A stretch of 64,000 nucleotides of DNA from Moorellales bacterium (GCA_049719955.1 JBNARC010000002.1:77626-141625), one strand, 5' to 3'; counted from the stretch's first letter, positions 1 to 64,000 are shown. The notes: generated by a model from the letters alone, not told the origin. Numbers and translations are program-made.

Positions 1-947
1 TTCAGCCGGGTCATGGAGCGCAGGGCGTCAATCTCCATTATCCGGGAGCGAGAGGCGAAGCGCTCTCGGTCCGGCCGGGTGGGCCCGCAACCGGTAAGGT
101 TCAGACAACAGGGAGCCAGCACTACCGGGATCCCCCGTTCCAGCGGGGCCCGCAGCCGATCCATCCCTGCCGCCCGGTTACCTTTCAGCACTTCCTCTAT
201 AAGCCCGGCGGGCACGATGTCGATCAAGGCATCGAAAAAGCCTTGCCCTATCAACTGATCCATGGCCCGGTCGCTAATGCCCTGGGCGTGGAAGGAGCAA
301 ACCTCGTAGCCTCTTTCCTTTAAGAGCCTTTCCACCTCCCGGGCGCAGCGGGTGCAAAAGCCCATCTCGGTAATAGCTGCCGAAGGAAAGGGCAGCCGCA
401 GGTCGGTTCGCTCCCGGCTTTCCTCCACCATACCGGAAACCATCCCGGCTACCTGATCCAGGAGGTAGAGGAGCATGGGGTTGCTTCCCGCGGCCTCGAA
501 GAGCATCTGCATGACCACCAGGTCGGCGGCGCCAAACCATTCCTTAATATAGGTGGGCATGGCCGCCGGGACGGCGATGATCTTGGGTATGCCGAAGGGC
601 AGGCTGTGCATTACCCGGGCGCCCAGGAGGGCCAGGGTGGTGCCGCCGTAGGCCACCACGGCGTCCAGACTCCCCTGTCGCACCAGTTCCTGAGCCTTTA
701 TAATGGCCCCTCGGGTCATGGCCTCGGTGACCCGGAAACGCTCGGCCGAAGCCCGCAAGGCGGCTATGTCCTCCCCCGCCGCCCGGGCTATCTCCTCCGC
801 CGGCACCTCCGCGGGGTAGCAGGAGGCCTCTTTCATACTCACGTCCATCAGGATAACCCGGTGCCCCCGAGCGCGGATTCCCTCCCGCAGGTAATCAAGC
901 TGCTCGCCCTTGGTGTCTAAGGTGCCGATAAGCACCACGGCCTTCAT
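1..947 (-). CDS. UPF0261 (Tm-1-like, predicted nucleotide-binding) family protein; 3' end runs off the window
   Basis: Not in the ORF track because no stop lies inside the window. ATG at 947-945 is preceded by GGGGGGAGAGAA. Translation MKAVVLIGTLDTKGEQLDYLREGIRARGHRVILMDVS... stays open to position 1. GTLDTKG N-terminus is typical of UPF0261. Confidence 0.7.
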   Translation of the reverse strand, partial: MKAVVLIGTLDTKGEQLDYLREGIRARGHRVILMDVSMKEASCYPAEVPAEEIARAAGEDIAALRASAERFRVTEAMTRGAIIKAQELVRQGSLDAVVAYGGTTLALLGARVMHSLPFGIPKIIAVPAAMPTYIKEWFGAADLVVMQMLFEAAGSNPMLLYLLDQVAGMVSGMVEESRERTDLRLPFPSAAITEMGFCTRCAREVERLLKERGYEVCSFHAQGISDRAMDQLIGQGFFDALIDIVPAGLIEEVLKGNRAAGMDRLRAPLERGIPVVLAPCCLNLTGCGPTRPDRERFASRSRIMEIDALRSMTRL

Positions 948-1000
948 TTCTCTCCCCCCTGACGTGACCGCTTTTCGTCCCCAACCTTTCTACCGCGCTC

Positions 1001-2422
1001 TCAGCCCCTGATCGGACCGGCGGCCAACATGCGGTCCACCTCTTTGGCGGTGAGGCTATAACGCAGCAGAAACTCCTCCTCCGATACTTCCGGCCCCAAC
1101 CCCAGCTCCGCCCGCAACTCCTGCACCGTGGGCTGGGGGAAGGAGCGTCCCAGGATCTCCTTGGCCAGGGGTTGGGTAGCAATGCGGTCCATAACGTTAG
1201 GATCTATGGGCGCGGGCGAGGGACCGAACCACCCCGCGGCGTACTGCACCAAGTCGGTGGGTATTACCTTGTAGCGCTCGCCGTAGATCACGTTCATGGT
1301 GGCCTGAGTACCTACGAACTGAGAGTAGGGCGTGGCCATCACCGGGTACCCCAACTCCTCCCGGACGCGTACCACCTCCTCCAGCACTGCGGGCAGGCGG
1401 TCCAGCATTTTCATCTCCGAAAGCTGTCGCCTTAAGGTGCTCATCATTCCCCCGGGAACCTGGTGCACGTAGTAGTAGGCGTCGTGCTCCGCCGGCTGGC
1501 CTGCCGGTCGGTTGTCCCGCCGGGCCACGGCCCAGAAGTGCTCGGACATGACCTTTAGCCCCTCGCGGTCCAGTTCCCCCCAAAATCTCTCCCGTCCCGC
1601 CAGCCAGGGAGGCAGGGCCCTTACAATGTCCCCGCCCAGAATCGCCCCCTGGCCCAAGTAGGGCAGGTTATCCAGCAGGTTCTCCGCCGAGGGGAGAGAA
1701 GTACCGTAGGCGAGAGGAGGAACCGTGGTGTGTACCACTTCCGCCCCGCAGCGAATACCTTCCAGGTAGCACACGGTAGCCATGCCGGTATTGCAGTGGA
1801 AGTGCAGCTCCAAGGGTTTGGCTCCCAGCGCTTCCTTTAAGGCCGGAACCAGGGTGCGGACCCGCTCCGGAATGAGGAGCCCTCCCTGATCCTCCAGGCA
1901 CAGGGCGTCCACATCCGGGCTTTGGGCGAGCTCTAACGCCCGGTCGGCGTAATAACGGTCGGTATGCACGGGGCTAATGGTGTAGCAGAAAACCGGTACT
2001 ATCTCCTCAACGCCCGCCGCCCGGGCCAGGCGGGCCACCTTGAGGATATGCGGCACTTCGTGGGCGGCGTCCAGAATCCACACCCGTCTGATGCCGTTGG
2101 CCACCACCCGCTTCAGCACCAACTCGATGATCGAATAGGGCACCCGCTTAAACCCAATGAAACGCCGGCCGGTGGTGCCAAAGCTCAGGGGCGTACGCCT
2201 CACCCGGTCGGCTACCAGACGCATCCTTTCCCAGGGGTTTTCTTTGTGGTAGCGAACCGCCACCCCCATGTGGATGCTGGCGGTGAGGTCTATGGCCTTA
2301 AAGCCCACCGTATCCATGATGGGGGCTACCTCCAGGATCGCGGCCGTGTTTAGCCCGGTAGCGCCCCAAAGGCTCTGGTCGCCGTCCCGAACGGTGGTAT
2401 CCACAAACTTTACCTCTGCCAA
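1001..2422 (-). CDS. Carboxyltransferase of the pyruvate carboxylase B / transcarboxylase 5S / oxaloacetate decarboxylase alpha type, without fused biotinyl domain
   Basis: 473 aa. VKFVDTTVRDGDQSLW and LHFHCNTG match the RDxxQS and HxH metal-site motifs. VPGGMMSTL matches the conserved PGGM region of the family. Ends without a biotin carrier. Confidence 0.8.
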   Translation of the reverse strand: MAEVKFVDTTVRDGDQSLWGATGLNTAAILEVAPIMDTVGFKAIDLTASIHMGVAVRYHKENPWERMRLVADRVRRTPLSFGTTGRRFIGFKRVPYSIIELVLKRVVANGIRRVWILDAAHEVPHILKVARLARAAGVEEIVPVFCYTISPVHTDRYYADRALELAQSPDVDALCLEDQGGLLIPERVRTLVPALKEALGAKPLELHFHCNTGMATVCYLEGIRCGAEVVHTTVPPLAYGTSLPSAENLLDNLPYLGQGAILGGDIVRALPPWLAGRERFWGELDREGLKVMSEHFWAVARRDNRPAGQPAEHDAYYYVHQVPGGMMSTLRRQLSEMKMLDRLPAVLEEVVRVREELGYPVMATPYSQFVGTQATMNVIYGERYKVIPTDLVQYAAGWFGPSPAPIDPNVMDRIATQPLAKEILGRSFPQPTVQELRAELGLGPEVSEEEFLLRYSLTAKEVDRMLAAGPIRG

Positions 2423-2514
2423 CTTCGGGCCTCCTCAAGCCAGTTTTGCGCGGGGCCCGGCCGGGCGGCACGGCTGCGGCCGGCGCGGACGCCGCCGCCC
2501 CATATAGGGCCGGA

Positions 2515-4200
2515 TTAGCGATCCAGGATGTATACCACGCCCCGGTCCCCGTCCACCCGGATCCTTTGCCCGGTCTTGATCTTGCTGGTGGCCTCCACGC
2601 ATCCGGCCACGCAGGGCAAACCGTATTCCCGGGCCATTATTATCGGGTGGGATAAGGCTCCGCCCCCATCCGTGACCAAACCCCGTATGAGGTTGAAGGC
2701 CACCATCCAGGCGGTAGAGGTTCCCGGCGCCACCAGAATTTCGCCCGGCTTTAGATCCACCAGCCGGTCGGCGGTCATGATTACCCGGGCTACCCCCTCC
2801 ACGCAGCCCGGCGCCGCGGCCGCGCCGTACAGGTCGGCCTTCAACTCCTCCCGGACGATGGGGTGCTGGGCCGATACCAGCAGGGTGGGGTCGGAGCGTA
2901 TGACTACTTCAGCCTGCGAGATATCACCCACGAAGGGGGCGGGCTCCACTTCCAGATTGGCCAGGTACTCCTTTTTCCGGCGCTCGGCGTAGGGACGCAA
3001 GTTTATCCGGCCCATAGGTATGGCCGCCTTGCGGATCTCGTTGGGGTGCAGGAAATGGATGTCCTCGGGATCGTCGATGCAACCGGCCTCGGCGAAACGC
3101 CGGCCGAACTCGGTAACTATCCACCGGCCTAGGGCACCGATGTACAGGTCGCAGTAGTAGCAGTGGTCTTCGCTCCAGAACCCGGCCATGCGCGCCGCCC
3201 GCATCAGTACCCGGAAGGCTTCCCGCTGGGGTCCGGGTACTTCGCCCAACACCTCCGCCTCGGTGGTTTCCCTTTCCTTAACGATGCGCTCCCGCTCTGC
3301 ATCCAGGGCAAAGGTTTCTTGCGGGAGCAGGAGTTTTATCTCTGCCAGGGCCAGGCTTTGGTCTTCGATCCAGGCCGGGGTGTCGTAGGCGTGCATCCGC
3401 TGGCAGCGCCAGCCGTCCCGCACCAGGAACTGCCGGTACTCCTCTAACCAGCGTTGGGCTACCTCGGAGCTTTCCAGCTCCTTAAGGGTCTCCTTAGGAT
3501 CGTCGGCAAAAGCGGCCTCCAGTCCCATCTCCACCGCCCGGCGGGCCAAGCGCCACAACTCCCTGGCCACCCGGGCCGCCTGGTGCTCCAGTTCTCCGCC
3601 GGCGGTGCAACGGGCAAACCGGGGGTCGATGGTAGGCTCTACCCTCAGCAGTTCCCGCCACTGCTGTTGGAACAATCCGTTCAGGTAGTAGGCGGCCATG
3701 AGCATAAGGAAGTGGATTTCCGCTTCCTTGCGGTTGATGATGTAGGCAAAGTCCAGAAAGAAGTCCAAGAGTTCGTGGTTGGAAAGCCGGCGGATGTCCG
3801 ACCACTCCACCAATCCCCGCTTCCTCTTGGCCTCCTCGTAGGTGCGCATCAGTTCGGTCTTGTAGCCCGTCCAGACCCGGTTGAAATCCTCGATGAAAGG
3901 CCGGATCTTTTCCCGGAATACCGGCTCTCGCGCCCGCCGCTCCTCCTCCGTGGTCCTAATGGCGGTAATGTAGGGGTAACCGTTGATGAAGCGGGAATCC
4001 CAACCGTGAGTGGTGGGCAGGCACAAGGTTTCCGCCCCGTAGCGCACGCCGTGGTAGTACCAGTACCACCCCAGCCCCATGTAAAGGGGCTTCATGGGCG
4101 GTTTCCCGTGGGTGAAATCGCAGAGTAACACCCCGTAGGCTTTGGGATCGTTCTCGGGATCGTACTCGTAAAAACTCAGGTCATAGGCCGGTGCGAGCAT
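2515..4200 (-). CDS. PEP-utilising enzyme, phosphohistidine (swivel) subunit; phenylphosphate synthase PpsA-like
   Basis: Frame of track ORF 2515..4353. Start moved to ATG 4200 (SD AAGGAGAGGAGTGAGGAAGG, 20 nt after the upstream stop). C-terminus GGALSHPIIMAREYGLPCV is the mobile-domain phospho-His motif. No PEP/pyruvate-binding barrel. Confidence 0.7.
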   Translation of the reverse strand: MLAPAYDLSFYEYDPENDPKAYGVLLCDFTHGKPPMKPLYMGLGWYWYYHGVRYGAETLCLPTTHGWDSRFINGYPYITAIRTTEEERRAREPVFREKIRPFIEDFNRVWTGYKTELMRTYEEAKRKRGLVEWSDIRRLSNHELLDFFLDFAYIINRKEAEIHFLMLMAAYYLNGLFQQQWRELLRVEPTIDPRFARCTAGGELEHQAARVARELWRLARRAVEMGLEAAFADDPKETLKELESSEVAQRWLEEYRQFLVRDGWRCQRMHAYDTPAWIEDQSLALAEIKLLLPQETFALDAERERIVKERETTEAEVLGEVPGPQREAFRVLMRAARMAGFWSEDHCYYCDLYIGALGRWIVTEFGRRFAEAGCIDDPEDIHFLHPNEIRKAAIPMGRINLRPYAERRKKEYLANLEVEPAPFVGDISQAEVVIRSDPTLLVSAQHPIVREELKADLYGAAAAPGCVEGVARVIMTADRLVDLKPGEILVAPGTSTAWMVAFNLIRGLVTDGGGALSHPIIMAREYGLPCVAGCVEATSKIKTGQRIRVDGDRGVVYILDR

Positions 4201-4220
4201 GCCTTCCTCACTCCTCTCCT

Positions 4221-5258
4221 TCAGGCGTAAAACCACTTGACCAGCATTTCCGCCACCTGGTCTACCGCCGGCTTGCGCTCGGCGATCACCGCCGGCCGGG
4301 TTTGCAGCAGCACCACGTTTTCCGGAAAAGGACTCTCGGCGTCCACCGCCCACTCCACATCCTGCGGGACCTGGAAGTGCTCCTCTACCTTCTTGCCCAG
4401 CCGAGCGATTTCTTGTGCTTCCGCCTCGTTCAGGCAGAAGCTCGTCTGCCGCTCGGCGTTGACCTCCTGGTGGGCTACCCCCCGGTCCAGGGTAGTTACC
4501 CAGTGAAGTTTCCGGCCCAGTTTGCGGCCTACAACCCGCAGGCTCTTCTTGTCCAGGTAGAATACGTCCGGCGTGACCTCTCCGCTCACCACGCTTTCAC
4601 CCAGTCCCCAGTTGGCCTCGATCACCATGGTTTCGGGGTCACCGCTATTAGGGTCGGCCGTGAACAGCACCCCCGCGGCCCGGGCATTGACCATCTTCAA
4701 CACCGTCACCCCAATGGGGTCCCGTTCCAGAGGCAGACCGTGCCGGAGCCGGAAGGCCAGGGAGCGGGCATTGAAGGTACTGGCCCATACCCGGCGGATC
4801 TTCTCCAGTACCTCTTGAGGCCCTACCACGTTAAGGTAGGTTTCGTACTGACCCGGTCGACTCACCGGGCCGGCCGAACGGGTGGACACGGCCAGGCTCT
4901 GCCGGCCGCAGCGGCGGCAGAGTTCCCCGTAGGCCCCGGCTATGGTTTCCTCCAGTTCGGCCGGGAAAGGCTCGGATTCCACTATCTCCCGCAGCCGGGC
5001 GCTGAGCCGATCCAACTTATCGATGTCCTCCAGATCCACTCCCTCCTGCTCTATGACCTCCCGGATGCGGCCGCCGGCGCGGGTGCCCTCCAGGAAGTCC
5101 TCGTAGGCTCGGACCGACACCGCAAAGCCGGGTGGCACCCTAAGGCCCAGACGCAGGGCTTCTCCCAAATTGGCCGACTTCTTGCCCACCAGCGGGGTAT
5201 CTTCCTTACCCAAATCCTCCAGCCAGTAAACATATTGGGTGGCGCTTGGTTGGGCCAT
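4221..5258 (-). CDS. PEP synthase / PPDK N-terminal ATP-grasp subunit only; phenylphosphate synthase PpsB-like
   Basis: 345 aa. PLVGKKSANLGEAL and the overall pattern match the nucleotide-binding N-domain of PEP synthase. No His domain. Confidence 0.75.
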   Translation of the reverse strand: MAQPSATQYVYWLEDLGKEDTPLVGKKSANLGEALRLGLRVPPGFAVSVRAYEDFLEGTRAGGRIREVIEQEGVDLEDIDKLDRLSARLREIVESEPFPAELEETIAGAYGELCRRCGRQSLAVSTRSAGPVSRPGQYETYLNVVGPQEVLEKIRRVWASTFNARSLAFRLRHGLPLERDPIGVTVLKMVNARAAGVLFTADPNSGDPETMVIEANWGLGESVVSGEVTPDVFYLDKKSLRVVGRKLGRKLHWVTTLDRGVAHQEVNAERQTSFCLNEAEAQEIARLGKKVEEHFQVPQDVEWAVDAESPFPENVVLLQTRPAVIAERKPAVDQVAEMLVKWFYA

Positions 5259-5303
5259 AAAGCCTCACTCCTTTCTCCCTCTAAGCCACCCGCCCGGAAG
5301 GAC

Positions 5304-6017
5304 TTATTCCTCGGCTTTCGGTTCCGCCGCTCCCTCCGGCCCCTCTATCAAGGCCGTAGCATCGGTGACCCAGCCGAAAAAGGTCTTGACGTTGTAAAGC
5401 GTGGCCTCCTGTACCCCTTCCGGCCCCACGGCCGCCACCGCATCACCTACCAGAAGGGGGCGGTAGCCCAGATGATAGGCCCGTCTGAGGGTAGACTCTA
5501 CGCAGACATTGCTTGCTATTCCGACAAATATGAGCCACTTAACCGCCGCCGCCCTCAACACCGAATCCAGATTGGTCCCCTCAAAGCCGTCGTAGTAGGA
5601 CTTCCGGATTACCAGATCGCCCGCCTGAGGGGCTAACTCCTCCAGGATTTCCGCTCCCCAGGAGCCCTCCAGAGGCAGGAAAGGTCTCATTTCCGGGTGC
5701 TCCCGCAGTAACCGCAACGTCCCGGACTTTTGCCCCACCACCGAGTCCGGGCCCGAGAGGATGTCCACCTCGGGTCCGGGCGCCATCCGGAGATATACCA
5801 CCAAACGAACCCGCGAGCGTAAGCATGCGATTACCCGCCGACAATTGACCACCACCGGCCGCAGATCCACTTCCCGGGCCCTCCCCAGACGGAGAAAGTA
5901 GCCTTCGGGGTGCAGGAAGGCATTCTGCAGGTCTACGGCCACAAGTGCCGTCCGTGACCACTCCAGGGTGACCGGCTCCGGCTCAGCGGCTATCCGGGTC
6001 CAGACCGAACGGGGCAA
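5304..6017 (-). CDS. Isochorismatase-family cysteine hydrolase
   Basis: 237 aa. ALVAVDLQNAF and GIASNVCVESTLR (catalytic Cys) motifs. Confidence 0.8.
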   Translation of the reverse strand: MPRSVWTRIAAEPEPVTLEWSRTALVAVDLQNAFLHPEGYFLRLGRAREVDLRPVVVNCRRVIACLRSRVRLVVYLRMAPGPEVDILSGPDSVVGQKSGTLRLLREHPEMRPFLPLEGSWGAEILEELAPQAGDLVIRKSYYDGFEGTNLDSVLRAAAVKWLIFVGIASNVCVESTLRRAYHLGYRPLLVGDAVAAVGPEGVQEATLYNVKTFFGWVTDATALIEGPEGAAEPKAEE

Positions 6018-6030
6018 CGCCGCTACCTCC

Positions 6031-7362
6031 TCACATCTGCGCCACCAGGCCGGTATGGTAACGGCCGTGGCGGAACTCCGGCTGCTTCAACAGCCGGCGG
6101 TGAAACTCCAGGCTGGTGGCGATACCGTCAATCACCGTTTCCGCCAGGGCCTGCTCCAGCCTCTCCAGGGCCTCCGTTCGGTCCCGGCCCCAGGCGATCA
6201 GCTTAGCGATCAAAGGATCGTAATAAGGGGGTACCTTAACCCCTTCTTCTAGGGCGTGGTCCACCCTTATGCCCTCACCGGCGGGCAGGCGCAGCCGGCT
6301 CACCGTGCCCGGAGAAGGCATAAAAGTGTTGGGGTCTTCGGCGTAGATCCTGGCCTCTACCGCATGCCCCTTTTGCGGCACTTCCTCTTGGGCAAAGGGA
6401 AGGCTGCCGGTACCGGCCACCAGAAGCTGCGCCTGCACCAGATCCCTGCCAGTCACCATCTCCGTGACCGGGTGCTCCACCTGAATGCGCTTGTTGACTT
6501 CCAGGAAGTAGAACTGGCCCTGCGCATCCCGCAAAAATTCCACCGTACCGGCGTTTACGTACCCCAGGTGGGCGGCCAGGCGGACGGCCATGGCCGTCAC
6601 TCGTCGGCGGTCTTCTTCCGGGAGATCCGGAGCCGGGGATTCCTCTACCAGCTTCTGAAACCGCCGCTGCACCGAGCACTCCCGCTCCCAAAGGTGGACC
6701 ACCTTACGGCCGGGGGCGGCCAGGATCTGCACCTCGATGTGCCTGGGATTTTCCAGTAACTTCTCGATGTATACCCCCGAACCGCCGAAGTAGGCCTCGC
6801 TTTCCCGGCAGGCGGCCTCAAACACCGCCTCCAGTTGCGACCGGTCGTCCACCCGGTAGATGCCCTTGCCCCCACCTCCTCGATCGATCTTGAGCGCCAC
6901 CGGCGGTCCCAACCGCTCGAACCATTCCTCTACCTCCCGCAGGTCGTGCAGGCTCTCCAGCGATCCCGGAACCACCGGCACTCCGGCTTCCCTCGCCAGT
7001 TGCCGCGAACGGCACTTGGATTCCAGGACTTCCATCACGTCAGCCGGCGGCCCTATCCAGACCGCGCCCGCCTCCTCTACCGCCCGAGCAAACCGGGCAT
7101 TTTCGGCCAGGAAGCCGTAGCCCGGGTGAACGGCATCCGCTCCCGACGCCTTCAGCACCTCTACGATCTTGGGTATGTTTAGGTAACTATCCAGCGGCCG
7201 GGACCGCCCCAGAGGATAGGCCTCGTCGGCCTCCCGAACGTGCAGGGCCTCCCGATCCGCCTCCGAGTATACCGCTACCGCCTCCAGGCCCAGTTCGTGA
7301 CAGGCCCGTATCACCCGGCGGGCTATCTCACCTCGGTTGGCTACCAGAACTTTGGCGATCAT
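6031..7362 (-). CDS. accC: Biotin carboxylase subunit
   Basis: 443 aa. MIAKVLVANRGEIARRVIRACHELG N-terminus and full ATP-grasp biotin carboxylase pattern. Confidence 0.92.
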   Translation of the reverse strand: MIAKVLVANRGEIARRVIRACHELGLEAVAVYSEADREALHVREADEAYPLGRSRPLDSYLNIPKIVEVLKASGADAVHPGYGFLAENARFARAVEEAGAVWIGPPADVMEVLESKCRSRQLAREAGVPVVPGSLESLHDLREVEEWFERLGPPVALKIDRGGGGKGIYRVDDRSQLEAVFEAACRESEAYFGGSGVYIEKLLENPRHIEVQILAAPGRKVVHLWERECSVQRRFQKLVEESPAPDLPEEDRRRVTAMAVRLAAHLGYVNAGTVEFLRDAQGQFYFLEVNKRIQVEHPVTEMVTGRDLVQAQLLVAGTGSLPFAQEEVPQKGHAVEARIYAEDPNTFMPSPGTVSRLRLPAGEGIRVDHALEEGVKVPPYYDPLIAKLIAWGRDRTEALERLEQALAETVIDGIATSLEFHRRLLKQPEFRHGRYHTGLVAQM

Positions 7363-7441
7363 CCTCGTCTTCTCCCTCCCCGGGGACGCCCCCGTGCCGC
7401 GGACCCGGCCTGGGCACTTACCTGCCGCTCCACCAACGGGG

Positions 7442-7663
7442 CTAACACAGGTCCATAATTACGTCCCCTAGTTCTACCTCGTCGCCCTCCTCAACCCGGA
7501 TGGAGCGAACCACGCCTCCGTTTTCGGCCACCACCGGTATCTCCGTCTTCATGCACTGGACCAGGGCCACAATCTGGCCCGGCTCCACCGGCTGGCCCTC
7601 CCTTACGCTGATCTTGGCGATAAGACCGGCGACCGGAGCGGTTGCTTGCCACATGTCCGCCAT
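7442..7663 (-). CDS. Stand-alone biotin carboxyl carrier (biotinyl domain, 73 aa)
   Basis: C-terminal part of track ORF 7442..8011. Start set at ATG 7663 (AAAGGAGGG SD). The long N-terminal extension overlaps the upstream CoA-transferase. Biotinyl-lysine context VQCMKTEIP. Confidence 0.8.
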   Translation of the reverse strand: MADMWQATAPVAGLIAKISVREGQPVEPGQIVALVQCMKTEIPVVAENGGVVRSIRVEEGDEVELGDVIMDLC

Positions 7664-7690
7664 CCCTCCTTTTACCCTGACGAATGCCCC

Positions 7691-7732
7691 CCGGCAAGGT
7701 GCCAATGTACCTAGGGAAGACCCGGAACCGCC
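7691..7732 (-). repeat. Half-copy of the structured repeat family (GAGTACATTGG arm plus one closing-stem strand)
   Basis: CCGGCAAGGTGCCAATGTACCTAGGGAAGACCCGGAACCGCC aligns with the 3' end of the full copy at 60944-61154. Confidence 0.6.
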
Positions 7733-7761
7733 TGCCCACTCTAAACTGGGAATAACTACCA

Positions 7762-8841
7762 CTACTCTTCCGTCTGAAGGCAAGCGTTCCAGGCCACCTG
7801 ATAGCCCTCCACCCCGGGAGCAATCTCCGCCCTTTCCAGCACCCCCGCCGAGGCGGGCATAGGATGCGCCGCCACCTCCTCCACGTTTAGCACCGGGGTG
7901 AAGCCCACCTCCTCCCCTAGCACTTCGGCCCAATGTTCCGCCGCGGCGGAGGAAAACACTTCGCTTAAGGTACGAATGATCTCCGGCTGCTTTTCCGGCA
8001 AGAACTGCCAATCAATCCATTCTTCCCTGCCCAGACGTAGGCACACCTGGCGCCAGGCATGAACTTCCAGGGCGCATAGAGCCGCCCAGCGACCGCCCGC
8101 CACCGGATAGAGGTTATAACAGGCAAAGGCGCCGCCCAGGTAGCCCGGTACTCCCCCGGCCGCGGGGGCGGAGGCCGGCGGCACCAGGCGGTGCAATTCC
8201 CCTACCAGCCAGGGCAGGGTGGTACCCAAGAGGCTTAACTCCAGGTGGCAGCCCTTACCGGTCTCCTCTCTCCGGCGGAGGGCCAACAGCACCCCGATGA
8301 CCCCCCAGAGGGCGATGCTAAGGTCGGATATCTGCACCCCGGGAATGACCGGACGACCGTTACCGTCACGGTTCAGGTCTAAGACGCCGGCCAGGGCCAG
8401 GCAGTTAAGATCGTGGCCCGGCCGGGTGGCCCAGGTTCCCCGCCCCCCGTAGGCGCTCATGGAGACGTAGATGAGCGCCGGATTATATTCCTTGACCGTC
8501 TGGTAGTCGATCCCCAGCCGGGAGGTAACCTGCGGCCGAAAGGACTCAACCAGGACGTCCGCCCGGCGCACCAACTCCCAAAACCGCTCCCGGTCCGGCT
8601 GGGACTTCAAATCCAGGTTCACGATCTCTTTTCCCCGGTTGATGTTGGTGTAGGTTAGGTTGGCACCGCCGAAGAGGGGAGGGACGGTCTTGGCCCAGTC
8701 ACCCCGCCGGGGATCTTCTACCTTTACCACCTCGGCCCCGTAGGCGGCCAAAATGCCCGTACAGAGGGGACCGGGTAGCAACCGGGACAGATCCACCACT
8801 TTTGTGCCGCGTAAGGTTTGCCGCAGGTACACCTCGGGCAC
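7762..8841 (-). CDS. Family III CoA-transferase (CaiB/BaiF/racemase type)
   Basis: 359 aa. GTKVVDLSRLLPGPLCTGILAAYGAEVVKVEDPRRGDW is the family N-terminal signature. Confidence 0.8.
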   Translation of the reverse strand: MPEVYLRQTLRGTKVVDLSRLLPGPLCTGILAAYGAEVVKVEDPRRGDWAKTVPPLFGGANLTYTNINRGKEIVNLDLKSQPDRERFWELVRRADVLVESFRPQVTSRLGIDYQTVKEYNPALIYVSMSAYGGRGTWATRPGHDLNCLALAGVLDLNRDGNGRPVIPGVQISDLSIALWGVIGVLLALRRREETGKGCHLELSLLGTTLPWLVGELHRLVPPASAPAAGGVPGYLGGAFACYNLYPVAGGRWAALCALEVHAWRQVCLRLGREEWIDWQFLPEKQPEIIRTLSEVFSSAAAEHWAEVLGEEVGFTPVLNVEEVAAHPMPASAGVLERAEIAPGVEGYQVAWNACLQTEE

Positions 8842-8916
8842 CTCCGTAATGGAGCCGGGTTACAAATCCGGCCCCTCACGTTCGACCAGCATAATCCTAT
8901 CAAAGATGGGTTAGCC

Positions 8917-8931
8917 CGGTAAATGTTACCG
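8917..8931. promoter_or_regulatory. Candidate operator: inverted repeat CGGTAA-ATG-TTACCG in the AT-richer gap upstream of the carboxylase operon
   Basis: Perfect 6+6 inverted repeat with a 3-nt spacer, between the regulator stop (8974) and the CoA-transferase start (8841). Confidence 0.25.
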
Positions 8932-8973
8932 AACAATAAGGTTTAGGAAGCTCATTTGGACCCTTTATACATA

Positions 8974-11730
8974 TCAGAAGAATTCCGGATGGTAGAAGTG
9001 GATGACCCTTAAAGCCACCTCCAGATTCAGCCGGCGGTCGGCTTGGTCAATCTCTGCGCCCAGGAGATCACGTATTCTTTCCAGTCGGTAACGAATAGTA
9101 TTGGGGTGACAAAACAGGGCCTCGGCCGCGCCCTTTATGCTTCCGTTAGCGGCATAATAGCTGGCCAAGGTCTTGAGATAGCCGGTATCCCTCCTGCCAT
9201 CCCGTTCTATCAGGGGGCCTAACAGGGCCACCGCCGCCTGGTAGAGACAGCGAGCGGTCTCCTCGTGGGCCAAAGCCTGGTAGAGGCCTAGTTCCTGGAA
9301 GGACGTAATCCCAGGCGGCAACTTCAGCCGCCGCGCGTACTCTACGGCGAAGCATGCCTGCGAGAAGGCGGCCGAAAAGGCGCTCAAGTCCTCCGCATAG
9401 CCCCCCACTCCCACCCAAAGGCGGTAATTCCGCGCCATGGTTTCTAACTGCCGCCGCGCCCTTTCCAGCCGACCGGGTATCAATACCACCAGCCGACCCT
9501 CGACCAGGGCGCAGAGGTTGTCGGAGAAGGCCTGCCGGATAAAAGCCCTTATTTCCGCCACTTCCGCCCGAGACAGTTTTCGCGACTGCCCGGCGTCCGC
9601 CGTGTTTTCCTCCGGGAGGGCCCGTGTCGGAAGGCAAACTACTACCAGGTGCGGGCGGGCCACATCGTAGCCCAGTCCGGCCGCCCGGGCCAGCACCTCC
9701 CCGGCCGAGGGACCACCGCCGACCAGGCCGGAAACCAACTCTTGCTCGGCAAACTGTATTACTCCCTGGGCCACTCGACTCTGCTCCTTGAGTAGCTCCA
9801 GAGCGTAGATAGGCAGCACCCGGAGCACTATTTCCTTAATCTCCTCGTATTCCTCCTTGCTATCCACCAGCACCCCCAGGTACCCACCGATATCTGCGGC
9901 CAGTTCGATCGGCAACAGAACCATTTCCCCGGCCGGCGGCACGGGCACCACGCAGGGCGGCTCCCGGCCAGCGGGAACACTCCTCGCACTTTCGGCCACC
10001 GCTCCCCGCAGCCCCTTTTCCGCCGCCGCCAGTTCCTCGGCCGCGAACCCCGCCCAGGCCCGTCGCACCAATCGGCAGTCGTAAAAGGCCACCTTCCGCT
10101 GCAGGCTCTTCGCCAGGGCCTCGGTAATGGCCTTGAGACCGGCCCCATCCAGTATTAGACGCGCGAGCTGCTCGTTGGTACCGGTGATGCGCTCCAGGCG
10201 CCGGGTCATCCTCCTTTCCGAGGCAAACAAGCGAGCGTTTCTTACCGCCATGGCCAGTTGACTGGCCACCAGGGACAGGAAGCGCAACTGGGAAGAAGTG
10301 AGCTGGACCGTAGGCCCCACCCAGGCCAACAGGCTACCCAGGTATTCCCCTCCCGTGGCAATTACCGCCCGTACCTGCGTGGCCGCCCCCAGAGTCCGGG
10401 CCTCGGTCTCTACCCAGTCCCCCGGTATCGGGTCGGCCCGCAGGTCCTTCACCTCCAGCTCGGCCGAACCGGCAGGCAAAAAGCGCCCGATCCAGGCACC
10501 GGCAACGCCTTCGGCGGCCACAATCCGGGGCCGGTCCGAGCCCTCCGGACAAACGGCTACGGCCACACCCAGCACCGGCATCACCTGGGGAATGGCCTGA
10601 GCGGCCTTCTTCACCAGGCCCTCCGGGTCTAATAGGTTAAAGTCCCGACTGAGCTCGTAAAGCACCCGGGACTGAGTCTCCTCCAGCTTGATGCGGCATA
10701 CCAGACGGGCGTTGGCAATGGCTACGGCCAGCTGGGAAACTACGGATTTCAACAGGGTTACGTCCTCTTCGGTAAAGCCTCCCGGCTTATTGGTTACATG
10801 CATTACCCCGATACAGCGGTTGCCTACCACCACCGGTAGACTCACCACACTCCGGGCGGGAAACAGGTCTAGGAGATGCTTAACGAACCTGGGGTCCTGG
10901 GGAGCGTCGTTGGAGAAATACGGTTCTCTCGTCTTGAACACCCGCACCGCGTTACTTACGTCTTCGGTAGTTACCTTGTAACGACTTATTCGGTGTTCGT
11001 CGTAGGAGCCGAAGGCGGGCTTTTGCAAGGCCAGGTACCCGGTTTCCTCCTCATAGAGCAATAGGCCCGCACCTTCCGCCCCCACCATGTTGCGGGCGGC
11101 CTCCAGCACTCTTTCCAGCGCCGCCTCAAAACCGCCTCCTTCCAGAAGGCGCTCGTTGGCCTCCCGCAGGCAGGCCAGGGTATCGTTCAGGAGCTTTCGC
11201 TCTTTGTTCAGGCTGTCCACCGTACTCAATAAGTGCCCATAATGGCGGCCCAGACCGGTAAGTAACCGGTGCGCTCCCGCCGGCACCAAGTCCGCTGCCC
11301 CGCCCAACAGGGCGAACCCGAACACCCGCTGCTCGGGCAAAAAGAAGCCCGTGCCTACTGCCCGGGCCGCCGGCGGTTCTCCAACGGCGGCCAACAGGGC
11401 GTTTATCGCCCGAAGGTCGAGTTCCTGCTCTCTCTCGCCTCCGGACGGGAGGGGATACGGGAAGATGTCGGCACCCAGAAAGAGCCGTCGGCGGTCTACC
11501 TCCCCGCCCTCATTCTTCCGCATTAGCGTAACCGAACCGCCGGACGATCGAGAACCCAGAAACAGTAAGGCGCCGGAACAGAAGCTATTGGCCACCAAGT
11601 CGGCCAACAGCCCCTCGTATCCCCACCACAACGGATCTTCTTCCGCCCGGAAGGTGGGGCACGCTTCGGCCGCAGAGGACGGACCCCACCCGCCGTCGCG
11701 CGCTTCCTCCCGTTGCACCGTGCCCTCCAT
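8974..11730 (-). CDS. Large transcriptional regulator: multiple GAF domains plus PucR-type C-terminal HTH
   Basis: 918 aa. GAF-like segments (e.g. GAEGAGLLLYEEETGYLAL...VGNRCIGVMHV). C-terminus GSIKGAAEALFCHPNTIRYRLERIRDLLG is the PucR-family HTH. Confidence 0.8.
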   Translation of the reverse strand: MEGTVQREEARDGGWGPSSAAEACPTFRAEEDPLWWGYEGLLADLVANSFCSGALLFLGSRSSGGSVTLMRKNEGGEVDRRRLFLGADIFPYPLPSGGEREQELDLRAINALLAAVGEPPAARAVGTGFFLPEQRVFGFALLGGAADLVPAGAHRLLTGLGRHYGHLLSTVDSLNKERKLLNDTLACLREANERLLEGGGFEAALERVLEAARNMVGAEGAGLLLYEEETGYLALQKPAFGSYDEHRISRYKVTTEDVSNAVRVFKTREPYFSNDAPQDPRFVKHLLDLFPARSVVSLPVVVGNRCIGVMHVTNKPGGFTEEDVTLLKSVVSQLAVAIANARLVCRIKLEETQSRVLYELSRDFNLLDPEGLVKKAAQAIPQVMPVLGVAVAVCPEGSDRPRIVAAEGVAGAWIGRFLPAGSAELEVKDLRADPIPGDWVETEARTLGAATQVRAVIATGGEYLGSLLAWVGPTVQLTSSQLRFLSLVASQLAMAVRNARLFASERRMTRRLERITGTNEQLARLILDGAGLKAITEALAKSLQRKVAFYDCRLVRRAWAGFAAEELAAAEKGLRGAVAESARSVPAGREPPCVVPVPPAGEMVLLPIELAADIGGYLGVLVDSKEEYEEIKEIVLRVLPIYALELLKEQSRVAQGVIQFAEQELVSGLVGGGPSAGEVLARAAGLGYDVARPHLVVVCLPTRALPEENTADAGQSRKLSRAEVAEIRAFIRQAFSDNLCALVEGRLVVLIPGRLERARRQLETMARNYRLWVGVGGYAEDLSAFSAAFSQACFAVEYARRLKLPPGITSFQELGLYQALAHEETARCLYQAAVALLGPLIERDGRRDTGYLKTLASYYAANGSIKGAAEALFCHPNTIRYRLERIRDLLGAEIDQADRRLNLEVALRVIHFYHPEFF

Positions 11731-11762
11731 TGCGCGCTCCCCCTCGCCGTTGGGCTTGCTCC

Positions 11763-11788
11763 GGGGGCGGCCGGAACCGGCCGCCCCC
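11763..11788 (-). terminator. Perfect 12-bp GC hairpin between the ligase gene and the regulator gene (no clear U-tract)
   Basis: GGGGGCGGCCGG-aa-CCGGCCGCCCCC. Confidence 0.3.
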
Positions 11789-11797
11789 GGGCGGCTC

Positions 11798-13219
11798 TTA
11801 ACTCTTCACCCTTACCAGCGCCGTCTTGTACTGGGTGCGCGGCAGGGTGTTGGGCGCCACCAGGGTCGCCTCGATGCGCACGTTGAGCAGGTCGCGTACC
11901 TTATCTTCCACGGATCGCTTTAGCGCCGCCAAGTCCTGGGCCAAAGACTTTACCTCTACGTCCACGGGTATGGGGTTATCAAACCTCACCTGGCCGGGAT
12001 AGTCCTTGACTATCTGGATATAGCCAGTGACCGCATCGGCGAAGTGGGTGAGAATGACGTCGCGGATGGCCGAGGGGAATACGTTCATGGCCTTATAGAT
12101 CAGCATGTCGTCTATTCGACCTATGCAGCGTATCTTCGGAGACTGCCGGCCGCAGGCGCAACCCCTTCCTTCCACCCGAATGAGATCGGCGGAGCGATAC
12201 CTCACCGCCGGGGTGGCCTCCCGTCGCAGGGCAGTGTAGACCGGTTCCCCTGTAACCCCCGGCTCCCAAGGCAGGTGCTCGCCCGTCTGAGGATCGATAA
12301 GCTCTACGGCTACATCCCTAAGGGCCACAAAATGCATTCCGGTTTCCTCTTCGCACTCCGCCCAGACTCCCGGAAACACGTCCGCCAGGCCCATAATCTC
12401 GCGCACCGAGGGATTGCCCCAGAGCTCTTTGAGCTTGCGCCGGATGGGCTCCTCCCCCAGTCCGGGCTCACCGCCGCCCAGAACCTTCTCTATGCCTATA
12501 TCCCTGGCCTCTACTCCCAGGGCTTCGCGACAGTGCTCGCCCAGGTACACGTCGAACGAGGCGGTAGCCTGCAGGACGTTACAGTGAGTATAGCGCATAA
12601 TCTCCAACACCCGGGCGGTAGAAACCCCCCCGATCCAGACCGTGGTGGCCCCCACGTGCCTTATGCCCTCGAAGTAGGGGTCGCCGCCGGCAAATAGGGG
12701 AACGGCGGTAGTATGGGCCACGATGTCTCCCCTTCGCACTCCGGCGGTGTGGAAGAACATGGCCAGGCCGTCGCGGAAGGCCTCGAGGTCATTGCGGGTT
12801 AAGCCGTAAAAAACCGGACGCCCCGAGGTTCCGGAAGAGGAAAGCACCTGCACCAGATCTTCCGTCTTGGCGGTCTGCAACAATCCCAGGGGCATCTCCC
12901 TGGTGGTGGAATTCTGGGCGTTGCGCACGTCTTCCTTGGTAAGAAAGGGCAGGTCGCGCAACTGCTCCAGAGAACGTAGTTTTTCCGGATCGAAGTCCTT
13001 CAGACGTTCCCGATAAAAGGGGCTGGCTTCCTTCACGTACTGCAGCTGACGCGGAAGCTGCGCCAGCCAATACCGTTGCACTTCCTCCCAGGACATAGTT
13101 TCTAACTCCGGGTTCCAATACTCGGCCAAGTCCAAACCCTCCCCCAACCTGGTGTGGTCGGAACGCCACCCTATCCAACTGCCTACGGCGCTACAGTCTA
13201 AGTATACTAGTTCCTTCAT
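11798..13219 (-). CDS. Phenylacetate-CoA ligase-like (PaaK / F390 synthetase family) adenylate-forming enzyme
   Basis: SSGTSGRPVFYGLTRNDLEAF and the overall PaaK pattern. The real start may be TTG at 13129 (GGGGGAGGG SD), giving the usual ..YWNPELETM.. N-terminus. Confidence 0.75.
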   Translation of the reverse strand: MKELVYLDCSAVGSWIGWRSDHTRLGEGLDLAEYWNPELETMSWEEVQRYWLAQLPRQLQYVKEASPFYRERLKDFDPEKLRSLEQLRDLPFLTKEDVRNAQNSTTREMPLGLLQTAKTEDLVQVLSSSGTSGRPVFYGLTRNDLEAFRDGLAMFFHTAGVRRGDIVAHTTAVPLFAGGDPYFEGIRHVGATTVWIGGVSTARVLEIMRYTHCNVLQATASFDVYLGEHCREALGVEARDIGIEKVLGGGEPGLGEEPIRRKLKELWGNPSVREIMGLADVFPGVWAECEEETGMHFVALRDVAVELIDPQTGEHLPWEPGVTGEPVYTALRREATPAVRYRSADLIRVEGRGCACGRQSPKIRCIGRIDDMLIYKAMNVFPSAIRDVILTHFADAVTGYIQIVKDYPGQVRFDNPIPVDVEVKSLAQDLAALKRSVEDKVRDLLNVRIEATLVAPNTLPRTQYKTALVRVKS

Positions 13220-13301
13220 AATGATACAAAGGTTCTGGCGGCCAAATTTGTTCGCTTCGACTTGTTATTGGACTACAACTTCGGGCCAGACGACCGGCGG
13301 A

Positions 13302-13928
13302 CTAATCGATCAGCACCAGGGCCAGGGCCAGCAGGCCCGGCACCTCCTCCGGAGGATGACTGCCCGCCGGATGGATCTCCCACCCGGCGGCCAGGGCCAT
13401 GGCGTAGGCGTCGAATCCCGCCGCCTCCATGCTCGGCCGGGCCAAAAGCGGGAAGCGGCAGCCCTCAGCCGGATTGATCAGGGCGCGGCAGGGCTCGTTC
13501 CCGCAGAGATAGCGCCTGCAAGAGCCGGAACCGAAACCGGCCGCCAGATAGTAGCCGTCGTAGAAGGCCGCGGTCTCCACCGCGCTTACCGCCTCGTACA
13601 CCGCCCGGCTGGCCCGCCCGTCCCACCGCAACAAGAGGCCCCAGGAATACCGGGCCACTACCTCCGGGCTCTCGGCTAAGTTAGGCGCCCAGGGCGGACA
13701 GTTGCCGCAGGCTCCGTAATGCCGACACCTGGGCGCCTGACACTTCAGGCGCACCCGGGGATCCAGGCGCAGGTCTTCGCGGCGGAGAACCCTACCGGCC
13801 GCAGCCCCGAACTCCCGGGCCAGGGCCAGGTACCGATCCAGGTCCGCCCGCACCGCCTCTTCCCGCCGCCTGGCGGCCTCGGCCAGAGAGCGGACCCGCA
13901 GGTAGCGGCTTCGCAGGGCCGAGTTCAT
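13302..13928 (-). CDS. DUF2284-type predicted metal-binding (Cys-rich) protein
   Basis: 208 aa. RVRLKCQAPRCRHYGACGNCPPW and a second Cys cluster (CRRYLCGNEPC). ATGA overlap with the upstream hydrolase. Confidence 0.65.
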   Translation of the reverse strand: MNSALRSRYLRVRSLAEAARRREEAVRADLDRYLALAREFGAAAGRVLRREDLRLDPRVRLKCQAPRCRHYGACGNCPPWAPNLAESPEVVARYSWGLLLRWDGRASRAVYEAVSAVETAAFYDGYYLAAGFGSGSCRRYLCGNEPCRALINPAEGCRFPLLARPSMEAAGFDAYAMALAAGWEIHPAGSHPPEEVPGLLALALVLID

Positions 13929-14560
13929 CCTTCACCCGCCTCCAGCGCCGCGAGAATGGAGGCGCTGTCCATGACCCGGCCGAAAACCTCGGCCATGTTG
14001 CGCAGGGTGGCCCGGTGCAGTTCCTCATCCAGGGCGGCGTTTACGTCGCTCCCGAACACCACCTGGTAATCGCGGAAGAAGGCGTCCCGGGCGGTGGATT
14101 CGCAGCAGATGTTGGTGACCGTACCGCAGATGATTACGGTGTCGATCTGGTTGGGTCCTTTAAGATTGCGCAGAACGGTTTCCAGCTCCGTGTTGTAGAA
14201 GGCGCTGAACCTCCGCTTACGAATTACCATCTCTCCCGGCCGGGGGGCTATTTCTGGGTATACCTCCACCCCCGGAGTACCCTCCCGCAGCCCTACCTCC
14301 TTCAGGCGGGGAAACATGCGCACCTGGAGGGGACAAAGCCACAGTTCCGGATGATGAACGTGCACGGTGTATATCACCGGCACGCCCAATCGCCGGCATC
14401 CCTCGATTAGCGCCTTAACCCGGGGAATCTGCCGCCTGGCCTCGGGCACTTCCATGATCGCCCCCGGCGCCACAAAATCGTTTTGCAAATCGATTACCAG
14501 TAACGCGCTCCTCTCCCGCCGAAAGGTCCAGGGAACCCCGGCTTGACCGGCCTGTCCCAC
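13925..14560 (-). CDS. Isochorismatase-family cysteine hydrolase (second copy)
   Basis: 211 aa. ALLVIDLQNDFV and CGTVTNICCESTARDA motifs. GTG start with AAGGAGGAG SD. Confidence 0.85.
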   Translation of the reverse strand: MGQAGQAGVPWTFRRERSALLVIDLQNDFVAPGAIMEVPEARRQIPRVKALIEGCRRLGVPVIYTVHVHHPELWLCPLQVRMFPRLKEVGLREGTPGVEVYPEIAPRPGEMVIRKRRFSAFYNTELETVLRNLKGPNQIDTVIICGTVTNICCESTARDAFFRDYQVVFGSDVNAALDEELHRATLRNMAEVFGRVMDSASILAALEAGEG

Positions 14561-14587
14561 AATTCAACTCCTCCTTTCCGCCTGGTT

Positions 14588-14624
14588 AAGAAAGGGGGGG
14601 GGGCGCCCTCGCACCCGCGCCCCC
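14588..14624 (-). terminator. Rho-independent terminator after the symporter/micro-ORF unit
   Basis: GGGGGCGC-loop-GCGCCCCC followed by CCCCCTTTCTT on the minus strand. Confidence 0.55.
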
Positions 14625-14658
14625 TCCCGGTCCAGCGCCCGCAAGATACCTGGCGGTC

Positions 14659-14778
14659 TCAGTTAGAGGACTGCGGCCGCTTCTTGATTGCCCCCCACCA
14701 CAGGGCAAAACCGCCGTACACCAGCATCAGGACCATGATCATAATCATCCACAAGCGGGTAACCACTACTTCTTCCAT
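14659..14778 (-). CDS. Micro-ORF, 39-aa single-pass membrane peptide
   Basis: Below the ORF-track cutoff. GGTGGGGAGG SD. MEEVVVTRLWMIMIMVLMLVYGGFALWWGAIKKRPQSSN. ATG lies 3 nt after the stop of the preceding micro-ORF. Confidence 0.5.
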   Translation of the reverse strand: MEEVVVTRLWMIMIMVLMLVYGGFALWWGAIKKRPQSSN

Positions 14779-14781
14779 TGC

Positions 14782-14892
14782 TTAAGCCTCCCCACCTTGT
14801 TGACGTCCGCCCAAACGCACGAGAAAATCGATTATCAAGGTTGCCACCAACACCGTTACCATTACCTTCCAGAATAGTACCCATATTAACAT
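14782..14892 (-). CDS. Micro-ORF, 36-aa single-pass membrane peptide
   Basis: Below the ORF-track cutoff. GGGGGGAAGG SD. MLIWVLFWKVMVTVLVATLIIDFLVRLGGRQQGGEA. Lies 65 nt downstream of the symporter stop. Confidence 0.5.
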   Translation of the reverse strand: MLIWVLFWKVMVTVLVATLIIDFLVRLGGRQQGGEA

Positions 14893-14957
14893 TTCGCCTT
14901 CCCCCCTTGCCCGTATGTCCGGATGGTCCCGTCGCGGCGGGTTCGAGCCCACCGCCC

Positions 14958-16445
14958 TCAGGCGCCCACTACCGGCGCGGACCGACGGCGCGAAGCGGTG
15001 AAGTAGCCCGGTTCTCCCCTGAGGACCGCGGTTAGGACAATGCCCAGGACCAGACTAATGAGCAGCACAATATAAATGCCCGGCAGGTTGGGCAGGCCGA
15101 TCGCCGCCGGAAGCCCGGTGAAGGACCACAGAGCGTTAGCTATCCAGGCCACCGCCCAGGTAATGCCGGCCGCCAGGGGCGAGCGCTTCCAGAAGAGGCC
15201 CATGACCAGGAACACCGAGACCGGAACCGACCAGGCGTACAGCCACAGAATGGCGGCCACGATAGGCGGAAGAGCCATGGACGGCACCACCGCGGCCACC
15301 GCCAAGATCAGCATTACCACGCGGATGGCCCGTTCGACTTCCTTCTCCGAGGCCTGCGGTTTCAAAAGGTTAACGTATATATCCTTGACAAAGGCGGTAG
15401 CCGGAGCCAAGCAGGTGATGGAGAAGGTAGAGAGCACCACCAACATGAAGCTGGCCAACAACCAAGCGCAAAGCCACCAGGGCAGCAGTCCCACCAGCAT
15501 GGCCGGAGAGGCCAGCTTGGGCCCCAACCCAGCGAACTGCGGTAGGGTCTTGGCCGCCAGCCCCATGGCGCAGGTGAAGATGCCAAAGGCGGCGTTTACC
15601 GGCACCGCGATCCACATCGACTTCTGGACGGTACGCACGCTGTCCGCGGAAATCATGGGCTGCAACAGGAACTGATTGGACAAATGGAACAGGGGCAACA
15701 CCAGCAGGTTCACCAGGGCGAAGGATACGAAAGTCCCCGGTGCTCCCATTATGCTGAGAGCCCAGGCCTGGTTCTGGGAGAGGTAGAACTCGTTTACCCC
15801 GCTCCAGCCGCGAGGGAGCACCAGGCCCAGATATATGGCCGCCACCACCCCGCCCACGTAAAGCACGCCGATATTGACCAGATTCAGGCGGGCGATCTGT
15901 TTCATTCCCGCTATGAATACGTACAGAATGCCTATTATGGCCCCCAGAATAACCCCGTACTGCAAAGGCACCCCGGTCAGGGCGGACATAACGATACCCA
16001 ACCCTTGGGTCTCCAGGGTAAGCACCCCCCAGATCAGAGGGGCGCCCACGCAAACGCTGACCACCGCCAGGGCTTGGCTTCCCGTGGCCCGGCCCACCAG
16101 CTCGTAAGCCGTGCCCACCCCCAGGCTCCTGGCCCAACGCCCGCTGGTGGCGGCCAGAATCGCCAAAGTAAGGGCGGAACCGATGGAAAACCACAGCGTG
16201 GCCGCCCCCATAAACCAAGACATCTCAAAGAAGCCCAGAACGTGTACCGCTCCCAGTACCGCCAGGCCGCAGGTCAGCCCTACCTCCCACAACCCCATGC
16301 TTCGAGCCGCAAGGGCGAATTCGTCCTTGGCCCCTTTGCGCCGGCGCAACTCACTGATTCCGATGCCGATAACCACCGCCAACAAATAAGCAAGCACGAT
16401 TGCCAATACCAGGCCAGACTTACCGCTCATACCCGTGCCACCCAC
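14958..16445 (-). CDS. Sodium:solute symporter family transporter
   Basis: 495 aa, polytopic hydrophobic pattern typical of SSS permeases. Paralogue of 20970..22463. Confidence 0.85.
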   Translation of the reverse strand: MGGTGMSGKSGLVLAIVLAYLLAVVIGIGISELRRRKGAKDEFALAARSMGLWEVGLTCGLAVLGAVHVLGFFEMSWFMGAATLWFSIGSALTLAILAATSGRWARSLGVGTAYELVGRATGSQALAVVSVCVGAPLIWGVLTLETQGLGIVMSALTGVPLQYGVILGAIIGILYVFIAGMKQIARLNLVNIGVLYVGGVVAAIYLGLVLPRGWSGVNEFYLSQNQAWALSIMGAPGTFVSFALVNLLVLPLFHLSNQFLLQPMISADSVRTVQKSMWIAVPVNAAFGIFTCAMGLAAKTLPQFAGLGPKLASPAMLVGLLPWWLCAWLLASFMLVVLSTFSITCLAPATAFVKDIYVNLLKPQASEKEVERAIRVVMLILAVAAVVPSMALPPIVAAILWLYAWSVPVSVFLVMGLFWKRSPLAAGITWAVAWIANALWSFTGLPAAIGLPNLPGIYIVLLISLVLGIVLTAVLRGEPGYFTASRRRSAPVVGA

Positions 16446-16508
16446 CTTTCCTCCTTAATTCAGGCGCTCCTTTCGACCCAGAAAACGCCCCCAACTTGCT
16501 CCGGTTCC

Positions 16509-16535
16509 CTCAGGCGCTACCGTCGGCCAACTCAG
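16509..16535 (-). repeat. Mini-fragment related to the repeat family
   Basis: Minus-strand CTGAGTTGGCCGACGGTAGCGCCTGAG is near-identical over about 20 nt to CTGAGTTGGCCGGCGGTACCGGG at 34802-34824. Confidence 0.35.
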
Positions 16536-16552
16536 AAGTCGGAACAACCCGG

Positions 16553-18574
16553 CTATCGCCCCCCTTCTTCGGTTGTTGGTTCTGCCGCGTCCTTCTCATT
16601 CGGACGGGCCTGCATGCGGGTTACCGCTTCCCGGATCTCCTCCACCGAGGCGTCCTCCTCCAGGGTGGAGAGATCCCCCAACTCGCCGCCGGTCAAGAGC
16701 GCCTTCATCACCCGGCGCATTATCTTACCGCTGCGGGTCTTGGGGAGGGCGGCGACAAATTGAATATCCCTCATCACCACAATCGGGCCCAGGCTACGGC
16801 GCAGGTGAGCCATAAGTTCCTGCTTCAGCTCCTGGGTCCCCGCATAACCCGACCGTAGGACCACGAAAGCGCTGGCTACCTCTCCCCGCATTTCGTCCGG
16901 CACCCCGGACACCCCGGCTTCGGCCACCGCCGGGTGGGAAAGCAGGGCGCTTTCGATCTCCACCGTGCCGATGCGGTGGGAGGCGATCTTTATCACCTCG
17001 TCCGCGCGCCCGGCAAACCAGTAGTAACCCTCTTCGTCCCGGTAGGCGGCATCGCCCAGATAATAGCTCCCCCGGGTGCCGGCCGCCTTTTCCCAATACT
17101 CCTGGCGGTAGCGGTCCGGCTCGCCCCACAAGGTGGGGGTCAGCCCGGGAAACGGACGCCGGATCACCACCACCCCTTTTTGCCCCGGGGGCAGCGGCCG
17201 TCCTTCCTTCTCCTCCACTACCTCGGCTACAATGCCCGGCAGAGGAATACCGGCCGAACCCGGCTTGATGGGCACCATCCCCAGGCCGTAGGGATTGGCG
17301 AAAACCGGTCCCGAGGTTTCCGTCTGCCACAGATGATCGATCACCGGCACCCGGTTTTCAAAGACCTCCTCCTGCAACCACTGCCAGGCCGGAGGGTTCA
17401 GCACCTCCCCGGCGCAGAAAACGCGCTCCACCGAAGAAAGATCGTGCTGCCGCGCCGGCTCCAGCCCCAGTCGCATGAGCAGGCGCACTCCGGTAGGCGA
17501 AACCCAAAAGCCCGTCACCCGGTTACGCTCAATCACCCGCCACCACATATCCGGTTGCGGGTAGTCGGGGGCGCCGTCGTACAGCACGCTGGTGCACCCC
17601 GCCAGGAGCGGGCCGTATACGTTATAGCTGTGGCCCACAATCCAGCCGATATCCGAAGTGCAAAACCACACGTCCTGCTCCTTGAGGCCGTACACCCACT
17701 TGCCCATCAGGTGAACATATACTTGGTACCCGCCGTGGGTCTGAACCGTAACCTTAGGCTTGGCGGTAGTCCCCGAGGTGGGAAGAAGGAAAAGCGGCTC
17801 GTTGGCCTCCATGACCTCCGCCTCGGCCTCCTGGGGGCGACCGAGGCTTAACAATTCTTCCCAGGAAATCTCCCGCCTCCGATCACCGGGAGGAAAAAGG
17901 CCTGCCGGTTCGGCCCCGCTCTCGGGGTGGCGCACTACCACCGCCCACCGCACCCGGTCGCCGTCGCCCGCCAAGGCCTCCTTGGCAATATCCGCCAGTT
18001 CCACCGGTTTGCCCCGGCGAAAGGTGCGCTGTCCGGTGACCAGGTACCGGGCGCCGGTAAGGCGCAGGCGCTCCGCCAACGCTCCGGCCGAGAAGCCCGC
18101 GAAAACCACTACGTGCACCGCGCCTATTCGAGCGCAGGCCAGCATGGTGACCACGGCCTCCAGGCTCATGGGCAGGTAAACCGCCACCCGGTCCCCGCGC
18201 CCCACTCCCAGGGCTTTAAGCGCGGAGGCGCACCGTCTCACCAGATCAAGCAACTGCGCGTAGGTCACCACCGTGCTTTGCCCCGTTTCGCCGGACTCCA
18301 GAACCAAGGCCGCCCGGCCGGCCCGGCCCTTCTTCACATTGTGGTCCAGGCAGTTATAACTAATGTTGGTGTGGCCCCCCACGAACCAGCGAAAACTGGG
18401 ATACTCCCAGACCAGGGCCTGGTCCCAGTATCGAAACCAGTGAAGATCCGAGCATACCTCCCGGGCGACCCAATCCCAGAAACGCTCGGGCTCGGCCTCC
18501 GCCCAACGCCGGAGGGTATCTAGCTGCGGTGGCAGGATCCTGGTAACGGCCAGTGAGTGCGCCATGCCCTTCAC
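16553..18574 (-). CDS. Acs-family AMP-forming acyl-CoA synthetase (acetate/propionate/acetoacetate-CoA ligase type)
   Basis: 673 aa. WFVGGHTNISYNCLDHNV, TSGTTAKPK and SGKIMRR motifs of the acetyl-CoA synthetase family. Confidence 0.85.
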   Translation of the reverse strand: MKGMAHSLAVTRILPPQLDTLRRWAEAEPERFWDWVAREVCSDLHWFRYWDQALVWEYPSFRWFVGGHTNISYNCLDHNVKKGRAGRAALVLESGETGQSTVVTYAQLLDLVRRCASALKALGVGRGDRVAVYLPMSLEAVVTMLACARIGAVHVVVFAGFSAGALAERLRLTGARYLVTGQRTFRRGKPVELADIAKEALAGDGDRVRWAVVVRHPESGAEPAGLFPPGDRRREISWEELLSLGRPQEAEAEVMEANEPLFLLPTSGTTAKPKVTVQTHGGYQVYVHLMGKWVYGLKEQDVWFCTSDIGWIVGHSYNVYGPLLAGCTSVLYDGAPDYPQPDMWWRVIERNRVTGFWVSPTGVRLLMRLGLEPARQHDLSSVERVFCAGEVLNPPAWQWLQEEVFENRVPVIDHLWQTETSGPVFANPYGLGMVPIKPGSAGIPLPGIVAEVVEEKEGRPLPPGQKGVVVIRRPFPGLTPTLWGEPDRYRQEYWEKAAGTRGSYYLGDAAYRDEEGYYWFAGRADEVIKIASHRIGTVEIESALLSHPAVAEAGVSGVPDEMRGEVASAFVVLRSGYAGTQELKQELMAHLRRSLGPIVVMRDIQFVAALPKTRSGKIMRRVMKALLTGGELGDLSTLEEDASVEEIREAVTRMQARPNEKDAAEPTTEEGGR

Positions 18575-18585
18575 CCCTGCGGCCG

Positions 18586-19560
18586 CTACGGTAAGGGCCG
18601 CATCCCGGTCAGTTCCCGATACTCTTGAGCGGTCATCGGTTCCCTACCCAGCATGCGGGCCACGGCTACGGTTTGCTCCACTGTCTCGCGATTGGATACG
18701 ATTACCGTATCCCGGTGCGGCAGGCGGTAAATGGTATCCTCTTTGCCCACCCGAACGTGACAACCCAAAAGGATGGCCAGGGTCACCAGATAGAAAGACG
18801 CCCTTCCGCAGGCACAGATGGTGACAACGGACCTCTCCTGGCTGCACACGTCCCTGATACGCCTTATCGTGTATAATATGGTTTCCGCCATAGAAAGAGG
18901 GTCCCACATGGGGGCATTGCCGGGCATCCCTGCCAGCACCAGCCAACAGAAGGGCGGTTGCACAATTCCTGGTCGGATCAGCCACCGATAGGTATTGTCT
19001 ACATCTCCGGGATTGTAAACCGCCAGCAGAGGTTTCTTTCCGCAGGCGTGGAGTACTTCCACCGTAGCCTTACAGGTCTGCGGGGGCAGGTAAGATATCG
19101 TATCTCCGAAGAAGGTGGCATGACAGTTAATGGCAGCCGATTCATATAGGTCTTCTACAATGGGCTCCATCATTTCCTCAAAAGTCTCACCGAAAAGAGC
19201 CTCCCCATCTATGTGAACCGCAAACCCGAACCGTTCTCGCAAGGCCCGGACCACTGCTTCCGTCTTCTTGCGATCCCCAGATGGAAAGCCGTTTTCGTCG
19301 CGCACGTGGACGTGGACGGAGCACGCTCCAGCCTCCACGCTTTCAATGGCTTCCCTGATTATTTCCTCTACGGTATACGGTTGATAGGGATTCTGCTGCT
19401 TGGTATAGAAGGCTCCCGTGGGAGCCGCTATTATGGCAATCTTATCCGGTACCTCCCAGGGCGGGTGAGACGCGGTCTCCAGGATGGTGTGCCCGTAGGG
19501 CCGAAAGAAGATGGTCGGAACGTCCCTGTACCGGGAGAAGTCGACGTCGTGCCTCGCCAA
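18586..19560 (-). CDS. Beta-keto acid cleavage enzyme (BKACE / DUF849, 3-keto-5-aminohexanoate cleavage enzyme family)
   Basis: 324 aa. IIAAPTGAFYTKQQNPYQPYTVEEIIREAIESVEAGACSVHVHVRDENG is the family signature. TTG start with GGGAGGG SD. Confidence 0.8.
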   Translation of the reverse strand: MARHDVDFSRYRDVPTIFFRPYGHTILETASHPPWEVPDKIAIIAAPTGAFYTKQQNPYQPYTVEEIIREAIESVEAGACSVHVHVRDENGFPSGDRKKTEAVVRALRERFGFAVHIDGEALFGETFEEMMEPIVEDLYESAAINCHATFFGDTISYLPPQTCKATVEVLHACGKKPLLAVYNPGDVDNTYRWLIRPGIVQPPFCWLVLAGMPGNAPMWDPLSMAETILYTIRRIRDVCSQERSVVTICACGRASFYLVTLAILLGCHVRVGKEDTIYRLPHRDTVIVSNRETVEQTVAVARMLGREPMTAQEYRELTGMRPLP

Positions 19561-19594
19561 GGTCTAATCCCTCCCGTGCCCATTTCTCACGAGG

Positions 19595-19645
19595 CTAGTA
19601 GTGTCTGGCGCCGCCCTCGACGTTGATACTCTGTCCGGTTATAAA
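19595..19645 (-). pseudogene. Orphan 3' stub of an SDR gene (last 16 codons plus stop)
   Basis: Minus-strand FITGQSINVEGGARHY* against FITGQNINVEGGARHY* at the end of the intact SDR 20147..20914. No upstream SDR reading frame. Confidence 0.6.
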
Positions 19646-19767
19646 CCGCCGCCATGTACCGCCGTCCAAAGGACAGTACCAAGTGGGCAGTATGGTCACG
19701 AAAGCCGCCTGAAGGCCCTGAATTAATTATAGCCCTTCAATATAAATTAAGAATATCGGGGAAGTAT

Positions 19768-20007
19768 AAAAAATAACAAGCGACCTTGTCACAGCCGAAC
19801 AATCGCGGTGGAGCCGGTATTCGGGCAGATCAAGCAAGGCCGGGGCCTTGGCCAGTTCCCCTACGGGGCCTGGAGAAGGTACGCTCGTCCTGGCGTTTCG
19901 ATTGCGCGGTACACAACCTGATCAAGCTGTTCCGGGCGGGGGTGTGGGGTAAGGGTCTGAAAGGGGTCACCCCAAATCCCTGCCTTAACCACCGGTGTGA
20001 AGGATAG
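19768..20007 (+). mobile_element. Decayed C-terminal remnant of an IS1182/IS5-type DDE transposase (N-terminally truncated and frameshifted)
   Basis: One frame reads ..IAVEPVFGQIKQGRGLGQF. A second frame (track ORF 19786..20007) reads LRGLEKVRSSWRFDCAVHNLIKLFRAG. Together they form the conserved transposase C-terminus, broken by a frameshift near 19856. Confidence 0.65.
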
Positions 20008-20146
20008 CTACAATATACGGTTATCAAAGACCGGTTTCTCTGGGCCAACCGATTACTAACACAGGCTGCTAGAAGCCCTTCTGGCCACCGTTTTCCGCTT
20101 CGCGGTCGGCGGTGGCGTTGAGTTGGGTGGCGCCCAGCGGCACACG

Positions 20147-20914
20147 CTAGTAATGGCGGGCACCGCCCTCTACGTTGATGTTCTGTCCGGTTATGAACCC
20201 ACTATCGTCCGAGGCCAAGAATACCAACACTCCTTCCAAATCCTCGGGCTCCATAGGACGCTTGAAGATGCGCTGCTCCATAGCCACCTTGTAGATAAAC
20301 TCCATTTCGGCCGGGTCGCTGGCAAGCCCCTTGGCCGCCTCGGTCATAGTGAACCCCGGCGTAATGGAGTTCACCCTGATCCCGTACTCTCCCACCTCGC
20401 GAGCCAACGCCCGGGTTAGCGCCCAAATTGCTCCCTTAGAGGCCACATAGTGGCTCAGCAAGGGAGCGCCCTCGATGATGGTGGCGGAGGAAATATTGAT
20501 GATTACCCCTCCACCCTGTTTTTTCATCTGCGGCACTACCGCCCGGCAACAGTTCCAGACCCCCTTCACGTTTACGGCGAAGACCGCGTCCCACTCTTCC
20601 TCCGGGATCGCGTCGAAAGGCTTTAGTTTAAGCCCTCCCAAAAAGGCCGCGTTGTTTACCAAAATGTCGATACGGCCGAACGCGCCCACGGTTTCTTCCG
20701 CCATTTGCTTCACCCGGTCGAATCGGGTTACGTCTACCTGTATACCCAGTACTTCACTCCCCTGAGCTTTGAGCAGGTCTACGGTGCCACCCGGGTCGAG
20801 AATATCGGCCACCACCACCCTGGCGCCCTCCCGACCCAGGCGCCGTGCGAACACCCGGCCGATCCCGCGAGCCGCGCCCGTAACTATGGCCACCCGGCCC
20901 TCCAACCCCGGCAC
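20147..20914 (-). CDS. Short-chain dehydrogenase/reductase (FabG-like)
   Basis: 255 aa. VAIVTGAARGIG, NNAA, and Y..ASK catalytic pattern (SHYVASKGA). Confidence 0.9.
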   Translation of the reverse strand: MPGLEGRVAIVTGAARGIGRVFARRLGREGARVVVADILDPGGTVDLLKAQGSEVLGIQVDVTRFDRVKQMAEETVGAFGRIDILVNNAAFLGGLKLKPFDAIPEEEWDAVFAVNVKGVWNCCRAVVPQMKKQGGGVIINISSATIIEGAPLLSHYVASKGAIWALTRALAREVGEYGIRVNSITPGFTMTEAAKGLASDPAEMEFIYKVAMEQRIFKRPMEPEDLEGVLVFLASDDSGFITGQNINVEGGARHY

Positions 20915-20969
20915 GACCCTGTCACCTCTTTCTATGAGGAGTAACTTTCCTCCCGCGAACTACTCCCTG

Positions 20970-22463
20970 TCAGCTCAACCCGGAGGAAAGCGAAGACCCA
21001 GCCGCCCTATGGCCCCGAGCGAACCGTCCCCTTTCGCCCGGCAGAGCCAAGGTAAGGCCCACTCCCAGTATCAGGGAAACAATCAGGCTAAAGTACGGGA
21101 CGCCAAACCACTCCGGAGCGCCCAGCGCTTTGGGTAAACCCGTATACTGCCACACAAAGGAAAGGACGAGGGTCGGCAACATAGTCCAGAAGGCAGCCTG
21201 GGGAGTCCTCTTCCAGAACAGACCGATCACCATCATCACAAACATGGGTATGGCCAAGGCGAAGACGAACAGCCCGGTGAGCAGTATGTGCGGCAGGAAG
21301 TACGCGGGTATTAAGGTAGCCACCCCCGGAACGATAATTAGAAGCCGCCCCAGCCACGGTATGAGGCTCTCTTTGTCTTCCCGGCGCGAGAAACGCAGGT
21401 AGAAATCATTGATCAGGATCTGGCTAATGCCCATAGAAAAACGAGCCCACGTAGACAGCACTATGACCAGGAAGGCGGCCAGCAGTATACCGGCCACAAG
21501 AGTAGGCAGGTAGGTAAGAAGCATGGCTACCCCGGCGCTCTTCGGCCCGTAACCGGCAAACTCCGGCAGGGCCATGGCCGCCAGGCCGAAGCTGATGGTG
21601 AAGAAGGCAAACGGGACGTTGAACAGTATGGAAATGAAAAAGGCGTTACGGGCGCTCCTGGTATCCTGAGCCGAGAGGGCGTACTGCATCATCCCCTGGT
21701 CGATGGAATCCGAACAGACCACGGCGATGACGATCGCAAAGGCAAACCCCAGAAGCAGCATGGGATCGGCCGGCCAGAAGCTAAGCATGGTAGAAGCTCC
21801 TTTTGCAAGGTAGGTGGCCTCTACCCCCGCCCAGCCCTGAGGCAGCCGGGCGCTGACCAGGATGAAACCCAGAACTATCACCGCGTAGGTCAGAATGGTG
21901 TTAATGAAATTGAGATAGGCCACCTGCCACATGCCCGAGATCAACATATATGAGGCGGCGCATACCAGGAAAAGAAACAGCGCCAGCCGCACGTCCACCC
22001 CGGTTATGCCCGCCAACACCACGCCGCCGCCCTGGGTTTCCAAGGATAGGATCCCCCACGCGATAAACAGGCCTATGAGCGACGCTACCACTCTGGACCG
22101 GCCGTCGAATAGCTCACCGATAATCTGCGGTACGGTATTGGCGCCCAAACGACGATAAAAAGGCGCGAGAAAAGCACCCGATACCGCCTTCACCACTCCC
22201 GCTGCTACCGAAAACCAAAGCGCTACCAATCCTAAGGTTCCACCGGATTCCATCAACCCCACGGTGTGAAGAGATCCAATGCCTGCCAGGGCAATGGTTA
22301 TCCCACCCAACCAGGGACCGAGCGACTTATCGGCAAAAAGAAAGCTTTCCCCGGTGCGGCCGAGCTGCCGTCTGGCCAGATACACGCCGATCCCTACCGA
22401 TACCAGCAGCACGTAAACAATAGCTATCACCAGGATGTCCCACTTGAAGCCCACCGCGCACAC
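20970..22463 (-). CDS. Sodium:solute symporter family transporter (second copy)
   Basis: 497 aa polytopic. The likely true start is the GTG 9 nt inside (AAGGAGG SD). Confidence 0.85.
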   Translation of the reverse strand: MCAVGFKWDILVIAIVYVLLVSVGIGVYLARRQLGRTGESFLFADKSLGPWLGGITIALAGIGSLHTVGLMESGGTLGLVALWFSVAAGVVKAVSGAFLAPFYRRLGANTVPQIIGELFDGRSRVVASLIGLFIAWGILSLETQGGGVVLAGITGVDVRLALFLFLVCAASYMLISGMWQVAYLNFINTILTYAVIVLGFILVSARLPQGWAGVEATYLAKGASTMLSFWPADPMLLLGFAFAIVIAVVCSDSIDQGMMQYALSAQDTRSARNAFFISILFNVPFAFFTISFGLAAMALPEFAGYGPKSAGVAMLLTYLPTLVAGILLAAFLVIVLSTWARFSMGISQILINDFYLRFSRREDKESLIPWLGRLLIIVPGVATLIPAYFLPHILLTGLFVFALAIPMFVMMVIGLFWKRTPQAAFWTMLPTLVLSFVWQYTGLPKALGAPEWFGVPYFSLIVSLILGVGLTLALPGERGRFARGHRAAGSSLSSGLS

Positions 22464-22484
22464 CTCCTTAGCCGGCCGGGCCGA

Positions 22485-22583
22485 CTAGACTTCTTTGGGC
22501 ATAAGCAGATAACAGACGAGGGTAACCACACCCACTATAACCCACTGCCACACCACCGCTTTGAGAATAAACAGCACCCCCAT
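22485..22583 (-). CDS. Micro-ORF, 32-aa single-pass membrane peptide upstream of the second symporter
   Basis: Below the ORF-track cutoff. GGGAGGGAGGG SD. MGVLFILKAVVWQWVIVGVVTLVCYLLMPKEV. Stop lies 21 nt before the symporter ORF-track start (30 nt before the internal GTG). Confidence 0.45.
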   Translation of the reverse strand: MGVLFILKAVVWQWVIVGVVTLVCYLLMPKEV

Positions 22584-22652
22584 CCCTCCCTCCCGAATTC
22601 CGTACCCGGCCCGCTTCGGTACCGCCTCCGTCACGAGCCACCTCTGCCGAGC

Positions 22653-23399
22653 TCAATGAACCGTATAGCCACCATCCACGTAAAGGCAAGCTCCGGTGAT
22701 AAACGACGCTTCGTCCGAGGCCAGGAACAGGCAAGCATAGGCTACTTCTATGGGCTCTCCCAGCCGTCCGAGCGGGTGCAGCGGTATAATGGTATCCAGC
22801 GCGTCCTTCATAGGTCCTTCCAGGGTCAACGGCGTACGGATAAAGGCCGGGCACACCGCGTTGGCGCGGATGTTGTCCTTGGCGTAGTCAAGCGCTATGC
22901 TCTTGGTCAGCATGACCACCCCGCCCTTCGACGCCGCGTAGGCGGCCAGACCGGGAATCGCCACCTGAGCCGCTATCGAGGCCAGGTTCACGATACTGCC
23001 TCCCCCACTCCGCTTCATGAAGGGAAGGGCATGCTTACAACAGAGGTATATGCCTTTTAGATTGGTACCGACGACGTAGTTCCAACGCTGTTCCTCCAGT
23101 TCTCCCACCGGCGCGGCCTCGGCCACCCCGGCGGAGTTGACCAGGACGTCCAGCCGAGAGAACCGGCCAAACGCCTGCTCCATCAGGGATCTCACCTGTT
23201 CCTCCTGGGTTACATCCGCCTCCATGAACACCGCCGTTCCTCCGGCCCGCCCGATCTCATCCACAACCAGACGACCCGCTTCCTGATTCAGGTCACTGGC
23301 GACTACCTGCGCCCCCTCCCGGGCAAAGAGCAGGGCTACCTCGCGACCGATGCCGCTGGCCGCACCGGTGATCACCGCCACCTTATTCCTCAACCTCAT
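22653..23399 (-). CDS. Short-chain dehydrogenase/reductase
   Basis: 248 aa. VAVITGAASGIG, NSAG, YAASKGG motifs. Confidence 0.9.
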   Translation of the reverse strand: MRLRNKVAVITGAASGIGREVALLFAREGAQVVASDLNQEAGRLVVDEIGRAGGTAVFMEADVTQEEQVRSLMEQAFGRFSRLDVLVNSAGVAEAAPVGELEEQRWNYVVGTNLKGIYLCCKHALPFMKRSGGGSIVNLASIAAQVAIPGLAAYAASKGGVVMLTKSIALDYAKDNIRANAVCPAFIRTPLTLEGPMKDALDTIIPLHPLGRLGEPIEVAYACLFLASDEASFITGACLYVDGGYTVH

Positions 23400-23594
23400 C
23401 CGGTCACCCCCTACGAATTAACCCTCGTGCCGCTGTTCACCTTAAGGCAATATTTCAATTAATTGTAGTTCTTCGGAGATACTTCTAAAACGTCTCCGGT
23501 GTACAAAAAGCGCCGTCGCCGTTGTCGCTCACGAACATACTTGCCTCGTCCGAAGGCAGCAACCGGTCCCAATTTCTCCGGGCCCCAAGTCCTA

Positions 23595-23623
23595 TTGTGC
23601 GACAGAAAGTGACTTGGTAGAAT
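23595..23623 (+). promoter_or_regulatory. Sigma-A-type promoter for the HU gene
   Basis: TTGTGC, 17-nt spacer, TAGAAT, with TGg extended -10. Confidence 0.45.
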
Positions 23624-23676
23624 AGGAAGTGACAGGAAACGTCGGCCGGCCTGCCGGGATCAGGGGGTTGAAAAGT

Positions 23677-23952
23677 GTGAACAAACGGGAGCTTATCGCC
23701 CGCGTAGCTGCGGCCACCGGCTTAGAAAAGAAGGCGGTCCGTACCGGCCTGGAAGCCCTCCTGGCCACCGTCCGGGAAACCTTAGGCCAGGGAGAAAAAG
23801 TGAAGCTGGTGGGCTTCGGCACCTTCCGGACCGCCCACCGCAAGCCACGTCCGGCAGTTAACCTAAAAACCATGGAGAAGGTAATGCTGCCCGCCCGCCG
23901 GGTGGTGACCTTTTCTCCCGGGCTGCCGCTCAAACATAACCTCAACCGCTAG
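23677..23952 (+). CDS. hup: HU/IHF-family nucleoid-associated DNA-binding protein
   Basis: Start set at GTG 23677 (GGGGG SD), giving 91 aa: VNKRELIARVAAATGLEKKAVRTGLEALL...VGFGTFRTAHRKPR. Confidence 0.85.
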   Translation: MNKRELIARVAAATGLEKKAVRTGLEALLATVRETLGQGEKVKLVGFGTFRTAHRKPRPAVNLKTMEKVMLPARRVVTFSPGLPLKHNLNR

Positions 23953-23975
23953 CCATCACCCGGCCGGCCGGCCGC

Positions 23976-25232
23976 CTAACCCCGCACCTGCCCGGACCCG
24001 TACACCACGTACTTGATGGTGGTGAGGGCCTCCAACCCCATGGGCCCCCGGGCGTGAAGTTTCTGGGTGCTGATGCCGATTTCCGCTCCGAACCCGTACT
24101 GGAAACCGTCGGTAAAGCGGGTGGAGGCATTAACATAAACCGCGGCGGCATCCACCTGTTGCAGGAATTGCCGGGCGCGGGAATAACTGTTGGTCACGAT
24201 GGCCTCGGAATGCTTGGTGCCGTAGCGGTTGATGTGCTCGATGGCCTCTTCCAGGCCGTCCACCACCCGCACCGCCAGGATGAGGTCCAGGTATTCGGTG
24301 GCCCAGTCCTCCTCGGTGGCCTCCTTCATGTAGGGCACCAGTTCCCGACTGCGGGGGCACCCGCGCAGTTCCACGCCCAGTTCGCTCAACCGGGCCGAGA
24401 CCTGCGGCAGCCAGGTGGGAGCGATGTCCCGGTGGACTAACAGGGTTTCCATGGCGTTACAGACTCCCGGCCGCTGGGTCTTGGCATTGATTACTATGGC
24501 CGTGGCCATCTCCGGGTCGGCGTCCGCGTCCACGTACACGTGGCAGTTCCCCACTCCGGTCTCGATCACCGGCACGGTAGCGTTCTCTACCACGGTCCGG
24601 ATCAGGCCCGCCCCCCCGCGCGGTATAAGTAAGTCCAGATACTCCCGCATCCGGAGCATCACGTTTACCGCCTCGCGGTCGGTGGTTTCGATGAGCTGGA
24701 TGGCTCCCGGCGGTATGCCTTCCGCCTCCGCCGCCTCGCTGATCACCTTGGTTATGGCCGAGTTGGAGTTTATGGCCTCCGAGCCCCCGCGCAGCAGCAC
24801 CGCGTTGCCGGTCTTAAGGCACAAGCCCGCCGCGTCCACGGTAACGTTGGGCCGGGCCTCGTAAATAATGCCGATCACCCCGATGGGAACCCGCTGCCGA
24901 CCGATCTGCAGGCCGTTGGGCCGGGTCCACATAGAGGTGACCTCCCCTACCGGGTCCGGCAGGGCGGCAATGGCCCGCAGCCCTTCGGCCATCTCCTTCA
25001 CCCGGGCCGGGTTCAGCAGCAGCCGGTCCAGAAGCGCGCGGCTCAACCCCTTTTCCCGGCCGGCGGCCATATCCTTTTCGTTGGCGGCCAGAATCTCGGC
25101 CTCCCTCTCCTCCAGCGCCCGGGCCATGGCCAAAAGGGCCCGGTCCTTCACCTGAGTAGAAAGGCCGGCCAGCAGGTAGGAGGCCTCCTTGGCCCGCCTT
25201 CCCTTGCTCAAGACCTCTTCGGCAACCGACAT
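23976..25232 (-). CDS. proA: Gamma-glutamyl phosphate reductase
   Basis: 418 aa, full-length ProA pattern (..VIGIIYEARPNVTVDAAGLCLKTGNAVLLRGG..). Confidence 0.93.
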   Translation of the reverse strand: MSVAEEVLSKGRRAKEASYLLAGLSTQVKDRALLAMARALEEREAEILAANEKDMAAGREKGLSRALLDRLLLNPARVKEMAEGLRAIAALPDPVGEVTSMWTRPNGLQIGRQRVPIGVIGIIYEARPNVTVDAAGLCLKTGNAVLLRGGSEAINSNSAITKVISEAAEAEGIPPGAIQLIETTDREAVNVMLRMREYLDLLIPRGGAGLIRTVVENATVPVIETGVGNCHVYVDADADPEMATAIVINAKTQRPGVCNAMETLLVHRDIAPTWLPQVSARLSELGVELRGCPRSRELVPYMKEATEEDWATEYLDLILAVRVVDGLEEAIEHINRYGTKHSEAIVTNSYSRARQFLQQVDAAAVYVNASTRFTDGFQYGFGAEIGISTQKLHARGPMGLEALTTIKYVVYGSGQVRG

Positions 25233-25245
25233 GGCTTTCCCCTCC

Positions 25246-26364
25246 TCAAAGCAGACACAGGTTGTCCCGGTGGATTACCTCGTCGTAGTCCTTGTGCCCC
25301 AGGACCCGGGGAATGTCCGCCGACCGGCACCCCTTGATCCGCTCCAGCTCCTGGGCCCCGTAGTTCACAATGCCCCGGGCGATCTCCCTGCCCTGAGGGT
25401 CGCACACGCTCACCACCGCGCCGGCCTCAAACTCGCCCTCCACCCGGGTGAGCCCGGCGGGCAGAAGGCTCTTGCCGGAACGCACCAAAGCCTCCACCGC
25501 CCCGGCGTCCACCCAAAGCCGGCCCTGAACCGGAGGCCCGTAGGCGATCCAGCGCTTGCGGCCGGCCAGGCGGGCCTGATGGGGAAGAAACAGGGTCCCC
25601 ACCTGCTCTCCGGCCAGGGTGCGCTCGATCACCCTTTCTTCTCCGCCGTGGGCAATAACCATGGGGATGCCGGAGTTCATGGCCATATGCGCCGCGGCCA
25701 ACTTGGTTCCCACCCCTCCGGTCCCGAGGGGAGAGGTGCCGGCACCGGCCAGTTGTTCGATCTCGGGGGTGATCTCGGTAACCAAATCCAGGCGCCGGGC
25801 GTCGGCGCAGGTCCGGGGGTTCGCGGTGTAAAGGCCATCGGTGTCGGTGAGCAGCAACAACAGGTCCGCGTCCACCAGCCCGGCCACCAGAGCGGATAGG
25901 GTGTCGTTGTCCCCCACCCGGATTTCCTCCACCGCCACGGTGTCGTTTTCGTTCACGATGGGGATGGCCCGGTAGCGCAGGAGGGTAAGCAGGGTGTGCC
26001 GGGCGTTTAGATAACGGCCCCGGTCGGCCAGGTCCTGACGGGTGAGCAGCACCTGGGCCACCACCTGACCGTACTCAGCGAAAAGTTTCTCGTAAATATG
26101 CATTAGGATGCCCTGACCCACCGCCGCCGCCGCCTGCTTCTCGGGCAGGGTCCGCGGCTTTTTCGTCCACCCCAGCCTTCCCATTCCCGTGCCCACGGCG
26201 CCGGAGGTGACCAGCACCACCTCCCGGCCGCTGTTGGCTACCGCCGCCAGCTCCCTTACCAGGCGCTCCAGGCGAAAGAGGTTTAGCCGGCCGTCGGGGT
26301 AGGCCAGGATACTGGTGCCCACCTTAACTACCAGTCGTTTGGTCTTGGTCAGTGATTCGATCAT
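25246..26364 (-). CDS. proB: Glutamate 5-kinase with PUA domain
   Basis: 372 aa. KRLVVKVGTSIL, VLVTSGAVGTG, C-terminal PUA. Confidence 0.93.
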   Translation of the reverse strand: MIESLTKTKRLVVKVGTSILAYPDGRLNLFRLERLVRELAAVANSGREVVLVTSGAVGTGMGRLGWTKKPRTLPEKQAAAAVGQGILMHIYEKLFAEYGQVVAQVLLTRQDLADRGRYLNARHTLLTLLRYRAIPIVNENDTVAVEEIRVGDNDTLSALVAGLVDADLLLLLTDTDGLYTANPRTCADARRLDLVTEITPEIEQLAGAGTSPLGTGGVGTKLAAAHMAMNSGIPMVIAHGGEERVIERTLAGEQVGTLFLPHQARLAGRKRWIAYGPPVQGRLWVDAGAVEALVRSGKSLLPAGLTRVEGEFEAGAVVSVCDPQGREIARGIVNYGAQELERIKGCRSADIPRVLGHKDYDEVIHRDNLCLL

Positions 26365-27355
26365 GGCCCCGTAACCAGGCGGCCAGGCGGTAGATTAAGG
26401 ACTTCACCCCTTCGCCCGTGGCCGCCGAAAGCGGATGAATTTCAAAGCGTTCGCCCACCGCCGCCCGCAGGCGGGAAAGGTTTTGCTCTGCGGCCGGCAA
26501 ATCAATCTTGTTGGCGGCGATCAGCCGGGGTCGGCGGGCCAGCTCCGGGTTATAAAGGTTAAGCTCCCGGTCCACGGTGGCGAAGGCCTCCTCCACCGGC
26601 GGGCCGGCCTCGCTGCCCACATCGATCACCTGCACCAGCACCCGGGTGCGCTCCACGTGCCGGAGGAACTCGTGCCCCAGCCCCGCGCCGGCGTGCGCCC
26701 CCTCTATTAGTCCGGGAATATCGGCCATGACGAAGCTCTCGCCTTCCTCCACCTTCACCAGGCCCAGGTGCGGCTCCAGGGTGGTGAACGGGTAGTCGGC
26801 AATCTTGGGCCGGGCGTTAGATACCGCCGCCAGCAGGGTGGACTTGCCGGCGTTGGGCAGACCCACCAGCCCCACGTCAGCCAAAAGCTTAAGCTCCAGC
26901 TCCAGCCAGCGCTCCTCTCCCGGCCCGCCCGGTTCCGCCCGCCTCGGCGCCGGGTCCTGGGAAGTGGCCAGCCGGGCGTTACCCCGACCGCCCCGACCGC
27001 CCCGGGCCACCCGCACCACCTGGCCCGGCGCCACCAGGTCGGCCAGAACCTCCCCGGTTTGGGCGTCCTTCACCACCGTTCCCACCGGCACCCGCAGGAA
27101 GAGGTCCTCGCCGTTCGCGCCTCGCTGCTCCTTTCCCCGGCCGTGCTCGCCCCGTCCCGCCTGGTAATGCGTCTTGTACTTGAAGTCCACTAAGGTGCGC
27201 AGTCCCGGGTCGGCCACCAGGTAAACGCTTCCGCCGTCCCCGCCGTCCCCACCGCTGGGCCCCCCTCGGGGTACGTACTTCTCCCGGCGGAAGGCCACTA
27301 TGCCGTTACCGCCGTCGCCGGCCTTAACCCGGATCCTGGCCAGATCGTAAAACAT
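26324..27355 (-). CDS. obg: GTPase Obg (343 aa, no C-terminal OCT domain)
   Basis: Start set at MFYDLARIRVKAGDGGNGIVAFRREKYVP (ATG 27355). GLPNAGKST G1 motif. Ends about 15 aa after the GTPase domain and overlaps proB by 41 nt. Confidence 0.9.
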   Translation of the reverse strand: MFYDLARIRVKAGDGGNGIVAFRREKYVPRGGPSGGDGGDGGSVYLVADPGLRTLVDFKYKTHYQAGRGEHGRGKEQRGANGEDLFLRVPVGTVVKDAQTGEVLADLVAPGQVVRVARGGRGGRGNARLATSQDPAPRRAEPGGPGEERWLELELKLLADVGLVGLPNAGKSTLLAAVSNARPKIADYPFTTLEPHLGLVKVEEGESFVMADIPGLIEGAHAGAGLGHEFLRHVERTRVLVQVIDVGSEAGPPVEEAFATVDRELNLYNPELARRPRLIAANKIDLPAAEQNLSRLRAAVGERFEIHPLSAATGEGVKSLIYRLAAWLRGHDRITDQDQTTGS

Positions 27356-27380
27356 GCTTCGCCGGCCCTCGCCGCCGCCT

Positions 27381-27944
27381 CTAATGAGGCCCAAAAGTCA
27401 GCTCTACTACCAAAGAATCGTTTCCCGAGTGCCACTTTATGCCGGCGCCGATCTCCCGGGCTCTTTCCTCCAGGCCCTCGAGGATTCGCTCCCCATCGGC
27501 CGGTTTGTCGGGACGGCAACCCGAAAGCTGCCACCGGATACGGAAAAGCCCGTTTTCTTCTTCCACCTGTACCGCCAACTCCGCCTCCGTACCGCGAGAC
27601 TCCTCCAGGCCCGCCACCACCCGGTCCCATAAATCCCACACCAGGGCGGCCAGCGGTCTTTCCTTGGCCCCCAGGCCAGCAAGGTCCGTAGCCACTTCAA
27701 ACCGAACCGGCACTTCCCGGCGCTCGGCTTGGGCCTCCCCGGCCAGCATGGCCAGTATCAGAGCCGGGGCCTCCAGGCGCAGGAGGGTTCCGCGACGCTC
27801 CATTTCTCCCGCTATCCGATAGATGTAGTCCATGGCCATCTCTACGCGGCGCATCTGGAGAAGGCCGTACAGGACCTGGAGGTAGTTTAGGAAGTCGTGC
27901 CTTTCCTTTCGCAGCAATTCCAGGTAAGCCGCTTCTACCGTCAT
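27381..27944 (-). CDS. Spo0B-like sporulation phosphorelay phosphotransferase
   Basis: 187 aa. LLRKERHDFLNYLQVLYGLLQM parallels the B. subtilis Spo0B His-box (..SRHDWMNKLQLIKGNLSL..). Canonical position immediately upstream of obg. Confidence 0.65.
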   Translation of the reverse strand: MTVEAAYLELLRKERHDFLNYLQVLYGLLQMRRVEMAMDYIYRIAGEMERRGTLLRLEAPALILAMLAGEAQAERREVPVRFEVATDLAGLGAKERPLAALVWDLWDRVVAGLEESRGTEAELAVQVEEENGLFRIRWQLSGCRPDKPADGERILEGLEERAREIGAGIKWHSGNDSLVVELTFGPH

Positions 27945-28459
27945 AGGGATTTCTCCTGCCTCCTCTGGGCGGGGCCCGATGCCTTCAGGCTCCGCCAGGC
28001 CAGCTCCACCGCTTCCTCCGGGTCGCGGGCGGTAATTATGCCCGGATCCCGCCGGCCCTGCCGGAACACCTCCCAGGTGCCGAGCCCGATCACCGGGCGG
28101 CCCAGTTTAAGCGCCAGCCCGATTTCCGACAAGGTTCCGTATCCCCCACCCACGGCAATAACCGCATCACCCGCCCTCACTACCAGTACATTGCGGGCCT
28201 CGCCCAACCCGGTGGCGATGGCCACGCTGAGGTAAGGATTGCCCTCCTCGCGGCGGAATCCCGGGAGAAGGCCCACCACCGTTCCTCCGGCTTCGGCCGC
28301 CCCTTGCGAGGCCGCGGCCATAATGCCTCCCAGGCCTCCGCAGACCAGTACCGCCCGCCGACGCGCCAGCTCCCGGCCTACCGCGTAGGCCAGACGGGCC
28401 TCCTCCGGGCTGCACTCTCCGGCCCCGATCACGGCAATGTAGGGCGCCAATTCCCTCAC
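27941..28459 (-). CDS. TIGR00725 / LOG-SLOG superfamily Rossmann protein
   Basis: 172 aa. IAVIGAG..., VCGGLGGIM, GGGYGTLSEI motifs. ATGA overlap with the spo0B-like gene. Confidence 0.75.
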   Translation of the reverse strand: MRELAPYIAVIGAGECSPEEARLAYAVGRELARRRAVLVCGGLGGIMAAASQGAAEAGGTVVGLLPGFRREEGNPYLSVAIATGLGEARNVLVVRAGDAVIAVGGGYGTLSEIGLALKLGRPVIGLGTWEVFRQGRRDPGIITARDPEEAVELAWRSLKASGPAQRRQEKSL

Positions 28460-28462
28460 CCC

Positions 28463-28492
28463 AATAAAAAAGCCCCGGCTTCCGGGCCGGGG
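28463..28492 (-). terminator. Rho-independent terminator after rpmA
   Basis: CCCCGGC-CCGGAA-GCCGGGG followed by CTTTTTTATT on the minus strand. Confidence 0.75.
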
Positions 28493-28497
28493 ACCGG

Positions 28498-28770
28498 CTA
28501 GGCGGTGACCACGCTTACCTTCTTCTTATCCTTGCTCAGGCGTTCGAACTTCACGTAGCCGTCGGCCAGGGCGTAGAGGGTATCGTCCTTTCCCCTTCCT
28601 ACGTTAAGCCCGGGATGTATCCTGGTTCCCCGTTGACGCACCAGGATGTGCCCGGCCCGGACCCACTGGCCGTCGTGCCGCTTTACCCCTAAGCGCTTAG
28701 ACTCGCTATCCCGACCGTTACGAGAACTGCCCACACCCTTCTTATGGGCGAAAAGCTGCAGATCGAACAT
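28498..28770 (-). CDS. rpmA: 50S ribosomal protein L27 (with Prp-cleaved N-terminal extension)
   Basis: Start set at ATG 28770: [22 protein letters not shown]... The track ORF extension overlaps prp. Confidence 0.95.
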
Positions 28771-28771
28771 G

Positions 28772-29119
28772 CTATTCACCTCCCGGTCTCTGCTGTTCCC
28801 CTTCCTGGTACCGAAAAATCTTGAGGTGCGAGGGATGAGTGCGCTCAATTTCGGCCAAACCCAGGGCCGCGCTCTCCAATAAAAGCTCCGCCTCCGGCGG
28901 AAAGCCCTCTTCGGAAAGAAAGCACTCCAGGTAACCTTCCTCGATCCGCAGTCGCGGACGAAGTCCCAGCAGCCGCTCCAGCGCCAGTACCGTCGTCTGG
29001 GCCAGGGCCGAAACCGCAGCGCAGACGATATCCCGGCCTCGAGGCGCATAGCCCGCGTGACCCCTGACCACCATCCCTACCGGGCGGCCTTGCCGGTAGT
29101 AAAGATCCACGCGGATCAT
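28772..29119 (-). CDS. prp: Ribosomal-processing cysteine protease Prp (YsxB family)
   Basis: 115 aa. [20 protein letters not shown] pattern, located between rplU and rpmA. Confidence 0.85.
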
Positions 29120-29121
29120 AA

Positions 29122-29433
29122 CTAGGCTTCGATCTTCTCCACCCGCACCTCGGTAAATTCCTGACGATGGCCCCGGCGCCGCCGATAATTCTTTTTGGGC
29201 TTGTACTTAAATACCAGGATCTTGCGGCCCCGCCCGTGCCGGAGCACTTTCAGCCACACCCGGGCGCCTTCTACCACCGGTTGGCCAATTCTTAACTCCT
29301 CCGCCCGGCCTACCGCCAGCACCCGCTCGACGGGAACCGTGCTCCCTTCTTCGGCGGCCAGCTTCTCCAGCCGCAGAACCTCTCCTTCGTGTACCCGGTA
29401 TTGCTTGCCGCCGCTTTCGATTATAGCGTACAT
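29122..29433 (-). CDS. rplU: 50S ribosomal protein L21
   Basis: Start set at ATG 29433: [20 protein letters not shown]... Confidence 0.95.
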
Positions 29434-29503
29434 CGTCCTCCGGGGCCTGGTACCCCGAATCTCGCTCCTTTCCGGATTACAGGTTGGCTGGGAGTCTGGC
29501 AGA

Positions 29504-29532
29504 ACTCTAACACACCCCCCGCCGCTTGTCAA
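29504..29532 (-). promoter_or_regulatory. Sigma-A-type promoter of the rplU-prp-rpmA operon
   Basis: TTGACA, 17-nt spacer, TAGAGT on the minus strand, about 70 nt before the rplU ATG. Confidence 0.55.
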
Positions 29533-29568
29533 GGCCGAACGGCGCTGACGTATCCCCTGTTTCCTCCA

Positions 29569-29653
29569 GGCGGTACCGGGTGCTCCCCGTTCGAACTATC
29601 ACCTCGCCGGGCTCGGTGCGCAAGATTGCCTTAGCGGGTCTGGTTCCCACCGC
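29569..29653 (-). repeat. Short-form copy of the structured repeat family
   Basis: GGCGGTACCGGGTGCTCCCCGTTCGAACTATCACCTCGCCGG... shares the closing-stem strand and the CACCTCGCCG arm with the full copies. Confidence 0.6.
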
Positions 29654-29705
29654 AAACGGTCTGGTCCGTCCGGGAGCGGATCCCGGACGGTGCCGGGAGT
29701 GCACC

Positions 29706-30419
29706 CTACCGCCACCGGTCCCGGCGCGCAGGCGCCGGCGCCGTGAGCAGGGCGCCCAGGGGTACGGGGTGACGTCCCCGGCAGCCGAAGAGCCCCAGCC
29801 TTTCCAAAACCGGAGGCCGCTCCTCTTTCCAACCCCCTACCTGAGCCAGAGCGCTTAGCGCCAATTCCGGCCGCAGGTACCGCTGCGAACCGGCGGCAAG
29901 GAAAAGAATCAAGTAAGAGCTCTTCGCACCCCCCCGAACCCGCAGGTCCAAAATGCCCGGCCGAACATCCTTGTTCTGGCCCTTCGCCTCCAGGGTGAAG
30001 AAGGGCCGGTTCAAGAGCTCCACCACCGCCCGCTCCAGCTCCGGTCGGGAAGGGTAGGGCTCCCACCCCGGGCGGGCCCGGTAGAGCGCGGCCACCACCA
30101 CGGCCGAGGGTACGGTTCCGGGGGCCAGGGGATGCACCAGTTTAAGCGCAAATCCCGGCGGCATCTCGGCCGCCAGCCGGGCCTGCACCTCCGTGGCAGG
30201 CAAGGCCTGAGACAGCTCCACTACCGCCAGCTCCGAGCGGCCCGACATCCCTACCGGCAGGGGCAGGGCAAAAGAAAGATAAGGTCGGGGGTTAAACCCC
30301 TGAGAGAGCTTCAGGGGCAGGCCCGCCCGTCGCAGGGCCCGCTCCAGGGCCCGCGAAACCTCTAGATGCGACACGAACCGCGCCGGCCCCCGCTGGGCGT
30401 AGTTAATCAGGTACAGCAT
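29706..30419 (-). CDS. Radical-SAM-linked protein (DUF2344 / TIGR03936 family)
   Basis: 237 aa. RFVSHLEVSRALERALRRAGLPLKLSQGFNPRP signature. Follows its radical SAM partner. Confidence 0.8.
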   Translation of the reverse strand: MLYLINYAQRGPARFVSHLEVSRALERALRRAGLPLKLSQGFNPRPYLSFALPLPVGMSGRSELAVVELSQALPATEVQARLAAEMPPGFALKLVHPLAPGTVPSAVVVAALYRARPGWEPYPSRPELERAVVELLNRPFFTLEAKGQNKDVRPGILDLRVRGGAKSSYLILFLAAGSQRYLRPELALSALAQVGGWKEERPPVLERLGLFGCRGRHPVPLGALLTAPAPARRDRWR

Positions 30420-30493
30420 GATCTCGCTCCTCTGCCTTCCCTCCCGGGTGGGCAGTAAACCTCCGGCGGCTTTCTCCCACTCCGGCTTCCCAT

Positions 30494-30566
30494 GGGCGGT
30501 ACCGGGTGTTCGCCGTTCGTACCGTCACTTCGCCGACGATACTTGCGCTCAGTCCGGCGCCCCGCC
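30494..30566 (-). repeat. Short-form repeat copy overlapping the 3' end of the radical SAM CDS
   Basis: GGGCGGTACCGGGTGTTCGCCGTTCGTACCGTCACTTCGCCGACGATACTTGCGCTCAG... is near-identical to the copy at 48490-48564. Confidence 0.65.
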
Positions 30567-32444
30567 TTCGGGCGACCCGCCGGCCAGCCGCACCCCCACC
30601 CCCAATCGGGAGCAAACTCCGCAGCCCGGGCAATCCCGCCAGCGGCAGTCCGGCGTGGGCACCGCCTGCTTAGCTCTTTCCGCCTCCCGCCGCAGGAATT
30701 CCCGGCTCACCCCCAGGTCGAGGTGCTCCCAGGGCAGCACCTCCTGGTAGTCCCGGCGGCGGTGGGCGTAAAAAGAGGGATCGAGTCCCGTTTCTGCCAG
30801 GGCTTTCTCCCACCGAGACCAGGAAAAATATTCCTCCCAGCTATCGAATTTAGCCCCCGAGCGCCAGGCCGCCAGCACCGCCTTCGCCAGCCGCCGGTCC
30901 CCCCGGGCCAGCACCGCCTCCAGGAGGCTTTGCTCCGGGTCGTGCCAGTCGTACTTGATCCGCCGGTGGCGCAGGCGCCTTCCCAAATAGGCCTGCTTCT
31001 CCCGCAGCTCAGCCTGGGTGGCCTGGGGTTCCCACTGAAAAGGGGTGTGGGGTTTGGGCACGAAGGAAGAAACGCTCACCGTGACTTCCGGCCGACCCCG
31101 GGTGGAACCCTCGTCTAACCGCAACACCTTGAAGGTAAGGTCTACCACTCCGTCCAGATCCTCCTGGGTTTCGGTGGGCAGGCCGATCATAAAGTAGAGC
31201 TTCACCCGGCGCCAGCCGGCCGCAAAAGCGGCCCGGCAGGCGTTCAAAAGGTCTTCCTCGGTAACCCCCTTGTTGATCACCGCCCGAAGCCTGGCCGTGC
31301 CCGCCTCCGGCGCGAAGGTGAGCCCGGTCTTGCGCACCCGCTCGATTTCCTCCGCCAGCCCCACGCTGAACGCGTCCGCCCGCAGGGAAGGCAGGGAGAG
31401 GCCTATTCCCCTTTCGCCGTAGGTGGCCACCAGGCCCCGGGCCAGGGGCTCGATGGCGGTATAGTCGGCCGAGCTTAAGGATACCAGACCTATTTCCTGA
31501 TGCCCGGTGGCCCGAACCAGCTCTTCCGCCTGCCGGCGCAGGACCTCCGGAGAACGCTCCCGTACCGGGCGGTAGATGATCCCCGCCTGGCAGAACCGGC
31601 AGCCCCGGGTGCAACCGCGCATGATTTCCAGCATGGCCCGGTCGTGTACCACCTCCAGGAAGGGCACGATGGGCCGGGTGGGAAAGTAGGCCCGGTCCAG
31701 GTCGGCCACCACCCGGCGCACCACCCTTTCCGGCACCCCGGGCTCAAGGGGTTTTACCGCCGCCACCCGGCCGTCCGCGTGGTAGTCCACCCGGTAAAGC
31801 GAAGGCACGTAAACTCCGGGCAGACCGGCCAGACGGCGCAGCAGTTCCGCCCGGGTAACCTTCCACCGACCCGACCCGGACCGGTCGTCCCCGTTCTTGG
31901 CCTCCTTTATAACCGAGAGAATCTCCAATAGCACCTCTTCCCCCTCGCCCAGCACCAGGGCGTCGAAGAAGGGCGCCAGCGGCTCCGGGTTCACCGCGCA
32001 GGGCCCCCCGCCGATTACCAAGGGGTGCTCTTGGGTGCGCTCGGAGGCCATCAAGGGAATTCCGGCCAGATCCAGGAGGTTCAGCACGTTGGTGTAGGTG
32101 AGCTCGTACTGGAGGGTGAATCCCACCAAGTCGAAATCGGCCACCGGCCGGTAGGATTCCAAACTAAAAAGGGGAAGGCCCCGGCGCCTAAGCTCCGCCT
32201 CCAGGTCCGGTGCCGGGGCAAACACGCGTTCCAGCAGGTATTCGTCCCGCTGGTTAACCAGGCCGTAGAGGATGGCCAGACCCAGGTGCGACATCCCGAT
32301 CTCGTACAGGTCGGGAAACACAAAGGCCAGCCTCGCCGCCACCCGGTCCCAATCTTTGTGCACCGCGTTAACCTCGGTGCCCAGGTAGCGGCCGGGTTTT
32401 TGCACCCGGGGCAAAATCTCTTCCCAAAACCATTCCTTGTCCAT
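30549..32444 (-). CDS. B12-binding-domain radical SAM protein (TIGR03960 family)
   Basis: 631 aa. MDKEWFWEEILPRVQKPGRYLG N-terminus and CTRGCRFCQAG radical SAM motif. Confidence 0.85.
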   Translation of the reverse strand: MDKEWFWEEILPRVQKPGRYLGTEVNAVHKDWDRVAARLAFVFPDLYEIGMSHLGLAILYGLVNQRDEYLLERVFAPAPDLEAELRRRGLPLFSLESYRPVADFDLVGFTLQYELTYTNVLNLLDLAGIPLMASERTQEHPLVIGGGPCAVNPEPLAPFFDALVLGEGEEVLLEILSVIKEAKNGDDRSGSGRWKVTRAELLRRLAGLPGVYVPSLYRVDYHADGRVAAVKPLEPGVPERVVRRVVADLDRAYFPTRPIVPFLEVVHDRAMLEIMRGCTRGCRFCQAGIIYRPVRERSPEVLRRQAEELVRATGHQEIGLVSLSSADYTAIEPLARGLVATYGERGIGLSLPSLRADAFSVGLAEEIERVRKTGLTFAPEAGTARLRAVINKGVTEEDLLNACRAAFAAGWRRVKLYFMIGLPTETQEDLDGVVDLTFKVLRLDEGSTRGRPEVTVSVSSFVPKPHTPFQWEPQATQAELREKQAYLGRRLRHRRIKYDWHDPEQSLLEAVLARGDRRLAKAVLAAWRSGAKFDSWEEYFSWSRWEKALAETGLDPSFYAHRRRDYQEVLPWEHLDLGVSREFLRREAERAKQAVPTPDCRWRDCPGCGVCSRLGVGVRLAGGSPEGGAPD

Positions 32445-32448
32445 GATA

Positions 32449-33831
32449 TTAGTATGTCTGCCCCTTCTTCTCTCTCAAGTAGGCGTCGATGGCCCGGGCC
32501 GCCTTCTTGCCCGCGCCCATGGCCAGGATAACCGTAGCCGCACCGGTGACGATGTCGCCGCCGGCGAACACGCCCGGCTTGGAGGTGGCGCCGGTTTCCT
32601 CGTCGGCCACAATGGTGCCGTGGCCGGAGTTGATCGCCAGACCCGGCGTGGTCTGCGGTACCAGGGGATGCGGCCCCTGGCCTATGGCCATTACCACCGT
32701 GTCCACCTCCATGGTGAACTCCGAGCCGGGAATGGGAACCGGCCGGCGCCGACCGGAGGCGTCAGGCTCGCCCAACTCAAACCGCCGGCAGGTCATACCC
32801 GTGACCCACCCCTGATCGTTCCCGTGAATGGCCACCGGGCTGGTCAGGAAATGGAACTTAACTCCTTCCTCCTCGGCGTGTTCCACCTCTTCCTTGCGGG
32901 CCGGCATCTCTGCGGCCGAGCGCCGGTAGACGATGTAGGATTCCTGAGCTCCCAGCCGCAGCGCCGTGCGGGCCGCGTCCATGGCCACGTTACCGGCGCC
33001 TATTACCGCCACCCGCCGGCCCACCTTAATAGGGGTAAGGTACTGCGGAAAGAGGTAGGCTTTCATAAGGTTGGTGCGGGTGAGGAATTCGTTGGCGGAG
33101 TAGACTCCCAATAGGTTTTCTCCCGGGATACCCATAAAGTGGGGAAGTCCCGCCCCCGTGCCCACAAAGACGGCATCGAACCCGTGCTCGTTCAGAAGTT
33201 CGTCCACAGTGAACAGCTTGCCCACCACGCAATTGGTGCGGATCTCTACCCCCATCTGCCGAATGATGTCTATCTCCGCCTGCACCACCTTCTTGGGGAG
33301 ACGGAACTCCGGGATGCCGTACATCAGTACCCCGCCCGGCACGTGCAGGGCCTCGAACACCGTGACCGCATGGCCCATGCGCGCCAGATCGGCGGCGGCG
33401 GTAAGCCCCGCCGGGCCCGACCCCACCACCGCCACCCGAAACCCGGTAGGAGGGGCTACCGGCGGCGGAGTAACCCCGCGGGCGAGCTGCCAGTCGGCCA
33501 CAAAGCGTTCCAGGCGGCCGATGGCCACGGGATCACCCTTCTTGCCCACGTTGCAGTACTTCTCGCATTGGTTCTCCTGCGGGCACACCCGGCCGCATAT
33601 GGCCGGCAGGTTGTTCTTTTCCTTGATCTTGTTGATCGCCCCCAGGAAGTCGCGCTGCCGGATCAGGTTTATAAATTCGGGAATATCTACTTCCACCGGG
33701 CAGCCCTGCTTGCAATTGGCGCGCTTACACAGGTTACAGCGCTGGGCTTCCGCCAGCGCCTGCTCTTCGCTATACCCAAGGGCCACCTCGCCGAAATTCT
33801 TGATCCGTTCCCGGGGATCCTGCGAAGGCAT
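32449..33831 (-). CDS. nfnB: NADH-dependent reduced ferredoxin:NADP+ oxidoreductase large subunit (GltD/SudA-like)
   Basis: Start set at ATG 33831 (MPSQDPRERIKNF...). Two Cys clusters (CNLCKRANCKQGCP, CGRVCPQENQCEKYC). GSGPAGL FAD/NAD motifs. Confidence 0.85.
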   Translation of the reverse strand: MPSQDPRERIKNFGEVALGYSEEQALAEAQRCNLCKRANCKQGCPVEVDIPEFINLIRQRDFLGAINKIKEKNNLPAICGRVCPQENQCEKYCNVGKKGDPVAIGRLERFVADWQLARGVTPPPVAPPTGFRVAVVGSGPAGLTAAADLARMGHAVTVFEALHVPGGVLMYGIPEFRLPKKVVQAEIDIIRQMGVEIRTNCVVGKLFTVDELLNEHGFDAVFVGTGAGLPHFMGIPGENLLGVYSANEFLTRTNLMKAYLFPQYLTPIKVGRRVAVIGAGNVAMDAARTALRLGAQESYIVYRRSAAEMPARKEEVEHAEEEGVKFHFLTSPVAIHGNDQGWVTGMTCRRFELGEPDASGRRRPVPIPGSEFTMEVDTVVMAIGQGPHPLVPQTTPGLAINSGHGTIVADEETGATSKPGVFAGGDIVTGAATVILAMGAGKKAARAIDAYLREKKGQTY

Positions 33832-33848
33832 AGGGACCTTTTCGCGAA

Positions 33849-34691
33849 TTACCGGCACCCGCAGCCACCTCCGTTCTGGTGAAACGCCAGGGCTTGTTGC
33901 TCTTCCTCCCGGTACATGGCCAGCCGCCGCATGGCCAGCTCCCAGTCCACCTCGTGGCCGTCGAACTCCGGACCGTCCACGCAGGCAAACTTGGTTTGAC
34001 CGCCTACCGATACCCGGCAGGCGCCGCACATCCCCGTCCCGTCCACCATGATGGGGTTGAGGCTGACGATGGTCTTAACCCCGTAAGGGCGCGTGACTTC
34101 GGCGACGTTACGCATCATGATCATGGGCCCTACCGCCCAAAGCCGCGCCACCGGTTCGCCCTCGTCCAGCACCCGCTTTACCAGATCGGTGACAAACCCC
34201 TTGTGCCCGTAGCTACCGTCATCCGTGGCCACCAGCAGACGGTCGCTAGCACCGCGCATCTCTTCCTCCAAAATTAACAGTTCTTTGCTGCGGGCGCCAA
34301 TGATGGCCGTGACCCGGTTGCCCGCCTCCTTCAACGCCCGGGCAATAGGATAAATGGGGGCAATGCCCACGCCCCCGCCCACACACACTACATAGCCGTA
34401 CTCCTCCACTTCTGAGGGTAGACCCAAGGGCCCCACGAAATCCAGAAGGGCTTGGCCGGCCTCCAGCCGGGCCAGTTGGCGGGTGGTGTATCCCACCTCC
34501 TGAAAGATGATGGTCACCGTACCCCGCTGCCGGTCGAAATCGGCGATGGTGAGGGGTATGCGTTCTCCGTTTTCCGACAGGCGTACGATTACAAACTGCC
34601 CCGCCCGGGCCTTCTTAGCCACCTCCGGAGCCTCAATCTCCATCAGGGTTATGGAGGGAGCGAGCGGCTTCTTGTTTAGTATGCTATACAC
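33849..34691 (-). CDS. nfnA: NfnA / SudB-like FAD, [2Fe-2S] small subunit
   Basis: 280 aa. ITLMEIEAPEVAKKARAGQFVIVR and C-terminal MCGACRV cluster. GTG start with AAAGGGGGGA SD. Confidence 0.85.
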   Translation of the reverse strand: MYSILNKKPLAPSITLMEIEAPEVAKKARAGQFVIVRLSENGERIPLTIADFDRQRGTVTIIFQEVGYTTRQLARLEAGQALLDFVGPLGLPSEVEEYGYVVCVGGGVGIAPIYPIARALKEAGNRVTAIIGARSKELLILEEEMRGASDRLLVATDDGSYGHKGFVTDLVKRVLDEGEPVARLWAVGPMIMMRNVAEVTRPYGVKTIVSLNPIMVDGTGMCGACRVSVGGQTKFACVDGPEFDGHEVDWELAMRRLAMYREEEQQALAFHQNGGGCGCR

Positions 34692-34739
34692 CTGGTGGGG
34701 TCCCCCCTTTAAGAAGGTTGGCGCCGACCGTCTTCACCG

Positions 34740-34768
34740 ATTATAATATTTTACCTGCGTTCACACAA
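34740..34768 (-). promoter_or_regulatory. Sigma-A-type promoter of nfnAB
   Basis: TTGTGT, 17-nt spacer, TATAAT on the minus strand. Confidence 0.5.
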
Positions 34769-34786
34769 CCACCCACCTGGCGCGCC

Positions 34787-34840
34787 AACGTATCCCCACT
34801 CCTGAGTTGGCCGGCGGTACCGGGTGCTCGGGGATACGTT
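34787..34840. repeat. Hairpin carrying a repeat-family fragment
   Basis: An 11-bp inverted repeat AACGTATCCCC / GGGGATACGTT encloses CTGAGTTGGCCGGCGGTACCGGGTGCTC. Confidence 0.45.
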
Positions 34841-34854
34841 ATCTGGAGTAGCGT

Positions 34855-34884
34855 TTGACCGGGATCGGATCGTCGTTTTACAAT
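34855..34884 (+). promoter_or_regulatory. Sigma-A-type promoter of queF
   Basis: TTGACC, 18-nt spacer, TACAAT. Confidence 0.5.
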
Positions 34885-34919
34885 GAACCAGGGGGACGAA
34901 TACGGTAGGAGGTTGACCT

Positions 34920-35348
34920 ATGGACGGGCAGGCACAAGATAGGTACGCGGAACGGCGGTGGGATACCGCGGGCTACAAAGCCATCGACACGGCCGTATTG
35001 GAGGCCATACCGTTTGAGTATCCGGGTAGCGGTACCCGGGTGGAATACGTTTTCCCGGAGTTCACCTCCGTCTGTCCCTGGTCGGGGTTGCCGGACTTCG
35101 GGACCGTAACCATCACCTATGTGCCCCGGGACAAGCTGGTAGAGCTGAAGTCGCTCAAGTACTACCTGAACTCCTTCCGCAACGTGGGAATTCTGCAGGA
35201 GCACGCGGTCAATCGCATAAAGGAAGACCTGGTAAAGCTACTGGAGCCGGAAAGCCTCACCGTCACCGCCGAGTTTGCGCCCCGGGGAGGTATTAGCACC
35301 CGAGTGTCGGTTACCCACCCCGGCCCGGCGCGACCCCCGGAAGACTAG
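34920..35348 (+). CDS. queF: NADPH-dependent 7-cyano-7-deazaguanine (preQ0) reductase, type I
   Basis: 142 aa. [14 protein letters not shown] catalytic Cys motif and QueF motif ELKSLKYYL. Confidence 0.9.
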
Positions 35349-35369
35349 GCGCTCGCCGCCGGGGCCCGC

Positions 35370-35756
35370 TTACCACAGGACTTCTACCGGATAGCGGGCT
35401 ATCACCGGATCACCGCTAATCAAGGGTAGATTTTCCACCTGCGCCTGGGCCACCAGTAAGCGGTCAAAGGGATCCCGGTGGTAAGCGGGAAGAGCGTGCA
35501 CGCGCAGGGCGTGACTCAACCTTACCGGTAGGGGCAAAATACCGTTCTCGGCCAGTTGTTCGGGTATGAAGCTTTCCAAGTCGTCGGGTAGCGACAGTCT
35601 CCCCAACCCGGCCTTGATGGCGATTTCCCAGGCGCTGGCGGCGCTCAAGTACAGAGTATTCTCTCCGCTGCCGATGATTTCTCGCGCCCGTCCGGACAGT
35701 CTCGAATCATCGGTTATCCACCACAGAAAGACGTGAGTATCAAGGAGGGCCTTCAC
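35370..35756 (-). CDS. vapC: PIN-domain toxin (VapC type)
   Basis: 128 aa. MKALLDTHVFLWW... and PFDRLLVAQA PIN signature. Confidence 0.85.
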   Translation of the reverse strand: MKALLDTHVFLWWITDDSRLSGRAREIIGSGENTLYLSAASAWEIAIKAGLGRLSLPDDLESFIPEQLAENGILPLPVRLSHALRVHALPAYHRDPFDRLLVAQAQVENLPLISGDPVIARYPVEVLW

Positions 35757-35989
35757 TTTTCAAATCCCTCCAAGACTTCTTCCGGAAGCGGGGCATCGAA
35801 GTCGGGAGCCAGCCAAATCTTCCCTTTGGCAGTACCCGGCACCCTCGTCTTCGTCTGTTGGGGGACGGGGACCAGGCGCGCCACGGGCACTCCGGCCTTG
35901 GCGATTATCACCTCTTCCCCTTCGCTAACCCAGGCCAAGAGCCTGGAGAAATGCGTCTTAGCCTCATGAACGTTTACCCGGAAGGGCAC
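35753..35989 (-). CDS. Phd/YefM-type antitoxin
   Basis: 78 aa. VNVHEAKTHFSRLLAWVSEGEEVIIAKAGVPVARLVP. ATGA overlap with vapC. GTG start. Confidence 0.8.
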   Translation of the reverse strand: MPFRVNVHEAKTHFSRLLAWVSEGEEVIIAKAGVPVARLVPVPQQTKTRVPGTAKGKIWLAPDFDAPLPEEVLEGFEK

Positions 35990-36011
35990 TGGGTAATCAT
36001 CTCCCGGGGTT

Positions 36012-36041
36012 ATAGTAGACTAAGTTAATGGACTAAGTCAA
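36012..36041 (-). promoter_or_regulatory. Promoter with repeated operator-like motif for the vapBC locus
   Basis: TTGACT, 18-nt spacer, TACTAT on the minus strand. The spacer carries ACTTAGTC twice; the upstream copy overlapping the -35 forms the palindrome GACT-T-AGTC. Confidence 0.45.
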
Positions 36042-36840
36042 GCCCCGGATCTAGCGGCCGGCCGGACCGCTCCAAACCGAAGTGCAGCCAGCGCCCCACG
36101 GCGGTGCCTATTTCCTCCCCGGCGGCTACCGGCTGGCCGGGTGTCACCCGGACCTCGGCCAGCCGCTCGTAAACCGTTTCCAAACCTCCCTCGTGGGCGA
36201 TCCGCACCGCATAGGCGGTGGAAGCTCCTACCGGAAGCACGTCCACGGTCTTGACCGTGCCGGCCAGGGCCGCCCGCACCGACTGGCCGGGGCGCACCGC
36301 CAGATCTACCCCGGGGTGAAACACTTTTTGGGTGCCCACCGGAGAAGCACTCCAGCCGAAGGGCCGCAGCACCTCCCCCTCCACCGGAACGGTGAGCGCA
36401 GGCAACGGCGGTTCCGAGCCGCCCGGCACCGGTGCCGCGCCGGCTTCCGTCCCGGCCCCGGCCTCCGCCGGAGCCAGAGCGGGCAACTCCGAAGCGCCCG
36501 GCTGTCCCGCCTCCAAGTCAGGACCTCCGCCCAGGAAATAGCCGTAGCGGTCGAAACTGTCCAGCCCCAGATACCGGGCCAGGCGCGGCGTCCAGTCCGC
36601 GGCCGGCGAGGTGAGGTAGAAGGCGGCCCTTTCGCGCCAGGTTTCCGGTACCGGTAGCAACCCTTGCAGAGACAGGTAGGCTACTCCGAAGCAGAGCGCC
36701 GCCGTCCACAGCCGCCAGGTGCGGCGGTACCGCCGGGAAGGTGCCCCCAGATAACCGCGGGGGCGGCTTAAGGAGATGTAGTCCCGCACCTCTTCCCTAC
36801 GGGTTTCTTCCGGCCTGGTTTCCTTTTCCGCCACCGGCAA
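36025..36840 (-). CDS. Membrane-anchored M23/LytM-domain protein with a degenerate active site (SpoIVFA-like architecture)
   Basis: 271 aa. One TM segment (WRLWTAALCFGVAYLSL). FHPGVDL gives the HxxxD motif. The HxH motif reads WLH (GRWLHFGLE). Confidence 0.75.
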   Translation of the reverse strand: MPVAEKETRPEETRREEVRDYISLSRPRGYLGAPSRRYRRTWRLWTAALCFGVAYLSLQGLLPVPETWRERAAFYLTSPAADWTPRLARYLGLDSFDRYGYFLGGGPDLEAGQPGASELPALAPAEAGAGTEAGAAPVPGGSEPPLPALTVPVEGEVLRPFGWSASPVGTQKVFHPGVDLAVRPGQSVRAALAGTVKTVDVLPVGASTAYAVRIAHEGGLETVYERLAEVRVTPGQPVAAGEEIGTAVGRWLHFGLERSGRPLDPGLDLVH

Positions 36841-36870
36841 CCCTCCCCACCTGAACGTCGTGCCGCGACC

Positions 36871-37086
36871 CCGGCGGGCAGGGTTGGATTCCCCGAGTAC
36901 ATTGGAGCCTCGCCGGGCACCGAGCTTAGCGAGGGCAAGCCTGGAGGCGGGCCGAAGGCCACGGATGGCCGAAGCGGCGGGGCGCCATGGACGGCGCTTC
37001 CGCCGGGCGCCCGCCGGAGGGCGAAGCCCGAGCCCTAGCTCGGTCGGCGAGGCGAGAGTACGAGGGGAACCAACCCCGCCCGCCGG
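36871..37086 (+). repeat. Full-length structured palindromic repeat, copy B (216 nt)
   Basis: Closing stem CCGGCGGGCAGGGTTGGATTCCCC / GGGGAACCAACCCCGCCCGCCGG. Core shared with copies at 46864 and 60944 (GAGTACATTGG, TCGCCGGG, AGGCCACGGA, GGACGGCGC, GAGCCCTAG, GGTCGGCGAGG). Confidence 0.85.
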
Positions 37087-37156
37087 ATAACGCGCCTTGC
37101 CCCAGGGGCCTTGCCTCGGGGCCTGTCCGGTTAAATTCTATGCCCCACCGCTGCGG

Positions 37157-38224
37157 TTATGCCTCCCGGTTGGAAACTCCCGCCTCGCCGAAGGTGGCCA
37201 TCTCCCGCAGGATCTTCACCGCCGCCTCCACGATGGGCATCACCAGCGCCGCGCCGGTGCCCTCTCCCAGCCGCAGGTCCATAAAGAGAATGGGTTTGAG
37301 CCCCATGAGCTCGAGCATGACCCGGTGGGCGGGCTCGGCCGATTGGTGGGAGGCCAAGAGGTAGTCCCGCACCGGCGGTGCCAGGCCCACGGCGATCAGC
37401 GCCGCCGCGGCGGAGATGAGCCCGTCCACCAGCACCGCGCCCCGGGCTGCCGCTACCCCTATGGCCACTCCGGCCAGGCCCGCGATCTCCAGCCCTCCCA
37501 CCTTGCACAGGACGTCCCAGGCGTCGCGCGGATCGGGCCGGTTCTCCGCCAGGGCCTGCTCCAGGCAGCGGATCTTCTTTTTGAGCCGTTCGTCGTCCAC
37601 TCCCGTGCCCCGGCCGGTCAGCTCGGCTACCGGAAGGCCGCTGTACACCGCGGCGATGGCGGTGCTGGCGCTGGTGTTGGCGATACCCATGTCGCCCAGG
37701 GCCACCAATCGCGCCCCTCGGCCTACCACCTCCCGGGCCACCTCCAGGCCCACGGCTACGGCCCGCTCGGCCTCCTGCCGGGTCATGGCCGGACCGCGGG
37801 TGAAGTTCCGGGTGCCGTAGGCCACCTTGCGGCTCAACACCCCGGGAATTAACGGCAGGTCCCGGGCCACGCCGATATCTACCACCACCAGCTCCGCCCC
37901 GACGTGGCGGCTGAGCACGCTCATGGCCGCGCCGCCCCGGGCGAAGTTGGCCACCATCTGGGCGGTTACCTCTTGAGGAAAGGCGCTAACCCCTTCCTCG
38001 GCCACGCCGTGGTCCGCGGCCATCAGCACCGCCGCCTTCTTGGGCAACTCCGGCAGGGCCTCGCCGGTGATGGCCGCCAGGTGCGCGGCCAGATCCTCCA
38101 GCCGTCCCAGGCTGCCCTGGGGTTTGGTCAGATCGTCCAGACGGAGGCGGGCGGCCCGGCGCGCCTCCTCGTTTAGCTCGGGAATGCTCGGCAGTTCCAG
38201 CATGCTAGAAACCATACCCCCCAT
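37157..38224 (-). CDS. cobT: Nicotinate-nucleotide--dimethylbenzimidazole phosphoribosyltransferase
   Basis: 355 aa. RLDDLTKPQGSLGRLEDLA signature. The functional start may be the ATG 21 nt inside (MLELPSIP...). Confidence 0.9.
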   Translation of the reverse strand: MGGMVSSMLELPSIPELNEEARRAARLRLDDLTKPQGSLGRLEDLAAHLAAITGEALPELPKKAAVLMAADHGVAEEGVSAFPQEVTAQMVANFARGGAAMSVLSRHVGAELVVVDIGVARDLPLIPGVLSRKVAYGTRNFTRGPAMTRQEAERAVAVGLEVAREVVGRGARLVALGDMGIANTSASTAIAAVYSGLPVAELTGRGTGVDDERLKKKIRCLEQALAENRPDPRDAWDVLCKVGGLEIAGLAGVAIGVAAARGAVLVDGLISAAAALIAVGLAPPVRDYLLASHQSAEPAHRVMLELMGLKPILFMDLRLGEGTGAALVMPIVEAAVKILREMATFGEAGVSNREA

Positions 38225-38235
38225 GTAAGCGTGGA

Positions 38236-38284
38236 TATAAAAGCAAAAGTCCCCAGCCTTGACTCTCGTCAGACTGGGGACTTT
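38236..38284 (-). terminator. Intrinsic terminator forming the riboswitch expression platform
   Basis: AAGTCCCCAG-loop-CTGGGGACTT followed by TTGCTTTTAT on the minus strand, 12 nt before the cobT ATG. Confidence 0.7.
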
Positions 38285-38510
38285 GCCATCGTCCCGGTCC
38301 GCCCCGCGCCCGGCGCGGGTTAATTTCTGGACGGGCAGGTCTCCTGGCTTCCTTCCTCGCCCTCCTTCCCTTCCCCGGGCGGTAGCGGCTAGACTCCGCC
38401 CCGACCGAGTGGGTCCGGCCGGCGGAAAAAGGAGGGCTCCGGTTCACAGTGGCGGGACCGCGCAGGATTCGCACCTGCTTCCCTATTCTCCGGGCCAACG
38501 CCCGGCACCC
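38236..38510 (-). promoter_or_regulatory. Cobalamin (B12) riboswitch
   Basis: Minus strand shows AATAGGGAAGCAGGTGCGAATCCTGCGCGGTCCCGCCACTGTGA core and B12 box AGCCAGGAGACCTGCC (38334-38349). Confidence 0.88.
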
Positions 38511-38570
38511 GCCCAGCTAGGTTGTTCAGAAACCCATATTCTACTTCCCTCCGGTTTTTCCTTCCGCCCG

Positions 38571-39707
38571 CTAGAAAAGCAGGCGACGCTGCCGGAGGTT
38601 AATGCTTATGATAAGACCCAGGGCGGTAAGGTTGGTAAGCATGGCGCTGCCGCCGTAGCTGAACAGGGGCAGGGGGATACCGGTTATGGGCATGATGCCC
38701 ATGGTCATGCCCACGTTCACCAAGAGATGAAAGGTAAAGGTGGAAATAATGCCGGCGATAACCAAACGGCCGAAAAGGTTGTCGGTCTCGGCGGCGATGA
38801 TCAGGGCCCGGTAAAGCAGAAGAAAATACAGCCCCAGAAGGGCGGTTGCACCCACAAACCCGAACTCCTCCCCCACTACCGAAAAGATAAAGTCGGTGTG
38901 GTGCTCGGGAAGAAAGTTGAGCTGCACCTGTGAGCCCCGGCGGTATCCCTGGCCGAACAGCCCTCCGGCTCCTATAGCCACCAGCGACTGGATGATGTGG
39001 TAACCCGCGCCCCGGCCGCCCTGGCCGTCGTTATAGGGGTTCAGGAAAACTACCAACCGCATGATCTGATAGTCCTCCAGGGGCAAGGGCAGGCCCAGGT
39101 GAAAGTGGGCCAGCAGGAGCGCTATTGCCACCGCCAGGCCGCCTCCCACCAGGCCCAACAGCAGCCGCGGGTTGGCTCCGGCCATGAACAGCATGCCCAG
39201 ACAGGTGGCCACCAGGACCAAAGAAGTTCCCAGGTCGGGTTGGCGCAGGATTAGAAGCATGGGCAGGCCTACGTAAGCAAAAACCGGAAGCAGGTCGCGA
39301 AATCGAGCCAGCCGCCCCTGACGCCGGCTAAGGTAGTCGGCCAGGGCTATCACCAGCAGCAATTTGGCGAATTCCGAGGGCTGAAAGATGAAGGGGCCAA
39401 CACCGATCCAGCGTTGGGCACCGCGCGCCCCGGTACCCACCACCAGCACCGCGGCCAGCATGACCAGCGTAGCCGCGTAGACCAAGGGGCCGGTTCGCTG
39501 CCACCGCCGGTAATCCACTACCGCGGCCGCGGCGGCCAGAACGCTACCCAGCCCGATCCACAGGGCCTGGCGCTTGACGTAGATCAGACCGTCCCCCCCG
39601 GCGCCGGCCGAGGCGCTGCCCAGAACCACCAGGCTTGCGCCCAAAATGGCCGCCGAAGCCAGCACGAAAGGCCAGTCCAGATTGCGGAGCTGTTTGCGCG
39701 TAAGCAC
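38571..39707 (-). CDS. rodA: SEDS-family peptidoglycan polymerase RodA
   Basis: 378 aa FtsW/RodA/SpoVE pattern (..PSEFAKL.., ..TDFIFSVVGEEFGF..), downstream of minE. Confidence 0.88.
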   Translation of the reverse strand: MLTRKQLRNLDWPFVLASAAILGASLVVLGSASAGAGGDGLIYVKRQALWIGLGSVLAAAAAVVDYRRWQRTGPLVYAATLVMLAAVLVVGTGARGAQRWIGVGPFIFQPSEFAKLLLVIALADYLSRRQGRLARFRDLLPVFAYVGLPMLLILRQPDLGTSLVLVATCLGMLFMAGANPRLLLGLVGGGLAVAIALLLAHFHLGLPLPLEDYQIMRLVVFLNPYNDGQGGRGAGYHIIQSLVAIGAGGLFGQGYRRGSQVQLNFLPEHHTDFIFSVVGEEFGFVGATALLGLYFLLLYRALIIAAETDNLFGRLVIAGIISTFTFHLLVNVGMTMGIMPITGIPLPLFSYGGSAMLTNLTALGLIISINLRQRRLLF

Positions 39708-39765
39708 GACCGGGCCTCTCCCTCCCGAGAAGCATTATACCAGAAGCCCGGCCGCAAGACAGGCC

Positions 39766-40038
39766 TTATCGACCTGGAACTCTTTTCATCCGCACCACCG
39801 GTATGTTGGCCACCAGGGCCACCGCCTCCGGAGAGTTGCGGAGTTGCACCTCCAGGCGACGGGCGTCCACGTCCATGTACTTGGATACGGTCTTAACCAG
39901 GTCGCTCTTCAGGGCCTCCAGGAAAGGGGTGGCGATGTCCGCCCGGTCGCGAGTTAAGACCGAATGCAGCCTTTCCTTGGCCACCTTCTTGCTGGGCTCG
40001 CTTTCCCGCCCCCACATGCGCTGCCACAGACCCAGCAT
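39766..40038 (-). CDS. minE: Cell division topological specificity factor MinE
   Basis: 90 aa. SKKVAKERLHSVLTRDRADI pattern. Confidence 0.88.
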   Translation of the reverse strand: MLGLWQRMWGRESEPSKKVAKERLHSVLTRDRADIATPFLEALKSDLVKTVSKYMDVDARRLEVQLRNSPEAVALVANIPVVRMKRVPGR

Positions 40039-40060
40039 GCTTCACCGGCTCCCTTCCTAA

Positions 40061-40855
40061 TTACTTCCAACCCACCAGGCGCTTTAGCCGCTGCATGAAG
40101 CCGCCGTGGTCGAATACCGGCATCAACGGAACCTCCTCCCCCATCAGGCGACGGGCGATGTTACGAAAGGCCATTCCCGCCCGGGAGTTCTTGTCCCATA
40201 CCGCCGGTTCGCCCCGGTTGGTGGAAACCACAATGTGGTCGTCCTCGGGGATTATTCCCAGCAGCCGCACCGCCAGTATGTCCAGGATGTCGTCTATGTC
40301 CATCATGTCGCCCCGGCGCACCATGTCCGGCCGCAACCGGTTAACGATAAGCTGGGGTTCTTTTAGCCCCCGGCTCTCCAGTAGGCCGATGACCCGGTCC
40401 GCGTCCCGCACCGCCGAAACCTCAGGGGTGGTAACCACTATGGCCTGCTCCGCTCCCACTACCGCGTTCACGAACCCCTGCTCGATCCCCGCCGGGCAGT
40501 CTATCAGGATAAAATCGTAATCTTGTTTAAGTTTGCGGCACAAGTCCAGCATTTGCTCCTCGCTCACCGCCGACTTATCCTCGGTCTGCGCCGCGGGTAA
40601 CAGATATAGGCCCTCAAGGTGCTTGTCCTTTACCAGGGCCTGGGGCAGGCGGCAGCGGCCCCGGACTACATCTACCAGGTTATAAACGATACGGTTTTCC
40701 AGCCCCATCACCACGTCCAGGTTGCGCAGCCCGATGTCCGTGTCTACCATAACCACTTTTTGCCCCATCTGGGCCAGGACGGTGCCGATGTTAGCCACGG
40801 CGGTGGTCTTACCCACCCCACCTTTACCCGAAGTGACCACAATTACCGTTCCCAA
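40061..40855 (-). CDS. minD: Septum site-determining ATPase MinD
   Basis: Start set at TTG 40855 (GGGGGAGGA SD), giving (M)GTVIVVTSGKGGVGKTT. 264 aa. Confidence 0.92.
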   Translation of the reverse strand: MGTVIVVTSGKGGVGKTTAVANIGTVLAQMGQKVVMVDTDIGLRNLDVVMGLENRIVYNLVDVVRGRCRLPQALVKDKHLEGLYLLPAAQTEDKSAVSEEQMLDLCRKLKQDYDFILIDCPAGIEQGFVNAVVGAEQAIVVTTPEVSAVRDADRVIGLLESRGLKEPQLIVNRLRPDMVRRGDMMDIDDILDILAVRLLGIIPEDDHIVVSTNRGEPAVWDKNSRAGMAFRNIARRLMGEEVPLMPVFDHGGFMQRLKRLVGWK

Positions 40856-40869
40856 GCGCAGTCCTCCCC

Positions 40870-41298
40870 CTAGCAAGCCTTACCATCTGTAAAGCCGAAA
40901 TAGGGTTCGATCACAATTAGACCTTCGCGAATGCGGGCGACCTCCGGCTCTTGGGGCTCGCCGGCTTCGTCCGGGCTACGGCTGATCAGGTGCGCGATCC
41001 GAAGCTGCGTGGGCTGAAGGCGGTAGGCCACCACTACCGCCCGCTCGTCCCCCCAGGCGCCGGCGTGCACGGTGCCCCGCAGGCTACCCAGCACCATTAC
41101 GTGACCCCCTGCCTTTACCTCCGCGCCGGGGTTAACGTCTCCCAGTACCACCACGTGGCCGGGGTAGGTTACGCTCTGCCCGGAACGCAGGGTCTGCTGC
41201 ACCAGCAAGGTATGCTCGGACACCGCCGTGCCCGGCTCCGGCCGGAACCCGGACGGCACGGGGCCTTTTCCTGCCGGCTCGAGGGGGAACTTAGGCAT
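40870..41298 (-). CDS. minC: MinC, C-terminal beta-helix domain only (142 aa)
   Basis: Start set at ATG 41298 (GGGAGG SD). TLRSGQSVTYPGHVVVLGDVNPGAEVKAGGHVMVLGSLRGTVHAG is the MinC C-domain. Confidence 0.8.
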   Translation of the reverse strand: MPKFPLEPAGKGPVPSGFRPEPGTAVSEHTLLVQQTLRSGQSVTYPGHVVVLGDVNPGAEVKAGGHVMVLGSLRGTVHAGAWGDERAVVVAYRLQPTQLRIAHLISRSPDEAGEPQEPEVARIREGLIVIEPYFGFTDGKAC

Positions 41299-41374
41299 GG
41301 CCAAACCTCCCGGAGCCAAAAATTGCTGCTGGTTTGATTTCTACGCCCGCCGCCCAATTCCTGCCGCCCGCCGC

Positions 41375-43495
41375 TTAATTCCTCGGAACTTGCGCTCCGG
41401 TAGCCCCCTCGCCCGCAGCCCCTCGGGTTCCGGCGGCGCCGGCCGCACTCTCCGCGCCGGCAGTCGCCTGCTGATCCAGGCCGAAGTAGGCGCGGAAAAC
41501 TTCCCGCGCCACCTTGGCCGCCGAGCCCGCCCCGGATTCGCCGTACTCCACCAGGATGGCCACCGCGATCTCCGGCCGGTCGAAGGGGGCGAAGCCCACG
41601 AACAGGCCGTGGAAGTCCTTGCCGGGGTCATCCCCGCCCAGCCCGGTCTGGGCGGTACCGGTCTTGCCCGCCACCTGGATCGAGGGCGGGAAATCGGCAA
41701 ACAGCGAACCCGCCGTACCTCCCGGCAGGCATACCCGGTGCATCCCTTCCCTCACGGCCGCCAGCACTTCCGGGTCTAAATTCACCTGGTGCACCAGGTA
41801 GGGGCCGAACTCGGCTACCGTCCGCCCTTCGGCGGTGACCAGCCGCTTTACCAGGTAAGGCTGCCAGCGCCGACCGCCGTTGGCCAGGGTGGCCACGTAA
41901 TTGGCCAACTGCAGCATGGTGTAGGAGTTGGCTCCCTGGCCTATGGAGAGGTTGAAGGTGTCGAACGGCTGCCACCGGGTGTAGAAGTTGTAGTTGATGC
42001 GGAACTCCGCCTCCAGCAGCCGCTCCTCCTGCTGCTTCTGGCGCTCGAGTTTCTTTTGCTCTTCCGGACCGGCTGCGGCCATAAGCTGCCGGTATTTGCG
42101 CTCCAGGTCCTTGCGCTTTTGCTCGTAATCCCTTTCCAGGCTGGCCGCCCATATCTCCCGTTTCCACTCCGGGGAGGGCAGGAGCCCCGCGCTCTCGGCC
42201 GTAACATCCCGGGCGCCGGTCTTCTCGCCCAGGCCGAACTCCCGCGCCACCTTTACTATTTCGTCAACCCCGGCCAGATACCCCACGTGCTGGAAAAAGG
42301 TGTTGCAGGAAACGGCAAAGGCCCGGTAGAGATCCACCCGTCCGTGGACTCCCCAGCACTTGATGTAGGGCGGCTGCCAGTACCGGCCGGTGCAGGTAAC
42401 GGTAAATTCGGGGGTGATGGCGCCGGAAGCCAGCGCCGCCATGCCGGTAACCATCTTAAAGGTGGAGCCCGGGGGATAGGTGCCCTGCACCGCCCGGTTC
42501 AAGAAGGGCCGAAGCCGCGGGTCCTCGTAATAGGCGCGCTCCTGGGCGTTCAATCCGTCCACGAAATCGTTCGGATTGAGGGCCGGCCGGCTGGCTATGG
42601 CCAGAATGGCCCCGCTACGTACGTCCAGCACCACCGCCGCCGCCCCTCCGGCCTTGGGGTGTTTTTCTTTAACCTGGGCAATAACCTGGTCCAGGGAATC
42701 TTCCAGGGCCTTTTGCACCCGCAAGTCCAGGGTGGTCACCAGATTGGTTCCGGGTGCCGGAGGGATGAGGGGTTGGGGGTCGCCTACCGGCCGGTTGTGC
42801 ACGTCCACTGCCACCTGCTGCATGCCCTTCTGACCCCGCAGCCCGTACTCCTGATCCCCTACCAAATAAGACTCGTAAAGCCGCTCCAGCCCGATCTTAC
42901 CGATCAGGTCGTTCAAACCGTACTGACGCTCGGCGAACTGGGTCAATTCCTCCTGGGTGATCCGGCCCACATACCCCAGCACGTGCCCGGCCAGCGCTCC
43001 GTAAGGATAGTAGCGCACCGGCTCGGTGTTGATGCTCACTCCCGGCAGGTCGGCGCTGTTCTCTTCCAGCCGGGTCACCAAGTCCATGGTGTGGGGTTCC
43101 CCCCAGGGGAGCCGGGCGATTTCCACCGGCTCGTAACGCCGGGGCTGGTTCTTGACCGTCTGGCGGATGCTCTCCGGAGTCAGTTCGGGATTATCCAGCA
43201 GCGCCGCCAGACGTGAAGCCACCTGCCCGATTTCCTCTTCCGATAGACCAAAGGGATTAAAGGAAACCACGAACACCGGCCGGCTGGTGGCCAGCACCCG
43301 ACCGTAGCGGTCCAGGATATCCCCCCGGCGGGCGGGAATGGGGATGAGGCGGGTGCTGTTAGCCTCCGCCCGAGCCTGAAGCGCCCGGCCCTGCAGGATC
43401 TGCAGGTCGAAGAGCCGGAACACCAGTACGGAAAAGATGACTATTAGAACCACCAGGAAGGCGGTAAGTTTTTGGTCCAGCTTACGCTCTTCCAT
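41375..43495 (-). CDS. mrdA: Penicillin-binding protein 2 (elongasome transpeptidase)
   Basis: Start set at ATG 43495 (GGGGAGG SD). STFK, SCN and KTGT motifs present. Confidence 0.9.
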   Translation of the reverse strand: MEERKLDQKLTAFLVVLIVIFSVLVFRLFDLQILQGRALQARAEANSTRLIPIPARRGDILDRYGRVLATSRPVFVVSFNPFGLSEEEIGQVASRLAALLDNPELTPESIRQTVKNQPRRYEPVEIARLPWGEPHTMDLVTRLEENSADLPGVSINTEPVRYYPYGALAGHVLGYVGRITQEELTQFAERQYGLNDLIGKIGLERLYESYLVGDQEYGLRGQKGMQQVAVDVHNRPVGDPQPLIPPAPGTNLVTTLDLRVQKALEDSLDQVIAQVKEKHPKAGGAAAVVLDVRSGAILAIASRPALNPNDFVDGLNAQERAYYEDPRLRPFLNRAVQGTYPPGSTFKMVTGMAALASGAITPEFTVTCTGRYWQPPYIKCWGVHGRVDLYRAFAVSCNTFFQHVGYLAGVDEIVKVAREFGLGEKTGARDVTAESAGLLPSPEWKREIWAASLERDYEQKRKDLERKYRQLMAAAGPEEQKKLERQKQQEERLLEAEFRINYNFYTRWQPFDTFNLSIGQGANSYTMLQLANYVATLANGGRRWQPYLVKRLVTAEGRTVAEFGPYLVHQVNLDPEVLAAVREGMHRVCLPGGTAGSLFADFPPSIQVAGKTGTAQTGLGGDDPGKDFHGLFVGFAPFDRPEIAVAILVEYGESGAGSAAKVAREVFRAYFGLDQQATAGAESAAGAAGTRGAAGEGATGAQVPRN

Positions 43496-43497
43496 AC

Positions 43498-43944
43498 CTA
43501 AGGCCTCCCCGGCCGATAGAACGCCCAATACACCGCCAGCCCCACTACCACGTTGACCAAGCCTTCCGGCAGCAGGTGAGTCGGCGGCCAGGGGAATCTC
43601 CCCCAGAGGGCCAGAACGCCGGCCAGGGTATGGCCCACCCCCTCCATCAGGGTAGCGGCCAAAACGGCCAAGGCCGGCAGCAGGGGGTGCTCCTGAAAGA
43701 AGTGGCGGCGCGCCTCGCCGATAATGAAGCCGATCAAGCCCTTAACCAGGGCGTGCAGGCCCGGGTAGGTGCCGGCCAGAAGATCCTGGGCCAGACCGTA
43801 GCCCACCCCCACCAGGGCGCCCCGGCGGGACCCGCCGAAGAGCGCCTCCAGCACCGTGCCCACCAGTAGCAGGTCTGCCGGCGCCCCTAAGGCCAGAGCT
43901 CCCAGCCCCACCAGCCCCAGCGCCGCAATTCTTACCAGAAACAC
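43498..43944 (-). CDS. mreD: Rod shape-determining protein MreD
   Basis: 148 aa hydrophobic protein between mreC and mrdA. Confidence 0.8.
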   Translation of the reverse strand: MFLVRIAALGLVGLGALALGAPADLLLVGTVLEALFGGSRRGALVGVGYGLAQDLLAGTYPGLHALVKGLIGFIIGEARRHFFQEHPLLPALAVLAATLMEGVGHTLAGVLALWGRFPWPPTHLLPEGLVNVVVGLAVYWAFYRPGRP

Positions 43945-43945
43945 C

Positions 43946-44773
43946 CTAAGAACCTCCGTAGCTTCGAACCACCATCACTTCTTCCAACCGGGAGAAATCC
44001 ACGAAAGACTGCACCACCGCCCGCTGCATCAGGCCGCTGGGCTCCGGGCTAACCTCCAGGATGTAGCCGATGCGCAGCCCCGGGGGGAGTCCCCCTCCCA
44101 GGCCCGAGGTCACCACCACCTGGTAGGGCTCGACCTTGGCCGCGTAGGGCAGGTGCAGCATCTGCAACCGCCCCCGGGCATCGCCCAGGCCTTTAACCAC
44201 CCCCGGCAGCCGCGACTGCTGAATAAGAGCGCCGGCCGCCGCCTCCCGGTCGGTCAAGAGCAACACCTGGGCGGTGGTAGGGGTGACCGCCAGCACCCGA
44301 CCCACCAATCCCTGGTAATTGATCACCGGCATGTCCTTCTTAACCCCGTCCCGGGTCCCCCGGTCAATGGTTACGGTACGAAACCACCGGTCCGGATGCC
44401 GGCCGATCACCCGCGCGGCCAGAAGGTCGTACTCCGGCCACTCCTCCTGAAGCTGTAGCAGGAGCCTCAGCCGCTCGTTCTCCAGCCGGTATTCCTCCAG
44501 CCGCGTGTTCTCCGCCCTGAGCCGCCCCAGCTCTTCCCTAAGGGCCCGGTTTTCCGCCTCCAGTTCCCGATAACGAAAAAAAGCCCCGGCTAGGGGCTCC
44601 AAGCCGTCTTGCAGCCGGACCCAGCTTCGGCCGACCGCTCCCACCAGCTCTCGCACCCACACCTCCGGGGCGGTCAGAGCCGGCCTTTCCAACCCCGCCG
44701 CCCGGGCCAGAAAAAGGCCGGCGGCTACCAAGAGGAGGATCAACGCCGCCCGCGCCCGGCCCATCGGGCTCAC
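43946..44773 (-). CDS. mreC: Rod shape-determining protein MreC
   Basis: 275 aa. Coiled-coil ELEAENRALREELGRLRAEN followed by the beta domain. Confidence 0.88.
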   Translation of the reverse strand: MSPMGRARAALILLLVAAGLFLARAAGLERPALTAPEVWVRELVGAVGRSWVRLQDGLEPLAGAFFRYRELEAENRALREELGRLRAENTRLEEYRLENERLRLLLQLQEEWPEYDLLAARVIGRHPDRWFRTVTIDRGTRDGVKKDMPVINYQGLVGRVLAVTPTTAQVLLLTDREAAAGALIQQSRLPGVVKGLGDARGRLQMLHLPYAAKVEPYQVVVTSGLGGGLPPGLRIGYILEVSPEPSGLMQRAVVQSFVDFSRLEEVMVVRSYGGS

Positions 44774-44777
44774 CTTC

Positions 44778-45818
44778 TTAGCTCAAGTGCCGGGTCGGCA
44801 GCAGCACCCGCTTGAGCACTTCGATGTTCTCTAACACCTTGCCGGTACCCAGGGCCACCGCCGCCAGGGGATTCTCGGCCAGGTTCACCGGCATCCCCGT
44901 CTCCTCCGCCGCCAGGGCGTCCAGCCCCCACAGCAGCGACCCGCCACCGGCCATAACTATCCCGCGGTCCATGATGTCCGCGGCCAGTTCCGGCGGCGTC
45001 TTCTCCAGGCAGGTCTTTATGGCCTCCAGGATGGCCGCAACCGGCTCGGACAGAGCCTGGCTGATTTCCTCGGCGCTCACCTCAATGGTCTTGGGCAAGC
45101 CCGTAACCAGGTCCCGGCCCCGCACCGGGTACACCCGGCGCCGGCGCTCCCGGCTTTGCTCGTCATCGCCGAAATAGGCGGCGCCGATCTCTATCTTGAT
45201 CTCCTCTGCCGTGCGCTCGCCCACCATGAGGTTATAAGCCCGCTTTATATACTGCACGATGGCCTCGTCCATCTCGTCTCCCCCGATGCGGATCGACCGG
45301 CTGGTTACGATCCCGCCCAGGGAAATAACCGCCACCTCGGTGGTGCCGCCGCCGATGTCCACGATCATGCTGCCCATGGGCTCGTGGACCGGCAGCCCCG
45401 CGCCAATGGCCGCGGCCATGGGCTCTTCTATAAGGTAGACTTCCTTGGCTCCGGCCTGCAGGGCCGCCTCGCGCACCGCCCGCTCCTCCACCGCTGTCAC
45501 TCCGGAGGGCACGCCTATCACCACCCGGGGCCGCACCAGTCGGCTTCCGCCCAGGGCCTTGTTAATGAAATAGCGCAGCATGGCATGGGTGGTATCGAAA
45601 TCGGCGATGACTCCGTCTTTCATGGGCCGGATGGCCACGATGCTGCCCGGTGTCCGGCCGATCATGCGCTTGGCCTCTTCCCCCACCGCCAGGATGGTGC
45701 CGGTCTCGCGCTGCAGGGCTACCACCGAGGGCTCGTATAGTACGATTCCCTTGCCGCGAACGTACACCAAACTGTTGGCCGTTCCTAGATCAATCCCCAC
45801 GTCCCTGGCAAAGAGCAT
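44778..45818 (-). CDS. mreB: Actin-like rod shape-determining protein MreB
   Basis: 346 aa. [22 protein letters not shown], full MreB pattern. Confidence 0.95.
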
Positions 45819-45851
45819 GAAAGCTCTCCTTCCTTATGAAATGCCGCCTCA

Positions 45852-45880
45852 ATTATAGTACAGGCCCCTAGGGGGAGCAA
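45852..45880 (-). promoter_or_regulatory. Sigma-A-type promoter of mreBCD
   Basis: TTGCTC, 17-nt spacer, TATAAT on the minus strand. Confidence 0.55.
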
Positions 45881-45891
45881 GGGAAACATTT

Positions 45892-45910
45892 GGGGAGCAG
45901 CCGGTACCGC
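45892..45910 (-). repeat. Fragment of the repeat closing-stem sequence
   Basis: Minus strand GCGGTACCGGCTGCTCCCC against GCGGTACCGGGTGCTCCCC at 29570. Confidence 0.35.
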
Positions 45911-45946
45911 TTCCGCCCCAAGCCGGGCACACACCGGGACAATTGG

Positions 45947-46786
45947 CTATGCGTTAAGCAACCCCTGCTCCTTGAAGCTCACGTAGCGGCCGTCCCCTAT
46001 CACCAGGTGATCCAGCACGGCAATACCCAGTATGTTACCCGCCTGCACCAGCCGCCTGGTTACCTCTATGTCCTCGGCGCTGGGGGTGGGATCGCCGCTG
46101 GGATGGTTATGTATCAGGATCACCGAGGCGGCGCTGTGCATTACCGCCCGCTTGAACACCTCCCGGGGGTGCACCAGAGAGGAATTGAGGCTGCCTACGG
46201 AGATGGTGTCCAAATACAGCACCCGGTTCTTGGTGTTAAGGGAAAGGGTGCGGAAGTGCTCCCGGTCCAGGTAGCGCATCTCCTCCATCACCAGCTCCGC
46301 CACCTCGGCCGGAGAGCGGATGACCGGCCGACTGCTGGGAGCGGTCTGGGCCAATCGCCGGCCCAACTCCACCGCCGCCTTCACCTGCGCCGCCTTGGCC
46401 GGCCCCATACCTTTTACCGCCGCCAACTCCGCCAGGCCGGCCCGGGCCAGATACTCCCGACCCCGGGGCTGGGCCAAGAGCCTGTGGGCCAGTTCCAGAG
46501 CGCTCTCTTCCGCCCAACCGGTGCGCAAGATTATTGCCAGCAGTTCGGCGTCGGAGAGCGCCTCCGGGCCCAGTCGGGCCAAGCGCTCCCGGGGCCGCAC
46601 CTCCTCCGGCAGAGACTTGATGCCCACCCGGTAGCTTGGCGGTGCTTCCGGCGGCACCGGGGCCCGGCCGGGGTCTACTGGCCCGGGCGTCAAGGCCGCC
46701 CTCTCCTCCACCCGTCCGTCTTCCTTAATCTTGCGCCTACGGCCGGTCTTCCCGCCCGAACCGCCGGACTCTTGTCTACCAGCCAC
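45947..46786 (-). CDS. radC: RadC-family JAB-domain protein
   Basis: 279 aa. RPRERLARLGPEALSDAELLAIILRTG and HNHPSGDPTPS motifs. Arg/Gly-rich N-terminal extension makes the start uncertain. Confidence 0.85.
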   Translation of the reverse strand: MAGRQESGGSGGKTGRRRKIKEDGRVEERAALTPGPVDPGRAPVPPEAPPSYRVGIKSLPEEVRPRERLARLGPEALSDAELLAIILRTGWAEESALELAHRLLAQPRGREYLARAGLAELAAVKGMGPAKAAQVKAAVELGRRLAQTAPSSRPVIRSPAEVAELVMEEMRYLDREHFRTLSLNTKNRVLYLDTISVGSLNSSLVHPREVFKRAVMHSAASVILIHNHPSGDPTPSAEDIEVTRRLVQAGNILGIAVLDHLVIGDGRYVSFKEQGLLNA

Positions 46787-46863
46787 CTTTCTCCCCCCAG
46801 CCAGGTTATCCCTATCTCCCTTGGGTCAAGTTACCCCCACTTCGAAGGCGACTTGGGTTGACT

Positions 46864-47074
46864 GGCGGTACCGGGTCTCGCCTGAGTACATTGGCAACTC
46901 GCCGGGCACCGAACTTGGCGAGGCCGAGCGCGAAGGCGGGCCGGAGGCCACGGACGGCCGCAGCCGAGGAGCGCCATGGACGGCGCTTCCGAGGGGAGCC
47001 CGCCGTAGCGCGAAGGCTGAGCCCTAGTTTGGTCGGCGAGGTGACAGTACGAACGGCGAGCACCCGGTACCGCC
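46864..47074 (+). repeat. Full-length structured palindromic repeat, copy A (211 nt)
   Basis: Closing stem GGCGGTACCGGGTCTCGCC / GGCGAGCACCCGGTACCGCC. Paired arms and two apical hairpins with loops ACGGAC and ATGGAC. Confidence 0.85.
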
Positions 47075-47117
47075 CGTGGGAAGGTAGGATTACGTCAGCC
47101 CTTGAGGCCCTTTGTCG

Positions 47118-47705
47118 CTATCCCAGCACCCTTACCCCGAAAAAGGAGAGCATGTCCGCCAGTCGCGCCAGCGGCAGCCCCACCACGTTGAAATAACACC
47201 CTTCCAGGCGACGGACCAGGACCGCTCCCAGTCCCTGAACCGCGTAGGCCCCGGCTTTGTCCAAAGGCTCGCCGCTGGCCACGTAGGCTTCAATCTCCTC
47301 GGGAGTAAGCTCGCGAAAGATAACCTCGGTCTCCTCGTGGTCCACCAGCGCCTCTCCCCGCGAGACGTTCACCACGGCCACTCCGGTGAGCACCCGGTGC
47401 CGGGCGCCGCTCAGCCGCCGCAGCATGGCCCTGGCTTCCCCGGGGCCGGAGGGTTTACCCAGTATCTCCTCGCCCAGCACCACTACCGTATCGGCGCCGA
47501 TCACCAATCCCTCGGTTAGATCGCGGGCCACCTGCTGCGCTTTCCCCAGGGCCAGGGACCTCACCGCGGCCGCGGGATCTCCCCGGGGCGGCGCCTCCTC
47601 TACCTGACTGGGAATCACCTCAAAAGGCAGGCCCAACTGCGCCAGCAGCATCCGGCGGCGGGGAGAGGCGGACGCCAGATAGATGGGAAGAGGAGTAAAG
47701 GCCAC
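47118..47705 (-). CDS. maf: Maf-family nucleoside triphosphate pyrophosphatase
   Basis: Start set at GTG 47705 (GGTAGGAGGTGG SD overlapping the rex stop). LASASPRRRMLLAQLGLPFEV signature. Confidence 0.88.
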   Translation of the reverse strand: MAFTPLPIYLASASPRRRMLLAQLGLPFEVIPSQVEEAPPRGDPAAAVRSLALGKAQQVARDLTEGLVIGADTVVVLGEEILGKPSGPGEARAMLRRLSGARHRVLTGVAVVNVSRGEALVDHEETEVIFRELTPEEIEAYVASGEPLDKAGAYAVQGLGAVLVRRLEGCYFNVVGLPLARLADMLSFFGVRVLG

Positions 47706-47719
47706 CCCAAGACCACCTC

Positions 47720-48415
47720 CTACCGCGGCGGATTGGGCAAGCCGCCGGACAGACTCGGTTCCTCCTCCCATCCCCCGGCTGCTCCCGCCCGCCAGGTAAG
47801 ATTGAAGCTCAAAACCTCCAGGTGCACCGAAAGATCCACGTTGCGTACCCTCACTCGCTCCGGAACGTTTATGAACTGGGGAGCGAAATTGAGTATCCCT
47901 TGTATTCCTGCCTCCACCAGGAGGTCGGCCACCGGCTGCGCCTGATCCGCAGGAACGCAGATGATGCCGATCCGGGCTCCCACCGCCCGAACCACCTCGG
48001 GCAACCTCTCCACCGCGTAGACCGGTATGCCGTTCAGGCTACGGCCGATCTTGTTGGGATCCCGGTCAAACACCGCCCGGATGATGAACCCCCGCCGGGC
48101 AAAGCCCCGATAGGAAACCAGCGCGGCACCCAGGTTGCCGGCTCCCACCAACACCACCGACCATACGTCGGACAGGCCCAGGATTTTCAAAATCTCCTCG
48201 TTTAGGGCTCTTACGCTGTAACCCACTCCCCGGGTGCCGAACTCTCCAAAGTAGGCCAGGTCTTTGCGCACCTGGGCGGCGCTAACGCCCACCGCCTGGG
48301 CGATCTCGCCGGAAGAAACGGTAGCTACGCCCTGCTGCTCGAGCTGGGCCAGATACCGGGAGTAGATGGATAGTCGCACCACGGTGGCCTCGGGTACTCT
48401 TGGGGTCTTCACCAC
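47720..48415 (-). CDS. rex: Redox-sensing transcriptional repressor Rex
   Basis: 231 aa. TVVRLSIYSRYL, VRKDLAYFGEFGTRGVGY, Rossmann VLVGAGNLG. Confidence 0.92.
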   Translation of the reverse strand: MVKTPRVPEATVVRLSIYSRYLAQLEQQGVATVSSGEIAQAVGVSAAQVRKDLAYFGEFGTRGVGYSVRALNEEILKILGLSDVWSVVLVGAGNLGAALVSYRGFARRGFIIRAVFDRDPNKIGRSLNGIPVYAVERLPEVVRAVGARIGIICVPADQAQPVADLLVEAGIQGILNFAPQFINVPERVRVRNVDLSVHLEVLSFNLTWRAGAAGGWEEEPSLSGGLPNPPR

Positions 48416-48489
48416 GCCTCGTCCCTCCTGGCAACAGAGCCGTTACTGTCAAGCCTACCGGCCATGAAACGTATTCCAAGCTTCCCCTA

Positions 48490-48564
48490 GGCGGTACCGG
48501 GTGCTCCCTTTCGTACTGTCACCTCGCCGACGATACTTGCGCTCGGCCTGCACCCGGTACCGCC
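48490..48564 (-). repeat. Short-form repeat copy (75 nt) with intact closing stem
   Basis: GGCGGTACCGGGTGC...GCACCCGGTACCGCC encloses TTCGTACTGTCACCTCGCCGACGATACTTGCGCTCGG. Confidence 0.75.
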
Positions 48565-48590
48565 AGAGCCAACTCAAGGCCGGGGATAAC

Positions 48591-49943
48591 TCAGCTACCG
48601 GCCCCCACACCATCGTCCCGGAGCGCGGCTCCCGGTGCCCATCGCTCCATACGCGCCCGGGCCTCACCCACCAGATAGAAAGAACCGGTAACCAGCACCA
48701 TATCCTCTTCCCCGGCCAGGCCTAACGCCCGATCCAGGGCGGCGTCCAAATCCGCCTCGGCGTACACCGCGCCCACGTGCCTGGCCGCCATACTCGCCAC
48801 CTTTTCCCAATCCCCCGCCCGGGGACTGAGGGGGCGGGTGACCACCACCGCCGCCGCCAAAGGGGCCAAAAGATCCATTATCGCCTCCCTCTCCTTGTCG
48901 GCCAGAAGCCCCACCACCAGGATGATCCGGCGAAAGGCCAGCCGCTCCACCGCCGCCCGCAGGGCCCGGGCGGCGTCCCGATTATGGGCGGCATCGAACG
49001 CCAGGAGCGGGCGGGTGGGCCAAAGCTCCAGCCGGGCCGGCCAGCTCACCCGGGCCAGACCCTCGCGCACCGCCTCCGGCCCGAGCTCAAGCCCCCGGAA
49101 GCGGGCCAGTACTTCGGCCGCCAACACGGCGGTAGCGGCGTTCGCCAGTTGGTGCGGTCCCAACAGAGGCAAGAAGAGTTCGGGATATTCCCGCCCCATC
49201 ACCGTGAGGTCGAAGCGCTGGCCCCGGGTATCCGCTTCCCGGGGCCGGATTTGGGTTTCTTCCTGCACCACGAAAAGCCGGGCCTCTACCTCCCGGCAAC
49301 GTTCTCTGACCGCCTCCAGGGCCTCCCCTTCGGCGGCGGTGACCGCGAAGCCGCCGGGCTTTATTATCCCCGCCTTGGTCCGGGCGATGGCCTCCAGGGT
49401 GCGGCCCAGGTGCTCCATGTGATCCCAACCCACGTTGGTGATCACGCTCACCAGGGGCATAGGGACGGCGTTGGTGGCGTCGTGCTCCCCGCCCATCCCT
49501 ACCTCCATTACCGCCACCTCTACCCCTTGCTCCCGGAAGCCCGCCCAGGCCATGGCGGTGAGCACCTCAAACTCCGTGGGCTCCTCGCCCCGTTCCGCCG
49601 CCAGCCCGGCCACCGCCGGCCGTACCGCTTCCACCAGCCGGGCGAACTCCTCGGGATTTATGGGTCGGCCGTCAATGCGGAAGCGTTCGGTGTAGGAAAC
49701 CAAATGAGGGGAAGTAAAAAGGCCGGTGCGGTAACCGGCCGCTTGCAGTATGCTGGCCAGCATGGCCGCCGTAGACCCCTTGCCGTTAGTGCCCCCCACG
49801 TGAACCACCGGCAGGTCCAGATGGGGATTACCCAGCCGCTCCAGTAGATCCCGGATGCGGTCCAGCCCCAGGTGGATGCCCAGGCGCAGGTAGCTTTCCA
49901 AATAGGCGACGGCTTCTCGGTAGTCCAAGGTTGCTCTCCCCAA
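48591..49943 (-). CDS. folC: Folylpolyglutamate synthase / dihydrofolate synthase
   Basis: 450 aa. VHVGGTNGKGST P-loop and Mur-ligase pattern. Confidence 0.9.
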   Translation of the reverse strand: MGRATLDYREAVAYLESYLRLGIHLGLDRIRDLLERLGNPHLDLPVVHVGGTNGKGSTAAMLASILQAAGYRTGLFTSPHLVSYTERFRIDGRPINPEEFARLVEAVRPAVAGLAAERGEEPTEFEVLTAMAWAGFREQGVEVAVMEVGMGGEHDATNAVPMPLVSVITNVGWDHMEHLGRTLEAIARTKAGIIKPGGFAVTAAEGEALEAVRERCREVEARLFVVQEETQIRPREADTRGQRFDLTVMGREYPELFLPLLGPHQLANAATAVLAAEVLARFRGLELGPEAVREGLARVSWPARLELWPTRPLLAFDAAHNRDAARALRAAVERLAFRRIILVVGLLADKEREAIMDLLAPLAAAVVVTRPLSPRAGDWEKVASMAARHVGAVYAEADLDAALDRALGLAGEEDMVLVTGSFYLVGEARARMERWAPGAALRDDGVGAGS

Positions 49944-49950
49944 TCCCCGC

Positions 49951-52581
49951 CTAGGCCAGGGCCGCCAGCCGCTCGGTAAGTGCCTTCTCTTTGGCCGCCA
50001 GCTCCTCCGCCCGCTTCTTCTCCCGGACCACTACTTCCTCCGGCGCCCGGGAGAGAAAATCCGGGTTGGCCAATTTTTGCCGGGTGCGCGCCAGTTCCCG
50101 GCTCACCGCGGCCAACTCCTTGCCCAAGCGCTCCCGCTCGCGGTCGAAGTCGATCAGACCGGCCAGGGGCACGAATATTTGCACCCCGGGGGCCACCGCG
50201 CCGGCCGCCTGCCGGGGGGGCTCCATCTGGGCCCGCACCTCAATGGGCTCGGCCTGGGCCAGCCGCCTAATAAGCTCCCGGCCCTCCTCCAGAAGGGACC
50301 GGGTGGCGGCCGCCTCCGCCACCAGGTAAACCGGCACGCTCTGGGCCGGGGGCAGGCGCATTTCCCCCCGCAGGTTGCGGATGCCCCGGATCACTTCCAT
50401 TAACAGTTGCACCGCCTCTTCCGCCTGAGGATCGGTCCGGCCGGTAGGCACCGGCCAGTCCGCCAGCATCAGGCTGCCCTCGCTGCCGGGAAGATAATTC
50501 CAGATCTCCTCGGTGATGAAGGGCATGAAGGGGTGCAACAGCTTCATAAGCTCGCGCAACACCTGCAGCAGCACCCGCTGCGCGGTGCGCCGCCGGGCCG
50601 GATCCTCTCCGTACAGCCGGAGCTTAGCCATTTCCAGGTACCAGTCGCAGAACTCGCTCCAGGTGAACTCGTACAGTACCCGCGCCGCCTCCCCTAATTC
50701 GTAGGCCTCCAGATACTCGGTAACCTCGCCGGTCACCGCCTCCAGCCGGCTTAGGATCCAGCGGTCGGGGAGTTCCTCCGGCGCCGAAGGGCCGGCTTCC
50801 TGGAAGTCTTCCAGGTTCATAAGGGTGAAACGGGCGGCGTTCCAAATCTTGTTGGCGAAGTTGCGGGCCGCCTCCACCCGTTCCCAGTTGAACCGCAGGT
50901 CGTTACCCGGAGTGTTGTTGGTCACCAGCATGAAACGCAGGCTGTCGGCGCCGTAGCGCTCGATAACCTCCACCGGGTCCACGCCGTTACCCAGGGACTT
51001 GCTCATCTTGCGGCCCTGGGCATCCCGCACCAGGCCGTGGATGAACACCTCCCGGAAGGGCACCTCGCCCATGAACTCCAGGCCCATGAAGATCATCCGC
51101 GCCACCCAGAAGAAAAGGATGTCCCGGCCGGTGACCAGGACCGAGGTGGGATAAAAGCGGGAAAGCTCCAGCGTGGCCTCGGGCCATCCCAGGGTGGAGA
51201 AGGGCCACAGGGCGGAGCTGAACCAGGTGTCCAAAACGTCCTCGTCCTGCCGGAGATTCTTGCTGCCGCAGGCCGGGCAGCAATCGGGGTCCTCGCGCCG
51301 GCATATGGTGTGGCCGCAGTCCTGGCAGTACCACACCGGAATGCGGTGGCCCCACCACAACTGCCGCGAGATGCACCAGTCCCGGATACCGTCCAGCCAA
51401 TTAAGGAAGATTTTCGTGAACCGCTCGGGAACGAACCGCACCCGGCCCTCCAGGGCGGCGCGGCGGGCGGGCTCGGCCAGGGGCTCCATGCGCACGAACC
51501 ACTGCTCGGAAACCAGGGGCTCGATCACCGTGCCGCAGCGGTAACACCGGCCCACGCTGTGGCGGTAGGGTTCCTGCCGCAGCAACAGGCCCCGGGCGGC
51601 CAAATCCCTTACCACCGCCTCCCGGGCCTGGTAGCGGTCCATTCCCGCATAGGCCCCGGCGGCCGCGGTCATGCGCGCCTCCCGGTCGATAACCTCTACC
51701 TGCTCCAAGCCGTGACGCTGCCCGATCTCGAAGTCGTTGGGGTCGTGGGCGGGGGTGATCTTCACCGCTCCGGAGCCGAAGGCCGGGTCCACGTAGGCGT
51801 CGGCAATGATGGGTATGGGCCGTTCCGCCAGGGGCAGCATGACCCGCCGGCCCACCAGGTGCTGATAGCGCAAGTCTTCCGGATGCACGGCCACGGCGGT
51901 GTCGCCCAGCATGGTTTCCGGCCGCGTGGTGGCCACGATGATGTGCCCCTTGCCGTCTACCAGGGGGTAAAGTATATGCCAAAGGAAGCCGTCCTCTTCC
52001 TCGTGCTCCACTTCGATGTCCGAGATCACCGTGTGGCACTTGGGGCACCAGTTGATCATATAGTTGCCCCGGTAGATGAGGCCCTTTTCGTACAGGCGCA
52101 CGAAAACCTCCCGCACCGCCCGGGAGCAGCCCTCGTCCATGGTGAAGCGCTCCCGGCTCCAGTCGCAGGAAGCCCCCAGCAGGCGCAGCTGCTCGGTAAT
52201 GCGCCGGCCGTACTTTTCCTTCCAGTCCCACACCCGGGCCAGGAACGCCTCCCGTCCCAGGTCGTAGCGGCTTAAGCCCTCCTTGGCCAACTCCTCCTCC
52301 ACCCGGGCCTGGGTGGCGATACCGGCGTGGTCGGTGCCGGGAAGCCAAAGGGCGTTATACCCCTGCATGCGGCGCCAGCGGGTGAGGATGTCCTGCAGGG
52401 TTTCGTCCAGGGCATGTCCCAGGTGCAGGGAGCCGGTGACGTTGGGCGGGGGCATGACGATGCTGAAAGGGGGAGCGGAGCCGTCGGCCGAAGCCCGGAA
52501 AAAGCCCGACTGCTCCCAGTGCGCGTACCACTTCTTCTCTACGGCCCGGTGATCGTAGGTGGAAGGCAGGTTCTTGGGCAC
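49951..52581 (-). CDS. valS: Valine--tRNA ligase
   Basis: HIGH (SLHLGHAL) and KMSKS motifs. Start set at GTG 52581 (AAGGAGGA SD), giving (M)PKNLPSTYD... Confidence 0.95.
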   Translation of the reverse strand: MPKNLPSTYDHRAVEKKWYAHWEQSGFFRASADGSAPPFSIVMPPPNVTGSLHLGHALDETLQDILTRWRRMQGYNALWLPGTDHAGIATQARVEEELAKEGLSRYDLGREAFLARVWDWKEKYGRRITEQLRLLGASCDWSRERFTMDEGCSRAVREVFVRLYEKGLIYRGNYMINWCPKCHTVISDIEVEHEEEDGFLWHILYPLVDGKGHIIVATTRPETMLGDTAVAVHPEDLRYQHLVGRRVMLPLAERPIPIIADAYVDPAFGSGAVKITPAHDPNDFEIGQRHGLEQVEVIDREARMTAAAGAYAGMDRYQAREAVVRDLAARGLLLRQEPYRHSVGRCYRCGTVIEPLVSEQWFVRMEPLAEPARRAALEGRVRFVPERFTKIFLNWLDGIRDWCISRQLWWGHRIPVWYCQDCGHTICRREDPDCCPACGSKNLRQDEDVLDTWFSSALWPFSTLGWPEATLELSRFYPTSVLVTGRDILFFWVARMIFMGLEFMGEVPFREVFIHGLVRDAQGRKMSKSLGNGVDPVEVIERYGADSLRFMLVTNNTPGNDLRFNWERVEAARNFANKIWNAARFTLMNLEDFQEAGPSAPEELPDRWILSRLEAVTGEVTEYLEAYELGEAARVLYEFTWSEFCDWYLEMAKLRLYGEDPARRRTAQRVLLQVLRELMKLLHPFMPFITEEIWNYLPGSEGSLMLADWPVPTGRTDPQAEEAVQLLMEVIRGIRNLRGEMRLPPAQSVPVYLVAEAAATRSLLEEGRELIRRLAQAEPIEVRAQMEPPRQAAGAVAPGVQIFVPLAGLIDFDRERERLGKELAAVSRELARTRQKLANPDFLSRAPEEVVVREKKRAEELAAKEKALTERLAALA

Positions 52582-52655
52582 GTACGCGTCCTCCTTAAAG
52601 AAAACTCCTTGCATCCGCAGGGGATGAAGGAGCGGATTGGCACCTTCACGGCTTC

Positions 52656-52684
52656 ATCTTAATGAGCCGCCCGGCCAAAGTCAA
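52656..52684 (-). promoter_or_regulatory. Sigma-A-type promoter of valS-folC
   Basis: TTGACT, 17-nt spacer, TAAGAT on the minus strand. Confidence 0.55.
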
Positions 52685-52690
52685 GACTTA

Positions 52691-52734
52691 AGCTCGGCAC
52701 CCGGCGAGCTGCCAATGTACTCAGGAGAGCACCC
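52691..52734 (-). repeat. Half-copy of the repeat family between lon and the valS promoter
   Basis: AGCTCGGCACCCGGCGAGCTGCCAATGTACTCAGGAGAGCACCC matches the GAGTACATTGG arm. Confidence 0.6.
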
Positions 52735-52766
52735 ATGCCTGCCCGCAAACCCGAGCCAGCGACAAC

Positions 52767-55109
52767 TCAGGCCGACGACCGGCCGTTCACCAGGGCGTGG
52801 GGCAGCACCTCGTCCATGTGCCCCACCAGGATGAACTGCATCTTGCGCCGGATGTTGGCCGGGATCTCCTCCAGGTTCTTCTCGTTCTCCCGGGGCAGGA
52901 TTACGGTCTTAATCCCCGCCCGGTGCGCGGCCAGCACCTTCTCCTTAATGCCCCCCACCGGCAGCACCCGGCCGCGCAGGGTGATCTCTCCGGTCATGGC
53001 CACGTCGCGGCGCACCGGCTGGTTGGTCAGGGAAGAGGCCAGGGCCGTGGCCATGGTTATTCCCGCACTGGGCCCGTCCTTGGGGATGGCCCCCTCGGGC
53101 ACGTGGATGTGGAGGTCATACTTCTCGTAGAAATCCTCGGGAATGCCCAGCTCCTGAGCTTTAGAGCGGATGTAGCTAAACCCTGCCTGGGCGGATTCCC
53201 GCATCACCTCGCCCAGCTTGCCGGTAAGGGTGAGGTTACCCTTGCCCTTCACCACCGTGGCCTCCACGCTCAGCACTTCCCCGCCGTTCTCGGTCCAGGC
53301 CAGGCCCGTGGCCACCCCTACCTGGTTCTCTTCGTCAATGACTCCGTAGCGGTAGCGGGGTATGCCCAGCCAGTGGGGCAGGCTCTGGCTGCTCACCTTA
53401 ACGCTTTGCGCCTTACCGGTCACGATATCCCGGGCCACTTTCCGGCAGATGGTGGCTATCTGCCGCTCTAGATTCCGCACCCCCGCCTCCCGGGTGTACT
53501 CCCGGATTATGCGTCGGATGGCGTTCTCGGAGAGGCTGAGCTGCTTGGGCTTAAGCCCGTGCTCCTTGAGCTGGCGGGGCAGAAGGTGGCGGAGCGCAAT
53601 CTGCACCTTCTCCTCCTCGGTGTAGCCCGAGATGGTGATTACTTCCATCCGGTCCAGAAGCGGCCGGGGAATGGTATGCACCACGTTGGCGGTGGTGATG
53701 AAGAACACCTTGGAAAGATCAAAGGGCGATTCTATATAATGATCGCTGAAAGCGTGGTTCTGCTCCGGGTCCAGCACCTCCAGCAGCGCCGAGGTGGGGT
53801 CGCCCCGGAAGTCCATGCCCACCTTGTCGATCTCGTCCAGAAGGAACACCGGGTTCTTGGTGCCCGCCTGCTTCATGCCCTGGATGATGCGTCCGGGCAG
53901 GGCCCCCACGTAGGTGCGGCGGTGCCCCCGGATCTCGGCCTCGTCCCGAATGCCCCCCAGGGAGATGCGCACAAATTTCCGGCCCATGGCCCGGGCGATG
54001 GACTTGGCCAGCGAGGTCTTGCCCACCCCGGGCGGTCCTACAAAGCACAGGATGGGGCCCTTCATCTTCCGGGCCAGCTTGCGGATGGCCAGGTACTCCA
54101 GGATGCGGTCCTTAACCTCTTTCAGCCCGTAGTGGTCCTCATCCAGAATCTTCTCCGCCAGGGCCACGTCCAGCCGGTCCCTGGTCTGCTCGGCCCAAGG
54201 CAGGGACAGGAGCCAGTCCAGGTAGTTACGCACCACCGTGGCTTCGGCCACCATGGGCGGCATCTTTTCCAGCCGCTCTACTTCCTTAAGCGCCTTCTCC
54301 CGCACCTCTTTGGGCAGCCGGGCCTTGTCGATGCGCTCCCTAAGCTCCTCCACTTCCGCCGCCCGCTCGTCCTTCTCGCCCAGCTCCTTCTGGATGGCCT
54401 TTATCTGCTCCCGCAGGTAGTACTCCTTCTGGGTCTTTTCCATCTGCTTGCGCACCCGCTGGTTGATGCGCCGCTCCAGCTCCAGAATCTCCATCTCCTG
54501 GGCCAGAATGCGCAGCAAGAGCTCCAGCCTCTCCTTGACCTCCAGGGCCTCCAGCAGGGCCTGCTTGTCGGCCAGCTTAAGGTTCAGGTGGGCGGCGATG
54601 GCGTCCGCCAGCCGGCCGGGGTCGTCCAGGTTGGAAACCGTAACCACCGTCTCCGGCGGGATCTTCTTGCTGTTCTTCACGTACTCCTCAAATTGGTCCA
54701 GCAACGCCCGCACCAGGGCGTCTATCTCTACGTCCCGCTCCACCGGCGGCGAGCTTACCTGCACCTCCACCTCGAGATAAGGCTCCAGGCGCAGGAACCG
54801 CAAGATCACCCCTCGGGCCAATCCTTCCACCAGAATGCGGATGGTGCCTCCCGGCAGCTTCAGGAGTTGCTTAATCTCCGCCACCGTACCCACGGCGAAG
54901 ATGTCGCCCTCTCCGGGGTCGTCCGTCTCCGCCTCTTTCTGCATGGCCAGAAGTATGCGCCGGTCCTCCAGCATGGCCTGGTCAATAGCCGCCACCGACT
55001 TCTCCCGGCCCACGTCCAGGTGCACCACCATATGGGGGAACACCGCCACTCCCCGCAGGGGGAGCAAGGGTATGGTCCGTATCTCGCTGCCGCGTGGAAC
55101 CCGTAGCAT
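52767..55109 (-). CDS. lon: ATP-dependent protease LonA
   Basis: 780 aa. N-domain [18 protein letters not shown]+ GPPGVGKTS, protease DGPSAGITM. Confidence 0.95.
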
Positions 55110-55240
55110 GCCCTTTCACCCCTTTTCGGCCCGCAAATCCTACGTTTATTCTACGCCATTTATCAAGGCTGCTGCAAGCCCGCCCGGCGCTGACATAATA
55201 GGTAAAGGCCCGGCCATTATACCCCCGCCAGGTAGGGTTC

Positions 55241-55277
55241 TTGACATTAAGTAAGCTAGGCCTTAAGCTCTACTTAA
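55241..55277 (+). promoter_or_regulatory. Promoter and inverted-repeat operator of the orphan antitoxin gene
   Basis: TTGACA, 17-nt spacer, TAAGCT. Inverted repeat TTAAGTA (55247-55253) / TACTTAA (55271-55277), plus two CTTAAG palindromes. Confidence 0.4.
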
Positions 55278-55323
55278 GGGTACACATTAAGGTCTGGGAA
55301 TTGCTGAGAAGGGGAGAAGGAAT

Positions 55324-55605
55324 ATGGAACGGATCACAGGCATTAATGAGGCTCGACCAAGGCTGACCCAACTGGTCAACTCGGTGGCCGCCGATAAGTC
55401 GGCGGTAATAATTACCGTCAATAGCGAGCCGAAGGCCGTGCTTATCGATTACGAGGAGTACCGGTCGCTTACCCGGGCCCGGGAAGAAAACAAACGGCTG
55501 GCCCTGAGACTGGCCCTGGCCGACCTCCGGTCCCGAGCTGCGGCCGCGGGTATCACCGACCAGGACGTGGTGGAAGAAATCAAAGCCCACCGCGAAAACC
55601 AATGA
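55324..55605 (+). CDS. Phd/YefM-type antitoxin
   Basis: 93 aa. ITGINEARPRLTQLVNSVAADKSAVIITVNSEPKAVLIDYEEY. Strong GGGGAGAAGG SD. Confidence 0.8.
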   Translation: MERITGINEARPRLTQLVNSVAADKSAVIITVNSEPKAVLIDYEEYRSLTRAREENKRLALRLALADLRSRAAAAGITDQDVVEEIKAHRENQ

Positions 55606-55706
55606 GGGTAGTGCTGGACACAAACGTGGTGAAGCCAATTCCTAGAAATCGTCCGGGAAGGCCAATCCTCACCTTAAGACGAATACGCGGACCGGTAAGG
55701 GATTAA
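55602..55706 (+). pseudogene. Truncated PIN-domain toxin stub (34 codons)
   Basis: ATGA-coupled to the antitoxin. It starts MRVVLDTNVV (canonical PIN N-terminus), then diverges and stops inside the 3' end of lonB. Confidence 0.5.
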
Positions 55707-57382
55707 CCTTGAAGGGCGCGGGAAGGCGGGAAGGGCCGCACCAGGCCCCGGGGCTCCTCGATGAGGGCGTGGGAAAGCACCTCGGTGAGCGTCCTTACCG
55801 GCACCACGGTGAGGCCGCTCAGGCGCCGGAAGCTCTCCTGCCAGTTGTCTTTGGGTATGAGTACCTTTTTCACCCCGGCCTGCCGGGCCGCCTCCAGCTT
55901 GGGCACAATGCCGCCCACCGGCCGCACCGTCCCCCGGATGGAAAGCTCGCCGGTCATGGCCACCAGGTTATCTACCGGGATGCCGTGCATGGCCGAATAC
56001 ACCGCGGTGGCAATGGTTACCCCGGCCGAGGGGCCGTCGATGGGCACCGAGCCGGGAAAGTTAACGTGAATGTCGTAGTGGCGGGGATCGAGGTTGAGGT
56101 GGCGCCGCAGCACCGTGAGCACGTTCTCCACCGAACTGCGCGCCAGGCTCTTGCGCCGCACCCGCCGGCCGTCCGTACCGCCCAACTCTTCCTCTTCCAC
56201 CACACCGGTAACCACCAGTTGCCCCCGCCCCTTGGCCACCGGCACCACGCTGGCCTCGATCTCCACCAGCGTTCCCAGGTTGGGCCCCTGCACCGCCAGG
56301 CCGTTCACCAGCCCCACCTCGGGCTGGGGCGCCACCTTGGGCTCCGGCCGGGGCGAGTACTGGCCGCTGTTCACCACCCACTCCATATCCTCCCGGGTTA
56401 TGACCGACCGGCCTTCGGTCACCGCCAGACCGGCGGCGATCTGCACCATGTTCACCGCCTCCCGGCCGTTGGTGGCGTAGCGCTTCAGGACCTCCACCGC
56501 CTCCTCCTCCAGGCGGCAGTCGATCTTCCGGGCGGCGTTACGGGCAATTACCGCCACCTCCTCGGGGAGCAGGGCCCGGAAGAATATCTCCAGGCAGCGG
56601 GAGCGGATGGCGGGCGGGATTTCCTCCGGCAGCCGGGTGGTGGCCCCCACCAGGCGGAAGTCCGCGGGCAGGCCGTTCTGGAAAATGTCGTGGATGTAGC
56701 CCGGGATGTTGGTATCCTCGGAGCTGTAGTAGGCGCTCTCCAGGAGCACCTTGCGATCCTCCAGCACCTTCAGAAGCTTATTTATCTGAATGGGGTGCAG
56801 CTCGCCGATCTCGTCGATGAAGAGAATCCCGCCGTGGGCCTTGGTAACCGCGCCCGGCTTGGGCTGGGGAATGCCGGCCACGCCCATGGGGCCGGCCCCC
56901 TGGTAGATGGGGTCGTGCACCGAGCCGATGAGGGGATCGGCTATACCCCGCTCGTCGAAGCGGGCGGTGGCGCCGTCGATCTCCACGAACTTGGCGTCCT
57001 GGCGAAAAGGGGAGTGAGGATTCTGTTTGGCCTCCTCCAGCACCAGGCGGGCGGCCGCGGTCTTGCCCACCCCGGGAGGGCCGTAGAGGATGACGTGCTG
57101 GGGATTGGGCCCGCACAGCGCCGCGCGCAGGGCCTTGACCGCGTCCTCCTGCCCGATTATCTCCTCGAAGCTCGCCGGCCGGGTTTTTTCCGCCAGGGGC
57201 TCGGTGAGCCTTATCTGGCGCAGCCTCTCCAGCTTCTCCAGCTCTTTACGGGACTCCTTCTCGACGGCCAGGCGGCTGCCCTGTTGGCCGCGCAACTGGT
57301 TCCAGAAGTACATCCCTACCACCACAATGAAGAAGAGCTGCACCAGAGCAAAGACGCCCATGCCTGCGTTCCAGTCCGACAT
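55703..57382 (-). CDS. lonB: Membrane-anchored Lon-like protease LonB
   Basis: 559 aa. N-terminal TM (VFALVQLFFIVVVGMYFW), [19 protein letters not shown]. Position between clpX and lon as in Bacillus. Confidence 0.88.
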   Translation of the reverse strand: MSDWNAGMGVFALVQLFFIVVVGMYFWNQLRGQQGSRLAVEKESRKELEKLERLRQIRLTEPLAEKTRPASFEEIIGQEDAVKALRAALCGPNPQHVILYGPPGVGKTAAARLVLEEAKQNPHSPFRQDAKFVEIDGATARFDERGIADPLIGSVHDPIYQGAGPMGVAGIPQPKPGAVTKAHGGILFIDEIGELHPIQINKLLKVLEDRKVLLESAYYSSEDTNIPGYIHDIFQNGLPADFRLVGATTRLPEEIPPAIRSRCLEIFFRALLPEEVAVIARNAARKIDCRLEEEAVEVLKRYATNGREAVNMVQIAAGLAVTEGRSVITREDMEWVVNSGQYSPRPEPKVAPQPEVGLVNGLAVQGPNLGTLVEIEASVVPVAKGRGQLVVTGVVEEEELGGTDGRRVRRKSLARSSVENVLTVLRRHLNLDPRHYDIHVNFPGSVPIDGPSAGVTIATAVYSAMHGIPVDNLVAMTGELSIRGTVRPVGGIVPKLEAARQAGVKKVLIPKDNWQESFRRLSGLTVVPVRTLTEVLSHALIEEPRGLVRPFPPSRALQG

Positions 57383-57417
57383 GCTCGGGCCCCTTCCCTA
57401 CAGGAGAACTCAGGCCT

Positions 57418-57447
57418 TATTATGAGCCGGTAGCTGTCTTTTTATGC
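57418..57447 (-). promoter_or_regulatory. Forespore sigma-F/sigma-G-type promoter upstream of lonB
   Basis: GCATA, 18-nt spacer, CATAATA on the minus strand, about 35 nt before the lonB ATG. Confidence 0.5.
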
Positions 57448-57462
57448 CAGAAGGAGCTGCCC

Positions 57463-57496
57463 AAGAAGCGCAACAGCAGGAGCCACGCTCCTGCTG
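57463..57496 (-). terminator. Rho-independent terminator after clpX
   Basis: CAGCAGGAGC-GTG-GCTCCTGCTG followed by TTGCGCTTCTT on the minus strand. Confidence 0.7.
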
Positions 57497-57525
57497 CCGA
57501 AAGCGGGGTGAGAAGGGGCTTAAAC

Positions 57526-58788
<1,263 letters not shown>

Positions 58789-58808
58789 AGTTTCACCCCG
58801 CTAGGCGC

Positions 58809-59408
58809 TTACTTCTTGGACAGACTGCGCCGCGTTATCACCTCGTCGATGAGCCCGTACTCCTTGGCCTCCTCGGCGGTCATGAAGTAGTCGCGGTCGG
58901 TGTCCCGGGCGATCTGCTCCACGCTCTTGCCGGTGATCTCCGCCAGGATACGGTTCAGACGATCGCGAATCCGCAGGATCCGCTTGGTGTGTATTTCTAT
59001 ATCTACCGCCTGGCCCTGAGCGCCGCCCATGGGCTGGTGGATCATGATCTCGCTGTGAGGCAGAGCAAAGCGCTTGCCCTTGGCCCCCGCGGCCAACAGA
59101 AACGCCCCCATGCTGGCCGCCAGGCCCACGCAAATGGTGGACACGTCGGGCTTGATGTACTGCATGGTGTCGAAGATGGCCATGCCCGCGGTAATCATGC
59201 CCCCGGGAGTGTTGATGTAAAGGTGGATATCTTTATCCGGATCCTCGGCCTCCAGAAAAAGCAACTGGGCAATCACCAGGTTGGCCACGTGATCGTCAAT
59301 GGGGCTGCCGATAAAAATGATGCGGTCCTTCAAAAGCCGCGAGTAAATGTCGTACGCCCGCTCGCCCCGCCCGGTTTGCTCCACCACTATAGGTACCAGT
59401 GTGCTCAA
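58809..59408 (-). CDS. clpP: ATP-dependent Clp protease proteolytic subunit
   Basis: 199 aa. [25 protein letters not shown] start overlapping the tig stop (TTGA). Confidence 0.96.
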
Positions 59409-60697
59409 GGCTCGGTCACCTCGATATTGGCGTTTTCGACCAGGAAGTCCACCACTTTCCGGTACAACAGGCTGTCCCTCAGGCTCTCCAGAGCCATCGG
59501 GGTAAAACTCTCCTTTAGCGCCGCCGCTTCCCGACCGGACTGCTCGGCCAGAGCTTCCACTTCCCGGTCCAGTTCCGCCTCCTCTACCTTTAGGCCCTCC
59601 TTCTCGGCAATGGCCTCCAACACCAAATCCCGCTTCACCGCGGCCTCGGCTTCGGGACGGAAGCGGGCCCGTACGTCTTCCATTGTACCGTTAGTCAGCT
59701 TCAGATATTCCTGTAGGTCCAGGCCCTGCTGGCGCAGGCGGAACTCCATGTCGGCCAGCATGACGTCGATCCGCCTCTCCACCATCGTGGCCGGCACCTC
59801 CACCTGAGCCGCGGCCACCGCCTGATCGATGAGCTGCCGCCGCACCTCGTTCTCCGCCTCGCGGGCGTAGCCCTCGGCTAACCTATTCGCGACGTCGGCG
59901 CGCAACTCCTGCAGGGTTTCAAACTCGCTCACGTCCTTGGCGAACTCGTCGTCCAGCGGCGCCAGCACCCGGCGCTTGGCCTCCCGCACCTTCACCCTGA
60001 AGGTAGCCTCCTTGCCGGCCAGCTCGGGATCGGAGTAATCTTCGGGCAGAGTTACCTTGATCTCGCGTTCCTCGCCCGCCTTGGCGCCCACCAGTTGCGC
60101 GCTAAAGTTGGGCACCGGTATGGTTCCCCCCACCAGTAGCCCCACCGACCGGCCGGGAGGCAGGGCCTTGCCGTCCGCCGTACCCTCGTAATCCACTATG
60201 GCCAGGTCACCCTCGGTCAGGCCCGCCTCACCCAGGTCCACCAACTGGGCCAACTGCTGGCGCAGGTTCTCCAGATACCGGTCCACGTCCTCCTCGGTAA
60301 CCGTGCGCACGGTCTTGCGGGCGCTAAGCCCCTTATATTCACCCAAAATCACTTCGGGCTTGACCTCAACTTTGGCCTTAAAAATTAAAGGCTGGCCTTC
60401 CTCCATCTGCACCAGCTCAACCTCGGGCTGGCTTATGGGCTCTATCCGGGTCTGCTCCACCGCCTCGGCGTAAGCCTCCGGTATCAGCCGGTCCAGCGCC
60501 TCGCTGTAGATGTACTCCCGGCCGAAATAGTTTTCTAACAGCGGCCGGGGAGCCTTTCCCCGCCGGAAGCCCGGAATATTCGCCCGGTTGGCCAGGTTTT
60601 TGAACACCAGGTCCACGGCTCTTTGCAACCGCTGAGGTTCTACCTTAACTTCCAGGACCACCTGGTTCTTCTCTATCTTTTCCACCGACGCTTCCAT
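59405..60697 (-). CDS. tig: Trigger factor
   Basis: Start set at ATG 60697 (AAGGAGGA SD): [20 protein letters not shown]... The track ORF extension runs into the tRNA. Confidence 0.93.
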
Positions 60698-60731
60698 AAT
60701 ATGTCTCTCGTCCTCCTTAAGAGCACCAGTT

Positions 60732-60769
60732 AAGATAAAACCTCGGCGTGTCCGGCTTCCGGCCGAGGC
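60732..60769 (-). terminator. Rho-independent terminator after tRNA-Leu
   Basis: CCTCGGC-loop-GCCGAGG followed by TTTTATCTT on the minus strand. Confidence 0.6.
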
Positions 60770-60778
60770 AGACAAAGC

Positions 60779-60866
60779 TGGTGCGGGCGGGGGGACTTGA
60801 ACCCCCATGGGCCTGACACCCACCAGATCCTAAGTCTGGCGCGTCTGCCAGTTCCGCCACGCCCGC
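60779..60866 (-). tRNA. tRNA-Leu (anticodon UAG), CCA encoded
   Basis: GCGGGCG acceptor stem / CGCCCGC-ACCA. Anticodon arm CCAGA-CTTAGGA-TCTGG. Long variable arm. T-arm GGGGG-TTCAAGT-CCCCC. Confidence 0.9.
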
Positions 60867-60943
60867 CCGGCGATTTAAGCCTACCACATCGATTCCGCCA
60901 GCGTCAAGGGGTAGGAGCTCTGAGCGGATTCCCAGTTTGCCTT

Positions 60944-61154
60944 GGGCGGTTCGGGGTCTCCCCTTCGTACTGTCACCTCGCCGACCGAACTAGGGCTCGG
61001 GCTTCGCCCTCCGGCGGGCACTCGGCGGAGGCGCCGTCCGTGGCGCCCCGCCGCTTCGGCCGTCCGTGGCCTCCGGCCCGCCTTCGGACCTGCCCTTGCC
61101 AAGTTCGGTTCCCGGCGAAGTGCCAATGTACTCAGAGGAGACCCCGAACCGCCC
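60944..61154 (-). repeat. Full-length structured palindromic repeat, copy C (211 nt, inverted relative to copies A and B)
   Basis: Perfect 18-bp closing stem GGGCGGTTCGGGGTCTCC / GGAGACCCCGAACCGCCC. Same core as copies A and B when read on the minus strand. Confidence 0.85.
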
Positions 61155-61240
61155 GGCCACCCGCAACCGGAGATAACTCAGGTAGAGAAGGCCGACGCCC
61201 CTCCTTGACCGCGCCGCCGGCTTGTGTTACCTTGGGAGCG

Positions 61241-62215
61241 GTGATCGCCGTGCGCTGGTTGCGGATTTCCCTGCCCACGCCCTTCCCGGTGGGCCCGGTT
61301 AACGTTTACCTCCTTCCCGGGGACCCGCTCACCCTCATCGACGCCGGCCCCTACCTGGAGGAGGCCTGGCAAACCTTGCGGGAGGCTCTTCGCGCCCAGG
61401 GCTTCCGGGTGGGCAGCCTGCGCCGCATCCTCCTGACCCACAGCCACCCCGACCACTCCGGCCTGGCCCGCCGGCTGCAGGAAGAGAGCGGAGCCGAGGT
61501 CTACCTACACCCTCGCGAGCACCAGAAGCTGGGCATCGAGTACCGGGAAGAGCCGCCCTGGCTTCTGGCCTGCGGCATTCCGCCGGAGCTGATACAGGAG
61601 GCGGCACGGAGTCGGGAGTGGGACAGCCGCTTTCTGCAGCCCCTCCCGGCGGTGCGGCCCCTGGGCGAGGGGGACCAGATCCCCGGCGACGGCTATTGCC
61701 TGCGGGTGCTGCACACGCCCGGCCACTCCAGCGGGCACCTCTGCTTTTACGACCCAAACCCGGGCCTGATGTGGTGCGGCGATACCCTGCTGGAGCACAT
61801 CACCCCTAACCCCATGGTGGAGCCCTGCCGGGCGGAGGCCAACGGCCGCACCCCCAGCCTCTCCCTTTACCTGTCCACCCTCAACCGGCTGGCGGACCTG
61901 GAAGTGCGCCAGGCCCTGCCGGGACACGGCGCCGCCATCACCTCCCCCCGGGAGCGCATACGGCAAATGCTGGCCCACCACCGGCAGCGCTCGGAGGAAA
62001 TCCTGGCCATCCTGCGCGGCGCCGGCCGGCCGCTCACGCCCTGGCAGGTGGCGCTGAAACTCTATTCCGGACTTGAAGGGGAAAACATCTTCCTGGCCGC
62101 CTCGGAAGTGGTGGCCCACTTAGACGCATTGGCCAAACGGGGCCTGGTGCGGGAAGTGGGCTCCGAGCACACCGTGTATTTCTCTTCCGCCCCTCGGAGC
62201 GGAGCTTTCTCCTAA
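61241..62215 (+). CDS. Metallo-beta-lactamase-fold hydrolase with C-terminal winged-helix-like tail
   Basis: LLTHSHPDHSGLA (HxHxDH) motif. Start uncertain (GTG 61241 or 61250). The upstream part of track ORF 60797..62215 crosses the tRNA and repeat C. Confidence 0.8.
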   Translation: MIAVRWLRISLPTPFPVGPVNVYLLPGDPLTLIDAGPYLEEAWQTLREALRAQGFRVGSLRRILLTHSHPDHSGLARRLQEESGAEVYLHPREHQKLGIEYREEPPWLLACGIPPELIQEAARSREWDSRFLQPLPAVRPLGEGDQIPGDGYCLRVLHTPGHSSGHLCFYDPNPGLMWCGDTLLEHITPNPMVEPCRAEANGRTPSLSLYLSTLNRLADLEVRQALPGHGAAITSPRERIRQMLAHHRQRSEEILAILRGAGRPLTPWQVALKLYSGLEGENIFLAASEVVAHLDALAKRGLVREVGSEHTVYFSSAPRSGAFS

Positions 62216-64000
62216 ACGCCCACCTCGTCCAGACGGTCCAACTGGTAACGCCGGATTAAATCTATCAGTTTGACCGCGTACTTAGAGTCCGTAGCGTAGC
62301 CGCAGCGCTTGAGCGCCCAGGCTCCCTGCTCGGCGCTATGCATCACCGCGCGGAAAGGCGCGTAACGGCTACCGGTAAGCAAGAACTGCTGGTGATCCCT
62401 CCAGCCCTCCTCCAAATTGTGGTAGGCGCGGAAGGCGGCATCCACCCTGTAGACCACGCCGTTATACTCTTCCCAGGTGTTGGAGACGATCGAACCTGCC
62501 GGCCCCTCGCCCTTGATCCCGAAAAGATTGTAGGAAGGCTGCCCGGTGTATTTGTCCACCGGCACCGACTGGCCCCACCCCGTCTCCAGGATGGCCTGGG
62601 CCACCTGCAGGGCGGCGGACATGCCGGTTTCGGCCAGCACCTGCCGCGCCAGGGGCGAGACCAGGTCTATGAATTGATCCTTGGCCACTATGGGCTGCGG
62701 CCCGTAGATCTTGCCCGCGTACACCCGCACTGGGATCTCGGGGGTGGAAAGCTTTTCCCCGGAGGAAGTGGTACCTACCGCCCGCAAGTTCCAGTACCCG
62801 GCGTCCTCCCCCGCCGGCCGCCAGGTATAGCTTGCCCGCGCATCCGTGCCCCGGACGATCACCCGCGCCGCTCCGGTCTGGGGATCGACCAAATGGTACT
62901 CTATCCCCTGCAGGGGTACGTTAGCCTCGGAGCGCAGAGTGACCTCGCCTGCCAGCACCTGCCTGGGCCCTACGGTGGCCAGTACCAGGCGCGGGGTTCC
63001 CTTTACCTCCACCGCCACCGCCGGAGTGGAGAAGGTGTTCCCCTGATCGTCGGCAATCACCGCTAGCACCTCTGCCCGCCCGGCCTGATCCGGCCCGGGG
63101 AACCAGCGGTAGCCCGACGCTCCCCCCACCGTGGCCAGCACGGTTTCGCGGCCCGAATCCGGGTAGCGCAAAAGGTACTGCACCTGGCGCGCGGAGAAGT
63201 TGAGGGAAACGCCCAGATTGACCGGCCCGTCCACCACCGCGCCCTCCTTCACGCCCTTCAGGTCGAACTTCCGTTCCACCGCCACCTCCACCGACACCAC
63301 CGGGCCGGCGTAGGCCTGTCCCTGGCGGTCGTAAGCTACGGCCTGGAGCGTGCGCGGCCCGTTGTCCGCCCAGACCGGCGTCCAGTTGAAGGGCCCGTAA
63401 GGGTCGGCCTGGGCCAGCTCGGTCACCTGACCCGTGGCCGGGTCTCCCAGGCGGTAACTCACGTAGGCGGCCAGGAAGTTAACCTCCGGCGAAAGGGCGA
63501 TGGTCCCGGTTATCCGCTGCCCGGCTGTCACCCCCGCCAGACCCACCTGCGGCGACACCGCCAGCTCTACCGGCACCACCGCCCCGCCCACGAACTTACC
63601 CGTCCGGTCGTAGGCTGCCGCCGCCACCAGACGCGTCCCCTTCCAGGCCGGGTCCGGGACCAGGCGGTAGGCGGCGTTCAAGTTCTGGCCCCGCGCCACT
63701 ATCGGTCCCCTACCGGTGGCCGGATCCAGCAGGAAATAGCGCACCTCGGCCGGCTCGCCGGGCAGCGGGCCGGTTACGGTCACCTTTAGGTCCGTAGCCC
63801 CGGTGAGGACCTGGCCTGGCTGGGGCGAGCTAAAGGCCAGCACCGGCGGAGCCACCGCCGCCTCCCGGCCAGAGTCCACCCTCACCGTGCCGCGGGCTGC
63901 GTCCCAGCCGATCCATACCCCCAGGGTTTCCGCCACCAGCCGCAGGGGAACAAAGGTTCGGTCCTTAATTAGGCTGGGAGGCACGTCGGTCAAAAGGTAG
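62212..64000 (-). CDS. Cell-wall hydrolase: copper-amine-oxidase-N-like stalk, four Ig-like repeats, C-terminal glucosaminidase (LytD/FlgJ type); 5' end outside the window
   Basis: The frame stays open to the window edge (the TTG at 63993 is probably internal). C-terminus AQAILETGWGQS...NLFGIKG is a glucosaminidase domain. Confidence 0.8.
   Translation of the reverse strand, partial: YLLTDVPPSLIKDRTFVPLRLVAETLGVWIGWDAARGTVRVDSGREAAVAPPVLAFSSPQPGQVLTGATDLKVTVTGPLPGEPAEVRYFLLDPATGRGPIVARGQNLNAAYRLVPDPAWKGTRLVAAAAYDRTGKFVGGAVVPVELAVSPQVGLAGVTAGQRITGTIALSPEVNFLAAYVSYRLGDPATGQVTELAQADPYGPFNWTPVWADNGPRTLQAVAYDRQGQAYAGPVVSVEVAVERKFDLKGVKEGAVVDGPVNLGVSLNFSARQVQYLLRYPDSGRETVLATVGGASGYRWFPGPDQAGRAEVLAVIADDQGNTFSTPAVAVEVKGTPRLVLATVGPRQVLAGEVTLRSEANVPLQGIEYHLVDPQTGAARVIVRGTDARASYTWRPAGEDAGYWNLRAVGTTSSGEKLSTPEIPVRVYAGKIYGPQPIVAKDQFIDLVSPLARQVLAETGMSAALQVAQAILETGWGQSVPVDKYTGQPSYNLFGIKGEGPAGSIVSNTWEEYNGVVYRVDAAFRAYHNLEEGWRDHQQFLLTGSRYAPFRAVMHSAEQGAWALKRCGYATDSKYAVKLIDLIRRYQLDRLDEVGV

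Follow-up and report, generated by a model that had tools for sequence, protein, structure and literature searches.

The closest described relatives of the element considered here are IS10 and IS50 (of Tn10 and Tn5) and their non-autonomous derivatives, which belong to the IS4 family of insertion sequences. This family is marked by the signature Y-(2)-R-(3)-E-(6)-K, located beyond the third catalytic residue, its transposases act on double-stranded ends, and IS10 prefers targets in which a symmetric consensus lies within the duplicated 9 bp. Other systems share with our family the use of a recurring intergenic signal, and not a unique site, as target, including IS1397 and ISKpn1 (which insert into REP sequences), class C group II introns (after terminators) and IS30 (its own ends), and to our knowledge none of these targets the -35 region. 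Insertion at a constant spacing ahead of transcription start signals, providing a safe haven in a compact genome, is the habit of Ty3 and Ty1 in yeast and of TRE in Dictyostelium, which are retroelements guided by transcription factors at RNA polymerase III genes.

Elements which are short, gene-less, intergenic and multi-copy, as ours are, include Correia/NEMIS, RUP, BOX, ERIC and REP/BIME, and a review (PMC10969869) describes long hairpins formed by the transcripts of such classical bacterial MITEs and palindromic repeats. A second point of comparison is the TwoAYGGAY motif (Rfam RF01731; Weinberg et al. 2010, PMC2864571), which has been an orphan since 2010. A September 2026 Minerva preprint describes this motif as multi-copy with an expansion resembling that of mobile elements, though leaving the question of mobility unresolved, notes that the Bacillota versions have an elongated basal stem, and cites a proposal that the AYGGAY loops are Csr/Rsm sites (10.64898/2026.09.22.753630).

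The locus analysed here lies in a 64,000-nt stretch of Moorellales DNA (the window, from the first letter of which positions are counted), in which an earlier note had described three copies of a palindromic structure, the third of which (copy C) it placed at 60944-61154, next to a tRNA-Leu gene. The perfect 18-bp closing stem claimed for copy C is real, with the arms GGGCGGTTCGGGGTCTCC (60944-60961) and GGAGACCCCGAACCGCCC (61137-61154) complementary at 18/18 positions. The claimed minus-strand core match to the other two copies was also recovered, as inverted-repeat matches of 84% over 202 nt to 46855-47056 and 88% over 173 nt to 36895-37067, and the covarying apical hairpin was seen again in a three-way alignment, in which GGGGCGCC...GGCGCCTCC of tip hairpin 2 in copy C corresponds to GGAGCGCC...GGCGCTTCC in the 46.8-kb copy, a compensated G-C to A-T double change. 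The interval itself was too narrow and covers merely the interior of the element, because conserved sequence extends past the closing stem to terminal inverted repeats (CTGAG...CTCAG) outside it; from the family alignment, an end search and direct reading of the termini, we place copy C at 60920-61181 (262 bp), with the sense strand, which carries the AYGGAY loops, being the minus strand.

The right (sense 3') terminal inverted repeat of copy C is degenerate (60920-60943, minus strand; CTGAGCGGATTCCCAGTTTGCCTT on the plus strand compared with CTGACGTATCCCCAGTTT for the family), and the left (sense 5') repeat (61155-61181; CTGAGTTATCTCCGGTTGCGGGTGGCC on the minus strand) is the family left end with three mismatches, such that the two ends (CTGAGTTATCTCC and CTGAGCGGATTCCC) are alike only at about 60% of positions. 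Beyond these lie the two halves of a presumed 9-bp target duplication, GTAGGAGCT (60911-60919) and GTAGAGAAG (61182-61190), which has decayed to 4/9 matching positions; clean duplications are known at other copies. Between the ends is a rod of about 210 nt, which we regard as a passenger, tipped by two short ACGGAC-loop hairpins on the minus strand which share a common basal stem (GGCGGGC/GCCCGCC). Hairpin 1 is GGCC-ACGGAC-GGCC (61058-61071, loop at 61062-61067), and hairpin 2 is CGGCGGGGCGCC-ACGGAC-GGCGCCTCCGCCG (61023-61053, loop at 61036-61041), with GGCGCC-ACGGAC-GGCGCC at its centre and with equivalents in other copies which align to RF01731. The predicted folding energy is -174.9 kcal/mol for the minus strand (z -9.3) and -155.1 kcal/mol for the plus strand, and the GC-rich palindrome gives rise to spurious open reading frames across copy C.

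The family is far larger than the three copies first claimed. A BLAST search of the 2.16-Mb, 62% GC Moorellales assembly with copy C returned 92 loci. Of these, 58 measure 170 nt or more and the other 34 less, which puts the genome total at about 58 full copies with 34 partial ones; the window alone contributes three full copies and five fragments. The other two full copies in the window, both with the plus strand as sense, are the type copy of the earlier note (46826-47098, ends approximate) and one with degenerate ends (36851-37095). A truncated copy on the minus strand (29545-29700, inner boundary approximate) has its end 12 nt upstream of the sequence TTGACA-17-TAGAGT before rplU (ribosomal protein L21), and an internally deleted mini-copy of about 125 bp (48469-48594), located between a Rex-like repressor gene and folC, retains both closing-stem arms. 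A further family fragment is found at 52690-52771 between lon and valS. We considered whether the half-copies at 48.5 and 52.7 kb might flank a 4-kb mobile element and rejected this, as the genes between them are valS and folC. Elements of 64 bp, barely more than two terminal repeats, are also present elsewhere in the genome (G000 C27:13345-13408, C36:17-80, C36:9649-9712 and C19:12792-12855). A search for the exact core word across species representatives found nothing. Relatives having the same ends, together with transposase fragments or intact copies, occur in several genera of the order (one carrier is Moorellaceae bacterium AZ2), and a cultured Moorellaceae isolate has about 150 element tips.

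Using crude gene calls (1,793 genes, 85% coding), the family copies were found to be mostly intergenic, and 53 of them could be assigned to same-direction (42), divergent (7) and convergent (4) gene pairs. These calls give only a weak orientation bias in the same-direction contexts (26 sense and 16 antisense). Many copies start 0-20 nt past the stop codon of the upstream gene and are therefore probably read through.

We are confident in reading copy C as a miniature transposon (MITE), non-autonomous and belonging to an insertion sequence of the IS4 family, and prefer this to the dedicated RNA gene or terminator/insulator suggested earlier because the family has terminal inverted repeats, 9-bp duplications, an IS4-family insertion sequence sharing the same ends, and an empty site in a sister species. 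The family ends are CTGAGTTATCCCC-type inverted repeats with CTGA[GC][GT]TATCCCC on both sides, which we take to resemble closely the outside end of IS10. Perfect 9-bp target duplications flank several copies (CACTGATCC, CGCCAAGCC, GGTTTAGGC and CCCTGAACG), and in the genus G005 they are found at 10/17 copies. The copy C family is also of the small size (262 bp for copy C), high copy number and lack of a transposase gene by which MITEs are recognised. It differs from classical MITEs in being GC-rich rather than AT-rich, in having a defined IS4 partner and in its base-pair-precise placement beside promoters, and from REP elements, which are much shorter and have neither inverted-repeat ends nor duplications.

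The partner is a 1,216-bp insertion sequence (G000 C21:171-1386) with the family ends, matching the right end of the MITE at 18 of the first 19 bases, and with the duplication GGCGAGTCG. It holds the sole intact match to its transposase in the genome, a predicted product of 361 aa which scores 227.6 bits against the NCBIfam IS4-family model NF033591 (cut-off 152) and 37.5 bits against the DDE domain model PF01609 (DDE_Tnp_1, cut-off 23), and in which the motif YGRRMDIEEKFKDFK fits Y-2-R-3-E-6-K. The family model, DDE domain, signature and 9-bp duplications are all features shared with IS10 and IS50, whereas at 361 aa the transposase is short in comparison with theirs. Judged by eye, the G+C content of the C21 insertion sequence looks lower than that of the MITEs.

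The empty site was found for the copy at C23:5860-6133, whose joined flanks align contiguously to G001:C1:54104-54601 in a sister species of the same genus. We suppose that its transposase would act in trans on the MITEs, which would be excised and then pasted in with a 9-bp staggered cut. Some of the 64-bp two-end elements carry near-perfect 9-bp duplications, and this suggests that the rod may not be needed for movement. With its own duplication at 4/9 and its ends degenerate, copy C is presumed to have been mobile from its membership of this family, and it is now an old insertion with decayed ends and probably immobile. G001 and G002 have no MITE at the tRNA-Leu promoter, but the DNA beyond the promoter is rearranged there and does not provide a clean empty site for copy C. 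The C23:5860-6133 copy sits 12 nt upstream of a groES promoter with a CIRCE operator, and the promoter in the sister species is uninterrupted (G001:C1:52604-56101).

The unusual habit of this transposon and its MITEs lies in their position: across nine genera, they are placed upstream of -35 boxes at a distance of exactly 12 bp. When we searched for matches to TTGACA (at least five of six positions) after the element ends in this genome, 15 were found at an offset of 12 nt, three at 11 and two at 13, with no more than two at any other offset, and 13/20 such ends also have TAnnnT at the right spacing compared with 12% in controls. The pattern TGGGGATRMSYCAG-N(0-30)-TTGAC gave 141 matches in 13 genomes from nine genera, with the gap exactly 12 nt in 113, 11 nt in eight and 13 nt in a further eight, while a reversed-pattern control gave no matches in the same 13 genomes. 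These 141 are drawn from 577 element tips, and TTGAC is thus found within 30 nt of about one end in four, or at roughly every second element; from the other side, an element end lies immediately before 16 of the genome's 116 strict (strongest-consensus) promoter-like sites. The C21 insertion sequence is itself 12 nt upstream of the TTGACG-17-TAAGAT promoter of another tRNA gene. No fixed orientation to the promoter was found, with right and left ends facing it in 13 and four cases here and in seven and five in G005.

The 12 nt correspond to the 9-bp duplication plus 3 nt. We found no consensus within the duplicated 9 bp, which is where the IS10 consensus lies, and the determinant is instead outside the duplication and on one side only, in the form of a -35 box 3 bp away. 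Target capture would thus place the start of the duplication 3 bp upstream of the -35 hexamer and leave the element end 12 bp from TTGAC. In the literature we searched, we came across neither a described Moorellales MITE nor an insertion sequence whose insertions keep a set distance from -35 boxes. The likeness to Ty3, Ty1 and TRE extends to the inclusion of tRNA genes amongst the targets (those next to copy C and the C21 insertion sequence), but the element here is a bacterial DDE transposon and not a member of those families.

As a speculative proposal, which is quite unlikely to hold in every part, we suggest that the IS4-family transposase captures promoter DNA held by the RNA polymerase sigma-A holoenzyme, or reads the -35 box itself, and integrates precisely 12 bp upstream in what would be a bacterial counterpart of Ty3-type targeting; that its MITEs are one vehicle multiplying the orphan TwoAYGGAY rod; and that the rod, when transcription from upstream genes runs through it, works as a single-stranded (RNA) module. 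If the targeting is true, it would give a way into the question of how promoters are read by a DDE transposase, and could also supply a tool for promoter-proximal insertion.

The nearness to promoters could in part reflect the survival of harmless insertions and not targeting. In its sharpest form this account holds that the transposase recognises just the short word TTGAC and that selection purges insertions within genes, leaving the copies beside promoters. We consider this doubtful but credible. TTGAC is the invariant part of the target, and our attempt to find target specificity beyond an ordinary promoter context failed, as the C which precedes TTGAC in 63% of targets is also found at 47% of MITE-free promoter-like sites. 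Yet most targets have a -10 partner, compared with just 116 of the 2433 occurrences of TTGAC in the genome, and in G005 8/10 of the copies with perfect duplications are at sites with a good -10, several of the perfect-duplication sites there having variant -35 boxes such as TTGTCT and TTGCAC.

Precise insertion beside promoters, whatever mixture of targeting and survival underlies it, also describes copy C. The tRNA-Leu gene (anticodon TAG) adjoins it at 60779-60866 on the minus strand as the earlier note had claimed, and reading along that strand the MITE end at 60920 is followed by 12 nt, the -35 sequence TTGACG (60902-60907), an 18-nt spacer, an extended -10 sequence TGgTAGGCT (TAGGCT at 60878-60883), 11 nt and then the tRNA. 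This promoter (60878-60907) was read by eye from the sequence, being too weak for a simple promoter scan, and its -35 and -10 elements are kept in G001 and G002 where no MITE abuts them. Copy C is beside tRNA-Leu because of the family habit of sitting 12 nt from TTGAC, and its nearness to the gene reflects promoter-proximal insertion instead of the link to tRNAs or operon ends that had been proposed. It is an ordinary member of a repeat family, and neither a tRNA-linked RNA nor a terminator is needed to explain it.

On the other side of copy C, a promoter-like site of a divergent metallo-beta-lactamase-fold gene (TTGACC-17-TACCTT, 61205-61233, plus strand) lies 23 nt from the other MITE end, and copy C would therefore have landed within a back-to-back divergent promoter region. 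G001 also has a family copy 12 nt from the promoter of the homologous metallo-beta-lactamase-fold gene. The closing stem of this G001 copy differs from that of copy C and the best G001 match to copy C lies elsewhere, which suggests that the two are probably independent insertions into the same promoter region, although one ancient insertion followed by rearrangement could also explain both. In the sister species, some 7 kb separate tRNA-Leu from the metallo-beta-lactamase-fold gene, with two more family copies near the tRNA side (G001:C16:15257-26847), and this gap may be an island or a repeat-mediated rearrangement.

The rod carried by the MITEs has evidently been kept paired. The earlier note had identified a third closing-stem variant in copy C, and such variation was found throughout the family with both arms changing together (complementarity of 15.96 within copies and 12.74 between copies, with 0/5000 permutations exceeding this). 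Both-arm variants specific to single copies are common and include GGATCC, GGGACC, GGAGCC, GGTTTC and the GGTTCG of copy C, whose GGTTCGGGG stem departs from that of the closest subfamily in a double change, C-G to G-C, present in no other copy examined, and the arms in G005 are wholly different in sequence and still pair. Since the terminal repeats and duplication of copy C have decayed to the extent noted above and its inner stem is perfect, the inner palindrome must have been kept paired while the ends decayed, and both-arm changes in decayed copies such as this may offer a clear example from nature of palindromes being maintained. The process responsible would act on both arms, and could be strand-blind or take the form of selection at the level of transposition.

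The strands of the rod are not equivalent. The folding strand chosen in the earlier note was the correct one, in that the sense strand is the more stable in 49/57 copies here and in 7/7 rods from other genera and families, but the reason given, an excess of wobble pairs, did not survive. Wobble counts made on minimum free energy folds are uninformative as the GC-rich sequence refolds, and the strand-neutral self-alignment used instead gave G.T and A.C mismatches in nearly equal numbers (405 and 365 here, 59 and 60 in G005). What distinguishes the sense strand is its purine-rich internal loops, with purine-purine and pyrimidine-pyrimidine mismatches numbering 759 and 196 here and 250 and 86 in G005, and with sense-strand loops also purine-rich in 6/7 other lineages. 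In our reading, a strand-specific constraint on the rod points to a single-stranded role, which would most simply be as RNA.

One alternative is that the hairpin matters as DNA, either because a cruciform or folded strand brings the transposon ends together during transposition, or because template switching at quasi-palindromes copies one arm to the other, in which case the covariation needs no RNA function. The frequency of both-arm variants particular to single copies fits this explanation, as do the unique double change and perfect inner stem of the otherwise decayed copy C, the paired but unrelated arms in G005 and the symmetry of G.T and A.C mismatches which is expected of a strand-blind process. 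Such a process leaves unexplained the purine-rich loop asymmetry conserved across lineages, however, and a role in transposition sits poorly with an autonomous insertion sequence that moves without a rod, with the near-perfect duplications of the 64-bp elements and with the double-stranded ends on which IS4-family transposases act; taken together, we find this alternative tenable but on balance improbable. The pairing of the rod carries a caution for RNA discovery, as covariation by itself is no proof of an RNA gene.

The tip of the rod looks like a divergent TwoAYGGAY rod, although no copy in this genome reaches the score required for membership of RF01731. At E <=10 there are 18 matches in the genome, all of them at MITE tips and on the sense strand, but with 17-24 bits they fall short of the gathering score of 43, and only model positions 45-113 are covered. 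The 36.9-kb copy is one of these (23.4 bits at 36951-37008), with its two AYGGAY hairpins aligning to positions 47-111, while copy C has no match at E <=10 and resembles the motif in structure, through its two ACGGAC loops on a common basal stem. Over the full length of the model, MITEs of this family score 38.2 bits in G005 and 35.8 bits in G016. The family is also like the TwoAYGGAY motif in its elongated basal stem, its multiple copies and its intergenic location, and RF01731 is the best Rfam match for the tip; it is unlike the motif as described in that the rod is bounded by transposon ends and duplications and has an identified transposase, a combination for which we found no report in the literature searched. 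The family links an orphan motif to a defined transposition mechanism, and this link to mobility is new. Above-threshold TwoAYGGAY rods from two other families of the phylum (G040, C52, and G031, C15) are long palindromes sharing a GCCAAACT/AGTTTGGC stem, and have different termini without the ends of this transposon family, and TwoAYGGAY rods may thus ride on several kinds of vehicle. We also observed that 17 consecutive positions of the Xanthomonas sRNA sX7 model (RF02226, positions 76-92) are identical to GGCGCC-ACGGAC-GGCGC at 61031-61048 in the window, which hints that sX7 includes a TwoAYGGAY-like hairpin.

This resemblance raises the possibility that the rod is a functional TwoAYGGAY-type RNA, for example one that binds CsrA, a regulator which recognises GGA loops, or serves as its decoy, with copy C acting as a minus-strand RNA. 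Such a role would be compatible with our reading of copy C as a MITE as it concerns what the passenger does, and we regard it as a tentative and somewhat unlikely suggestion. The genome has csrA (88 bits) and two GGA loops per copy would permit Csr/Rsm binding, for which the AYGGAY loops have been proposed as sites (10.64898/2026.09.22.753630), and a functional RNA would also accord with the tip-restricted, sense-strand RF01731 matches, the full-model matches in G005 and G016, the greater stability and purine-rich loops of the sense strand and the many copies filling the gap behind an upstream stop codon, where read-through is likely. It is harder to reconcile with the low scores in this genome and the absence of a match for copy C, with the weak orientation bias relative to flanking genes, and with a G005 subfamily which lacks GGA in hairpin 1. 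Copy C is moreover upstream of both divergent promoters and therefore neither transcribes it, such that no read-through of the rod would be expected at this locus, and a scan of 60920-61181 found no internal promoter or terminator-like site.

Finally, it is highly improbable that the element is a transcription terminator or insulator at gene boundaries, for although the rod is very stable and copies usually lie in, and often take up all of, the space from the preceding stop codon to the following promoter, there is no T-run after the element on either strand and no terminator-like site within copy C, which sits between two divergent promoters with nothing to terminate, either element end can face a promoter, and the placement is explained by an insertion targeting common to the coding insertion sequence.

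Two other features of the window were noted in the course of this work. At Rfam gathering thresholds the only matches were the tRNA and a cobalamin riboswitch, the latter on the minus strand at 38317-38527 with a score of 99.4 bits. The window also contains an unrelated 54-nt direct repeat pair (19594-19647 and 20146-20199), the two copies of which are 552 nt apart and 85% identical.
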